64,000 nt of DNA from positions 31,124,001 through 31,188,000 of the forward strand of contig OZ024746.1 of NCBI GenBank assembly GCA_964016885.1, given 5' to 3'. Shown in pieces: positions 1 through 64,000 of the stretch (positions within the stretch are counted from its first letter, which is position 1; the number at the start of each line of letters is the position of its first letter). The notes under the pieces were generated by a model. It did no database searches and had not been told where the DNA came from. It saw only the letters and a program-made list of their open reading frames with translations. The stretch comes from Eledone cirrhosa. Lineage: Eukaryota. A program made the translations under genes and the position numbers.

Positions 1-147
1 GCACATCACATATCTAAACCAATGCAGTCTTCTCTTCTGCACAAGACCTTGGATTCCTCTTAAACCCAGCTTCTCCTTCAACACGTCCAAGCTCTGCTTC
101 TCTCCCAAACTTACATTGCATATCCAATGGAGTATGGTTGCTTCATT
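1..147 (-). mobile_element. RTE-clade LINE fragment (C-terminal part of RT ORF), degenerate
   Basis: Minus strand translates NEATILHWICNVSLGEKQSLDVLKEKLGLRGIQGLVQKRRLHWFRYVMC, homologous to the RTE copies at 6380-6543 and 19797-20604. Confidence 0.85.
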
Positions 148-609
148 ATATATATATATAATTATGTACACACATATGGGTGTTTTATTTTGCAAACTAT
201 CACCAATCATCTCTTGTTGATTACACTCCATGTTCGAGTTGGTGGAATAACAAAGTGTACCGAATTTTAAATCAATCAAATAATATTTAACATCTTTTTA
301 TTTATGATGGGTCTGAGGTGACACCTTCTCGGGCTTTTTCTCAAGTGGCCAAATGGCCTTTCAGGTTTTCATTTTCTTATTTACTATGGAAAACGAAAAG
401 CAAAATCAATCAACCAATTTTATCTTAATGAGTGTTTGGGTTCTTACATTTCTAGAAGCCATTCAGGCTATGAAAAGCAAAAGAGAAGAAAATTATTTTC
501 TAACTTCATAACAACGGATGGAACTTGACAAAAACTAGTATGTTTACAAAACCAACGCTGAACCAACAATGAAATGATCCTTGCATTAGAACCTTATTGT
601 TAACTCATT

Positions 610-950
610 CATCATCACTGTTCATCATCACCGTTTTACGTCCGTTCTTCCACGCTAGCATGGGTTAGACGGGTTGTCCTGTTGTGGGCAGTGTCTGGTC
701 GGCTGACCATGCCTTGCTCATACAGGAACTGATTTGGCTTGATTTCTACAGTTGGATGCCCTTCCTAACACCAACCTCATTTACAGTGAGTGCTGGGTGC
801 TTTTTCGTGGCGCCTACATGTCCACTTTACAGTGTGGGCTGGGTGCTTTTTTGCCGTGGCACCTCCACGACCACCTTGCGGTGGGGGGTGTGGGGGCATA
901 TTGTCTATATGCTTCAGCTTGTACCCATGGGAGGTTGGGTACTCTGTATT
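610..950 (-). mobile_element. RTE LINE/SINE shared 3' tail fragment
   Basis: (CAT)n tail plus ...GGATGCCCTTCCTAACACCAACC... motif shared with many copies in the window. Confidence 0.8.
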
Positions 951-1737
951 ACTGCATGATGCCAGAAGTCACGGTCGTGTGTCATTGTCTTGTTGAATTA
1001 TCAAAACAAATATCGAAAAGTTCACCTCATTAACCTGATACCAAATACTTCTTTGTATGAACAATGAAAACAAACCACTGATGTAAAATTATTTCTACAT
1101 ACTTAGTTTAAGTTTATGATTCATTTCTTTTTTCATTTAGGATCCTATAAACAGTAGAAACGTCTCCTACATGTACATAGACAAAAATAGCCTGGCTATA
1201 ATCAACAAGTGTTGAAGTAAATATTTTACATATTTTTAGCATAGCATTCAAAAAACACCAAACTGTGCACTCCCTAAATATATCTGTATCTCCTTGTGCA
1301 GCTTTTATGTGAACTGAATTCAGGGTGCAATCAGCATGAAGTGATTCCAACAAAAAAAATGTCTCCCTATAAATATGAAACTCTCTAATGTACATACTCA
1401 ACTATTAACATGAGAAACAGGCATTGAACGATGGTAATGATGACATACATGTGCAGACACACACATATGTTTATGCACACACACATGTATGTGCACATAC
1501 AAATTATTAACAATGAAAACACACACACAGAGACACTGACACATACACATACACACACTGACACATACACACAGACACATAAACAACAGACACACATATT
1601 CCCATATTCCACAGAGCAATAAAAAGATAACATCTGAATGACTATTAAAATGTTAATATTGAATAATTGACATTGTGGTGGTGGTAGTGAGATGGGGTGG
1701 GAGTGAAAGATGTAAGAGATTCTGAAGGAAGATTAGA

Positions 1738-1738
<1 letters not shown>

Positions 1739-1818
<80 letters not shown>
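1739..1818. repeat. compound (TA)n(CA)n microsatellite
   Basis: Direct reading. Confidence 0.95.
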
Positions 1819-1822
<4 letters not shown>

Positions 1823-2040
1823 GAGAGGGGGGAGAGATTGAGGGAGGGAGAGACATGCAAAAAAGAAAAGAAGAGAGAAAGGAAAGAGAAAGAGAGTATG
1901 AGAGAGAGAAAGAGATGATGAGAAAGGGGAAAGTGATGAGGAAAAAGAGCATAAAGAGGAAAAGAATAAATGAAAAGAGAGGAAGGTAGAGAGAGAGAGA
2001 GAGAAAGAGTGAGAGATTCTAAAGGTATTATAAGACTTAC

Positions 2041-2158
2041 CTATGAATCTGAAAATTCTTCGTATAATCTGTGGCAGCCTACAGGCAGAACAGAGAATGG
2101 TAATGGAACGTTGTGGTTCTGAACTGAAAGCCCACATCCCTATTTCACTTATTAATAT
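2041..2158 (-). CDS. PLPPR: PLPP/PLPPR-like phospholipid phosphatase-related protein, coding exon 3
   Basis: Acceptor ttgtattttcag, donor G|gtaagt; 118 nt, phase 0 in and phase 1 out; ILISEIGMWAFSSEPQRSITILCSACRLPQIIRRIFRFI-G resembles the PLPPR segment ending RRxxRFxG. Family-level call from recalled sequence; paralogue not assignable. Confidence 0.85.
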
Positions 2159-2235
2159 CTGAAAATACAACATGTGCATATATCATATATCATATATATA
2201 TATATATCATTTGATATATATATATATATCATTTT

Positions 2236-2482
2236 CATCATCATCATTTCATTTTACGTCCGCTTTTCCCTGCTTGCAAGGGTGGGACGGGAACTGATTC
2301 TGGCTTGATTTCTACAGCTGGATGCCCTTCCTAACACCAACCTCATTTACAGTGAGTGCTGGGTGCTTTTTTTTACGTGGCACCTCCACGACCACTTTGC
2401 AGTGGAATGATAGGGACCCCAGTCCCTATCATCTCATTTCTACAGCTGAGTAAACTGGAGCAATGTGAAATAAAATGTCTTG

Positions 2483-2486
<4 letters not shown>
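2236..2486 (-). mobile_element. tRNA-derived SINE with RTE tail, 5'-truncated (same family as 29672-30021)
   Basis: Near-identical reverse complement of ~29760-30021, lacking the tRNA head. Confidence 0.9.
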
Positions 2487-2519
<33 letters not shown>

Positions 2520-2564
2520 TTATTTATTTATTAAAATAACAGATTAAAGTTTAAGCAAAGAATC

Positions 2565-2597
<33 letters not shown>

Positions 2598-2965
2598 TAA
2601 GACTGAGAAGACCACTAATCATGGGAGTACTCAACACATGGGGAGATGTAGAGTGGGTAGAAAGATATGTAAAGTCCTGACTGTGGCACCAAGCAGTTTC
2701 GGTTTGTGTGTTCAGCAATTACTGAACATACAAACCGAAACCACTTGCCGCTGTGGTCGGAATTTTTCATATCTCTCTCTCTCTCTCTCGCTATGTATAT
2801 GTGTGTGTGTGTGTGTGTGTTATGTGTGTGCGTGCGTGTATTGTGAGGCATAAACAAATGTTCTCACTGGATTATTAGCCAATGACATTGGTGAAACTCC
2901 AGTTACATTTAACTGATGCACGCACGCACGCACACGCACACACACACACACACACATACACACAC

Positions 2966-3159
2966 TGGGCCTGTCAACCTCAAAAGCCCAAACAAAGAAT
3001 ACCATGAAAAACAGTGCCCTAAAACAGGGAGAAATGAGGCAAATTGGGGAGATTTAACATAATGAAAGCTAAACCCATTTTCACAATAGACGACATCTCT
3101 CACCCACCCCAAAGTGGGTGGCAGATTTCCCCATCCGACAGGGAGAGTTGACAGGTCTG
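2966..3159. mobile_element. possible small hAT-like MITE inside a (CA)n tract
   Basis: Ends TGGGCCTGTCAAC ... GTTGACAGGTCTG share a 9-bp inverted core; CA repeats on both sides. Confidence 0.4.
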
Positions 3160-3198
3160 CACACACACACAGAGTCACAGCCACACACGCAGTCAGAG

Positions 3199-3246
<48 letters not shown>

Positions 3247-4542
3247 CCACACACATTCACAACCACACACATTCTCAACCACGCGCACAGCCACACACAC
3301 AACCACACACACACACACAACCACGCGCACAGCCACACACACAACCACAACCACATACATTCACAACCATGCACACAGTCACAGCTACGCAACCACATAA
3401 CTATACCCACACACACCTATCCAGCCCATGTCACCATGGAAAGCAACCATGAAATGATAATAGCCATCTCATACTTCAACAATATCACATTCTTTCTCTT
3501 TCTCACAACCTCTATCACTCACTACTACGGTCACACTCTCTTTTTCCATCTCTCTCTCTCTCACACAACCTCTATCATTCACACACTCTCTTTCTCCTTC
3601 TATCACTCTCTCCAACACACATACACCTTCTCTCTCCCAATCTTTCTCAGTTTCTATCTATCTATCAATCCCCCCCACCCCCCGCCACCTTTCTTCTGTC
3701 GTACCCCACCACCACTGTCACCAGTACCGAAAACACCACCACCACCACCACCACAATCGGCCATAACTGCTACCACCCAAACCACCACAATTGCCATCAC
3801 CACCACCACTACCACAACCACCTCAATCACCATCACCACTACCACCACCAGCACTACAGTGTCAGCTATGTTGCCAGGGGTACTACACCTCATCTGACCA
3901 TTACAAGAACACAAGACTGCAGCAAGCTAATCAATACTAACATTCGCACATATACATATATACATACATGTATACATACATACATATATATACATATATA
4001 TGCATACACATAGATATATATATATACAAACATACATATATATACATATACATACAAATATGCATACATACATACAAATATGCATTCATACATACATACA
4101 TGCACATATAGATACATACATGCATGCATACATAAACATATACATGCATGTATACATACATACATATGTGTATACACACACACACACACATATGCAGACC
4201 TGTGTGCTCTATCTTCATGACTAATGCATGGACGTGTGTGTGTATGTTATCATCATCATCATCATCATTTAATGTTCATTTTGCCTGCTAGCAAGTGGAA
4301 TTGGATGGGTCTTCACCGACTGGTCAGTCTTGAAGCAGGGCTACTGACCTTCTGATTTTGGCCAGGAGTCAGCATCTCCCTTACATACAAACCCATGGTG
4401 TACAGAATGTATCTTATCAGGCCACTAACAGTAGGGAGGTTGCCATGTCTTTGACACAATTGAAAAGTCCTCTCTATCCTATGTTTGGCAGGTTTTCTAT
4501 GGCTAGATGCCCTTCCCAACACACACATGATGAATATGGCTA

Positions 4543-4599
<57 letters not shown>

Positions 4600-4710
4600 A
4601 TAAAATATATATATATATATATACTCATCATCACTGTTTAACATCTATTTCCCATGCTTGCATGGGTTGTGTGTGTGTATGCATACATATATATATATAT
4701 ATATATATGA

Positions 4711-5050
4711 TGGCTGCCCCCTCGTTATCGAGTATGGCCATTGCACGATATACCATTATTAATAATTAATTCTATCGTGCAATGCCTGTGCATGAAGATA
4801 ATTTTTTAAATGAGGAAAGACTGTGCACTGAGCCAATCCCACGCTCTGAGCGACAGTAGCTATAACCCGAAAAGAAGAAAATATCATCATCATCGGTAAC
4901 TACTGAGACGCAGGTTTTATATCGGAGTTATCCCAGTTTCCTGAGTTGCCTTCTCCTAGAAGAATGCCCTGACAAAGGCTAGAGGTCCTTCACTCCCAGT
5001 GGTTTAACCGCACGATCGGGTGTCCAGCCCGACTATTTCTATGTCCCCGC
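4711..5050 (-). mobile_element. probable RTE/BovB-derived non-autonomous element
   Basis: GGCTGCCCCCTCGTTATCGAG... and GAGTTGCCTTCTCCTAG... resemble recalled RTE end/5'UTR motifs; internal 11-bp inverted repeat ATTGCACGATA/TATCGTGCAAT. Confidence 0.45.
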
Positions 5051-5147
5051 GCATATACATACACATGCACCCATGTATATACGCATATACATATACGGCC
5101 ATTCAAAAGTGTGTAAATATGTATATACACATGTACATATGTATGTA

Positions 5148-5178
<31 letters not shown>

Positions 5179-5250
5179 GCATACACACTAATGCCCAATG
5201 TATTTTGAGGAATGGCCAGCTGTTATACATTTATTATATATATATATGTA

Positions 5251-5407
5251 AATGTGGTTGGTGTTAGGAAGGGCATCCAGCTGTAGAAAACCCGCCAGAC
5301 AGTCCTATGCGAGCAAGACAACCACTCTTGCCTCAAGTGGGAAAACCTCCGTCCAAACCCATGCAAGCGTGGAACACGGACGCTGATGATGATGATGATG
5401 ATGATGA
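5251..5407 (+). mobile_element. RTE LINE 3' UTR fragment with (GAT)n tail
   Basis: Matches 14850-15007. Confidence 0.88.
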
Positions 5408-5803
5408 TATACATATATATATATATATGTAAAAGGTAAACAGAAATAACAACACAATCGGTACAGTATATGGAAGGTATATATCAGGTTAAATATACAT
5501 ATATATATATATATGATAATTATAAAATGTGGAGAAGGAGCACACAAGTTGGAATATATATATATGTATGTAAACAGGGAGAAAAAAACGATTAGGAAGA
5601 AAAATATTTTTTTTCCTTTATTTTTTTTCTCTTTTTTCTGCGTTAGAAAATGTTTAAAACAAAATATTTTACTTTGTGTGAAGTGTTAAGGTATTAGTTA
5701 ATTTATTTATTAATTAACAATAGCATTGATTTATTTATTTATTAATTTATTTATTTATTTATTTATTTAATAATTGTCAATTGTGTATATATATATATAT
5801 ATA

Positions 5804-6336
5804 TAAAATATTAAACAAATAATGAACAAACAATTCCTTATATTAAACAAAAAAAGTTCACTATTTAACGATCGTTTCTAGGGTATATATGTGTTATAAT
5901 TGGTGTGCATATTTAACAGATCTATGTACAAAATTATACAAAATTATACAAATTATCAAGATTAAATATACATACCTAACTCATACATACGCCGTCTTCA
6001 GAAATAATGAAGACGGCGTATGTATGAGTTAGGTATGTATATTTAATCTTGATAATTTGTATAATTTTGTATAATTTTGTACATAGATCTGTTAAATATG
6101 CACACCAATTATAACACATATATACCCTAGAAACGATCGTTAAATAGTGAACTTTTTTTGTTTAATATAAGGAATTGTTTGTTCATTATTTGTTTAATAT
6201 TTTATCTTGACTCTGTATACCGTTTATCTTTCACCGAAAGTGGATTTTCATTACATCTCTTCTTTCCATGATATCCGGAATACATTGAGTTCTTCATACG
6301 GATTGGACACTACCGTAAACTCTTGGTAGATTTATC

Positions 6337-6340
<4 letters not shown>
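5804..6340. mobile_element. Penelope-like element pseudo-LTR remnant with inverted duplication (~195-bp palindrome arms)
   Basis: 5804-6000 is the reverse complement of 6008-6204 (no mismatch seen by eye) around loop GAAATAA; contains hammerhead motif; right copy extends to ~6340 and ends in (TA)n. Confidence 0.7.
5857..6011 (-). ncRNA. type I hammerhead ribozyme candidate
   Basis: Minus strand: stem I UUCAUUAUUU (6011-6002), CUGAAGA (6001-5995), long stem II region, GAAAC-GAUC-GUU (5878-5867), AAAUAGUGAA (5866-5857); stem I is 10 bp with one G-U. Confidence 0.65.
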
Positions 6341-6375
<35 letters not shown>

Positions 6376-6379
6376 TTAT

Positions 6380-6543
6380 CGTATGATGCCTGTGTGCGAA
6401 GTGTGATGCTGCATGGTAGTGAAACATGGGCTGTGACTGCAGAGGTCATATCTAGACAGGAGAGAAATGAAGCAACCATGCTTCGTTGGATGTGCAATGT
6501 AAGTGTGAGAGAAAGGCTGAGTTTTGACGGGTTAAAGGAGAAG
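6380..6543 (+). mobile_element. RTE LINE ORF fragment
   Basis: [41 protein letters not shown]; the LHGSETW motif is typical of the RTE RT C-terminal region. Confidence 0.88.
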
Positions 6544-6617
6544 CCCCAATTTACTCAACATTTACCACCCCTACTCCCACCCCAACCCATAACCAATATT
6601 AAGAGAGACGGACTCAC

Positions 6618-6777
6618 CACAAATGGTGGGACACAGACACTCAAGGAATAAACAGCTTCATCAGAAACTTCAGCGTGAAATGCAAAATCCACAAAAAGAC
6701 TTTCTTTTGAAGAATGTGAGAGTTCAGCATCTATACAGGAGAAGTTGTTCCGCCGCATTGGAAATACATTTGTCCAT
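6618..6777 (-). CDS. PLPPR: PLPP/PLPPR-like protein, coding exon 2
   Basis: Acceptor tttgctag, donor gtgagt; 160 nt; completes Arg codon AG|A then WTNVFPMRRNNFSCIDAELSHSSKESLFVDFAFHAEVSDEAVYSLSVCVPPFV, with the F.C.D motif of PAP2 extracellular loop 1 leading into TM2. Confidence 0.85.
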
Positions 6778-6813
6778 CTAGCAAAGATAATAAATACACA
6801 AATAGATAAATAA

Positions 6814-6873
<60 letters not shown>

Positions 6874-6934
6874 ATAATAAATACAAAAACCAAAATCTGA
6901 AGAGGACTCAATTAAGATTATATATATATATATA

Positions 6935-7786
6935 CAGGGTGCAGACGATATGTGTTCGCAATTTTCAACTGCTAATTTTATGCCAATTTTTTTTTTACTT
7001 CTGTTGTCACTCTTGTCTTCATAAAAACAGTGATTATATTTCCATTATTTATTTTCAGAATAATTGATTATGAATAATTTTGAACCTCCAAATTTGTGAA
7101 AGAGACATGGAGTTCTTCTTGGAATCTGCGCCGGGAGGACAAATAAGGAAATTTCAAACTTTCCCAGAACAACAGGTGGCTCGCTGTCTCATCCAAAGAC
7201 ATACCCAGAGTCATGCAGACAAAGTTTCCAGCGACAACATTGGTCTTAGGTGTCGTCAGCAGTCAAGGTGACGTCATGCCACCTCACTTCTTCCCTGAGG
7301 GCCTCAAGCTGAACATCGATGGCTACATCCGCATTCTGAGCGAGATAGTAAAGCCCTGGATCGACCAGGTAGCTGCAGGTAGGCCGTACATGTCATACTA
7401 GCCGAAAGACCCAAGCCTGGCTGTCAGAGAACTTCGTTGACCACACTTCACCTGACATCTGGCCTCCCAGCTCGCCTGACTGCAACCCCCTTGACTTCTT
7501 TGTGTGGGGCGCAGTGGAATGAGACACCAACAGATCTAGCTTCAATACGAAAGACGATCTGAAGGCCAGGATCACAAGTGCCTTTAGTGGCCTAAGTCAG
7601 TGACGAAGGCCTGTAGCTGCCTTGAGGCTGTCATCAAAGCCAATGGCAGGTTTATCGAGTGAGATTGAAAGAACAAGTCATGAAGACAAACTGACCCAAG
7701 TTTGATAAATAAATCTTAAAAAATAAAACTACTGTGTTATTTTTTCCTAGACAGTAATCTTGTGAACAAATATCGTCCGCACCTTG
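6935..7786 (+). mobile_element. internally deleted Tc1/mariner transposon (maT/DD37D-like) with transposase pseudogene
   Basis: ~26-bp TIRs CAGGGTGCAGACGATATGTGTTCGCA / TGTGAACAAATATCGTCCGCACCTTG, TA flanks; peptide remnants TKFPATTLVLGVVSSQGDVMPPHFF...KPWI and WPPSSPDCNPLDFFVW with stops and deletions. Confidence 0.9.
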
Positions 7787-7787
7787 T

Positions 7788-8030
7788 ATAAGTATATATA
7801 AACCCGTAGAGCAAATATTTATTATTAGTACAGATTAAAAGTTTAAGCAAAGAATTTCTGCTTTCACCCTAAGTGGGATCTTCTGAAACTGAGATAAATT
7901 AATTTGAAGACGCAGAAATAAATATTTCAAAAAAGTTACAACCAGATATTGCCTTTAGAAAACGGGAAGACATAACAGCAGTACGTGAGGATGCTCTCTT
8001 GAGATGGGCGAAATATATGCAAGGATAATT
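7788..8030. repeat. dispersed repeat, probably Penelope-like remnant
   Basis: 7788-7860 recurs at ~22806-22876 and partly at ~2538-2563; degenerate GTGAGGA...GAAA motif near 7986-8014. Confidence 0.45.
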
Positions 8031-8189
8031 ATACCATTATGTGGAGCATAATGGTAAAAAACATTTTTGTTATAGAAATATCTGGAGACTAATATTCTTT
8101 TTAAAATAGCTGAATGAATTTCCATCTACTGTATATTTGTTTAAATATTTTACTTTTATTAAACATCATTTATGAAAGACAAAGTTGAT

Positions 8190-8280
8190 TATGTTGGGAT
8201 TTGAACTCAGAATGTAGTAAGTCATACCTAAATACTACAAAGTATTTTGCCCGACACTCCACCAATACAGCCAATTCACA
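8190..8280 (-). mobile_element. SINE tRNA-like head fragment
   Basis: GGGATTTGAACTCAG (B-box reverse complement); similar to 31085-31176. Confidence 0.65.
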
Positions 8281-8471
8281 CTGTCCTTTCCACCACCGCC
8301 AACACCAACAACAACATGATTAGAGTGGTGTGGTGTGGTGTGGTGGTGATGATAATAGTGTTGATGAAAGAAACTAAAGTTGAGTGGAGACTAATTAAGT
8401 CACTCACCTGAGAAATTAAATTACAGGTGAATGGAGAATAATTAAGTCACCCACCTGAGTTATTATGTTAA

Positions 8472-8671
8472 CCCTTCAGCATTTAAACTGGCCATATCCA
8501 GCCAGAATCCTCTCACCTCATTCAAACCGGCTATAACCAGCCACACATACTGATGTTAAGGTATGGTTCTCAAAATAATTAATATCAAATCAGTATGTGA
8601 GATAATTATGTGGTAAAACCTTTACCACAAAAATATAATAGTATATATAGAGTAATGAAAATGCTAAAGGG
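8472..8671. mobile_element. piggyBac-type MITE
   Basis: TTAA|CCCTTCAGCATTT ... AAATGCTAAAGGG|TAA. Confidence 0.7.
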
Positions 8672-8729
8672 TAAGTGAGAAATTACGTTGAAGGTGAGTG
8701 GAGAATAATTGAGGTGGAATAAAATGGAT

Positions 8730-9060
8730 TTCCACCAGTTTCAAGGATGAATGTCCCAGTTGTTTGATCAATATAATGGCTTGTTCATGAAATTAACATG
8801 TAAGTGGCTGAGTATTTCACACACACATGAACCTGTAACATAATTCTCAGGGAGATTCAGCATGACAGAGTGTGACAAGACTGACTCTGAATTACAGGTA
8901 TTGCCCATCTAACAGGCTTCCAAACAGGTTCTGTCTACCCAATTTCAGCTACAAGGTTGACATGGAACTATGGTAAATGACACTTTCCCAAATGCTGCAC
9001 AGTGGGATTGAACCAGAGACCTAATGATTACAAAGTGAACATCTTAACCATTGGCCATGC
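8730..9060 (-). mobile_element. degenerate tRNA-derived SINE
   Basis: Minus strand starts GCATGGCCAATGGTTAAG...GGTTCAATCCCACTG (A and B boxes). Confidence 0.65.
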
Positions 9061-9396
9061 TGTAACCACACACCTGCATAGGACATACCTGAGAGTAAAT
9101 AAGACATTTACATAGGAAAGTAAGCTAATGTAGCAATTAATGAGCTAATGAAGAAGAAAACGAGACATCTAAAAATAAATGAGACACACATGGGAAAGTA
9201 GACCAAAGTAGCAATTAAGAAACTAGTGGAGAATAAATGAGATATACCTGATATATATTAAACACCTGAGATAGTAAGCTAATGTAGCAATTAATGAACT
9301 GGTGGAGAATATATGACACACTTAAGAAATAAAGTAGGCTCGAGGTGAGTATAGAACATTATACTCCCCTCAGGTAGCAATAAATAAGAGACTTAC

Positions 9397-9596
9397 CTGA
9401 GAAAGTAGGCTAATGTAGCAATTATACCCAATATAATCAACTCGAGAACAAAGGTGATGACAATGAGAACATTGGGTCGAGATTTCCTTGAAGAATCTGA
9501 TCCAAGATCAGAATCATTGTCTCCTCTTCCGCTTTCCTCCATGTCTTTAGACAACTGATTGTTGCTGCTCTGGGACAGTAGTTTAGGATAGGGCAT
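9397..9596 (-). CDS. PLPPR: PLPP/PLPPR-like protein, first coding exon (exon 9397-9608 including 12 nt 5'UTR)
   Basis: Acceptor ttccag at 9610-9609, ATG at 9596, donor AG|gtaagt; encodes MPYPKLL...RPNVLIVITFVLELIILGIIATLAYFLR (TM1 resembles PLPPR FVELVI...LAYY); phase 2 matches the next exon. Confidence 0.85.
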
Positions 9597-9659
9597 CTTA
9601 TTTCACAGCTGGAATATAGACAGGTAAAAATATATTGGAACTCTCTTCCCACACACTTT

Positions 9660-9785
9660 TCGCCTGAAGAAGGGCTTATGCCCGAAACGTCGTTCCCCAC
9701 CACCACCCACTCTCAAGAGCGTGAAACTAATAAACCTTTGTTCGTACTGCCTCTCTGTTTTGTTCCCATTCAATTTTTCACTATA
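9660..9785 (+). mobile_element. Penelope-like pLTR remnant with minimal hammerhead motif
   Basis: CTGAAGA-A-GGGC-TTAT-GCCC-GAAAC-GTC at 9664-9691, followed by AATAAA and a microsatellite end. Confidence 0.7.
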
Positions 9786-9978
9786 TGTATGTATGTAGAG
9801 AGAGAGAGAGAGAGAGAGCTTTTTATTTCACAGCTAGATATATAGAGAGAAATATATAGATAGATACAGTTAAGATAGGGCATCTTATTTCACAGGTGGA
9901 ATACAAATATACAGAAATATATATATATAGAGAGAGAGATAGGAATAGATAAATATAGTTATAGATAGTTATAAATAT

Positions 9979-10502
9979 AGACCCAGAAAAACCTGGGACG
10001 ACTTGATAAATTCCGACCTCACACACTTACACCTCTCCAAGACAATGTCACTGGACTGAGATCTTTGGTGCTACACAGTCATACAGAAGACCCGCCTTGC
10101 CTAAGTACAAAGCGAAACCTACAGTCAGTAGGCACCTCTAACAAAATACAACCCCGTCCCACTACCCCTACCCCATCCACACCACCCCCTTAAATGTGAA
10201 GTTATGTTGGTACCACAACATCCAGTCTGAAACAAATGAGGTCGTGTAGGTGTCACGACAAAAAAAAAAACACAGTCCACGCTGTAATGTGGCCGTGTAG
10301 GTAACACGGTAAAAACCTCCCAGTCCACACTGTAAACGTGGTTGGTGTTAGGAAGGGCATCCAGCCGTAGAAAACCCACCAGACAGTCCTATACGAGCAG
10401 GACAACCAATCTTGCCTCAAGTGAGAAAACTCCCGTCCAAACCCATGCAAGCGTGGAAGATGGACGTTAAACGATGATGATGATGATGATGATGATGATG
10501 AT
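9979..10502 (+). mobile_element. RTE LINE 3' end, 5'-truncated
   Basis: RPRKTWDDLINSDLTHLHLSKTMSLD..., 3'UTR, (GAT)n tail. Confidence 0.92.
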
Positions 10503-10699
10503 AGTTAGGGTGGGGCATCTTATTTCACAGCTGGAATACAGATATAGATAGATATATATTGACAAACAGACAGAGAGATAGATACTAAAAGTAAATGTGG
10601 TGATGAGAGACTGAAAGTTACAGTGTTTGCCAATTGAATGAAGACAACATTAGTTTTGAGAGTAGTTATCTATTTGGCCTAGCATGTAACACCTCTCTA

Positions 10700-10930
10700 A
10701 CACTAGTGCCACGATAAGATGCACCCAGTACACTCTGTAAATTAATAATGTGGTGCCATATTAAAATGCATCTAGTATACATTGTAAGGTGGTTAGTGTT
10801 AAGAAGGAAATCCAGCCATAGAAACCAAGTAAAATATGGAACTTATGAGCAAGATGAGGTTACCTCAACCATCTGGTCTCAGATCATGACAATCTGTTCA
10901 ACCTGTCAGTACGGAAAGTGGATGTCAAAT
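10700..10930 (+). mobile_element. old RTE/SINE tail copy
   Basis: Degenerate GTGGTTAGTGTTAAGAAGGAAATCCAGCC...GGAAAGTGGATGT. Confidence 0.6.
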
Positions 10931-11370
10931 GTTGTTGGTGGTGGTGATGGTGGTGGTAGTTGTGGTGGTGATGGTGGTGTTTGTGATGGTGACGGTGGTG
11001 GTAGATGAGGAGAGATAACAAGGGAAAGAGACATTGCAAGAGAGAGAGGGAGAAATTTAGATAAGAAAATAGGGAGAGAGATAAAAATTGAAAGATAGAG
11101 AGAGAGGAGAGAGATAAAGATAGAGAGAGTGGAATTAAAAATGACATATATATAGATATCTTTCTTCCTTTCATCTCCTCAGTTGTAATTGCCTCCCTCC
11201 CTCTCTCCCCAACACCTATACTAACCACTACACCCAGTCTTTCCTCCACACAATGTCATCCCTCAGTGAACCTACAACCCTTTACACCCAACACCAACAA
11301 CATCCATATCTCAAACCTGCGAAAACCAGTGAAGGTTATAGGCTCTGTCCCTTCCTTCAGACATAACAAA

Positions 11371-11580
11371 TACCATATATACTTGAATATAAGCTGACCC
11401 CCACTATTTTATGTCTGAGAAATGGGCAAAAATCCAAACCTTATTTCCATAGAATTTGAAGCTGGTGAAAAATCAAAATATTGACCCCGAATATAAACCA
11501 ACCTCCTTCATCATCATCATCATCATCATCATTTTACCATCAATTTTTTTTGTCACATATTCTTCGCCTTATATACAGTA
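11371..11580. mobile_element. degenerate Tc/pogo-like MITE
   Basis: Starts TACCATATATACTTGAATATAAGCTGACCC, has an internal repeat of CCGAATATAAAC, ends CGCCTTATATACAGTA. Confidence 0.4.
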
Positions 11581-11924
11581 ATTTAAAAAAAAAAAAAAAT
11601 AAAAAATAAACTGAATTAGAAAAAAAAAAAAAACTAAAGACCTCAAACACAGATGAAATGAGAAGAAATTTCACCTGTGTTTGTAAAAAGTGTAATAGAT
11701 TGATTTAAAAAGAACTAAAATGAACTCAAACAACCTGAAATGAACTCAGATGGGGTTTTTTCCAAGAATTGGTAAATCAAGAACAACAACAATGGAATCA
11801 GTGAATTGATTAATATTAACAGTTTCAAATAAGAAAATTAAAATATCTCCTGATTCACTGGACTTATTCTGTGTATATATGTACGTTAAAATTATGTGTT
11901 AAAATTAGGGTTTGGCTTCATCAG

Positions 11925-12170
11925 GGTTTAAAATTGGGGTTTAGAATTAGGGTTTAGAGTGAAGGTTTAGAGACGGTTTAGAGACGGGGTTTAGAGACGG
12001 GGTTTAGAGTCGGGGTTTAGAGACAGGGTTTAGAGTCGGGATTTAGAGACAGGGTTTAGAGTCGGGATTTAGAGACAGGGTTTAGAGTCGGGATTTAGAG
12101 ACAGGGTTTAGAGACAGGGTTTAGAGTCAGGATTTAGAATTAAAGTTAATGTTAAAGTTAGGGTTAGGAT
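11925..12170. repeat. 12-bp minisatellite (GGGTTTAGAGAC variants), telomere-like
   Basis: Direct reading. Confidence 0.9.
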
Positions 12171-12622
12171 ACGAAGTGTAAGTTGTACTTTGTTTAATGA
12201 AACTAAATTAACAGACTACCATCCATAATTTCCAGCATACTAATAAGAAAGGATTACTTTGAACTCAACTGAACTAAATTGAAAACAAAAACAACACTTT
12301 AAAAAAACATAATAGGAAGATATTTCAGTGTATTTGTAGTTAAATAGACTGAATTGAAATAAAATGAACTGAACTGAACTGAAAAATAAAGAAGAAACAA
12401 GATATTCAGTGTATTTGTAGTTAGATTAATTGAACTGGAATAAAGTGGATTGGAGAAAAAGTGAAAAGATTTCCAATAAATAACCTTACCAGGATATCTT
12501 TTTATAGAGAAAAATCCAAAGACTGTTTAAACAAGATCCATGTGGAGGAGGTAGTGTAAAATCCTTTGGAATACACAAAATAGGTGGTGAGTTTGGATGT
12601 TTGAATGTTTCTATGTCCGATA

Positions 12623-12654
<32 letters not shown>

Positions 12655-13255
12655 GGATATATAAATATTTTGTTGGGTGTCAGATATATGTACAAATGTT
12701 GTGTGTATATATATATATATGTACAAATGTTGTGTGTGTGTGAATGTATGTATGTATGTATGTATATATATATATGTATATATATGAATGTTGGAAATAT
12801 CAAAATAAATAGTGTACTATCTTTGGAGCAACAGCAGCAACAACGACAATAACAATATATTAGATCAGCTGGATCAGCAATAATTATCCAGAAAGTCCTT
12901 GACACAAATTGAAGACAGCTATGTACAGTTATGGAAGGACCTTAATAGGAAGAAGAAACAACTAGAGAATGTCTAATCTCTTTGGGTCATGGTTTGGTTC
13001 TGTTCTGATGGAAAATCTTGTTATACTGGTCACAACATCAATACTATGTAACAACAATAATCATAATGATAATAAATATAGAGGCTTGCCCTCTTATGGT
13101 GATCTGATTTACTTTACTAAATGTCGAACAATTACATCAAGACAAGGGAAGTTGCCTTATCCTGTTTGTGTAAATTGTTACATATCTTCTTCTGTACACC
13201 AGAGTATTGTTCTAACTACTTATAGCTGTGTGTCTGTCACTAGATATATATAGGT

Positions 13256-13296
13256 GTGTGTGTGTGTGTGTGTGTGTCTGTGTCTATATTTATATA

Positions 13297-13376
<80 letters not shown>

Positions 13377-13434
13377 TATATAGAGAGAGATGCAGAGAAT
13401 ATATATTTATGCACACATTTTATATATATATTAT

Positions 13435-13486
<52 letters not shown>

Positions 13487-13581
13487 TTTTATATATATAT
13501 ATATACACACATTTTATATATATATATATATGTACACACATTTTATATATATATATGTACACACATTTTATATATATATAT

Positions 13582-13619
<38 letters not shown>

Positions 13620-13788
13620 CATTATATATATATATACACATTTTATATATATATATATATACACATTTTATATATATATATACACATTTTATATATATAT
13701 ATATATATATACACATTTTATATATATATATATATATATACACACACATTTTATATATATATATACACACATTTTATATATATATATT
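13256..13788. repeat. (GT)n/(TA)n tract and CACACATTT(TA)n composite minisatellite
   Basis: Direct reading; same unit recurs at ~14150-14295. Confidence 0.9.
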
Positions 13789-14142
13789 TGGGTACTCCCA
13801 AAAATTCTTATTTAGATAAAATAAGCCATATACTAATTGTATTCTCATTAGAAACCTTCTATATACTTGTTTACCAGTAAATTAAATTGCCATCTGTCAT
13901 ATACTATCCCCTCTCTTCTTCCTTTCTTACAACTAATATAAATTCTTCAATTTTTCTGATTTTTTCCAATTTATCCAATATCTCTGAAGAAATGACAACT
14001 GATTATACATTTGCTATCGAATACTTGCTAATATTATATGATTATGCAAGCAGTGATACATAGGTATTCCGTCTGTTACAGAATCATATGTCAATACCTA
14101 ATAACTTCCTTTATAAAAGCACTTTCATTTTATATTCATCTT

Positions 14143-14184
<42 letters not shown>

Positions 14185-14191
14185 TTTATAT

Positions 14192-14223
<32 letters not shown>

Positions 14224-14226
14224 GAT

Positions 14227-14295
<69 letters not shown>

Positions 14296-14329
14296 ACAAA
14301 GTGCAGGGCAATTTATATATATATGTATA

Positions 14330-15007
14330 ACAAAGTGCAGGGCAATAAAGATAGACGGTAGCCACGGAATAGGCAGACCTAGAAAAACCTGGGACGAGCT
14401 GATAAACTCCGACCTCACACACTTACACCTCTCCAAGACAATGTCACTGGACCGAGACCTTTGGCGGTACTCAGTAACAGAGAAGACCCGCCTTACCTAA
14501 ATATATAGTAAAACCTACTCCAGCCAGTAGGCATCTCTAACAAAATACACCCCGTCCCACCACCACCACCCCCACCCCATCCACACCACCCCGTTCTATG
14601 TAAAGTTATGTTGGTGCCGCGTCATCCAGGCCGAAACAAATGAGATCGTGTAGGTGTCACGACAAAAAAACACACAGTCCACGCTGTAATGTGGCCGTGT
14701 AGGCAACACGGTAAAAACCTCCCAGACCCACACTGTAAATGTGGTTGGTGTTAGGAAGGGCATCCAGCTGTAGAAAACCCGCCAGACAGTCCACGCTGTA
14801 ATGTGGCCGTGTAGGCAACACGGTAAAAACCTCCCAGACCCACACTGTAAATGTGGTTGGTGTTAGGAAGGGCATCCAACTGTAGAAAACCTGCCAGACA
14901 GTCCTATGCGAGCAAGACAATCACTCTTGCCTCAAGTGGGACTACCCCCGTCCAAACCCATGCAAGCGTGGAACACGGACGTTAAACGTTGATGATGATG
15001 ATGATGA
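14330..15007 (+). mobile_element. RTE LINE 3' end with 112-bp internal tandem duplication
   Basis: KCRAIKIDGSHGIGRPRKTWDELINSD...; segment starting ACAGTCCACGCTG at both 14674 and 14786; (GAT)n tail. Confidence 0.92.
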
Positions 15008-15392
15008 TATATATATTTATATACACACATTTTATATATATATATACATACACATATATATATATATATACATACACACATATATATATATATACATACA
15101 CACATATATATATATACACATATATATAAACACACACACATATATATATCATCATCATCATCATCCATCCGCTTTTCCCTGCTTATATATACACACACAC
15201 ACATATATATATATATGTATGGTGATGTTCTAAATATAGTTGGACTGTTGACACCATCTACCAGGAATTTCCTCTCAAAATCCGTTTACACACGCACGCA
15301 CACACACACACGCACGCACACACACACACACACACATACGTACATACATACATATGATAGCTTAATGATGCAACCATCATATACAGTATATG

Positions 15393-15394
<2 letters not shown>

Positions 15395-15425
<31 letters not shown>

Positions 15426-16524
15426 TGTATGTATGTATGTATGTATGCGTATATGTGTCTGTATGTATGTATATTTGTCTATATGTATGTTTGTATATGT
15501 ATGCATGTATATTTGTCTATATGTATGTTTGTCTGTATGTATGTATATTTGTCTATATGTATGTTTGTCTGTATGTATGTTTGTCTGTATGTATGTATAT
15601 TTGTCTATATGTATGTTTGTCTGTATGTATGTTTGTCTGTATGTATGTATATTTGTCTATATGTATGTTTGTCTGTATGTATGTATGTATATTTGTCTAT
15701 ATGTATATTTGTCTGTATGTATATATATTTGTCTATATGTATGTTTGTCTGTATGTATGTATATTTGTCTATATGTATGTTTGTCTGTATGTATGTATAT
15801 TTGTCTATATGTATGCCTGTATGTTTGTATGTATATTTGTCTATATGTATGTTTGTGTGTATGTATGTATATTTGTCTATATGTATGTTTGTCTGTATGT
15901 ATGTATATTTGTGTATATGTATGTTTGTCTGTATGTATGTATATTTGTCTATATGCATGTTTGTCTGTATGTATGTATATTTGTCTATATGTATATTTGT
16001 CTGTATGTATATATATTTGTCTATATGTATGTCTGTATGTATGTATATTTGTCTATATGTATGTTTGTCTGTATGTATGTATATTTGTCTATATGTATGT
16101 TTGTCTGTATGTATGTATATTTGTCTATATGTATGTTTGTCTGTATGTATGTATATTTGTCTATATGTATGTCTGTATGTATGTATATTTGTCTATATGT
16201 ATGTTTGTCTGTATGTATGTATATTTGTCTATATGTATGTTTGTCTGTATGTATGTATATTTGTCTATATGTATGTTTGTCTGTATGTATGTATATTTGT
16301 CTATATGTATGTATGTATGTATGTATATTTGTCTGTATGTATGTATATTTGTCTATATGTATGTTTGTCTGTATGTATGTATATTTGTCTATATGTATGT
16401 TTGTTTGTCTGTATGTATGTATATTTGTCTATATGTATGTTTGTCTGTATGTATGTATATTTGTCTATATGTATGTTTGTATATGTATGCATGTATGTAT
16501 GTATATGCATGTGTATGTATGTAT
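15395..16524. repeat. 36-bp minisatellite built from TGTA/TGTC tetramers
   Basis: Unit TGTATGTATGTATATTTGTCTATATGTATGTTTGTC. Confidence 0.95.
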
Positions 16525-16634
16525 GAAATTCCTGGTATATATGGTTTCAACAGTCCAACTATATTTACAAAATCACCTATTGTGGTATTTGATGTGGAGG
16601 ACATATATCACTACTGAACTGACCAACACCCTTC

Positions 16635-17200
16635 TCCCTGATATACCACTGGTATGTTGTTTACCAACCTTAATAACCACCAACATACTGCTGGTGTAAT
16701 GTGTTACCAAGACGTAATGACCACTATGACTTCCCCCAATATACCACTGGTATGTTGTTTACCAACCTTAATAACCACCAACATACTGCTGGTGTAATGT
16801 GTTACCAAGACATAATGACCACTATCACTTCCCCCAATATACCACTGGTGTGTTGTTTATCAACCTTAATAACCACCAACATACTGCTGGTGTAATGTGT
16901 TACCAAGACGTAATGACCACTATGACTTCCCCCAATATACCACTGGTATGTTGTTTATCAAAACTTAATAACCACCAACATACTGCTGGTGTAATGTGTT
17001 ACCAAGACATAATGACCACTATCACTTCCCCCAATATACCACTGGTATGTTGTTTATCAAAACTTAATAACCACCAACATACTGCTGGTGTAATGTGTTA
17101 CCAAGACATAATGACCACTATCACTTCCCCCAATATACCACTGGTATGTTGTTTATCAAAACTTAATAACCACCAACATACAGCTGAAGTAATGTTTAGC
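16635..17200. repeat. 98-99-bp minisatellite, ~5.7 copies
   Basis: ATACCACTGG recurs at 16643, 16741, 16839, 16937, 17036, 17135. Confidence 0.95.
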
Positions 17201-17344
17201 AAAACATAAGATCACATGTAAGCAAGACCTATATAGGAAGTCAGTGACCCCACTTCAGTACTGACTCAGTCTGTGAAGACCCGCCCAACCCTTGCTAGCA
17301 AAGAAAGTGGATATTAAATGATGATAATGATGATTATATATACA

Positions 17345-17445
17345 CAGGGTGTCCCCAAAAAATGTATACACACTTTGATTACCTATACACTCAATATTCA
17401 TTAGAATGCTGTTGGAGTGTGTATACATTTATTTGCGACACTCTG
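17345..17445. mobile_element. Tc1/mariner-type MITE (~100 bp)
   Basis: TIRs CAGGGTGTCCCCAAAAAATGTATACACACT / AGTGTGTATACATTTATTTGCGACACTCTG; TA at the right flank. Confidence 0.85.
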
Positions 17446-17716
17446 TATATATCTGCATGGTGTGTATATAAGCACCATGAATGACAGGCGCAGCTGTTCC
17501 TAATCAGTCTATAATACAGAACTTACCAATAGTCTGACAATTTATGATATGCAATTATCATTACCTATGAGCCATTATCTCCATTAGGATTAACATATAT
17601 AATGTACACTCTGGGATATTGTTTTGTTTGTTCTCATGTTCAAATCTTGTATCTCATAGAGTATGTAATGGACCAGCCAGGGCTATTTGGACCCTTCTTC
17701 CAATAGCTTCGTAAAC

Positions 17717-17722
<6 letters not shown>

Positions 17723-17806
<84 letters not shown>
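17723..17806. repeat. (GA)n microsatellite
   Basis: Direct reading. Confidence 0.95.
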
Positions 17807-17809
<3 letters not shown>

Positions 17810-17980
17810 CTGGGTTCAATCGGGGGTAAACACAGTAAGGTACTTAATACATTAGTAGAGTGTATACAACAAATTTAATATAGAAATGGCTTTTACAGGA
17901 CTAGAACTGTTTCCTGATGATTTACTGCAAATGAAACAGTTCTAGTCCTGTAGAAGCCATTTCTATATTAAATTTGTTAT
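17806..17980. mobile_element. Penelope-like pLTR remnant with inverted duplication and hammerhead core
   Basis: 46-bp arms 17868-17913 / 17933-17978 flank CTGATGA...; GAAAC at 17933 and GTC at 17945; same family at ~18112-18135 and 22876-22966. Confidence 0.65.
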
Positions 17981-18131
17981 ATATATATATCTTGTCTGTG
18001 AATGCATAGGTGGAACAAGACTCACTACTTAGCCATAATAAATGAATATTTAAATTCTGTTTCAGTATTGGGTACTCTTTTCTCTTGCCTGTCAAGTACA
18101 TATATATATGTGTTCTAGTCCTGTAGAAGCC

Positions 18132-18184
<53 letters not shown>

Positions 18185-18524
18185 TACAATTGGAAGGTTA
18201 GCAAAATCTAAGTTGTGGCAGTCAGCCAACATCCATGACAGAACAAAAATTCGGATTTGCACGAGGCACTCAATAGGAATGTATCAATAAATCGATAGAT
18301 TACACCTTAGAGTAATAAACATACGTTAAATAGTGTGACAAATTGAAAACTGTGGTTAAGGGGACAAAGCCACAAAAGCCACCACAACAACGAAAATACA
18401 ATCAGGTTATACAGGACATGACAACTTCCCTAGTGTTGGTACCTTGTAAAATGCATTTGGTAGAGTACAGGTTCATATGTTGGGCCCCTGCACCACCTGG
18501 AGGTCAGTGGCTCCACTTGAATAT

Positions 18525-18854
18525 TGACCACTATGTGATGGCATGTCCAACCCTTGCTAGCAGAGAATGGACACTAATGATGATGGTGCTAATGATGATG
18601 GTGCTAATGATGATGTTGATGATGACAATGATGACGATGATGGTGATGATGATGATGTTGATGATGATGATGTTGATGATGAAGATGATGATGATGATGA
18701 TGATGTTGATGATGAAGATGATGATGATGACAGTGGTGATGATGACAATGATGATGATGATAATGACGATAATGATAATGATGATGATGACAATGACGAT
18801 AATGATAATGATGATGATAATGACGATGATGATAATGACGATGATGATAATGAC

Positions 18855-18887
<33 letters not shown>

Positions 18888-18984
18888 AATGATGATGATA
18901 ATGATGATGATGATAATGATGATGATAATGATGATGATGATAATGATGATGATGATGATGATGATGATAATGATGATGATGATA
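18525..18984 (+). repeat. RTE/SINE tail followed by expanded (GAT/AAT/GAC)n array
   Basis: CCAACCCTTGCTAGCAGAGAATGGAC tail, then ~400 bp of GAT-like triplets. Confidence 0.9.
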
Positions 18985-19487
18985 AAATACCTCATTTGAA
19001 TTGTCTCAGAAGCTACCATGCTGGTATAACTGCCTCCATTCAACAATCTATCATGCATATTTGTGTGTATGTGTGTGGTGTGTGTGCTGTGTGTGTGTAT
19101 GTGTGTGTGGTGGTGGGGAGGGGGGGGGGTCTGTGTATGTGTGTGGTGTGTGTATGTGTATGTGTGTGGTGTATGTGTGTGTGTGTGGTGTTTGTGTGTG
19201 TATGTGTATGTGTGTGTATGTGTGTGTGGTGTGTATGAGTGTGGGGTGTATGTCTATATGAGTGTGTGATGTGTGTTGCATATGTATTCAATGGATGCAA
19301 TAGTTTTTCCCTTTGTATTTTGTTTTATAAATAAATAAATATATAGATGGATATATATATATATAGATGGATATATATCATCATCATCATCATCATCGTT
19401 TAACGTCCGTGATATCCATCTATATATTATATAGAATATGTTATAGAATACTATTAGCTTCTTGCTAAAACAATTTCTATACCTTTC

Positions 19488-19533
<46 letters not shown>

Positions 19534-19672
19534 GAAGAGAGAGAGGGGGAGAGAGTATAGATAGATGGATGGATATGTATATATATATATATATATACAG
19601 AGAGAGAGAGAGAGGGGGGGATAGATAGATAGATAGATGGATATATATATATATATACAGAAAGAGAGAGAG

Positions 19673-19728
<56 letters not shown>

Positions 19729-19740
19729 AAGAGAGAGAGG

Positions 19741-19780
<40 letters not shown>

Positions 19781-19796
19781 CAGAGAGAGAGGGATA

Positions 19797-20604
19797 TATC
19801 ATCATCATCTTCGTTTAACGTCCATCTTCCACGCTAGCATGAGTTAGACGGGAGTTGTCCCACTTGAGGCAAGGTTGGTCGGGTGACCGTGTCTCGCTCA
19901 TATAGGACTATCTGTCAGGTTTTCTACGGCTGGATGCCCTTCCTAACACCAACCACATTTACAGTGTGGAACTGGGAACTTTTTACCGTGTTACCTACAC
20001 GGCCACATTACAGCGTGGACTGTGTGTGTTTTTTGTCGTGACACCTACACGATCTCGATCTCATTATCTCGTGCTGTTGGTGGGAGTGGGAGGATATGGT
20101 AGGGGTAGTGGATTAGGGTGTATATTTGGTTAAGAGGTGCCTACTAACTGTAGGTTTCGCTTTGTACATAGGCAAGGTGGGTCTTCTGTATTACTGCGTA
20201 GCGCCAAAGATCTCGGTCCAGAGACATTGTCTTAGAGAGATGTAAGTGTGTAAGGTCAGAATTTATCAGATCGTCCCACATTTTTCCGGGTCTACCTACT
20301 CCGTAACTTCCATCAATTTTGATCGCCCTGCACTTTTTTATGCAGCTGTCGTCTTTCATGCGCATCACGTGACCATACCAACGTAGTCTTCTCTCAAGTA
20401 AACACCATCTGATCCCTCTTATTCCTAATTTCTCACTTAGCTCATCTATGCTTTGTCGCTCACGTATATTACTATTACACATCCAACGGAGCATTCATGC
20501 TTCATTCCTTTCCAGTCTGCGCAGGTCCTCTGCACGTAATGCCCATGTCTCACTGCCATGTAGCATTGCTGTCCATATGCAGGCATCATACAGCCTGCCT
20601 TTCA
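19797..20604 (-). mobile_element. RTE LINE 3' end (longest copy in the window), pseudogenised
   Basis: [41 protein letters not shown]...RRLRWYGHVMRM...GRPGKMWDD; in-frame stop; 3'UTR and (GAT)n tail. Confidence 0.93.
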
Positions 20605-20827
20605 TATATATATATATATATACAGAAAGAAAGAGAGGGGGAGAGAGAGAGTGAAAATAACAATGATGGAAGCAGATAAACACACCACACACACACCATC
20701 ACAGACACAGATATTTATATATTTATATTATCATCATCATCACCATCATCATTTAATGTCCATACATATTCATTCATATGAATATATGCTATTCCAGGCA
20801 TTCACACATTTTCTTCTTATATATACT

Positions 20828-21350
<523 letters not shown>

Positions 21351-21524
21351 ATATAGTTGTTCTATGTGTATAAATATTTGCATTTGTTGGTATATACTTG
21401 GAGTGGGTATATATACACACACACACATATATATGTACATATATATATATATATATGTGTGTGTGTGCGTATAAGAAAATACAAAGGAAAAATACTGCAT
21501 CCATTGAATGAGATATTTGAGCAA

Positions 21525-21706
21525 GAATGATGATGGTCATGATAGTGAAATGGTAATGGTGGTGATGATGATGATGATGATGATGATGGTAATGATGATG
21601 GCTGTGATGGTGGTGATAATGATGGTGATGAAGGTAATGGTGAAGATGATGGTGCTGATGGTGATGATGAAGATGATGATGGTGATGATGATGGTGGTGA
21701 TGATGG
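21525..21706. repeat. (GAT/GGT)n trinucleotide tract
   Basis: Direct reading. Confidence 0.9.
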
Positions 21707-21774
21707 CAAATAAATCATGTATGTTGAAATGTTTATAGAAAGCAGATGTTGTAATGGTAGATGTAAAGATAGGT

Positions 21775-21849
<75 letters not shown>

Positions 21850-21872
21850 CTTCTATGGACATACTTTATAGT

Positions 21873-21904
<32 letters not shown>

Positions 21905-21996
21905 ATATATATATACATATATATATGCATATATATATATATATGCATATATATATATATATTATATATACATATATATATATATATTATATATAC

Positions 21997-22028
<32 letters not shown>

Positions 22029-22177
22029 GCATATATACATATATATATATGCATATATACATATATATATATATATGCATATATATATATATGTATATAT
22101 ATATATAGTCTGCCTTGTGTCATTTGCTTTGTTATTTCTGTTTACTTTTTACACACACACATATACATATATATACA

Positions 22178-22255
22178 CTGGGTGCCCCCCAAAAATGTAT
22201 ACACACTTTTATTTGAATGCTTTTGAAGTATGTATACATTTTTGGATACACCCTG
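22178..22255. mobile_element. Tc1/mariner-type MITE (~78 bp), same family as 17345-17445
   Basis: CTGGGTGCCCCCCAAAAATGTATACACACTT ... AAGTATGTATACATTTTTGGATACACCCTG|TA. Confidence 0.8.
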
Positions 22256-22805
22256 TATATACATACACACACACACCCTTTGTATATGGTCATGAGAATG
22301 AGTACTTAATGCTATAGTTGAGATTAATATATTCTTTATTAAAAGCAAATCTGAGTCTTGTTACTCTGGAGTTTCTCCTGTGTACTTACAAAGAGGAATC
22401 TCATGGGGATGGAGGGGGATTGGGGGGTAGGAGGGGGATGGAAGGAAGAGGATGGATTGAGGTGGGGTGGGGTGGGAGAATATGGGGGAGGAATTGAAGG
22501 GGTAGGGTGGGAGAAGGAAGAGGAGGAGTTAGGGGTGACTTCTGGTGAGATAGAAATAGCAATAGAGAGATATACTGAAAATGGGGGAAAAAAAGGAAGG
22601 TAAAGAAAAGGAAAAAGAAAACAAATATATATATATGTGTGTGTGTGTGTGCGTGCGTGCGTGTGTGTGTGTGTGTTAAGGGAGGGAGAAATAAAGAAGT
22701 AGAGATAGATATATAGGTATATAACTATCTGTGCCCAATCTACCATATATGTATGTGTATATGTATATATATATGCATATATATATATATATATATACAC
22801 ACACA

Positions 22806-22966
22806 TAAGTATATATAAACCTGTAGAGCAAATATTTATTATTAGTACAGATTAAAGTTTAAGCAAAGAATTTCTGTGGAAGCCATTTCTATATTAAATT
22901 TTGGTGTATACTCTACTAATGTATTGAGTACCTTACTGTGGTTACCCCCGATTGAACCCGGGACTT
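22806..22966. mobile_element. fused Penelope-like pLTR fragments
   Basis: First half matches 7788-7860; second half matches the 17806-17978 family. Confidence 0.55.
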
Positions 22967-23091
22967 ATATATATATATGATGTCTAATCCATGCTAGCGT
23001 GGAAGATAGACGATGATAGTTAAACGATGATGATGATGATGATGAGAGAGGTAAGTATAGTTAACAATCAGTACACCAGTCTCCAGCCACT

Positions 23092-26000
23092 CCACCACCA
23101 CCACCACCACCTCCATCTATATCAAAACCCCGCCACCACCTCCATCTATATCAAAACCCTACCACCACCACCACCTCCATCTATATCAAAACCCTACCAC
23201 CACCACCACCTCCATCTATATCAAAACCCTACCACCACCACCACCGCCTCCATCTATATCAAAACCCTACCACCACCACCGCCGCCATCTATATCAAAAC
23301 CCTACCACCACCACCGCCTCCATCTATATCAAAACCCTACCACCACCACCACCTCCATCTATATCAAAACCCTACCACCACCACCGCCTCCATCTATATC
23401 AAAACCCTACCACCACCCCCGCCTCCATCTATATCAAAACCCTACCACCACCACCACCTCCATCTATATCAAAACCTTACCACCACCACCACCTCCATCT
23501 ATATCAAAACCCTACCACCACCACCACCTCCATCTATATCAAAACCTTACCACCACCACCTCCATCTCTATCAAAACCCTACCACCACCACCACCGCCTC
23601 CATCTATATCAAAACCCTACCACCACCGCCTCCATCTCTATCAAAACCCTACCACCACCACCGCCTCCATCTATATCAAAACCCTACCACCACCACCGCC
23701 TCCATCTATATCAAAACCCTACCACCACCACCACCGCCTCCATCTCTATCAAAACCCTACCACCACCACCACCGCCTCCATCTATATCAAAACCCTACCA
23801 CCACCACCGCTGCCATCTCTATCAAAACCCTATCACCACCACCACCTCCATCTATATCAAAACCCTATCACCACCACCACCTCCATCTATATCAAAACCC
23901 TATCACCACCACCACCTCCATCTATATCAAAACCCTACCACCACCACCACCGCCTCCATCTATATCAAAACCCTACCACCACCACCGCCTCCATCTATAT
24001 CAAAACCCTACCACCGCCACCGCCTCCATCTATATCAAAACCCTACCACCACCACCACCACCGCCTCCATCTCTATCAAAACCCTACCACCACCACCACC
24101 ACCGCCTCCATCTCTATCAAAACCCTACCACCACCACCGCCTCCATCTATATCAAAACCCTACCACCACCACCACCTCCATCTATATCAAAACCCTACCA
24201 CCACCACCGCCTCCATCTATATCAAAACCCTACCACCACCACCGCCGCCATCTATATCAAAACCCTACCACCACCACCGCCTCCATCTATATCAAAACCC
24301 TACCACCACCACCGCCGCCATCTATATCAAAACCCTACCACCACCACCGCCTCCATCTATATCAAAACTCTACCACCACCGCCACCGCCTCCATCTCTAT
24401 CAAAACCCTACCACCACCACCACCCCCATCTATATCAAAACCCTACCACCACCACCACCACCGCCTCCATCTCTATCAAAACCCTACCACCACCACCGCC
24501 TCCATCTCTATCAAAACCCTACCACCACCACCGCCGCCATCTATATCAAAACCCTACCACCACCACCGCCTCCATCTATATCAAAACCCTACCACCACCA
24601 CCACCTCCATCTATATCAAAACCCTACCACCACCACCGCCTCCATCTCTATCAAAACCCTACCACCACCACCGCCGCCATCTATATCAAAACCCTACCAC
24701 CACCACCACCTCCATCTCTATCAAAACCCTACCACCACCACCACCGCCGCCATCTATATCAAAACCCTACCACCACCACCGCCTCCATCTATATCAAAAC
24801 CCTACCACCACCACCACCTCCATCTATATCAAAACCCTACCACCACCACCACCTCCATCTCTATCAAAACCCTACCACCACCACCACCGCCGCCATCTAT
24901 ATCAAAACCCTACCACCACCACCGCCTCCATCTATATCAAAACCCTACCACCACCACCACCTCCATCTATATCAAAACCCTACCACCACCACCGCCTCCA
25001 TCTATATCAAAACCCTACCACCACCACCACCGCCTCCATCTCTATCAAAACCCTACCACCACCACCACCGCCTCCATCTATATCAAAACCCTACCACCAC
25101 CACCGCTGCCATCTCTATCAAAACCCTACCACCACCACCACCACCTCCATCTATATCAAAACCCTACCACCACCACCGCTGCCATCTCTATCAAAACCCT
25201 ACCACCACCACCACCGCCTCCATCTCTATCAAAACCCTACCACCACCACCACCACCTCCATCTATATCAAAACCCTACCACCACCACCGCTGCCATCTCT
25301 ATCAAAACCCTACCACCACCACCACCGCCTCCATCTATATCAAAACCCTACCACCACCACCGCCTCCATCTCTATCAAAACCCTACCACCACCACCGCCT
25401 CCATCTATATCAAAACCATACCACCACCACCACCGCCTCCATCTCTATCAAAACCCTACCACCACCACCGCCTCCATCTCTATCAAAACCCTACCACCAC
25501 CACCACCGCCTCCATCTATATCAAAACCCTACCACCACCGCCACCTCCATCTATATCAAAACCCTACCACCACCACCACCGCCTCCATCTATATCAAAAC
25601 CCTACCACCACCACCACCGCCTCCACCTCTATCAAAACCCTACCACCACCACCGCCTCCATCTATATCAAAACCCTACCACCACCGCCACCTCCATCTAT
25701 ATCAAAACCCTACCACCACCACCACCACCGCCTCCATCTATATCAAAACCCTACCACCACCACCACCGCCTCCATCTCTATCAAAACCCTACCACCACCA
25801 CCACCGCCTCCATCTCTATCAAAACCCTACCACCACCACCACCGCCTCCATCTCTATCAAAACACTACCACCACCACCGCCTCCATCTCTATCAAAACCC
25901 TACCACCACCACCGCCTCCATCTCTATCAAAACCCTACCACCACCACCACCACCTCCATCTCTATCAAAACCCTACCACCACCACCGCCTCCATCTATAT

Positions 26001-27140
26001 CAAAACCCTACCACCACCACCGCCTCCATCTCTATCAAAACCCTACCACCACCACCGCCTCCATCTATATCAAAACCCTACCACCGCCACCGCCGCCATC
26101 TATATCAAAACCCAACCACCACCACCACCACCTCCATCTATATCAAAACCCTACCACCACCGCCATCTCTATCAAAACCCTACCACCACCACCACCTCCA
26201 TCTCTATCAAAACCCTATCACCACCACCACCTCCATCTCTATCAAAACCCTACCACCACCACCACCGCCTCCATCTCTATCAAAACCCTACCACCACCGC
26301 CTCCATCTCTATCAAAACCCTACCACCACCACCACCTCCATCTCTATCAAAACCCTACCACCACCACCACCTCCATCTCTATCAAAACCCTACCACCACC
26401 ACCACCACCTCCATCTCTATCAAAACCCTACCACCACCACCACCGCCTCCATCTCTATCAAAACCCTACCACCACCACCACCTCCATCTCTATCAAAACC
26501 CTACCACCACCACCACCACCTCCATCTCTATCAAAACCCTACCACCACCACCACCTCCATCTCTATCATAACCCTACCACCACCACCACCGCCTCCATCT
26601 CTATCAAAACCCTACCACCACCACCACCTCCATCTCTATCATAACCCTACCACCACCACCACCGCCTCCATCTCTATCAAAACCCTACCACCACCACCAC
26701 CTCCATCTCTATCAAAACCCTATCACCACCACCATCTCTATCAAAACCCTACCACCACCACCGCCTCCATCTATATCAAAACCCTATCACCACCACCACC
26801 TCCATCTCTATCAAAACCCTACCACCACCACCACCACCGCCTCCATCTCTATCAAAACCCTACCACCACCACCACCTCCATCTATATCAAAACCCTACCA
26901 CCACCACCGCCTCCACCTCTATCAAAACCCTACCACCACCACCACCGCCTCCATCTCTATCAAAACCCTACCACCACCACCACCACCGCCTCCATCTCTA
27001 TCAAAACCCTACCACCACCACCGCCTCCATCTATATCAAAACCCTACCACCACCACCGCCTCCATCTATATCAAAAGCCTACCACCACCACCGTAGCCAT
27101 CTCTATCAAAACCCCACCACCCCCGCCTCCACCTATATCA
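23092..27140. repeat. ~35-bp variable minisatellite, CCATCT(A/C)TATCAAAACCCTA(CCA)nCC(G/A)CCT, ~4 kb
   Basis: Constant 20-bp core with a variable number of CCA triplets. Confidence 0.97.
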
Positions 27141-27254
27141 GAAGTCAAGTTACAACAATTCCATGTTTTTATCTCAACATAATAATGGTTTCTTTATTTA
27201 TTTATTTAATGAGCAGTTTTATACACAATGGAAATGGACTTTTAGTTTGACTGA

Positions 27255-27865
27255 CTGTCTATATGTGTGAGTGTGTGTATGTCTATGTGTGTGCGTGTGT
27301 GTGTGTGTGTATGTCTGCTTGTGTGTGTATGTGTGTATGTATATGTCTGTATGTGTGTGTAAGTCTATATGTCTGTCTATATGTGTGTGTATGTCTATGT
27401 TTCTATATGTGTATATGTCTGTGTCTATATGTGTATATGTCTGTGTGTCTGTATGTCTATGTGTCTATATGTGTATATGTCTGTGTGTGTGTATGTCTAT
27501 GTGTCTATATGTGTATATGTCTGTGTGTGTATGTCTATGTGTCTATATGAGTATATGTCTGTCTGTGTGTGTGTATGTGTCTATGTGTCTGTCTGTGTGT
27601 ATATATATTTGTGTTTGTGTGTGTATATATGTCTATCTGTCAACGGGTGTGTGTGTGTGTCTGTGTGTATGTATGTCTATGTTTGTCTGTAAGTCTGTGT
27701 GTGTCTGTCTCTGTCAATGTCAATGTCAATGTCCTATCCCTGTCTATATCTGCGTGTATATGTGTCTATCTGTTTATGTGTATATGTATGTCTGTGTTTG
27801 TATATATGTATGTGTGTATGTATGTATGTATGTATGTATGTGTCTATCTCTGTATATATCTGTGT
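27255..27865. repeat. degenerate TG/TA/TC low-complexity tract
   Basis: Direct reading. Confidence 0.9.
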
Positions 27866-28011
27866 GGGAGTTGCATGTACATGCTTGTTTCTCTCTCTCC
27901 CCCTCCCTCACTCTACCATTTGTTCCTCACTCACATTTTTGTACTATCGTCTCACATCTCCCTCTGGCTTTCTATTTTGATGTATCTGGCTTGTGTCTAC
28001 ACACACACAAT

Positions 28012-28047
<36 letters not shown>

Positions 28048-28263
28048 ATTACACACACACACACACACGTATATATCCCCCCCCCCTATATATATGTGTG
28101 TGTGTGTGTGTGTACTGACACCCACACATACATGCATATATGTATGAACTCATAACCACCACATGAAACTTACCACCGCCACCACTCCCCCCCCCCTCAA
28201 ATTTATTTATTTATTGTCTGCTCTCCCTCCCACATGAATGGTAAAGTCCAGTTCAGTTGAAAC

Positions 28264-30905
28264 TAGATCAGAATCTCTGGTACTGGGACATAGACATACA
28301 CTTCTGGTGAAGAATTACCATTAAGATGGTATGATGGTGCCACAGATTAGATCAGAATCTCTGGTACTGGGACATAGACATACACCTCTGGTGAAGAATT
28401 ACCATTAAGATGGTATGATGGTGCCACAGATTAGATCAGAATCTCTCATACTGGGACATAGACATACACTTCTGGTGAAGAATTACCATTAAGATGGTAT
28501 GATGGTGCCACAGATTAGATCAGAATCTCTGATACTGGGACATAGGCATACACTTCTGGTGAAGAATTACCATTAAGATGGTATGATGGTGCCACAGATT
28601 AGACCAGAATCTCTGATACTGGGACATAGGCATACACTTCTGGTGAAGAATTACCATTAAGATGGTATGATGGTGCCACAGATTAGACCAGAATCTCTGA
28701 TACTGGGACATAGGCATACACTTCTGGTGAAGAATTACCATTAAGATGGTATGATGGTGCCACAGATTAGATCAGAATCTCTCATACTGGGACATAGACA
28801 TACACTTGTGGTGAAGAATTACCATTAAGATGGTATGATGGTGCCACAGATTAGATCAGAATCTCTCATACTGGGACATAGACATACACTTCTGGTGAAG
28901 AATTACCATTAAGATGGTATGATGGTGCCACAGATTAGATCAGAATCTCTCATACTAGGACATAGATATACACTTCTGGTGAAGAATTACCATTAAGATG
29001 GTATGATGGTGCCACAGATTAGATCAGAATCTCTGGTACTGGGACATAGGCATACACTTCTGGTGAAGAATTACCATTAAGATGGTATGATGGTGCCACA
29101 GATTAGATCAGAATCTCTCGTACTAGGACATAGACATACACTTCTGGTGAAGAATTACCATTAAGATGGTATGATGGTGCCACAGATTAGATCAGAATCT
29201 CTGGTACTGGGACATAGGCATACACCTCTGGTGAAGAATTACCATTAAGATGGTATGATGGTGCCACAGATTAGATCAGAATCTCTGGTACTGGGACATA
29301 GACATACACTTCTGGTGAAGAATTACCATTAAGATGGTATGATGGTGCCACAGATTAGATCAGAATCTCTGGTACTGGGACATAGGCATACACCTCTGGT
29401 GAAGAATTACCATTAAGATGGTATGATGGTGCCACAGATTAGATCAGAATCTCTGGTACTAGGACATAGGCATACACTTCTGGTGAAGAATTACCATTAA
29501 GATGGTATGATGGTGCCACAGATTAGATCAGAATCTCTGGTACTAGGACATAGATATACACCTCTGGTGAAGAATTACCATTAAGATGGTATGATGGTGC
29601 CACAGATTAGATCAGAATCTCTGGTACTAGGACATAGATATACAGTTCTGGTGAAGAATTACCATTAAGATGGAGGCACATGGCTTAGTGGTTAGAGCAT
29701 TGGCCTTGCAATCAAAAGGTTGCGAGTTCAATTCTCAGACCGTGTGATGTGTTGTTTCCTTGAGCAAGACACTTTATTTCACATTGCTCCAGTTTACTCA
29801 GCTGTAGAAATGAGATGATAGGGACCTCAGTCCCTATCATTCCACTGCAAAGTGGTCGTGGAGGTGCCACGGCAAAAAAGCACCCAGCACTCACTGTAAA
29901 TGAGGTTGGTGTTAGGAAGGGCATCCAGCTGTAGAAATCAAGCCAGAATCAGTTCTCGTCCCACCCTTGCAAGCAGGGAAAAAGTGGACGTAAAATGAAA
30001 TGATGAAATGATGATGATGATGGTGCCACAGATTAGATCAGAATCTCTGGTATTAGGACATAGACATACACTTCTGGTGAAGAATTACCATTAAGATGGT
30101 ATGATGGTGCCACAGATTAGATCAGAATCTCTGGTACTGGGACATAGACATACACTTCTGGTGAAGAATTACCATTAAGATGGTATGATGGTGCCACAGA
30201 TTAGATCAGAATCTCTGGTACTGGGACATAGACATACACTTCTGGTGAAGAATTACCATTAAGATGGTATGATGGTGCCACAGATTAGATCAGAATCTCT
30301 GGTACTGGGACATAGACATACACTTCTGGTGAAGAATTACCATTAAGATGGTATGATGGTGCCACAGATTAGATCAGAATCTCTGGTACTGGGACATAGA
30401 CATACACCTCTGGTGAAGAATTACCATTAAGATGGTATGATGGTGCCACAGATTAGATCAGAATCTCTGGTACTAGGACATAGACATACACTTCTGGTGA
30501 AGAATTACCATTAAGATGGTATGATGGTGCCACAGATTAGATCAGAATCTCTGGTACTAGGACAGACTTCTGGTGAAGAATTACCATTAAGATGGTATGA
30601 TGGTGCTACAGATTAGATCAGAATCTCTGGTACTAGGATACAGAGATACACTTCTGGTTAAGAATTACCAGTGTTAGAATGGTAGAGTGGTATTATAGAA
30701 TAGATCAGAATGTCTGGTACTGGGACACAGAGATACACTTTTGATGGAGCATTACCATTAGAATGGTATAGTGGTGCCACAGATATATTCTCTTGGTAGA
30801 ATGGTAAAGTGGTATCACAGATATATACTATTGTTTTGGTAGAAAGATAGAGTGGTGCCACAGATATATACCATTTTGTTGGTTGAATGGAAGAGTGGTG
30901 CCACT
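28264..30905. repeat. 84-bp minisatellite (~25 copies, degenerate right edge), interrupted by a SINE
   Basis: Unit GATCAGAATCTCTGGTACTGGGACATAGACATACACTTCTGGTGAAGAATTACCATTAAGATGGTATGATGGTGCCACAGATTA; 420-bp line periodicity = 5 units. Confidence 0.97.
29672..30021 (+). mobile_element. full-length tRNA-derived SINE with CORE-like central domain and RTE-derived 3' tail
   Basis: A box TGGCTTAGTGG 29681-29691; B box GAGTTCAATTC 29724-29734; CCTTGAGCAAGACACTT...CAGTTTACTCAGCTGTAGAAATG resembles the MIR CORE; tail shared with RTE 3'UTR; (GAT)n end. Confidence 0.9.
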
Positions 30906-30984
30906 ATAAACAACAACAGCAACAATATGGTAAATCCGTCTTCAGAGAGAGAAACTAAATTTATGTTCCACAAGAATAACAATA

Positions 30985-31176
30985 ATAAATGTTTCTACTT
31001 TTAGCACAAGGCCATCAATTATCCCAGTGCATTACTGGTACTTTATTTTATCAACCCCGTAAGGATGAAAGGCAAAGTCAACCTCGGCGGGATTTGAACT
31101 CAGATCGTAAAGGGACGTAACTATGCTGGAAAGCATGGCGTCCGACCCTCTACCGATACTGCCAATCCACCGCCCA
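30985..31176 (-). mobile_element. tRNA-derived SINE, second family (central domain resembling Meta-type SINEs)
   Basis: Minus strand GGCGGTGGATTGGCAG...GAGTTCAAATCCCGCCGAGGTTGACTTTGCCTTTCATCC...GATAAAATAAAGTACCAG; (AAT)n-like flanks. Confidence 0.8.
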
Positions 31177-31571
31177 GAACAATAATAATCCACTCAGAAC
31201 AATAATAATAATAATAAAAAACATCAATATTAAAATAGATTCTTTAAATTAACATTTTTTCTCTCTTTCTACCAGTTACCAATATTCTGTCCTCCAGACA
31301 TAGAACTTTTGAATTGATTTGCTTCTTTTTAGCAATACAAAGAATGGGGAGTGTGAGGTGGGGGTAAAATTTGTAGAGCACCAGACTAGATGTCATATGA
31401 GTCAACAAACAAACCATTATGTGGTCAATCTATCTAAGTTTGCTAGAAATAGCAGCTAGATGCTTCCACATACCATATTCTATAGTCTTAGAACAAGGAT
31501 ACATTAGATAAACGTTTTCTTAAGTAGGATCCACACACACAATTTGGGGACTGTGCAAGGTAAGATGTCTT

Positions 31572-31700
31572 TTAACCCTTTCATTACCATATTTCTAATG
31601 AAAGACACTGCCTATAATTTTCAAATAATTTTGAAAATAATTAAGAATTTGGAGAGATTTAATAATATAACTTTCTCATTATTAAGTTAGTTCTTAGAAC
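31572..31700. mobile_element. piggyBac-type MITE left-end fragment
   Basis: TTAACCCTTTCATTACCATATTTCTAATGAAAGACACTGCC...; homologous to ~62688-62797. Confidence 0.6.
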
Positions 31701-31737
31701 AAGGTTTTTAGATAAACATAAACTATCGCCGTAATCC

Positions 31738-31992
31738 AACAGCTATGCTACCACCTTAACCACAGCTACACTACCACCATAACCACACAGCTACACTACC
31801 ACCATAACCACACAGCCATACTACCACCTTAAGCACAGCTATACTACCACCTTAACCACAGCTATACTACCACCTTACCCACAGCCATACTACCACCTTA
31901 AGCACAGCTATACTACCACCTTAACCACAGCCATACTACCACCTTAACCACAGCTATATAACCACCTTAACCACATCTATACTACCACCTCT
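31738..31992. repeat. 23-25-bp minisatellite CACAGCTATACTACCACCTTAAC
   Basis: About 10 copies. Confidence 0.93.
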
Positions 31993-32094
31993 ACTGGCAG
32001 AAATGACAATGTTTGCAGTTGTCAAAGAGAAAAGATATTTTATGATTTAGCAATCTCTCACTTGTCAAAACTACATTCCATATTGACAGCTTGT

Positions 32095-35000
32095 CATCAC
32101 CATCACCACCACTGCCATCACCATCATTGTCACCATTACTACCACTGTCCTTACCATCAATACCACTGCCCTTACCATCAATACCACTGTCATTGTCACC
32201 ACTGCCCTTACCATCAATACCACTGTCATTGTCACCACTGTCATTGTCACCACTGTCATTACCATCAATACCACTGCCCTTACCATGAATACCATTGTCA
32301 TTGTCACCACTGTCCTTACCACCAATACCACTGTCATTGTCCCCACTGTCCTTACCATCAATACCACTGCCATTGTCCCCACTGCCCTTACCATCAATAC
32401 CACTGTCATTGTCCCCACTGCCCTTACCATCAATACCACTGTCATTGTCCCCACTGCCCTTACCATCAATACCACTGCCATTGTCCCCACTGCCCTTACC
32501 ATCAATACCACTGTCATTGTCCCCACTGCCCTTACCATCAATACCACTGCCATTGTCCCCACTGCCCTTACCATCAATACCACTGCCATTGTCCCCACTG
32601 CCCTTACCATCAATACCACTGTCATTGTCCCCACTGCCCTTACCATCAATACCACTGTCATTGTCCCCACTGCCCTTACCATCAATACCACTGCCATTGT
32701 CACCACTGCCATTGTCCCCACTGCCCTTACCATCAATACCACTGTCATTGTCCCCACTGCCCTTACCATCTATACCACTGTCATTGTCCCCACTGTCCTT
32801 ACCATCAATACCACTGCCATTGTCCCCACTGTCCTTACCATCAATACCACTGTCATTGTCACCACTGTCCTTACCATCACTACCACTGTCATTGTCACCA
32901 CTGTCCTTACCATCAATACCACTGTCATTGTCCCCACTGTCCTTACCATCAATACCACTGCCATTGTCCCCACTGTCCTTACCATCAATACCACTGTCAT
33001 TGTCACCACTGTCCTTACCATCAATACCACTGTCATTGTCCCCACTGTCCTTACCATCAATACCACTGCCATTGTCACCACTGTCCTTACCATCAATACC
33101 AGTGTCATTGTCACCACTGTCCTTACCATCAATACCAGTGTCATTGTCACCACTGTCCTTACCATCAATACCACTGTCATTGTCCCCACTGTCCTTACCA
33201 TCAATACCACTGCCATTGTCCCCACTGTCCTTACCATCAATACCACTGCCATTGTCCCCACGGTCCTTACCATCAATACCACTGTCATTGTCACCACTGT
33301 CCTTACCATCAATACCACTGTCATTGTCACCACTGTCCTTACCATCAATACCACTGTCATTGTCACCACTGTCCTTACCATCAATACCACTGCCATTGTC
33401 ATCACTGTCCTTACCATCAATACCAGTGTCATTGTCACCACTGTCCTTACCATCAATACCAGTGTCATTGTCACCACTGTCCTTACCATCAATACCAGTG
33501 TCATTGTCCCCACTGTCCTTACCATCAATACCACTGCCATTGTCACCACTGTCCTTACCATCAATACCAGTGTCATTGTCACCACTGTCCTTACCATCAA
33601 TACCAGTGTCATTGTCACCACTGTCCTTACCATCAATACCAGTGTCATTGTCACCACTGTCCTTACCATCAATACCACTGTCATTGTCACCACTGTCCTT
33701 ACCATCAATACCACTGTCCTTACCATCAATACCAGTGTCATTGTCACCACTGTCCTTACCATCAATACCAGTGTCATTGTCACCACTGTCCTTACCATCA
33801 ATACCACTGTCATTGTCACCACTGTCCTTACCATCAATACCACTGTCATTGTCACCACTGTCCTTACCATCAATACCACTGTCATTGTCACCACTGTCCT
33901 TACCATCACTACCACTGTCATTGTCCTTACCATCAATACCACTGTCATTGTCACCACTGTCATTGTCCCCACTGTCCTTACCATCACTACCACTGTCATT
34001 GTCATTACCATCAATACCACTGTCATTGTCACCACTGTCCTTACCATCAATACCACTGTGATTGTCCCCACTGTCCTTACCATCAATACCACTGTCATTG
34101 TCCCCACTGTCCTTACCATCAATACCACTGTCATTGTCACCACTGTCCTTACCATCAATACCAGTGTCATTGTCACCACTGTCCTTACCATCAATACCAG
34201 TGTCATTGTCACCACTGTCCTTACCATCAATACCAGTGTCATTGTCACCACTGTCCTTACCATCAATACCACTGTCATTGTCCCCACTGTCCTTACCATC
34301 AATACCACTGTCATTGTCCCCACTGTCCTTACCATCAATACCACTGTCATTGTCACCACTGTCCTTACCATCAATACCACTGCCATTGTCCCCACGGTCC
34401 TTACCATCACTACCACTGCCATTGTCCCCACTGTCCTTACCATCAATACCACTGTCATTGTCCCCACTGTCCTTACCATCAATACCACTGCCATTGTCCC
34501 CACTGTCCTTACCATCAATACCACTGCCATTGTCCCCACTGTCCTTACCATCAATACCACTGTCATTGTCACCACTGTCCTTACCATCAATACCACTGTC
34601 ATTGTCCCCACTGTCCTTACCATCACTACCACTGCCATTGTCACCACTGTCCTTACCATCAATACCACTGTCATTGTCCCCACTGTCCTTACCATCAATA
34701 CCACTGCCATTGTCCCCACTGTCCTTACCATCAATACCACTGCCATTGTCCCCACTGTCCTTACCATCACTACCACTGCCATTGTCCCCACTGTCCTTAC
34801 CATCAATACCACTGTCATTGTCCCCACTGTCCTTACCATCAATACCACTGCCATTGTCCCCACTGTCCTTACCATCAATACCACTGCCATTGTCCCCACT
34901 GTCCTTACCATCAATACCACTGTCATTGTCACCACTGTCCTTACCATCAATACCACTGTCATTGTCCCCACTGTCCTTACCATCAATACCACTGTCATTG

Positions 35001-38000
35001 TCACCACTGTCCTTACCATCAATACCACTGTCATTGTCCCCACTGTCCTTACCATCAATACCACTGTCATTGTCACCACTGTCCTTACCATCAATACCAC
35101 TGTCATTGTCCCCACTGTCCTTACCATCAATACCACTGTCATTGTCACCACTGTCCTTACCATCAATACCACTGTCATTGTCCCCACTGTCCTTACCATC
35201 AATACCACTGTCATTGTCCCCACTGTCCTTACCATCAATACCACTGTCATTGTCACCACTGTCCTTACCATCAATACCACTGCCATTGTCACCACTGTCC
35301 TTACCATCAATACCAGTGTCATTGTCACCACTGTCCTTACCATCAATACCAGTGTCATTGTCACCACTGTCCTTACCATCAATACCAGTGTCATTGTCAC
35401 CACTGTCCTTACCATCAATACCACTGTCATTGTCACCACTGTCCTTACCATCAATACCACTGTCCTTACCATCAATACCAGTGTCATTGTCACCACTGTC
35501 CTTACCATCAATACCAGTGTCATTGTCACCACTGTCCTTACCATCAATACCACTGTCATTGTCACCACTGTCCTTACCATCAATACCACTGTCATTGTCA
35601 CCACTGTCCTTACCATCAATACCACTGTCATTGTCACCACTGTCCTTACCATCACTACCACTGTCATTGTCCTTACCATCAATACCACTGTCATTGTCAC
35701 CACTGTCATTGTCCCCACTGTCCTTACCATCACTACCACTGTCATTGTCATTACCATCAATACCACTGTCATTGTCACCACTGTCCTTACCATCAATACC
35801 ACTGTGATTGTCCCCACTGTCCTTACCATCAATACCACTGTCATTGTCCCCACTGTCCTTACCATCAATACCACTGTCATTGTCACCACTGTCCTTACCA
35901 TCAATACCAGTGTCATTGTCACCACTGTCCTTACCATCAATACCAGTGTCATTGTCACCACTGTCCTTACCATCAATACCAGTGTCATTGTCACCACTGT
36001 CCTTACCATCAATACCACTGTCATTGTCCCCACTGTCCTTACCATCAATACCACTGTCCTTACCATCAATACCACTGTCATTGTCCCCACTGTCCTTACC
36101 ATCAATACCACTGTCATTGTCACCACTGTCCTTACCATCAATACCACTGCCATTGTCCCCACGGTCCTTACCATCACTACCACTGCCATTGTCCCCACTG
36201 TCCTTACCATCAATACCACTGTCATTGTCCCCACTGTCCTTACCATCAATACCACTGCCATTGTCCCCACTGTCCTTACCATCAATACCACTGCCATTGT
36301 CCCCACTGTCCTTACCATCAATACCACTGTCATTGTCACCACTGTCCTTACCATCAATACCACTGTCATTGTCCCCACTGTCCTTACCATCACTACCACT
36401 GCCATTGTCACCACTGTCCTTACCATCAATACCACTGTCATTGTCCCCACTGTCCTTACCATCAATACCACTGCCATTGTCCCCACTGTCCTTACCATCA
36501 ATACCACTGCCATTGTCCCCACTGTCCTTACCATCACTACCACTGCCATTGTCCCCACTGTCCTTACCATCAATACCACTGTCATTGTCCCCACTGTCCT
36601 TACCATCAATACCACTGCCATTGTCCCCACTGTCCTTACCATCAATACCACTGCCATTGTCCCCACTGTCCTTACCATCAATACCACTGTCATTGTCACC
36701 ACTGTCCTTACCATCAATACCACTGTCATTGTCCCCACTGTCCTTACCATCAATACCACTGTCATTGTCACCACTGTCCTTACCATCAATACCACTGTCA
36801 TTGTCCCCACTGTCCTTACCATCAATACCACTGTCATTGTCACCACTGTCCTTACCATCAATACCACTGTCATTGTCCCCACTGTCCTTACCATCAATAC
36901 CACTGTCATTGTCACCACTGTCCTTACCATCAATACCACTGTCATTGTCCCCACTGTCCTTACCATCAATACCACTGTCATTGTCCCCACTGTCCTTACC
37001 ATCAATACCACTGTCATTGTCACCACTGTCCTTACCATCACTACCACTGTCATTGTCCCCACTATCCTTACCATCAATACCACTGTCATTGTCCCCACTG
37101 TCCTTACCATCACTACCACTGTCATTGTCACCACTGTCATTGCCCCCACTGTCCTTACCATCAATACCACTGTCATTGTCCCCACTGTCCTTACCATCAC
37201 TACCACTGTCATTGTCCCCACTATCCTTACCATCAATACCACTGTCATTGTCCCCACTGTCCTTACCATCACTACCACTGTCATTGTCACCACTGTCATT
37301 GTCCCCACTGTCCTTATCATCAATACCACTGTCATTGTCCCCACTGTCCTTACCATCAATACCACTGTCATTGTCCCCACTGTCCTTACCATCACTACCA
37401 CTGCCATTGTCCCCACTGTCCTTACCATCAATACCACTGTCATTGTCCCCACTGCCCTTACCATCAATACCACTGTCATTGTCCCCACTGCCCTTACCAT
37501 CAATACCACTGTCATTGTCACCACTGTCCTTACCATCATTACCACTGTCATTGTCCCCACTGTCCTTACCATCAATACCACTGTCATTGTCCCCACTGTC
37601 CTTACCATCATTACCACTGTCATTGTCACCACTGTCATTACCATCAATACCACTGTCATTGTCCCCACTGTCCTTACCATCAATACCACTGTCATTGTCC
37701 CCAATGTCCTTACCATCATTACCACTGTCATTGTCACCACTGTCCTTACCATCAATACCACTGTCATTGTCCCCACTGTCCTTACCATCAATACCACTGT
37801 CATTGTCCCCACTGTCCTTACCATCAATACCAATGTCATTGTCACCACTGTCCTTACCATCAATACCACTGTCATTGTCCCCACTGTCCTTACCATCAAT
37901 ACCACTGTCATTGTCACCACTGTCATTGTCACCACTGTCCTTACCATCACTACCACTGCCATTGTCCCCACTGTCCTTACCATCAATACCACTGTCATTG

Positions 38001-41000
38001 TCACCACTGTCATTGTCACCACTGTCATTGTCACCACTGTCCTTACCATCACTACCACTGCCATTGTCCCCACTGTCCTTACCATCAATACCACTGTCCT
38101 TACCATCAATACCACTGTCATTGTCCCCACTGCCCTTACCATCAATACCACTGTCATTGTCCCCACTGTCCTTACCATCAATACCACTGTCATTGTCCCA
38201 CTGTCCTTACCATTAATACCACTGTCATTGTCCCCACTGTCCTTACCGTCAATACCACTGTCATTGTCCCCACTGTCCTTACCGTCAATACCACTGTCAT
38301 TGTCCCCACTGTCCTTACCATCAATACCACTGTCATTGTCCCCACTGTCCTTACCATCAATACCACTGTCATTGTCCCCACTGTCCTTACCATCAATACC
38401 ACTGTCATTGTCCCCACTGTCCTTACCATCAATACCACTGTCATTGTCCCCACTGTCCTTACCATCAATACCACTGCCATTGTCACCACTGTCCTTACCA
38501 TCAATACCACTGCCATTGTCACCACTGTCCTTACCATCAATACCACTGTCATTGTCCCCACTGTCCTTACCATCAATACCACTGTCATTGTCCCCACTGT
38601 CCTTACCATCAATACCACTGTCATTGTCCCCACTGTCCTTACCATTAATACCACTGTCATTGTCCCCACTGTCCTTACCATCAATACCACTGTTATTGTC
38701 CCCACTGTCCTTACCATCAATACCACTGTCATTGTCCCCACTGTCCTTACCATCAATACCACTGTCATTGTCCCCACTGTCCTTACCATTAATACCACTG
38801 TTATTGTCCCCACTGTCCTTACCATTAATACCACTGTCATTGTCCCCACTGTCCTTACCATTAATACCACTGTCATTGTCCCCACTGTCCTTACCATTAA
38901 TACCACTGTCATTGTCCCCACTGTCCTTACCATCAATACCACTGTCATTGTCCCCACTGTCCTTACCATCAATACCACTGTCATTGTCCCCACTGTCCTT
39001 ACCATCAATACCACTGCCATTGTCACCACTGTCCTTACCATCAATACCACTGTCATTGTCCCCACTGTCCTTACCATCAATACCACTGCCATTGTCCCCA
39101 CTGTCCTTACCATCACTACCACTGCCACCACTATCCTTACCATCACTACCACTGTCATTGTCCCCACTGTCCTTACCATCAATACCACTGTCATTGTCCC
39201 CACTGTCCTTACCATCAATACCACTGCCATTGTCACCACTGTCCTTACCATCAATACCACTGTCATTGTCCCCACTGTCCTTACCATCAATACCACTGCC
39301 ATTGTCCCCACTGTCCTTACCATCACTACCACTGCCATTGTCACCACTATCCTTACCATCACTACCACTGTCATTGTCCCCACTGTCCTTACCATCAATA
39401 CCACTGCCATTGTCCCCACTGTCCTTACCATCAATACCACTGCCATTGTCACCACTATCCTTACCATCACTACCACTGTCATTGTCCCCACTATCCTTAC
39501 CATCACTACCACTGCCATTGTTCCCACTGTCCTTACCATCAATACCACTGCCATTGTCCCCACTGTCCTTACCATCAATACCACTGCCATTGTCACCACT
39601 GTCCTTACCATCACTACCACTGTCATTGTCCCCACTGTCCTTACCATCAATACCACTGCCAGTGTCACCACTGTCCTTACCATCATTACCACTGCCATTG
39701 TCCCCACTGTCCTTACCATCACTACCACTGCCATTGTCCCCACTGTCCTTACCATCAATACCACTGCCATTGTCACCACTGTCCTTACCATCAATACCAG
39801 TGTCATTGTCACCACTGTCCTTACCATCAATACCAGTGTCATTGTCCCCACTGTCCTTACCATCAATACCACTGCCATTGTCCCCACTGTCCTTACCATC
39901 ACTACCACTGCCATTGTCACCACTGTCCTTACCATCAATACCACTGCCATTGTCACCACTGTCCTTACCATCAATACCACTGTTATTGTCCCCACTGTCC
40001 TTACCATCAATACCACTGCCATTGTCACCACTGTCCTTACCATCAATACCAGTGTCATTGTCCCCACTGTCCTTACCATCAATACCACTGCCATTGTCAC
40101 CACTGTCCTTACCATCACTACCACTGCCATTGTCACCACTGTCCTTACCATCAATACCACTGTTATTGTCCCCACTGTCCTTACCATCAATACCACTGCC
40201 ATTGTCACCACTGTCCTTACCATCAATACCAGTGTCATTGTCCCCACTGTCCTTACCATCAATACCACTGTCATTGTCACCAGTCATTGTCACCACTGTC
40301 CTTACCATCAATACCACTGTCATTGTCCCCACTGTCCTTACCATCAATACCACTGTCATTGTCACCAGTCATTGTCACCACTGTCCTTACCATCAATACC
40401 ACTGCCATTGTCACCACTGTCCTTACCATCAATACCACTGCCATTGTCCCCACTGTCCTTACCATCAATACCACTGCCATTGTCACCACTGTCCTTACCA
40501 TCAATACCACTGCCATTGTCCCCACTGTCCTTACCATCAATACCACTGCCATTGTCACCACTGTCCTTACCATCAATACCACTGCCATTGTCACCACTAT
40601 CCTTACCATCACTACCACTGCCATTGTCACCACTGTCCTTACCATCATTACCACTGTCATTGTCCCCACTGTCCTTACCAGCATTACCACTGCCATTGTC
40701 CCCACTGTCCTTACCAGCATTACCACTGTCATTGTCCCCACTGTCCTTACCATCAATACCACTGCCATTGTCCCCACTGTCCTTACCATCAATACCACTG
40801 TCATTGTCCCCACTGTCCTTACAATCAATACCACTGTCATTGTCACCAGTCATTGTCACCACTGTCCTTACCATCAATACCACTGTCATTGTCCCCACTG
40901 TCCTTACCATCAATACCACTGCCATTGTCCCCACTGTCCTTACCATCACTACCACTGCCATTGTCACCACTGTCCTTACCATCAATACCACTGTCATTGT

Positions 41001-44000
41001 CCCCACTGTCCTTACCATCAATACCACTGCCATTGTCCCCACTATCCTTACCATCACTACCACTGCCATTGTCACCACTGTCCTTACCAGCATTACCACT
41101 GTCATTGTCCCCACTGTCCTTACCATCAATACCACTGCCATTGTCACCACTATCCTTACCATCACTACCACTGCCATTGTCCCCACTGTCCTTACCATCA
41201 ATACCACTGTCATTGTCCCCACTGTCCTTACCATCAATACCACTGCCATTGTCACCACTATCCTTACCATCACTACCACTGCCATTGTCACCACTGTCCT
41301 TACCAGCATTACCACTGTCATTGTCCCCACTGTCCTTACCATCAATACCACTGTCATTGTCACCACTGTCCTTACCATCAATACCACTGCCATTGTCACC
41401 ACTGTCCTTACCATCAATACCACTGTCATTGTCCCCACTGTCATTGTCCCCACTGTCCTTACCATCAATACCACTGTCATTGTCCCCACTGTCCTTACCA
41501 TCAATACCACTGTCATTGTCCCCACTGTCCTTACCATCAATACCACTGTCATTGTCCCCACTGCCCTTACCAGCATTACCACTGTCATTGTCCCCACTGT
41601 CCTTACCATCAATACCACTGTCATTGTCACCAGTCATTGTCACCACTGTCCTTACCATCACTACCACTGCCATTGTCACCACTGTCCTTACCATCAATAC
41701 CACTGCCATTGTCCCCACTTTCCTTACCATCAATACCACTGTCATTGTCCCCACTGTCCTTACCATCACTACCACTGTCATTGTCCCCACTGTCCTTACC
41801 AACACTACCACTGCCATTGTCACCACTGTCCTTACCATCAATACCACTGTCATTGTCCCCACTGTCCTTACCATCAATACCACTGTCATTGTCACCAGTC
41901 ATTGTCACCACTGTCCTTACAATCACTACCACTGCCATTGTCACCACTGTCCTTACCATCAATACCACTGCCATTGTCCCCACTGTCCTTACCATCAATA
42001 CCACTGTCATTGTCCCCACTGTCCTTACCATCAATACCACTGCCATTGTCACCACTATCCTTACCATCACTACCACTGCCATTGTCACCACTGTCCTTAC
42101 CATCAATACCACTGTCATTGTCCCCACTGTCCTTACCATCAATACCACTGTCATTATCCCCACTGTCCTTACCATCAATACCACTGCCATTGTCCTTACC
42201 ATCAATACCACTGCCATTGTCCCCACTGTCCTTACCATCAATACCACTGTCATTGTCCCCACTGTCCTTACCATCAATACCACTGCCATTGTCACCACTG
42301 TCCTTACCATCAATACCACTGTCATTGTCCCCACTGTCCTTACCATCACTACCACTGCCATTGTCACCACTGTCCTTACCATCAATACCACTGTCATTGT
42401 CCCCACTGTCCTTACCATCAATACCACTGTCATTGTCCCCACTGTCCTTACCATCAATACCACTGCCATTGTCACCACTGTCCTTACCATCAATACCACT
42501 GCCATTGTCACCACTGTCCTTACCATCAATACCACTGCCATTGTCCCCACTGTCCTTACCATCAATACCACTGTCATTGTCCCCACTGTCCTTACCATCA
42601 CTACCACTGCCATTGTCCCCACTGTCCTTACCATCAATACCACTGTCATTGTCCCCACTGTCCTTACCATCAATACCACTGTCATTGTCACCACTGTCCT
42701 TACCATCAATACCACTGCCACTGTCACCACTGTCATTGTCCCCACTGTCCTTACCATCAATACCACTGCCACTGTCACCACTGTCATTGTCCCCACTGTC
42801 CTTACCATCAATACCACTGTCATTGTCACCACTGTCATTGTCCCCACTGTCCTTACCATCAATACCACTGCCATTGTCACCACTGACCTTACCATCAATA
42901 CCACTGCCATTGTCACCACTCTCCTTACCATCAATACCACTGCCATTGTCCCCACTGTCCTTACCATCACTACCACTGTTATTGTCACCACTGTCCTTAC
43001 CATCAATACCACTGCCATTGTCACCACTGTCCTTACCATCAATACCACTGCCATTGTCACCACTGTCCTTACCATCACTACCACTGTCATTGTCACCACT
43101 GTCCTTACCATCACTACCACTGTCATTGTCACCACTGTCCTTACCATCACTACCACTGTCATTGTCCCCACTGCCCTTACCATCACTACCACTGCCATTG
43201 TCACCACTGTCCTTACCATCAATACCACTGTCATTGTCACCACTGTCCTTACCATCACTACCACTGCCATTGTCACCACTGTCCTTACCATCACTACCAC
43301 TGCCATTGTCACCACTGTCCTTACCATCAATACCACTGCCATTGTCCCCACTGTCCTTACCATCAATACCGGTGTCATTGTCCCCACTGTCCTTACCATC
43401 AATACCGGTGTCATTGTCACCACTGTCCTTACCATCAATACCACTGCCATTGTCCCCACTGTCCTTACCATCAATACCGGTGTCATTGTCACCACTGTCC
43501 TTACCATCAATACCACTGTCATTGTCCCCACTGTCCTTACCATCAATACCGCTGTCATTGTCCCCACTGTCCTTACCATCAATACCACTGTCATTGTCCC
43601 CACTGTCCTTACCATCAATACCGGTGTCATTGTCACCACTGTCCTTACCATCAATACCACTGCCATTGTCCCCACTGTCCTTACCATCAATACCACTGTC
43701 ATTGTCCCCACTGTCCTTACCATCAATACCACTGTCATTGTCCCCACTGTCCTTACCATCAATACCACTGTCATTGTCCCCACTGTCCTTACCATCAATA
43801 CCGCTGTCATTGTCCCCACTGTCCTTACCATCAATACCGCTGTCATTGTCATCACTGTCCTTACCATCAATACCGCTGTCATTGTCATCACTGTCCTTAC
43901 CATCACTACCACTGTCATTGTCATCACTGTCCTTACCATCAATACCGCTGTCATTGTCATCACTGTCCTTACCATCAATACCGCTGTCATTGTCATCACT

Positions 44001-47000
44001 GTCCTTACCATCACTACCACTGTCATTGTCCCCACTGTCCTTACCATCAATACCACTGTCATTGTCCCCACTGTCCTTACCATCAATACCACTGTCATTG
44101 TCACCACTGTCCTTACCATCACTACCACTGCCATTGTCACCACTGTCCTTACCATCAATACCACTGCCATTGTCACCACTCTCCTTACCATCAATACCAC
44201 TGCCATTGTCCCCACTGTCCTTACCATCAATACCACTGTCCTTACCATCACTACCACTGCCATTGTCACCACTGTCCTTACCATCAATACCACTGCCATT
44301 GTCACCACTCTCCTTACCATCAATACCACTGCCATTGTCCCCACTGTCCTTACCATCAATACCACTGTCATTGTCCCCACTGTCCTTACCATCAATACCA
44401 CTGTCATTGTCACCACTGTCCTTACCATCACTACCACTGCCATTGTCACCACTGTCCTTACCATCAATACCACTGTCATTGTCCCCACTGTCCTTACCAT
44501 CAATACCACTGCCATTGTCCCCACTGTCCTTACCATCACTACCACTGCCATTGTCACCACTGTCCTTACCATCAATACCACTGTCATTGTCCCCACTGTC
44601 CTTACCATCAATACCACTGCCATTGTCCCCACTATCCTTACCATCACTACCACTGCCATTGTCACCACTGTCCTTACCAGCATTACCACTGTCATTGTCC
44701 CCACTGTCCTTACCATCAATACCACTGCCATTGTCACCACTATCCTTACCATCACTACCACTGCCATTGTCCCCACTGTCCTTACCATCAATACCACTGT
44801 CATTGTCCCCACTGTCCTTACCATCAATACCACTGCCATTGTCACCACTATCCTTACCATCACTACCACTGCCATTGTCACCACTGTCCTTACCAGCATT
44901 ACCACTGTCATTGTCCCCACTGTCCTTACCATCAATACCACTGTCATTGTCACCACTGTCCTTACCATCAATACCACTGCCATTGTCACCACTGTCCTTA
45001 CCATCAATACCACTGTCATTGTCCCCACTGTCATTGTCCCCACTGTCATTGTCCCCACTGTCCTTACCATCAATACCACTGTCATTGTCCCCACTGTCCT
45101 TACCATCAATACCACTGTCATTGTCCCCACTGCCCTTACCAGCATTACCACTGTCATTGTCCCCACTGTCCTTACCATCAATACCACTGTCATTGTCACC
45201 AGTCATTGTCACCACTGTCCTTACCATCACTACCACTGCCATTGTCACCACTGTCCTTACCATCAATACCACTGCCATTGTCCCCACTTTCCTTACCATC
45301 AATACCACTGTCATTGTCCCCACTGTCCTTACCATCACTACCACTGTCATTGTCCCCACTGTCCTTACCAACACTACCACTGCCATTGTCACCACTGTCC
45401 TTACCATCAATACCACTGTCATTGTCCCCACTGTCCTTACCATCAATACCACTGTCATTGTCACCAGTCATTGTCACCACTGTCCTTACAATCACTACCA
45501 CTGCCATTGTCACCACTGTCCTTACCATCAATACCACTGCCATTGTCCCCACTGTCCTTACCATCAATACCACTGTCATTGTCCCCACTGTCCTTACCAT
45601 CAATACCACTGCCATTGTCACCACTATCCTTACCATCACTACCACTGCCATTGTCACCACTGTCCTTACCATCAATACCACTGTCATTGTCCCCACTGTC
45701 CTTACCATCAATACCACTGTCATTATCCCCACTGTCCTTACCATCAATACCACTGCCATTGTCCTTACCATCAATACCACTGCCATTGTCCCCACTGTCC
45801 TTACCATCAATACCACTGTCATTGTCCCCACTGTCCTTACCATCAATACCACTGCCATTGTCACCACTGTCCTTACCATCAATACCACTGTCATTGTCCC
45901 CACTGTCCTTACCATCAATACCACTGCCATTGTCACCACTGTCCTTACCATCAATACCACTGCCATTGTCACCACTGTCCTTACCATCAATACCACTGCC
46001 ATTGTCCCCACTGTCCTTACCATCAATACCACTGTCATTGTCCCCACTGTCCTTACCATCACTACCACTGCCATTGTCCCCACTGTCCTTACCATCAATA
46101 CCACTGTCATTGTCCCCACTGTCCTTACCATCAATACCACTGTCATTGTCACCACTGTCCTTACCATCAATACCACTGCCACTGTCACCACTGTCATTGT
46201 CCCCACTGTCCTTACCATCAATACCACTGCCACTGTCACCACTGTCATTGTCCCCACTGTCCTTACCATCAATACCACTGTCATTGTCACCACTGTCCTT
46301 ACCATCAATACCACTGTCATTGTCCCCACTGTCCTTACCATCAATACCACTGCCATTGTCACCACTGACCTTACCATCAATACCACTGCCATTGTCACCA
46401 CTCTCCTTACCATCAATACCACTGCCATTGTCCCCACTGTCCTTACCATCACTACCACTGTTATTGTCACCACTGTCCTTACCATCAATACCACTGCCAT
46501 TGTCACCACTGTCCTTACCATCAATACCACTGCCATTGTCACCACTGTCCTTACCATCACTACCACTGTCATTGTCACCACTGTCCTTACCATCACTACC
46601 ACTGTCATTGTCCCCACTGCCCTTACCATCACTACCACTGTCATTGTCACCACTGTCCTTACCATCACTACCACTGTCATTGTCCCCACTGCCCTTACCA
46701 TCACTACCACTGCCATTGTCACCACTGTCCTTACCATCAATACCACTGTCATTGTCACCACTGTCCTTACCATCACTACCACTGCCATTGTCACCACTGT
46801 CCTTACCATCACTACCACTGCCATTGTCACCACTGTCCTTACCATCAATACCACTGCCATTGTCCCCACTGTCCTTACCATCAATACCGGTGTCATTGTC
46901 CCCACTGTCCTTACCATCAATACCGGTGTCATTGTCACCACTGTCCTTACCATCAATACCACTGCCATTGTCCCCACTGTCCTTACCATCAATACCGGTG

Positions 47001-50000
47001 TCATTGTCACCACTGTCCTTACCATCAATACCACTGTCATTGTCCCCACTGTCCTTACCATCAATACCGCTGTCATTGTCCCCACTGTCCTTACCATCAA
47101 TACCACTGTCATTGTCCCCACTGTCCTTACCATCAATACCGGTGTCATTGTCACCACTGTCCTTACCATCAATACCACTGCCATTGTCCCCACTGTCCTT
47201 ACCATCAATACCACTGTCATTGTCCCCACTGTCCTTACCATCAATACCACTGTCATTGTCCCCATTGTCCTTACCATCAATACCACTGTCATTGTCCCCA
47301 CTGTCCTTACCATCAATACCGCTGTCATTGTCCCCACTGTCCTTACCATCAATACCGCTGTCATTGTCATCACTGTCCTTACCATCAATACCGCTGTCAT
47401 TGTCATCACTGTCCTTACCATCACTACCACTGTCATTGTCATCACTGTCCTTACCATCAATACCGCTGTCATTGTCATCACTGTCCTTACCATCAATACC
47501 GCTGTCATTGTCATCACTGTCCTTACCATCACTACCACTGTCATTGTCCCCACTGTCCTTACCATCAATACCACTGTCATTGTCCCCACTGTCCTTACCA
47601 TCAATACCACTGTCATTGTCACCACTGTCCTTACCATCACTACCACTGCCATTGTCACCACTGTCCTTACCATCAATACCACTGCCATTGTCACCACTCT
47701 CCTTACCATCAATACCACTGCCATTGTCCCCACTGTCCTTACCATCAATACCACTGTCCTTACCATCACTACCACTGCCATTGTCACCACTGTCCTTACC
47801 ATCAATACCACTGCCATTGTCACCACTCTCCTTACCATCAATACCACTGCCATTGTCCCCACTGTCCTTACCATCAATACCACTGTCATTGTCCCCACTG
47901 TCCTTACCATCAATACCACTGTCATTGTCACCACTGTCCTTACCATCACTACCACTGTCATTGTCCCCACTGTCCTTACCATCAATACCACTGTCATTGT
48001 CCCCACTGTCCTTACCATCAATACCACTGTCATTGTCCCCACTGTCCTTACCATCAATACCGCTGTCATTGTCCCCACTGTCCTTACCATCAATACCACT
48101 GCCATTGTCACCACTGTCCTTACCATCAATACCACTGCCATTGTCCTCACTGTCCTTACCATCAATACCACTGTCATTGTCCCCACTGTCCTTACCATCA
48201 CTACCACTGCCATTGTCCCCACTGTCCTTACCATCAATACCACTGTCATTGTCCCCACTGTCCTTACCATCAATACCACTGTCATTGTCCCCACTGTCCT
48301 TACCATCACTACCACTGCCATTGTCACCACTGTCCTTACCATCACTAACACTGCCATTGTCACCACTGTCCTTACCATCAATACCACTGTCATTGTCCCC
48401 ACTGTCCTTACCATCAATACCACTGTCATTGTCACCACTGTCCTTACCATCAATACCACTGCCATTGTCACCACTGCCCTTACCATCACTACCACTGTCA
48501 TTGTCCCCACTGTCCTTGTCATTGTCACCACTGTCCTTACCATCACTACCACTGTCATTGTCCCCACTGCCCTTACCATCAATACCACTGCCATTTTCAC
48601 CACTGCCCTTACCATCAATACCACTGCCATTGTCACCACTGTCCTTACCATCATACCACTGTCATTGTCCCCACTGTCCTTGTCATTGTCCCCACTGTCC
48701 TTACCATCACTACCACTGTCATTGTCCCCACTGCCCTTACCATCAATACCACTGTCATTGTCCCCACTGTCCTTACCATCAATACCACTGTCATTGTCAC
48801 CACTGTCCTTACCATCATTACCACTGCCATTGTCACCACTGTCCTTACCATCAATACCACTGTCATTGTCACCACTGTCCTTACCATCAATACCGGTGTC
48901 ATTGTCACCACTGTCCTTACCATCAATACCAGTGTCATTGTCACCACTGTCCTTACCATCATTACCACTGCCATTGTCACCACTGTCCTTACCAACAATA
49001 CCACTGTCATTGTCACCACTGTCCTTACCATCAATACCGGTGTCATTGTCACCACTGTCCTTACCATCAATACCAGTGTCATTGTCACCACTGTCCTTAC
49101 TATCACTACCACTGTCATTGTCACCACTGTCCTTACCATCACTACCACTGTCATTGTCCCCACTGTCCTTACCATCACTACCACTGCCATTGTCACCACT
49201 GTCCTTACTATCACTACCACTGTCATTGTCCCCACTGCCCTTACCATCAATACCACTGTCATTGTCCCCACTGTCCTTACCATCAATACCACTGTCATTG
49301 TCACCACTGTCCTTACCATCATTACCACTGCCATTGTCACCACTGTCCTTACCATCAATACCACTGTCATTGTCACCACTGTCCTTACCATCAATACCGG
49401 TGTCATTGTCACCACTGTCCTTACCATCAATACCAGTGTCATTGTCACCACTGTCCTTACCATCATTACCACTGCCATTGTCACCACTGTCCTTACCAAC
49501 AATACCACTGTCATTGTCACCACTGTCCTTACCATCAATACCACTGTCATTGTCACCACTGTCCTTACTATCAATACCGGTGTCATTGTCACCACTGTCC
49601 TTACCATCAATACCAGTGTCATTGTCACCACTGTCCTTACTATCACTACCACTGTCATTGTCACCACTGTCCTTACCATCACTACCACTGCCATTGTCAC
49701 CACTGTCCTTACCATCACTACCACTGTCATTGTCACCACTGTCCTTACCATCACTACCACTGTCCTTACCATCACTACCACTGTCATTGTCACCACTGTC
49801 CTTACCATCACTACCACTGTCATTGTCACCACTGTCCTTACCATCACTACCACTGCCATTGTCACCACTGTCCTTACCATCACTACCACTGTCATTGTCG
49901 CCACTGTCCTTAACATCACTACCACTGCCATTGTCACCACTGTCCTTACCATCAATACCACTGTCATTGTCACCACTGTCCTTACCATCACTACCACTGC

Positions 50001-53000
50001 CATTGTCACCACTCTCCTTACCATCACTACCACTGTCATTGTCGCCACTGTCCTTACCATCACTACCACTGCCATTGTCACCACTGTCCTTACCATCAAT
50101 ACCACTGTCATTGTCACCACTGTCCTTACCATCACTACCACTGTCATTGTCCCCACTGCCCTTACCATCACTACCACTGCCATTGTCACCACTGTCCTTA
50201 CCATCACTACCACTGTCCTTACCATCACTACAACTGCCATTGTCACCACTGTCCTTACCATCAATACCACTGTCATTGTCACCACTGTCCTTACCATCAC
50301 TACCACTGCCATTGTCACCACTGTCCTTACCATCACTACCACTGCCATTGTCACCACTGTCCTTACCATCAATACCACTGTCATTGTCGCCACTGTCCTT
50401 ACCATCAATACCGGTGTCATTGTCACCACTGTCCTTACCATCAATACCACTGCCATTGTCCCCACTGTCCTTACCATCAATACCACTGTCATTGTCCCCA
50501 CTGTCCTTACCATCAATACCACTGTCATTGTCCCCACTGTCCTTACCATCAATACCACTGTCATTGTCCCCACTGTCCTTACCATCAATACCACTGTCAT
50601 TGTCCCCACTGTCCTTACCATCAATACCGCTGTCATTGTCCCCACTGTCCTTACCATCAATACCGCTGTCATTGTCCCCACTGTCCTTACCATCAATACC
50701 ACTGTCATTGTCACCACTGTCCTTACCATCACTACCACTGCCATTGTCACCACTGTCCTTACCATCAATACCACTGCCATTGTCACCACTCTCCTTACCA
50801 TCAATACCACTGCCATTGTCCCCACTGTCCTTACCATCACTACCACTGTTATTGTCCCCACTGTCCTTACCATCACTACCACTGCCATTGTCACCACTGT
50901 CCTTACCATCAATACCACTGCCATTGTCCCCACTGTCCTTACCATCACTACCAGTGTCATTGTCCCCACTGTCCTTACCATCAATACCACTGCCATTGTC
51001 ACCACTGTCCTTACCATCAATACCAGTGTCATTGTCACCACTGTCCTTACCATCACTACCAGTGTCATTGTCACCACTGTCCTTACCATCAATACCAGTG
51101 TCATTGTCACCACTGTCCTTACCGTCAATACCAGTGTCATTGTCCCCACTGTCCTTACCATCACTACCAGTGTCATTGGCCCCACTGTCCTTACCATCAA
51201 TACCACTGCCATTGTCACCACTGTCCTTACCATCACTACCAGTGTCATTGTCACCACTGTCCTTACCATCAATACCACTGTCATTGTCCCCACTGTCCTT
51301 ACCATCAATACCGCTGTCATTGTCATCACTGTCCTTACCATCACTACCACTGTCATTGTCATCACTGTCCTTACCATCAATACCACTGTCATTGTCCCCA
51401 CTGTCCTTACCATCAATACCACTGTCATTGTCCCCACTGTCCTTACCATCAATACCACTGTCATTGTCACCACTGTCCTTACCATCACTACCACTGCCAT
51501 TGTCCCCACTGTCCTTACCATCAATACCACTGTCATTGTCACCACTGTCCTTACCATCACTACCACTGCCATTGTCACCACTGTCCTTACCATCAATACC
51601 AGTGTCATTGTCACCACTCTCCTTACCATCAATACCACTGTCATTGTCCCCACTGTCCTTACCATCAATACCACTGTCATTGTCCCCACTGTCCTTACCA
51701 TCAATACCACTGTCATTGTCACCACTGTCCTTACCATCACTACCACTGCCATTGTCCCCACTGTCCTTACCATCAATACCACTGTCATTGTCACCACTGT
51801 CCTTACCATCACTACCACTGCCATTGTCCCCACTGTCCTTACCATCACTACCAGTGTCATTGTCCCCACTGTCCTTACCATCAATACCACTGCCATTGTC
51901 ACCACTGTCCTTACCATCAATACCAGTGTCATTGTCCCCACTGTCCTTACCATCAATACCACTGCCATTGTCACCACTGTCCTTACCATCACTACCAGTG
52001 TCATTGTCACCACTGTCCTTACCATCAATACCAGTGTCATTGTCACCACTGTCCTTACCATCAATACCAGTGTCATTGTCCCCACTGTCCTTACCATCAA
52101 TACCACTGCCATTGTCACCACTGTCCTTACCATCACTACCAGTGTCATTGTCACCACTGTCCTTACCATCACTACCAGTGTCATTGTCACCACTGTCCTT
52201 ACCATCAATACCACTGTCATTGTCCCCACTGTCCTTACCATCAATACCACTGTCATTGTCACCACTGTCCTTACCATCACTACCACTGCCATTGTCCCCA
52301 CTGTCATTGTCCCCACTGTCCTTACCATCAATACCAGTGCCATTGTCACCACTGTCATTGTCCCCACTGTCCTTACCATCAATACCACTGCCATTGTCAC
52401 CACTGTCCTTACCATCACTACCAGTGTCATTGTCACCACTGTCCTTACCATCACTACCAGTGTCATTGTCCCCACTGTCCTTACCATCAATACCACTGCC
52501 ATTGTCACCACTGTCCTTACCATCACTACCAGTGTCATTGTCACCACTGTCCTTACCATCAATACCAGTGTCATTGTCACCACTGTCCTTACCATCAATA
52601 CCAGTGTCATTGTCCCCACTGTCCTTACCATCAATACCACTGCCATTGTCACCACTGTCCTTACCATCACTACCAGTGTCATTGTCACCACTGTCCTTAC
52701 CATCACTACCAGTGTCATTGTCACCACTGTCCTTACCATCAATACCACTGTCATTGTCCCCACTGTCCTTACCATCAATACCACTGTCATTGTCACCACT
52801 GTCCTTACCATCACTACCACTGCCATTGTCCCCACTGTCATTGTCCCCACTGTCCTTACCATCAATACCAGTGCCATTGTCACCACTGTCATTGTCCCCA
52901 CTGTCCTTACCATCAATACCACTGCCATTGTCACCACTGTCCTTACCATCACTACCAGTGTCATTGTCACCACTGTCCTTACCATCAATACCAGTGTCAT

Positions 53001-56000
53001 TGTCACCACTGTCCTTACCATCAATACCAGTGTCATTGTCACCACTGTCCTTACCATCACTACCAGTGTCATTGTCACCACTGTCCTTACCATCAATACC
53101 AGTGTCATTGTCACCACTGTCCTTACCATCACTACCAGTGTCATTGTCCCCACTGTCCTTACCATCAATACCACTGCCATTGTCACCACTGTCCTTACCA
53201 TCACTACCAGTGTCATTGTCACCACTGTCCTTACCATCAATACCAGTGTCATTGTCACCACTGTCCTTACCATCAATACCAGTGTCATTGTCCCCACTGT
53301 CCTTACCATCAATACCACTGCCATTGTCACCACTGTCCTTACCATCACTACCAGTGTCATTGTCACCACTCTCCTTACCATCAATACCAGTGTCATTGTC
53401 ACCACTGTCCTTACCATCAATACCAGTGTCATTGTCACCACTGTCCTTACCATCAATACCAGTGTCATTGTCACCACTGTCCTTACCATCAATACCAGTG
53501 TCATTGTCACCACTGTCCTTACCAACAATACCACTGTCATTGTCCCCACTGTCCTTACCATCAATACCACTGCCATTGTCACCACTGTCCTTACCATCTC
53601 TACCAGTGTCATTGTCCCCACTGTCCTTACCATCAATACCACTGCCATTGTCACCACTGTCCTTACCATCACTACCAGTGTCATTGTCACCACTGTCCTT
53701 ACCATCAATACCAGTGTCATTGTCACCACTGTCCTTACCATCAATACCAGTGTCATTGTCCCCATTGTCCTTACCATCAATACCACTGCCATTGTCACCA
53801 CTGTCCTTACCATCACTACCAGTGTCATTGTCACCACTGTCCTTACCATCACTACCAGTGTCATTGTCCCCACTGTCCTTACCATCAATACCACTGCCAT
53901 TGTCACCACTGTCCTTACCATCACTACCAGTGTCATTGTCACCACTGTCCTTACCATCACTACCAGTGTCATTGTCCCCACTGTCCTTACCATCACTACC
54001 ACTGCCATTGTCACCACTGTCCTTACCATCAATACCACTGCCATTGTCACCACTGTCCTTACCATCACTACCAGTGTCATTGTCCCCACTGTCCTTACCA
54101 TCAATACCACTGCCATTGTCACCACAGTCCTTACCATCACTACCAGTGTCATTGTCCCCACTGTCCTTACCATCAATACCACTGCCATTGTCACCACTGT
54201 CCTTACCATCACTACCAGTGTCATTGTCCCCACTGTCCTTACCATCAATACCACTGCCATTGTCACCACTGTCCTTACCATCAATACCACTGCCATTGTC
54301 ACCACTGTCCTTACCATTGTCACCACTGTCCTTACCATCACTACCAGTGTCATTGTCCCCACTGTCCTTACCATCAATACCAGTGTCATTGTCCCCACTG
54401 TCCTTACCATCAATACCACTGCCATTGTCACCACTGTCCTTACCATCACTACCAGTGTCATTGACACCACTGTCCTTACCATCACTACCAGTGTCATTGT
54501 CACCACTGTCCTTACCATCAATACCAGTGTCATTGTCACCACTGTCCTTACCATCAATACCACTGTCATTGTCCCCACTGTCCTTACCATCACTACCACT
54601 GCCATTGTCACCACTGTCCTTACCATCACTACCAGTGTCATTGTCCCCACTGTCCTTACCATCAATACCACTGCCATTGTCACCACTGTCCTTACCATCA
54701 ATACCAGTGTCATTGTCCCCACTGTCCTTACCATCACTACCAGTGTCATTGTCACCACTGTCCTTACCATCAATACCAGTGTCATTGTCACCACTGTCCT
54801 TACCATCAATACCACTGTCATTGTCCCCACTGTCCTTACCATCACTACCAGTGTCATTGTCCCCACTGTCCTTACCATCAATACCACTGCCATTGTCACC
54901 ACTGTCCTTACCATCAATACCAGTGTCATTGTCCCCACTGTCCTTACCATCACTACCAGTGTCATTGTCACCACTGTCCTTACCATCAATACCAGTGTCA
55001 TTGTCACCACTGTCCTTACCATCAATACCACTGTCATTGTCCCCACTGTCCTTACCATCACTACCACTGCCATTGTCACCACTGTCCTTACCATCACTAC
55101 CAGTGTCATTGTCACCACTGTCCTTACCATCAATACCAGTGTCATTGTCACCACTGTCCTTACCATCAATACCACTGTCATTGTCCCCACTGTCCTTACC
55201 ATCACTACCACTGCCATTGTCCCCACTGTCCTTACCATCACTACCAGTGTCATTGTCACCACTGTCCTTACCATCACTACCAGTGTCATTGTCACCACTG
55301 TCCTTACCATCAATACCAGTGTCATTGTCACCACTGTCCTTACCATCAATACCACTGTCATTGTCACCACTGTCCTTACCATCAATACCACTGTCATTGT
55401 CACCACTGTCCTTACCATCACTACCACTGCCATTGTCACCACTGTCCTTACCATCACTACCACTGCCATTGTCCCCACTGTCATTGTCCCCACTGTCCTT
55501 ACCATCAATACCACTGCCATTGTCACCACTGTCATTGTCCCCACTGTCCTTACCATCAATACCACTGCCATTGTCACCACTGTCATTGTCCCCACTGTCC
55601 TTACCATCAATACGACTGTCATCGTCACCACTGTCCTTACCATCAATACCACTGTCATTGTCACCACTGTCCTTACCATCACTACCAGTGTCATTGTCCC
55701 CACTGTCCTTACCATCAATACCACTGTCATTGTCACCACTGTCCTTACCATCACTACCACTGTCATTGTCCTTACCATCAATACCACTGTCATTGTCCCC
55801 ACTGTCCTTAACATCAATACCACTGTCATTGTCACTACTGTCCTTACCATCACTACCACTGCCATTATCACCACTGTCATTGTCCCCACTGTCCTTACCA
55901 TCAATACCACTGTCATTGTCACCACTGTCCTTACCATCAATACCACTGTCATTGTCCCCACTGTCCTTACCATCAATACCACTGTCATTGTCACCACTGT

Positions 56001-58860
56001 CCTTACCATCAATACCACTGTCATTGTCACCACTGTCCTTACCATCACTACCACTGTCATTGTCCTTACCATCAATACCACTGTCATTGTCACCACTGTC
56101 ATTGTCCCCACTGTCCTTACCATCAATACCACTGTCATTGTCCCCACTGTCCTTACCATCAATACCACTGTCATTGTCCCCACTGTCCTTACCATCAATA
56201 CCACTGTCATTGTCACCACTGTCGTTACCATCAATACCACTGTCATTGTCACCACTGTCCTTACCATCACTACCACTGTCATTGTCCTTACCATCAATAC
56301 CACTGTCATTGTCACCACTGTCCTTACCATCAATACCACTGTCATTGTCCCCACTGTCCTTACCATCAATACCACTGCCATTGTCACCACTGTCATTGTC
56401 CCCACTGTCCTTACCATCAATACCACTGTCATTGTCCCCACTGTCCTTACCATCAATACCACTGTCATTGTCACCACTGTCCTTACCATCACTACCACTG
56501 TCATTGTCCTTACCATCAATACCACTGTCATTGTCCCCACTGTCCTTACCATCAATACCACTGCCATTGTCACCACTGTCATTGTCCCCACTGTCCTTAC
56601 CATCAATACCACTGCCATTGTCCCCACTGTCCTTACCATCAATACCACTGTCATTGTCACCACTGTCCTTACCATCACTACCACTGTCATTGTCCTTACC
56701 ATCAATACCACTGCCATTGTCCCCACTGTCCTTACCATCAATACCACTGCCATTGTCACCACTGTCCTTACCATCAATACCACTGCCATTGTCACCACTG
56801 TCATTGTCCCCACTGTCCTTACCATCAATACCACTGTCATTGTCACCACTGTCCTTACCATCACTACCACTGTCATTGTCCTTACCATCAATACCACTGT
56901 CATTGTCCCCACTGTCCTTACCATCAATACCACTGCCATTGTCACCACTGTCATTGTCCCCACTGTCCTTACCATCAATACCACTGCCATTGTCCCCACT
57001 GTCCTTACCATCAATACCACTGTCATTGTCACCACTGTCCTTACCATCACTACCACTGTCATTGTCCTTACCATCAATACCACTGCCATTGTCCCCACTG
57101 TCCTTACCATCAATACCACTGCCATTGTCACCACTGTCCTTACCATCAATACCACTGCCATTGTCACCACTGTCATTGTCCCCACTGTCCTTACCATCAA
57201 TACCACTGTCATTGTCACCACTGTCCTTACCATCACTACCACTGTCATTGTCCTTACCATCAATACCACTGTCATTGTCCCCACTGTCCTTACCATCAAT
57301 ACCACTGCCATTGTCACCACTGTCATTGTCCCCACTGTCCTTACCATCAATACCACTGCCATTGTCCCCACTGTCCTTACCATCAATACCACTGTCATTG
57401 TCACCACTGTCCTTACCATCACTACCACTGTCATTGTCCTTACCATCAATACCACTGCCATTGTCCCCACTGTCCTTACCACCAATACCACTGCCATTGT
57501 TCCCACTGTCCTTACCATCACTACCAGTGTCATTGTCACCACTGTCCTTACCACCAATACCACTGCCATTGTTCCCACTGTCCTTACCATCATTACCACT
57601 GCCATTGTCCCCACTGTCCTTACCATCAATACCACTGTCATTGTCCCCACTGTCCTTACCATCAATACCACTGTCATTGTCACCACTGTCCTTACCATCA
57701 ATACCACTGCCATTGTCACCACTGTCCTTACCATCAATACCACTGTCATTGTCCCCACTGTCCTTACCATCACTACCACTGTCATTGTCACCACTGTCCT
57801 TACCACCAATACCACTGTCATTGTCACCACTGTCCTTACCATCAATACCACTGTCATTGTCCCCACTGTCCTTACCATCATTACCACTGTCATTGTCACC
57901 ACTGTCCTTACCACCAATACCACTGTCATTGTCACCACTGTCCTTACCATCAATACCACTGCCATTGTCCCCACTGTCCTTACCATCAATACCACTGTCA
58001 TTGTCCCCACTGTCCTTACCATCACTACCACTGTCATTGTCACCACTGTCCTTACCACCAATACCACTGCCATTGTCACCACTGTCCTTACCACCAATAC
58101 CACTGCCATTGTTCCCACTGTCCTTACCATCAATACCACTGTCATTGTCCCCACTGTCCTTACCATCAATACCACTGTCATTGTCCCCACTGTCCTTACC
58201 ATCAATACCACTGTCATTGTCCCCACTGTCCTTACCATCAATACCACTGTCATTGTCCCCACTGTCCTTACCATCAATACCACTGTCATTGTCCCCACTG
58301 TCCTTACCATCACTACCACTGCCATTGTCACCACTGTCCTTACCACCAATACCACTGTCATTGTCCCCACTGTCCTTACCATCACTACCACTGTCATTGT
58401 CACCACTGTCCTTACCACCAATACCACTGTCATTGTCCTCACTGTCCTTACCATCAATACCACTGTCATTGTCCCCACTGTCCTTACCATCAATACCACT
58501 GTCATTGTCCCCACTGTCCTTACCATCACTACCACTGTCATTGTCACCACTGTCCTTACCATCAATACCACTGTCATTGTCCCCACTGTCCTTACCATCA
58601 CTACCACTGTCATTGTCACCACTGTCCTTACCATCAATACCACTGTCATTGTCCCCACTGTCCTTACCATCAATACCACTGTCATTGTCACCACTGTCAT
58701 TGTCACCATTGTCATCACTACCACCATCACCACCACTGTCATTGTCACCATTGTCATCACTACCACATCATCACCACCATCACCATCATTGTCACCATCA
58801 CCACGATCATTGTCACCATCACTACCACTGTCATTACCATCATCACTGCCATCATCACCA
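32095..58860. repeat. giant 36-bp satellite array (~26.7 kb, ~740 units), ACTGTCCTTACCATCAATACCACTGTCATTGTC(C/A)CC
   Basis: 180-bp line periodicity = 5 units; 12-aa periodic translations; 21+15 subunit indels; (CAC/CAT)n edges. Confidence 0.99.
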
Positions 58861-58904
58861 TCCTCTGCACCAAGGCTGCATCATATATGCAGTATAATAA
58901 TCTA

Positions 58905-59210
58905 CACATACACACCTACATGCACATCTATACATACACAGACCTACACACAAACACACCTACATGCACCTCTATACATACACATACCTACACACACACA
59001 CACACACCTACATGCACCTCTATACATACACATACCTACACACACACACACACACCTACATGCACCTATATACATACACACACCTACATGCACCTCTATA
59101 CATACATACATATACACACACACACACCTACATGCACCTATATACATACACATACCTACACACACACCTACATGCACCTCTATACATACATACATATACA
59201 CACACATCAA
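58905..59210. repeat. CACCTACATGCACCTCTATACATACAC composite minisatellite
   Basis: Direct reading. Confidence 0.9.
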
Positions 59211-59379
59211 CACTGCCACATATGTTCTCTTACAGATAAAATCAAAAACAATCAAACAAAAAAATTACAGAACATAACATGACTTAGCTGTACTTCTCAG
59301 TCCCTCCCACACTATACATAATGTCAGCTCTTCACCCACTGTACATGACACATCATGTAGTGATATTTTAATGTAGTAG

Positions 59380-59824
59380 TGATGTTGTGGTGCTGTAGTG
59401 GTGTTGTAATGGTATTGTAGTGCTGTAGTGGTGGTGTTGTAGTGGTGCTGTGGTGGTGGTGTTGTAATGGTGCTGTGGTGCTGTAGTGGTGGTGTTGTAA
59501 TGGTATTGTAGTGCTGTAGTGGTGGTGCTGTGGTGGTGGTGTTGTAATGGTGCTGTGGTACTGTAGTGGTGGTGTTGTAATGGTATTGTAGTGCTGTAGT
59601 GGTGGTGTTGTAGTGGTGCTGTGGTGGTGGTGTTGTAATGGTGCTGTGGTGCTGTAGTGGTGGTGTTGTAATGGTATTGTAGTGCTGTAGTGGTGGTGCT
59701 GTGGTGCTGGTGTTGTAATGGTGCTGTGGTGCTGTAGTGGTGGTGTTGTAATGGTGCTGTGTTGGTGGTGCTGTGGTGGTGGTGTTATAATGGTGCTGTG
59801 GGGCTGTAGTGGTGGTGTTGTAGT
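59380..59824. repeat. GTG/GTA/GTT triplet-based minisatellite (resumes at 61520-61675)
   Basis: Direct reading. Confidence 0.9.
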
Positions 59825-60007
59825 CAGTGGTGGACTGGGTAAAAAAATATTGGTTGCCAGGAGATGAAGGGGGTCCAGCTACATATAGAATGCTATCATT
59901 TAATTTTCATAATGAATAAATAACATTTTCGAAAAATACATAAGTGGAAACAAAACAGTGCAAACAAATTTTTGCAGAAAAGTATCTAACCTTCTCCAAT
60001 AAAAAAT

Positions 60008-60104
60008 AATTGTTTCTACTTTAGGCACAAGGCCAGCAATAAACCAGTACATTAGTGGTACTTTATTTTATCGACCCTGTACCGATACTGCCAATTCACC
60101 GCCC
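60008..60104 (-). mobile_element. internally deleted copy of the 30985-31176 SINE
   Basis: Matches both ends of that SINE, joined at the repeated CGACCC/CAACCC motif. Confidence 0.8.
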
Positions 60105-60113
60105 TTTAAAAAA

Positions 60114-60593
60114 TAATGACCAGATGTCGACCCTGAATATAACTAATAGCTCTAGGAAAGCCATGAATGTCAACACACCTATTTAACTTTGATTTTGAAA
60201 GTAGGTTTATAATTGTCAATTTTCATTATACTTTTGTAGCTGTCTTGGTCGCCTAGTTGGAGGAATCATAGATGATGGTGATCCTGGTCTGAAGTTCGAT
60301 CCTGGTCGAGAGTAGGGTTCCTGGTAAACCTTTTCAGTTTTTTTTATTGTTGTAAAATAAAAACTGAAAAAGGTTACACTGAAAAAGGTACCACTTGACC
60401 AGGATTGGACCCAAGACCAGGATCTCCACCGTCTATAGTACTTACCGCTAGGCCACAGAGACAACTACAAAAATCTTATGAAAATTCATACTTATAAACC
60501 TACTTTCAAAATTTTCAAAACAAAGTGTTGTGGTGTCGTTCATATCTTTCTTAATGTTATTGCTCCTACTTAAGGTTGACTTCTAAATCATTT
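60114..60593. mobile_element. ~480-bp imperfect palindromic element (foldback MITE) with tRNA-like arms
   Basis: TTTTGAAAGTAGGTTTATAA / TTATAAACCTACTTTCAAAA exact inverted match, plus further nested inverted blocks. Confidence 0.8.
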
Positions 60594-61739
60594 GGGTGTT
60601 CCATAAACTACATCCTCGTTTTGTTTCACATCTATCTAGACTATATTTGAACCTGTAATCCATGCTTCATTTCTGTTCCACCTCATTTCTCTGTCCCTCT
60701 CTCTCTGTGATATTTGTGTTTTTGCATGTCAGATTCAAACTTACAATGATTGGCATTATATATATATATACATATACATATACAGTGGCGGGCTAGGTCT
60801 AAAAATATTGGTTGCCATTTAATTTTTATAATGAATAAATAACATTTTCAAGAAAATACATAAGTGGAAACAAAACAGTGCAATCAAATTTTTGCAGAAA
60901 AATATCTAACCTTCTCCAAAAAAAAAAAAATATGTATTTTGCAAAATCCAGAGACTTTCAATAATGACCTTTAGTCGTTCACACTCACTTAGTGTGCGTG
61001 TGCACGTGTGTGTGTGCGCGCGTGCGTGCGTGTGTATATATATATATATACACACACACCACCTTCACCACTAATTGATTTGACAAATGTCTTTAACCAA
61101 TTGATACCAAATATTATTTTGCCAGTAGTTCACATGTAAGTATATAAATATATATACATATGCTTGTGTGTCTGTGTCTATATATGTATGTTTGCATGCA
61201 TCAATGAATACACTAAGCTTTAGATTTAATAGAATGTACAACCATTGATTCCAGCTATTTGCACTATCGTATATTTTGGTTTCTAGTAATTCCCTGGGAA
61301 TTGATTGACGAAATCCTTTGCTTAATTGTTTTATTTACTTTTTAAAAATGTTTATTCTTTCTCCTAGATTTCAGATATTTTTTGAAAGCAAAGCATTGGC
61401 CCTTAGAATATACTACAGTGGGCCCTGCAATGCTACTGTGGGCTCTTGCAATACTACTGTGGACCTCCTGGGGTCCATTTGCCATTGGGCATCCTGGCAA
61501 CCTGGCCAGTCCGCCACTGGTTGTAATGGTGCTGTAGTAGTATTGTAGTAGTGTTAAGGTATTTGTAGTGGTGTAGTAGTGTTGGAGTGGTGCTGAAATA
61601 GTGATGTTGTAGTGGTGTTGTATTGGTGTTGTAATGGTATTGTAGTGGTGTTGTGGTATTGTAGTGGTATTGTACTGGGTTTAACATGCTAATAACGGAA
61701 ATATCATAGTAAAACCCAAGAATATTCTGACATCTTGTT

Positions 61740-61882
61740 AGTTACCAAGTGTTAAGTGACACTCAATATCTGAGTGCCACTTAAGACTCAGTTACCCAGT
61801 GCTAAGTGATGCCCAGTTACCCAGTGTTGAGTGACACTCAGTTACTGAAAGATAAGTGACACTCAATTACTCAGTGTTAAGC
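61740..61882. repeat. degenerate ~25-bp tandem repeat GTTACCCAGTGTTAAGTGACACTCA
   Basis: About 5 copies, one partly inverted. Confidence 0.75.
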
Positions 61883-62125
61883 AATATTTTAAACTTGATT
61901 GACCTTTCATTGAGAGGAGATGGAATCATGACCAGGATGTTAGTTTGGTAGAGATTATCTAGAAAGAATTTCTTCAGATACAGTTTTTTGATGTGTCATA
62001 TGGTTGGGAGTGGAGCTGGAGTGGAGGGGTTCTGTTCCCCACTGACATTTTTTAAAAATAACATTAAAAGAACAAAACTGAGTTTTTGAAGTAAACAAGT
62101 CATACTACAATGTTTTTGTTGTAGT

Positions 62126-62797
62126 TTAAACCTTTAGTTACCATATTACTAATGTAAGACACTACCTATGTCATTAAACCTTTAGTTACCATATTTCTAA
62201 TGAAAGTTGCTACCTATGTCATTAACCCTTTCATTAACATATTTCTAATGAATGACACTGCCTGTCATTAACCCTTTCATTACCATATTTCTAATGAAAG
62301 ACACTACCTATGTCATTAACCCTTTAGTTACCATATTTGTAATGAAAGACACTACCTATGTCTCTCACCATTTTATTACTATATTTCTAATGAAAGTCAT
62401 TGCCTATGACATTAACCCTTTCATTAACATATTTCTAATGAAAAACACTACCTATGTCATCAACCCTTTCATTAACATATTTCTAATGAAAAACACTTCT
62501 TATGCCATTAATCCTTTCATTAACATATTTCTAATGAAAAACACTGACTACTTCATAAACATATTTCTAATGAGAGACACTACCTATGTCATCAACCCTT
62601 TCATTACCATATTTCCGATGTAAGACACTACCAATGTCATTAACCTTTTCATTACCATATTTATAATGAAAGACACTGTCTAACTGATTAACAACTTTCA
62701 TACCATATATCTAATGGGAGACACTGCCTATGGTTACAAATAATCAAGAATTTGGAGGAATTTAGTAATATAATTAACTTTCTCATAATTAAGTTGG
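62126..62797. repeat. 48-bp minisatellite of a piggyBac-like MITE terminus, followed by the MITE body
   Basis: Unit TTAACCCTTTCATTACCATATTTCTAATGAAAGACACTACCTATGTCA, ~12 copies. Confidence 0.9.
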
Positions 62798-63000
62798 ACA
62801 TTGTGAGGCTACTGACCTCCCAGGTAGGCCGAGGGTCTGCATATTACTTACATACAGTGCTATGCTCTACCAAGTGCATCGTTTTTACAGCAGGGTAGTA
62901 TGCAGAAGTATGTATGTATAACTCTCAGAGTTTAAGATGCCAAATTTAGTGGAGAAAATTGTATCATATACTACTAAATATAGATTATATGTATGTGTAA

Positions 63001-63272
63001 TAGTGTTAAGGCAGAGTTACTTTTACATCATTGACAGTCTCTATGTGACAACATCAGATGCTCATACAATTATGTGATGTAGTTATGCTGGTATGGAGAT
63101 ATGCTGTTAGTAAAGTATATCTACATACCAGCATAACTACATCACATAATTCTATGAGTATCTGATGATGTTACATTGGGATTGTCAATGACGTAACCAT
63201 TGCATAATTACTCACCAGAAATTATATATTATGTCATAAAATAATTATGTAAATGTAACTGTCTTAACACTA
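63001..63272. mobile_element. hairpin MITE-like element
   Basis: Outer TAGTGTTAAGGCAG..TTAC / GTAACTGTCTTAACACTA; inner arms ...AATTATGTGATGTAGTTATGCTGGTATG / CATACCAGCATAACTACATCACATAATT... Confidence 0.75.
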
Positions 63273-63489
63273 TTTCGTAAATAGAAACTCCACTACGCTT
63301 AATCGTCACCATTTCACTGGGGATATACTACTGATGTGGAGTGCTTTTGGACTGCTGAAATTATCTTTGTGGCATTACAATGCAACCTTCATGAATAAAC
63401 ACCATAATTATCCACACACACACACACACACACACACCCACCACCACCACCACCACCACCACCACCACCACCACCACCACCACCATCAC

Positions 63490-64000
63490 CATCATCATCA
63501 TCATCATCATCATTTAACATCCATCTTCCACGCTTGCATGGGTTTGGACGGGAATTTTCCCATTTGAGGCAAGATTGGTTGTCTTGCTCGTATAGGACTG
63601 TCTGGCAGGTTTTCTACGGCTGAATGCCCTTCCTAACACCAACCACGTTTACAGTGTGGACTGGGAGGTTTTTACCGTGTTACCTACATGACCACATTAC
63701 AGCGTGGACTGTGTTTTTTTTGTCGTGGCACCTACACAACCTCATTTATTTCGGACTGGATGTTGTGGTACCAACATAACTTTACATCGAAAGGGGTGGT
63801 GTGGATGAAGTGGGGGTAGTGGGACGGGGGTGTATTTTTGTTAAGAGGTGCCTACTGACTGTAGGTTTCGCTTTGTACTTAGGCAAGGCGGGCCTTCTGT
63901 ATTACTGTGTAGCACGAATGACGGTCCAGTGACATTGTCTTGGAGAGGTGTAAGTGTGTGAGGTCGGAATTTATCAAGTCATCCCAGGTTTTTCTGGGTC
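63490..64000 (-). mobile_element. RTE LINE 3' end (runs off the window)
   Basis: Reverse complement of 9979-10502; (CAT)n tail merges into (CAC)n and (CA)n. Confidence 0.93.

What the first reader, a model, noticed from the sequence alone, without database searches (positions are those of the whole stretch)
5804..6204. Intronic hammerhead ribozyme on the gene's sense strand, paired with its own ~195-bp antisense arm
Seen: a palindrome with ~195-bp arms and a 7-nt loop in the intron between coding exons 2 and 3. On the minus (pre-mRNA) strand it holds all type I hammerhead parts: 10-bp stem I (UUCAUUAUUU/AAAUAGUGAA), CUGAAGA, an unusually long (~116 nt) stem II region, and GAAAC-GAUC-GUU with a palindromic stem III loop. 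Knowledge: Penelope-like pLTRs carry minimal hammerheads and often insert as inverted pLTRs; coleoids edit dsRNA heavily with ADAR. Inference: the antisense arm is transcribed first and should sequester the ribozyme, protecting the pre-mRNA; editing or unwinding could release cleavage, giving a possible fold-back versus self-cleavage switch.
Basis: partly seen in the sequence, partly recalled or inferred. Interest (0 to 1): 0.75.

Follow-up and report, generated by a model that had tools for sequence, protein, structure and literature searches.

The report
Penelope stub with silenced long-armed hammerhead
This mirror-image repeat in a gene's intron is a young leftover of a jumping gene whose ribozyme motif occurs about 15,000 times in the genome; the motif has an unusually long, conserved arm, and here it is predicted to be locked off by the opposite half of the repeat rather than to act as a switch for the host gene.

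Summary
The palindrome (198-bp arms, 7-nt loop), all type I hammerhead parts and the intronic position are real. It is a 540-bp head-to-head stub of a young Penelope-like element with Hydra-clade motifs: the same junction recurs at 56 sites and the ribozyme half at 15,168. The + arm runs 137 nt past the reported end, and the loop sits on the short arm in 14 and on the long arm in 15 of 30 junction loci, which favours two cDNAs joined head to head over self fold-back. The 99-116-nt stem II is a rod kept by compensatory changes across five subfamilies, one with a U3-A8 core. Pairing with the antisense arm costs the ribozyme fold about 177 kcal/mol; simulated editing never frees it, and family-level contigs of a probable RNA run show A-to-G at core A15.1, so editing likely disables it. 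A host switch is not supported. New lead: splice-site-like signals at a fixed place inside stem II (candidate intron), without any spliced copy seen. The scan noted such stubs and long-armed Hydra hammerheads before, in this and other genomes.

The parts
5786..5803 (.). left (TA)n target microsatellite
   Evidence: sequence; family copies end in (TA)n
5803..6011 (-). short arm: pLTR positions 1-209, carries the hammerhead motif on the pre-mRNA strand
   Evidence: 2 differences from each of 29 best-scoring other copies
6002..6011 (-). stem I 5' strand; inferred RNA start at 6008 (7 nt before C3) inside an initiator-like TCATT
   Evidence: 15 of 23 family-A copies begin exactly there; start site inferred
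5995..6001 (-). catalytic box CUGAAGA
   Evidence: sequence; C3-G8 becomes U3-A8 in subfamily C (612 matches)
5879..5994 (-). 116-nt extended stem II: 2 bp, conserved C.C/C.U mismatch, long helix, invariant apical module (5958-5947 with 5928-5919)
5922..5975 (-). candidate 54-nt intron in stem II (donor-like GTATGT at 5975, acceptor-like ACATAG ending 5922; alternative acceptor ending 5878, 98 nt)
   Evidence: donor-like hexamer at spacer position 18-20 in 11 of 11 representatives; no spliced form seen
5867..5878 (-). GAAA box, 2-bp stem III with palindromic GAUC loop, GUU triplet; predicted cut after 5867
   Evidence: sequence; 8-bp intermolecular duplex -10.0 versus monomer hairpin +2.4 kcal/mol
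5857..5866 (-). stem I 3' strand
   Evidence: 4 of 10 stem I pairs change on both sides
5817..5827 (-). downstream repeat of the stem I 5' strand, predicted to compete for the 3' strand
   Evidence: penalty of the ribozyme fold rises from 7.0 to 13.5 kcal/mol when the pLTR end is included
6001..6007 (.). 7-nt loop at the head-to-head junction, closed by a natural short inverted repeat of the family
   Evidence: same 25-nt junction at 56 sites, control 0
6008..6205 (+). long arm, pLTR positions 12-209; antisense on the pre-mRNA
6206..6342 (+). 137-nt tail: element sequence beyond the pLTR, ending at a second fixed end (about position 346)
   Evidence: identical to the element unit; same end in 23 of 30 junction loci
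6340..6369 (.). right (TA)n target microsatellite
   Evidence: sequence
6618..6777 (-). host coding exon upstream of the insertion (likely PAP2/PLPP-related gene)
2041..2158 (-). host coding exon downstream of the insertion
9397..9596 (-). first host coding exon seen (starts with Met)

Best explanation
The palindrome is a 540-bp head-to-head stub of a young, high-copy Penelope-like retrotransposon that sits in a TA microsatellite of a host intron, and its hammerhead motif belongs to the element and is predicted to stay locked in the 198-bp hairpin, so it is likely inert for the host. Shown: family, copy numbers, two fixed outer ends (pLTR positions 209 and 346), recurrent junction, covarying ribozyme helices. 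Inferred: the element's protein nicked both target strands and copied the 5' end of one RNA twice, from the two start points; both cDNAs ran to the RNA start 7 nt before the catalytic core and were joined through a short natural inverted repeat. Inferred: in the host pre-mRNA the antisense arm is made first, the hairpin zips from its tip as the core emerges, and A-to-I editing of the duplex damages the core rather than freeing it. In the full element the long-armed ribozyme is likely functional, probably as a dimer or with the element's protein.
For: Tandem 6.06-kb units with an 813-aa RT/GIY-YIG ORF downstream of the same pLTR; Hydra-type motifs RWR, DKT, CxCX5C, CxxC-E, CxH (against PMC8557442 section 11). 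15,168 matches to the 3' half of the motif, control 0; 56 identical junctions, control 0. Of 30 junction loci, 29 have one short and one long arm; the loop-bearing arm is short in 14 and long in 15; a short arm cannot template a longer one by self fold-back. Both arms share two changes; one is found only in these two arms, the other (A>G) in one further copy. Two RT start points on either strand match the tail in vitro for an anole element (PMC11167929). Structure: 91.9% of 530 cells paired, 10 of 30 pairs change on both sides, slid controls 28-55%; base of stem II pairs 7-9 of 9 within a subfamily but 2-4 of 9 between A/B/E and C or D. Energy penalty 176.9 kcal/mol in the whole insertion, 20.5 with only the first bases of the antisense arm; 71 at full A>G on both arms, 44.5 with all antisense A unpairable. 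Run X5 shows 16 A>G and 23 T>C places of 55 versus 8 and 2 of 27 in X1, with A>G at A15.1 in 365 of 1,294 depth versus 0 of 610,204.
Against: No cleavage assay; energies are nearest-neighbour estimates with G or N as stand-ins for inosine and ignore helicases. X5 is not on record as RNA, comes from another sample than X1, and reports the family, not this locus. No reads were laid on this locus, so local assembly accuracy, expression and presence in other individuals are untested. The 30 junction loci were the first 30 of 56, chosen by the junction itself. Shared private changes also fit gene conversion between arms or an unassembled source copy. Even the isolated arm is predicted to prefer a fold that pairs the two catalytic boxes (4-7 kcal/mol), so activity of the family ribozyme is not shown.
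Confidence: 0.82

Rival explanations
1. Host-regulatory switch: editing or unwinding releases the ribozyme, which cuts the host pre-mRNA.
For: Motif is on the pre-mRNA strand and intact; family repeats carry A>G/T>C changes in a probable RNA run; intronic hammerheads with suggested roles in mRNA biogenesis exist in amniotes (PMC6765202 passages).
Against: Young recurrent by-product; release is energetically out of reach in simulation; editing hits core adenosines; no second same-strand copy here for a dimer; one of the two private changes breaks a stem II pair.
Confidence: 0.05
2. The stub arose by self fold-back of one cDNA at the natural mini-hairpin (self-priming), not from two cDNAs.
For: Junction sits on a natural short inverted repeat; arms identical including private changes; self-priming was proposed for such palindromes (PMC3846280 passages); 15 of 30 loci have the orientation that fold-back predicts.
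Against: In this locus and 13 more the loop-bearing arm is the shorter one, and its partner holds 137 nt that it cannot template; many head-to-head junctions keep the core on both arms with varied filler.
Confidence: 0.15
3. Stem II holds a spliceosomal intron whose donor is masked by the ribozyme helix, so RNA folding chooses between a spliced mRNA and an unspliced template (concerns the element, compatible with the best explanation).
For: GTATGT (A, B, D, E) or GTAAGT (C) at spacer position 18-20 in 11 of 11 representatives, T-rich tract and ACATAG 42-54 nt on, second YAG 82-98 nt on; donor paired with a downstream strand in 88.9% of cells; Penelope has a 75-bp intron 46 bp after its start (PMC2377424 passages), here 33 nt; removing the short intron keeps the base of stem II.
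Against: No splice joint in four laid runs (contigs cannot show absence and ORF depth in X5 is under 20); 0 precisely spliced genomic copies (0 matches; 0 of 5; 0 of 4; 0 of 7), though these elements keep introns; the hexamer arises somewhere in 6-28% of shuffled spacers and on the reverse strand in 3 of 5; pairing alone explains the conservation (helix has no two-sided change); donor to branch-like A is only 19 nt; no unrelated family with a GTRAGT donor (13 hits, all point variants of known subfamilies).
Confidence: 0.25
4. Assembly or read fold-back artefact.
For: Arms are 100% identical and share a change found nowhere else; no reads were checked at this locus.
Against: Unequal arms ending at two family-wide fixed points, each in (TA)n, different unique flanks, an intact host reading frame across the intron; sister palindromes show 0-5 arm mismatches (20 of 21 compared).
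Confidence: 0.03

Closest known systems
Hydra-clade EN+ Penelope-like elements, incl. Hydra-1_Obim (Craig et al. 2021, PMC8557442; passages, section 11, supplement part 2 of 59 and search hits seen)
   Same: RWR/RWK, DKT, CxCX5C, CxxC and CxH motifs, C-terminal GIY-YIG, (TA)n target, type I hammerhead in the pLTR
   Different: Listed Hydra hammerheads have loop II of 3-10 nt; here 99-116 nt lie between the boxes. Unit is 6.06 kb with a 3.1-kb 3' region (published: generally under 3 kb). Not the same family as Hydra-1_Obim by its listed ribozyme sequence.
Typical Penelope insertion with inverted pLTR, junction palindrome and one-sided tail (PMC3846280 passages; PMC11167929 parts 1-2 of 4)
   Same: Head-to-head inverted pLTR, palindrome at the junction, tail on one side, two RT start points
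   Different: No ORF between the arms; tail 137 nt instead of 30-40; loop faces either way across copies
PLE hammerheads with short palindromic stem III (Cervera and de la Pena 2014, PMC4209133 passages)
   Same: Type I, short stem III with palindromic loop, extra nucleotide after A9, expected dimer activity; in D. virilis an intron end meets the ribozyme
   Different: Long rod-like stem II with invariant apical module; first stem II position is C.A or U-A; candidate intron lies inside stem II, not at helix I
Intronic amniote hammerheads and the discontinuous Clec2 hammerhead (PMC6765202 passages; details recalled)
   Same: Intronic location on the sense strand; ribozyme with a long insertion
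   Different: Those are conserved low-copy host features; this is one of thousands of young transposon copies and is paired with its own antisense arm

Membership tests
Type I hammerhead ribozyme | CUGANGA, GAAA and NUH boxes in type I order | tested here: met
Type I hammerhead ribozyme | Stems I and II formed and kept by covariation | tested here: met
   subfamilies are related, so changes are few independent events
Type I hammerhead ribozyme | 3-8 base pair in the core | tested here: met
   C-G in 15, U-A in 3 of 18 rows
Type I hammerhead ribozyme | G10.1-C11.1 pair next to the core | tested here: inconclusive
   C.A (U-A in some E copies), then A-U/G-C/G-U, then invariant G-C
Type I hammerhead ribozyme | Match to an Rfam hammerhead model | tested here: not met
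   none among 46 matches at E up to 10; the long stem II is outside the models
Type I hammerhead ribozyme | Self-cleavage | not testable with these tools
   needs an in vitro assay
EN+ Penelope-like element | Single ORF with RT and C-terminal GIY-YIG, tandem pLTRs, inverted 5' copies, tail | tested here: met
   Pfam gave no RT or GIY-YIG hit for this ORF, a 39% identical relative hits GIY-YIG weakly
Hydra clade | RWK-like, DKT, CxCX5C, CxxC and CxH motifs | tested here: met
   residues 37, 115, 673, 771, 799
Hydra clade | No CCHH finger inside the GIY-YIG core | tested here: inconclusive
   two cysteines 9 residues apart between the motifs, not CxxC
Hydra clade | (TA)n target | tested here: met
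Hydra clade | Placement in an RT tree with reference families | not tested
   no tree built
Host-conserved intronic ribozyme | Low copy number and age | tested here: not met
Host-conserved intronic ribozyme | Kept at the orthologous site in relatives | not tested
   no related genome held; no reads laid on this locus
Spliceosomal intron | Donor, branch and acceptor signals at conserved places | tested here: inconclusive
Spliceosomal intron | Spliced junction in RNA | tested here: inconclusive
   none in four contig sets, none on record as RNA

The most novel reading that the evidence does not exclude
This Hydra lineage carries a hammerhead whose stem II contains a spliceosomal intron and pairs with that intron's donor site, so ribozyme folding blocks splicing and yields the unspliced template: a structural answer to how Penelope-like elements keep their introns, with ADAR editing of head-to-head stubs disabling thousands of intronic ribozyme copies.
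Probability: 0.2. Interest if true: 0.72.

Novelty: new variant of a known kind. Interest (0 to 1): 0.36.

Why it matters
The locus itself is ordinary for this genome. The family matters more: a covarying 100-nt stem II is missed by Rfam and by published descriptors, so such ribozymes are undercounted; the two fixed ends and two-way loop give a genomic test of how Penelope-like elements make inverted ends; and the candidate intron gives a one-experiment test of the open question of intron retention. Editing of core adenosines suggests how a host may tolerate many intronic ribozyme copies.

Tried and rejected
Rfam: no hammerhead, only hairpin miRNA models below threshold. First idea of a long intron that restores GAAAC on splicing: 0 genomic copies, and C and D lack the needed G. 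Five apparent short-intron junctions: four were other inverted junctions, one a fragment in TA repeats. Sequencing runs: no RNA holder listed. No read evidence was obtained for this locus itself. Private-variant survey of 21 family-A palindromes (the window copy fell outside the filter) was too sparse to show an editing signature: 1 A>G of 5 shared changes. An extra G before the inferred start occurs in 7 of 16 truncated copies: suggestive of a cap only. Scripts had orientation/offset errors and were redone; branch distances printed are wrong, corrected for the window. Literature searches for an intron inside a hammerhead stem II, for octopus hammerheads, for twin priming in Penelope, and for ADAR control of natural hammerheads listed nothing describing these; searches on inosine at 15.1 and on octopus minimal introns gave 0 papers. 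That I15.1 changes the cleavage rule from NUH to NCH is recalled. Supplements of PMC4209133, most of that of PMC8557442, subscription papers and Repbase were not seen and may hold long-armed examples.

Full report
Observation. The inverted repeat is exact: 5803-6000 and 6008-6205, 198 nt, 7 nt apart. The minus strand holds the type I hammerhead parts as described, with the predicted cut after 5867. Three minus-strand exons with AG/GT ends join in one frame, and a following exon outside the window resembles PAP2 (E 0.0028), so the repeat is in the intron 2159-6617 of a likely PLPP-related gene and the antisense arm is transcribed first. Rfam lists no hammerhead.

Identity. A search with the ribozyme arm gave 714 candidates, 40 scored, 41 matches; the 29 other loci fetched differ from the window at the same two positions only. 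Many lie in 6.06-kb tandem units with an 813-aa ORF downstream. The ORF has YRDD, a C-terminal GIY-YIG-like region and the motifs that define the Hydra clade (PMC8557442 section 11); 118 relatives were found, best 39% over the full length. The window's + arm continues as element sequence to about 6342, so the insertion is 540 bp between two TA tracts. The 3' half of the motif has 15,168 exact-pattern matches; by my count 22 of the first 100 listed lie in 11 head-to-head pairs within 500 bp. The exact junction has 56 matches.

How the stub formed (inferred). In the first 30 of the 56 junction loci, 29 have one arm ending at the short end and one carrying the tail; 23 tails end at position 346; the loop-bearing arm is short in 14 and long in 15 (three loci belong to subfamily D, one has an insertion). 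Self fold-back, proposed in PMC3846280, explains only the second class; the window is of the first. Two cDNAs started from both nicked strands at two RNA positions fit both, and match the two RT start points seen in vitro on either strand for an anole element (PMC11167929). Copies pile up 7 nt before C3 (15 of 23 family-A copies not chosen by the junction), the likely RNA start. Both arms share an A>G change (one other copy in the genome) and a T>C change (no other copy), as expected from one template copied twice, though conversion between arms also fits. Earlier scan notes reached the same two-primer reading in other genomes; I saw them before running the orientation count.

The ribozyme. 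Five subfamilies (A-E) keep 99-116 nt between the boxes. With the hammerhead structure named, 91.9% of 530 cells pair and 10 of 30 pairs change on both sides, against 28-55% for slid partners (18 related rows, subfamily C misaligned in stem II). Anchored on the boxes, the base of stem II pairs 7-9 of 9 within a subfamily, 2-4 of 9 between A/B/E and C or D, and 6-7 of 9 between C and D. Subfamily C (612 matches) has U3-A8 and a recoded stem I. A C.C or C.U mismatch and an apical module are kept. All representatives fold as a long rod (z -3.5 for the window arm). Published Hydra hammerheads have loop II of 3-10 nt (File S2). So the motif is under selection in the element lineage. Cleavage is not shown: stem III is 2 bp (dimer duplex -10.0, monomer +2.4 kcal/mol), a fold pairing the two boxes is preferred by 4-7 kcal/mol, and the anole ribozyme needed protein.

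The switch. On the pre-mRNA the ribozyme fold costs 176.9 kcal/mol; with only the first bases of the antisense arm 20.5. Simulated editing leaves 71 (all A to G, both arms) or 44.5 (all antisense A unpairable), while the chance that five core A survive falls to 3% at 50% editing. Contigs of run X5, laid on a full-length copy, show 16 A>G and 23 T>C places of 55, against 8 and 2 of 27 in X1; A>G at A15.1 has depth 365 of 1,294 and at 11.1 307 of 1,152, both 0 in X1 (40 of 60 rows shown). X5 is inferred to be RNA from its size (88 versus 1,381 million letters) and this signature; it is another sample and reports the family. The editing prediction is thus met at family level, but it falls on the core, which points to inactivation. 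The locus is young and one of many, with no sign of host selection; orthologous conservation and local reads were not examined.

Candidate intron. A donor-like hexamer lies at spacer position 18-20 in 11 of 11 representatives (GTATGT; GTAAGT in C), followed by a T-rich tract and ACATAG 42-54 nt on, or YAG at the GAAA box 82-98 nt on; the donor pairs with a downstream strand. Penelope has a 75-bp intron 46 bp after its start (PMC2377424), and in D. virilis an intron end alters the ribozyme (PMC4209133). Against: no splice joint, no precisely spliced copy, chance rate 6-28% for the hexamer somewhere in a shuffled spacer, a 19-nt donor-branch distance, no independent family. It stays a lead at about one in four.

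Papers seen: PMC8557442 passages, section 11, supplement part 2 of 59 and search hits; PMC4209133, PMC3846280, PMC6765202, PMC3923133, PMC2377424 passages; PMC11167929 parts 1-2 of 4; bioRxiv 10.64898/2026.07.22.740005 part 1 of 5; others as listings only.

Verdict. Observation confirmed; interpretation partly supported. A known kind of Penelope stub carrying a long-armed variant of a known ribozyme, likely silenced here. Interest 0.36.

Noticed in passing
L123-L146 (subfamily C, 612 matches): Subfamily with U3-A8 core, GUA triplet, recoded stems I and II and a GTAAGT donor-like site; its ORF piece is 60-75% identical to family A's.
   Followed up: partly
L032:6284-9406: 3.1-kb 3' region of the element unit made largely of microsatellite-like sequence, near-identical between tandem copies.
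   Followed up: no
L032:3335-3346: AATAAA lies about 10 nt upstream of the inferred RNA start in subfamilies A, B, E and C; may end upstream ORF transcripts at the ribozyme.
   Followed up: no
L032:3288-3347: T>C clusters seen only in X5 upstream of the pLTR, consistent with edited antisense transcripts.
   Followed up: no
L099, L109, L112-L114, L117, L118: Copies of subfamilies B and C share the same short foreign sequence directly before the inferred RNA start, suggesting a common upstream unit or template jump.
   Followed up: no
window 7090-7660: Fragment of a Tc1/mariner-like transposase in the preceding intron (identity from recalled motifs).
   Followed up: no
window 6376-6545 and 20144-20494: RTE-like LINE 3' fragments (identity from recalled motifs), one directly beside the insertion.
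   Followed up: no
window 23000-60000: Very large C-rich tandem arrays with strong GC skew and long repetitive open frames.
   Followed up: no
window 10258-10513 and 63471-63726: 256-nt dispersed repeat in inverted orientation, 93% alike.
   Followed up: no
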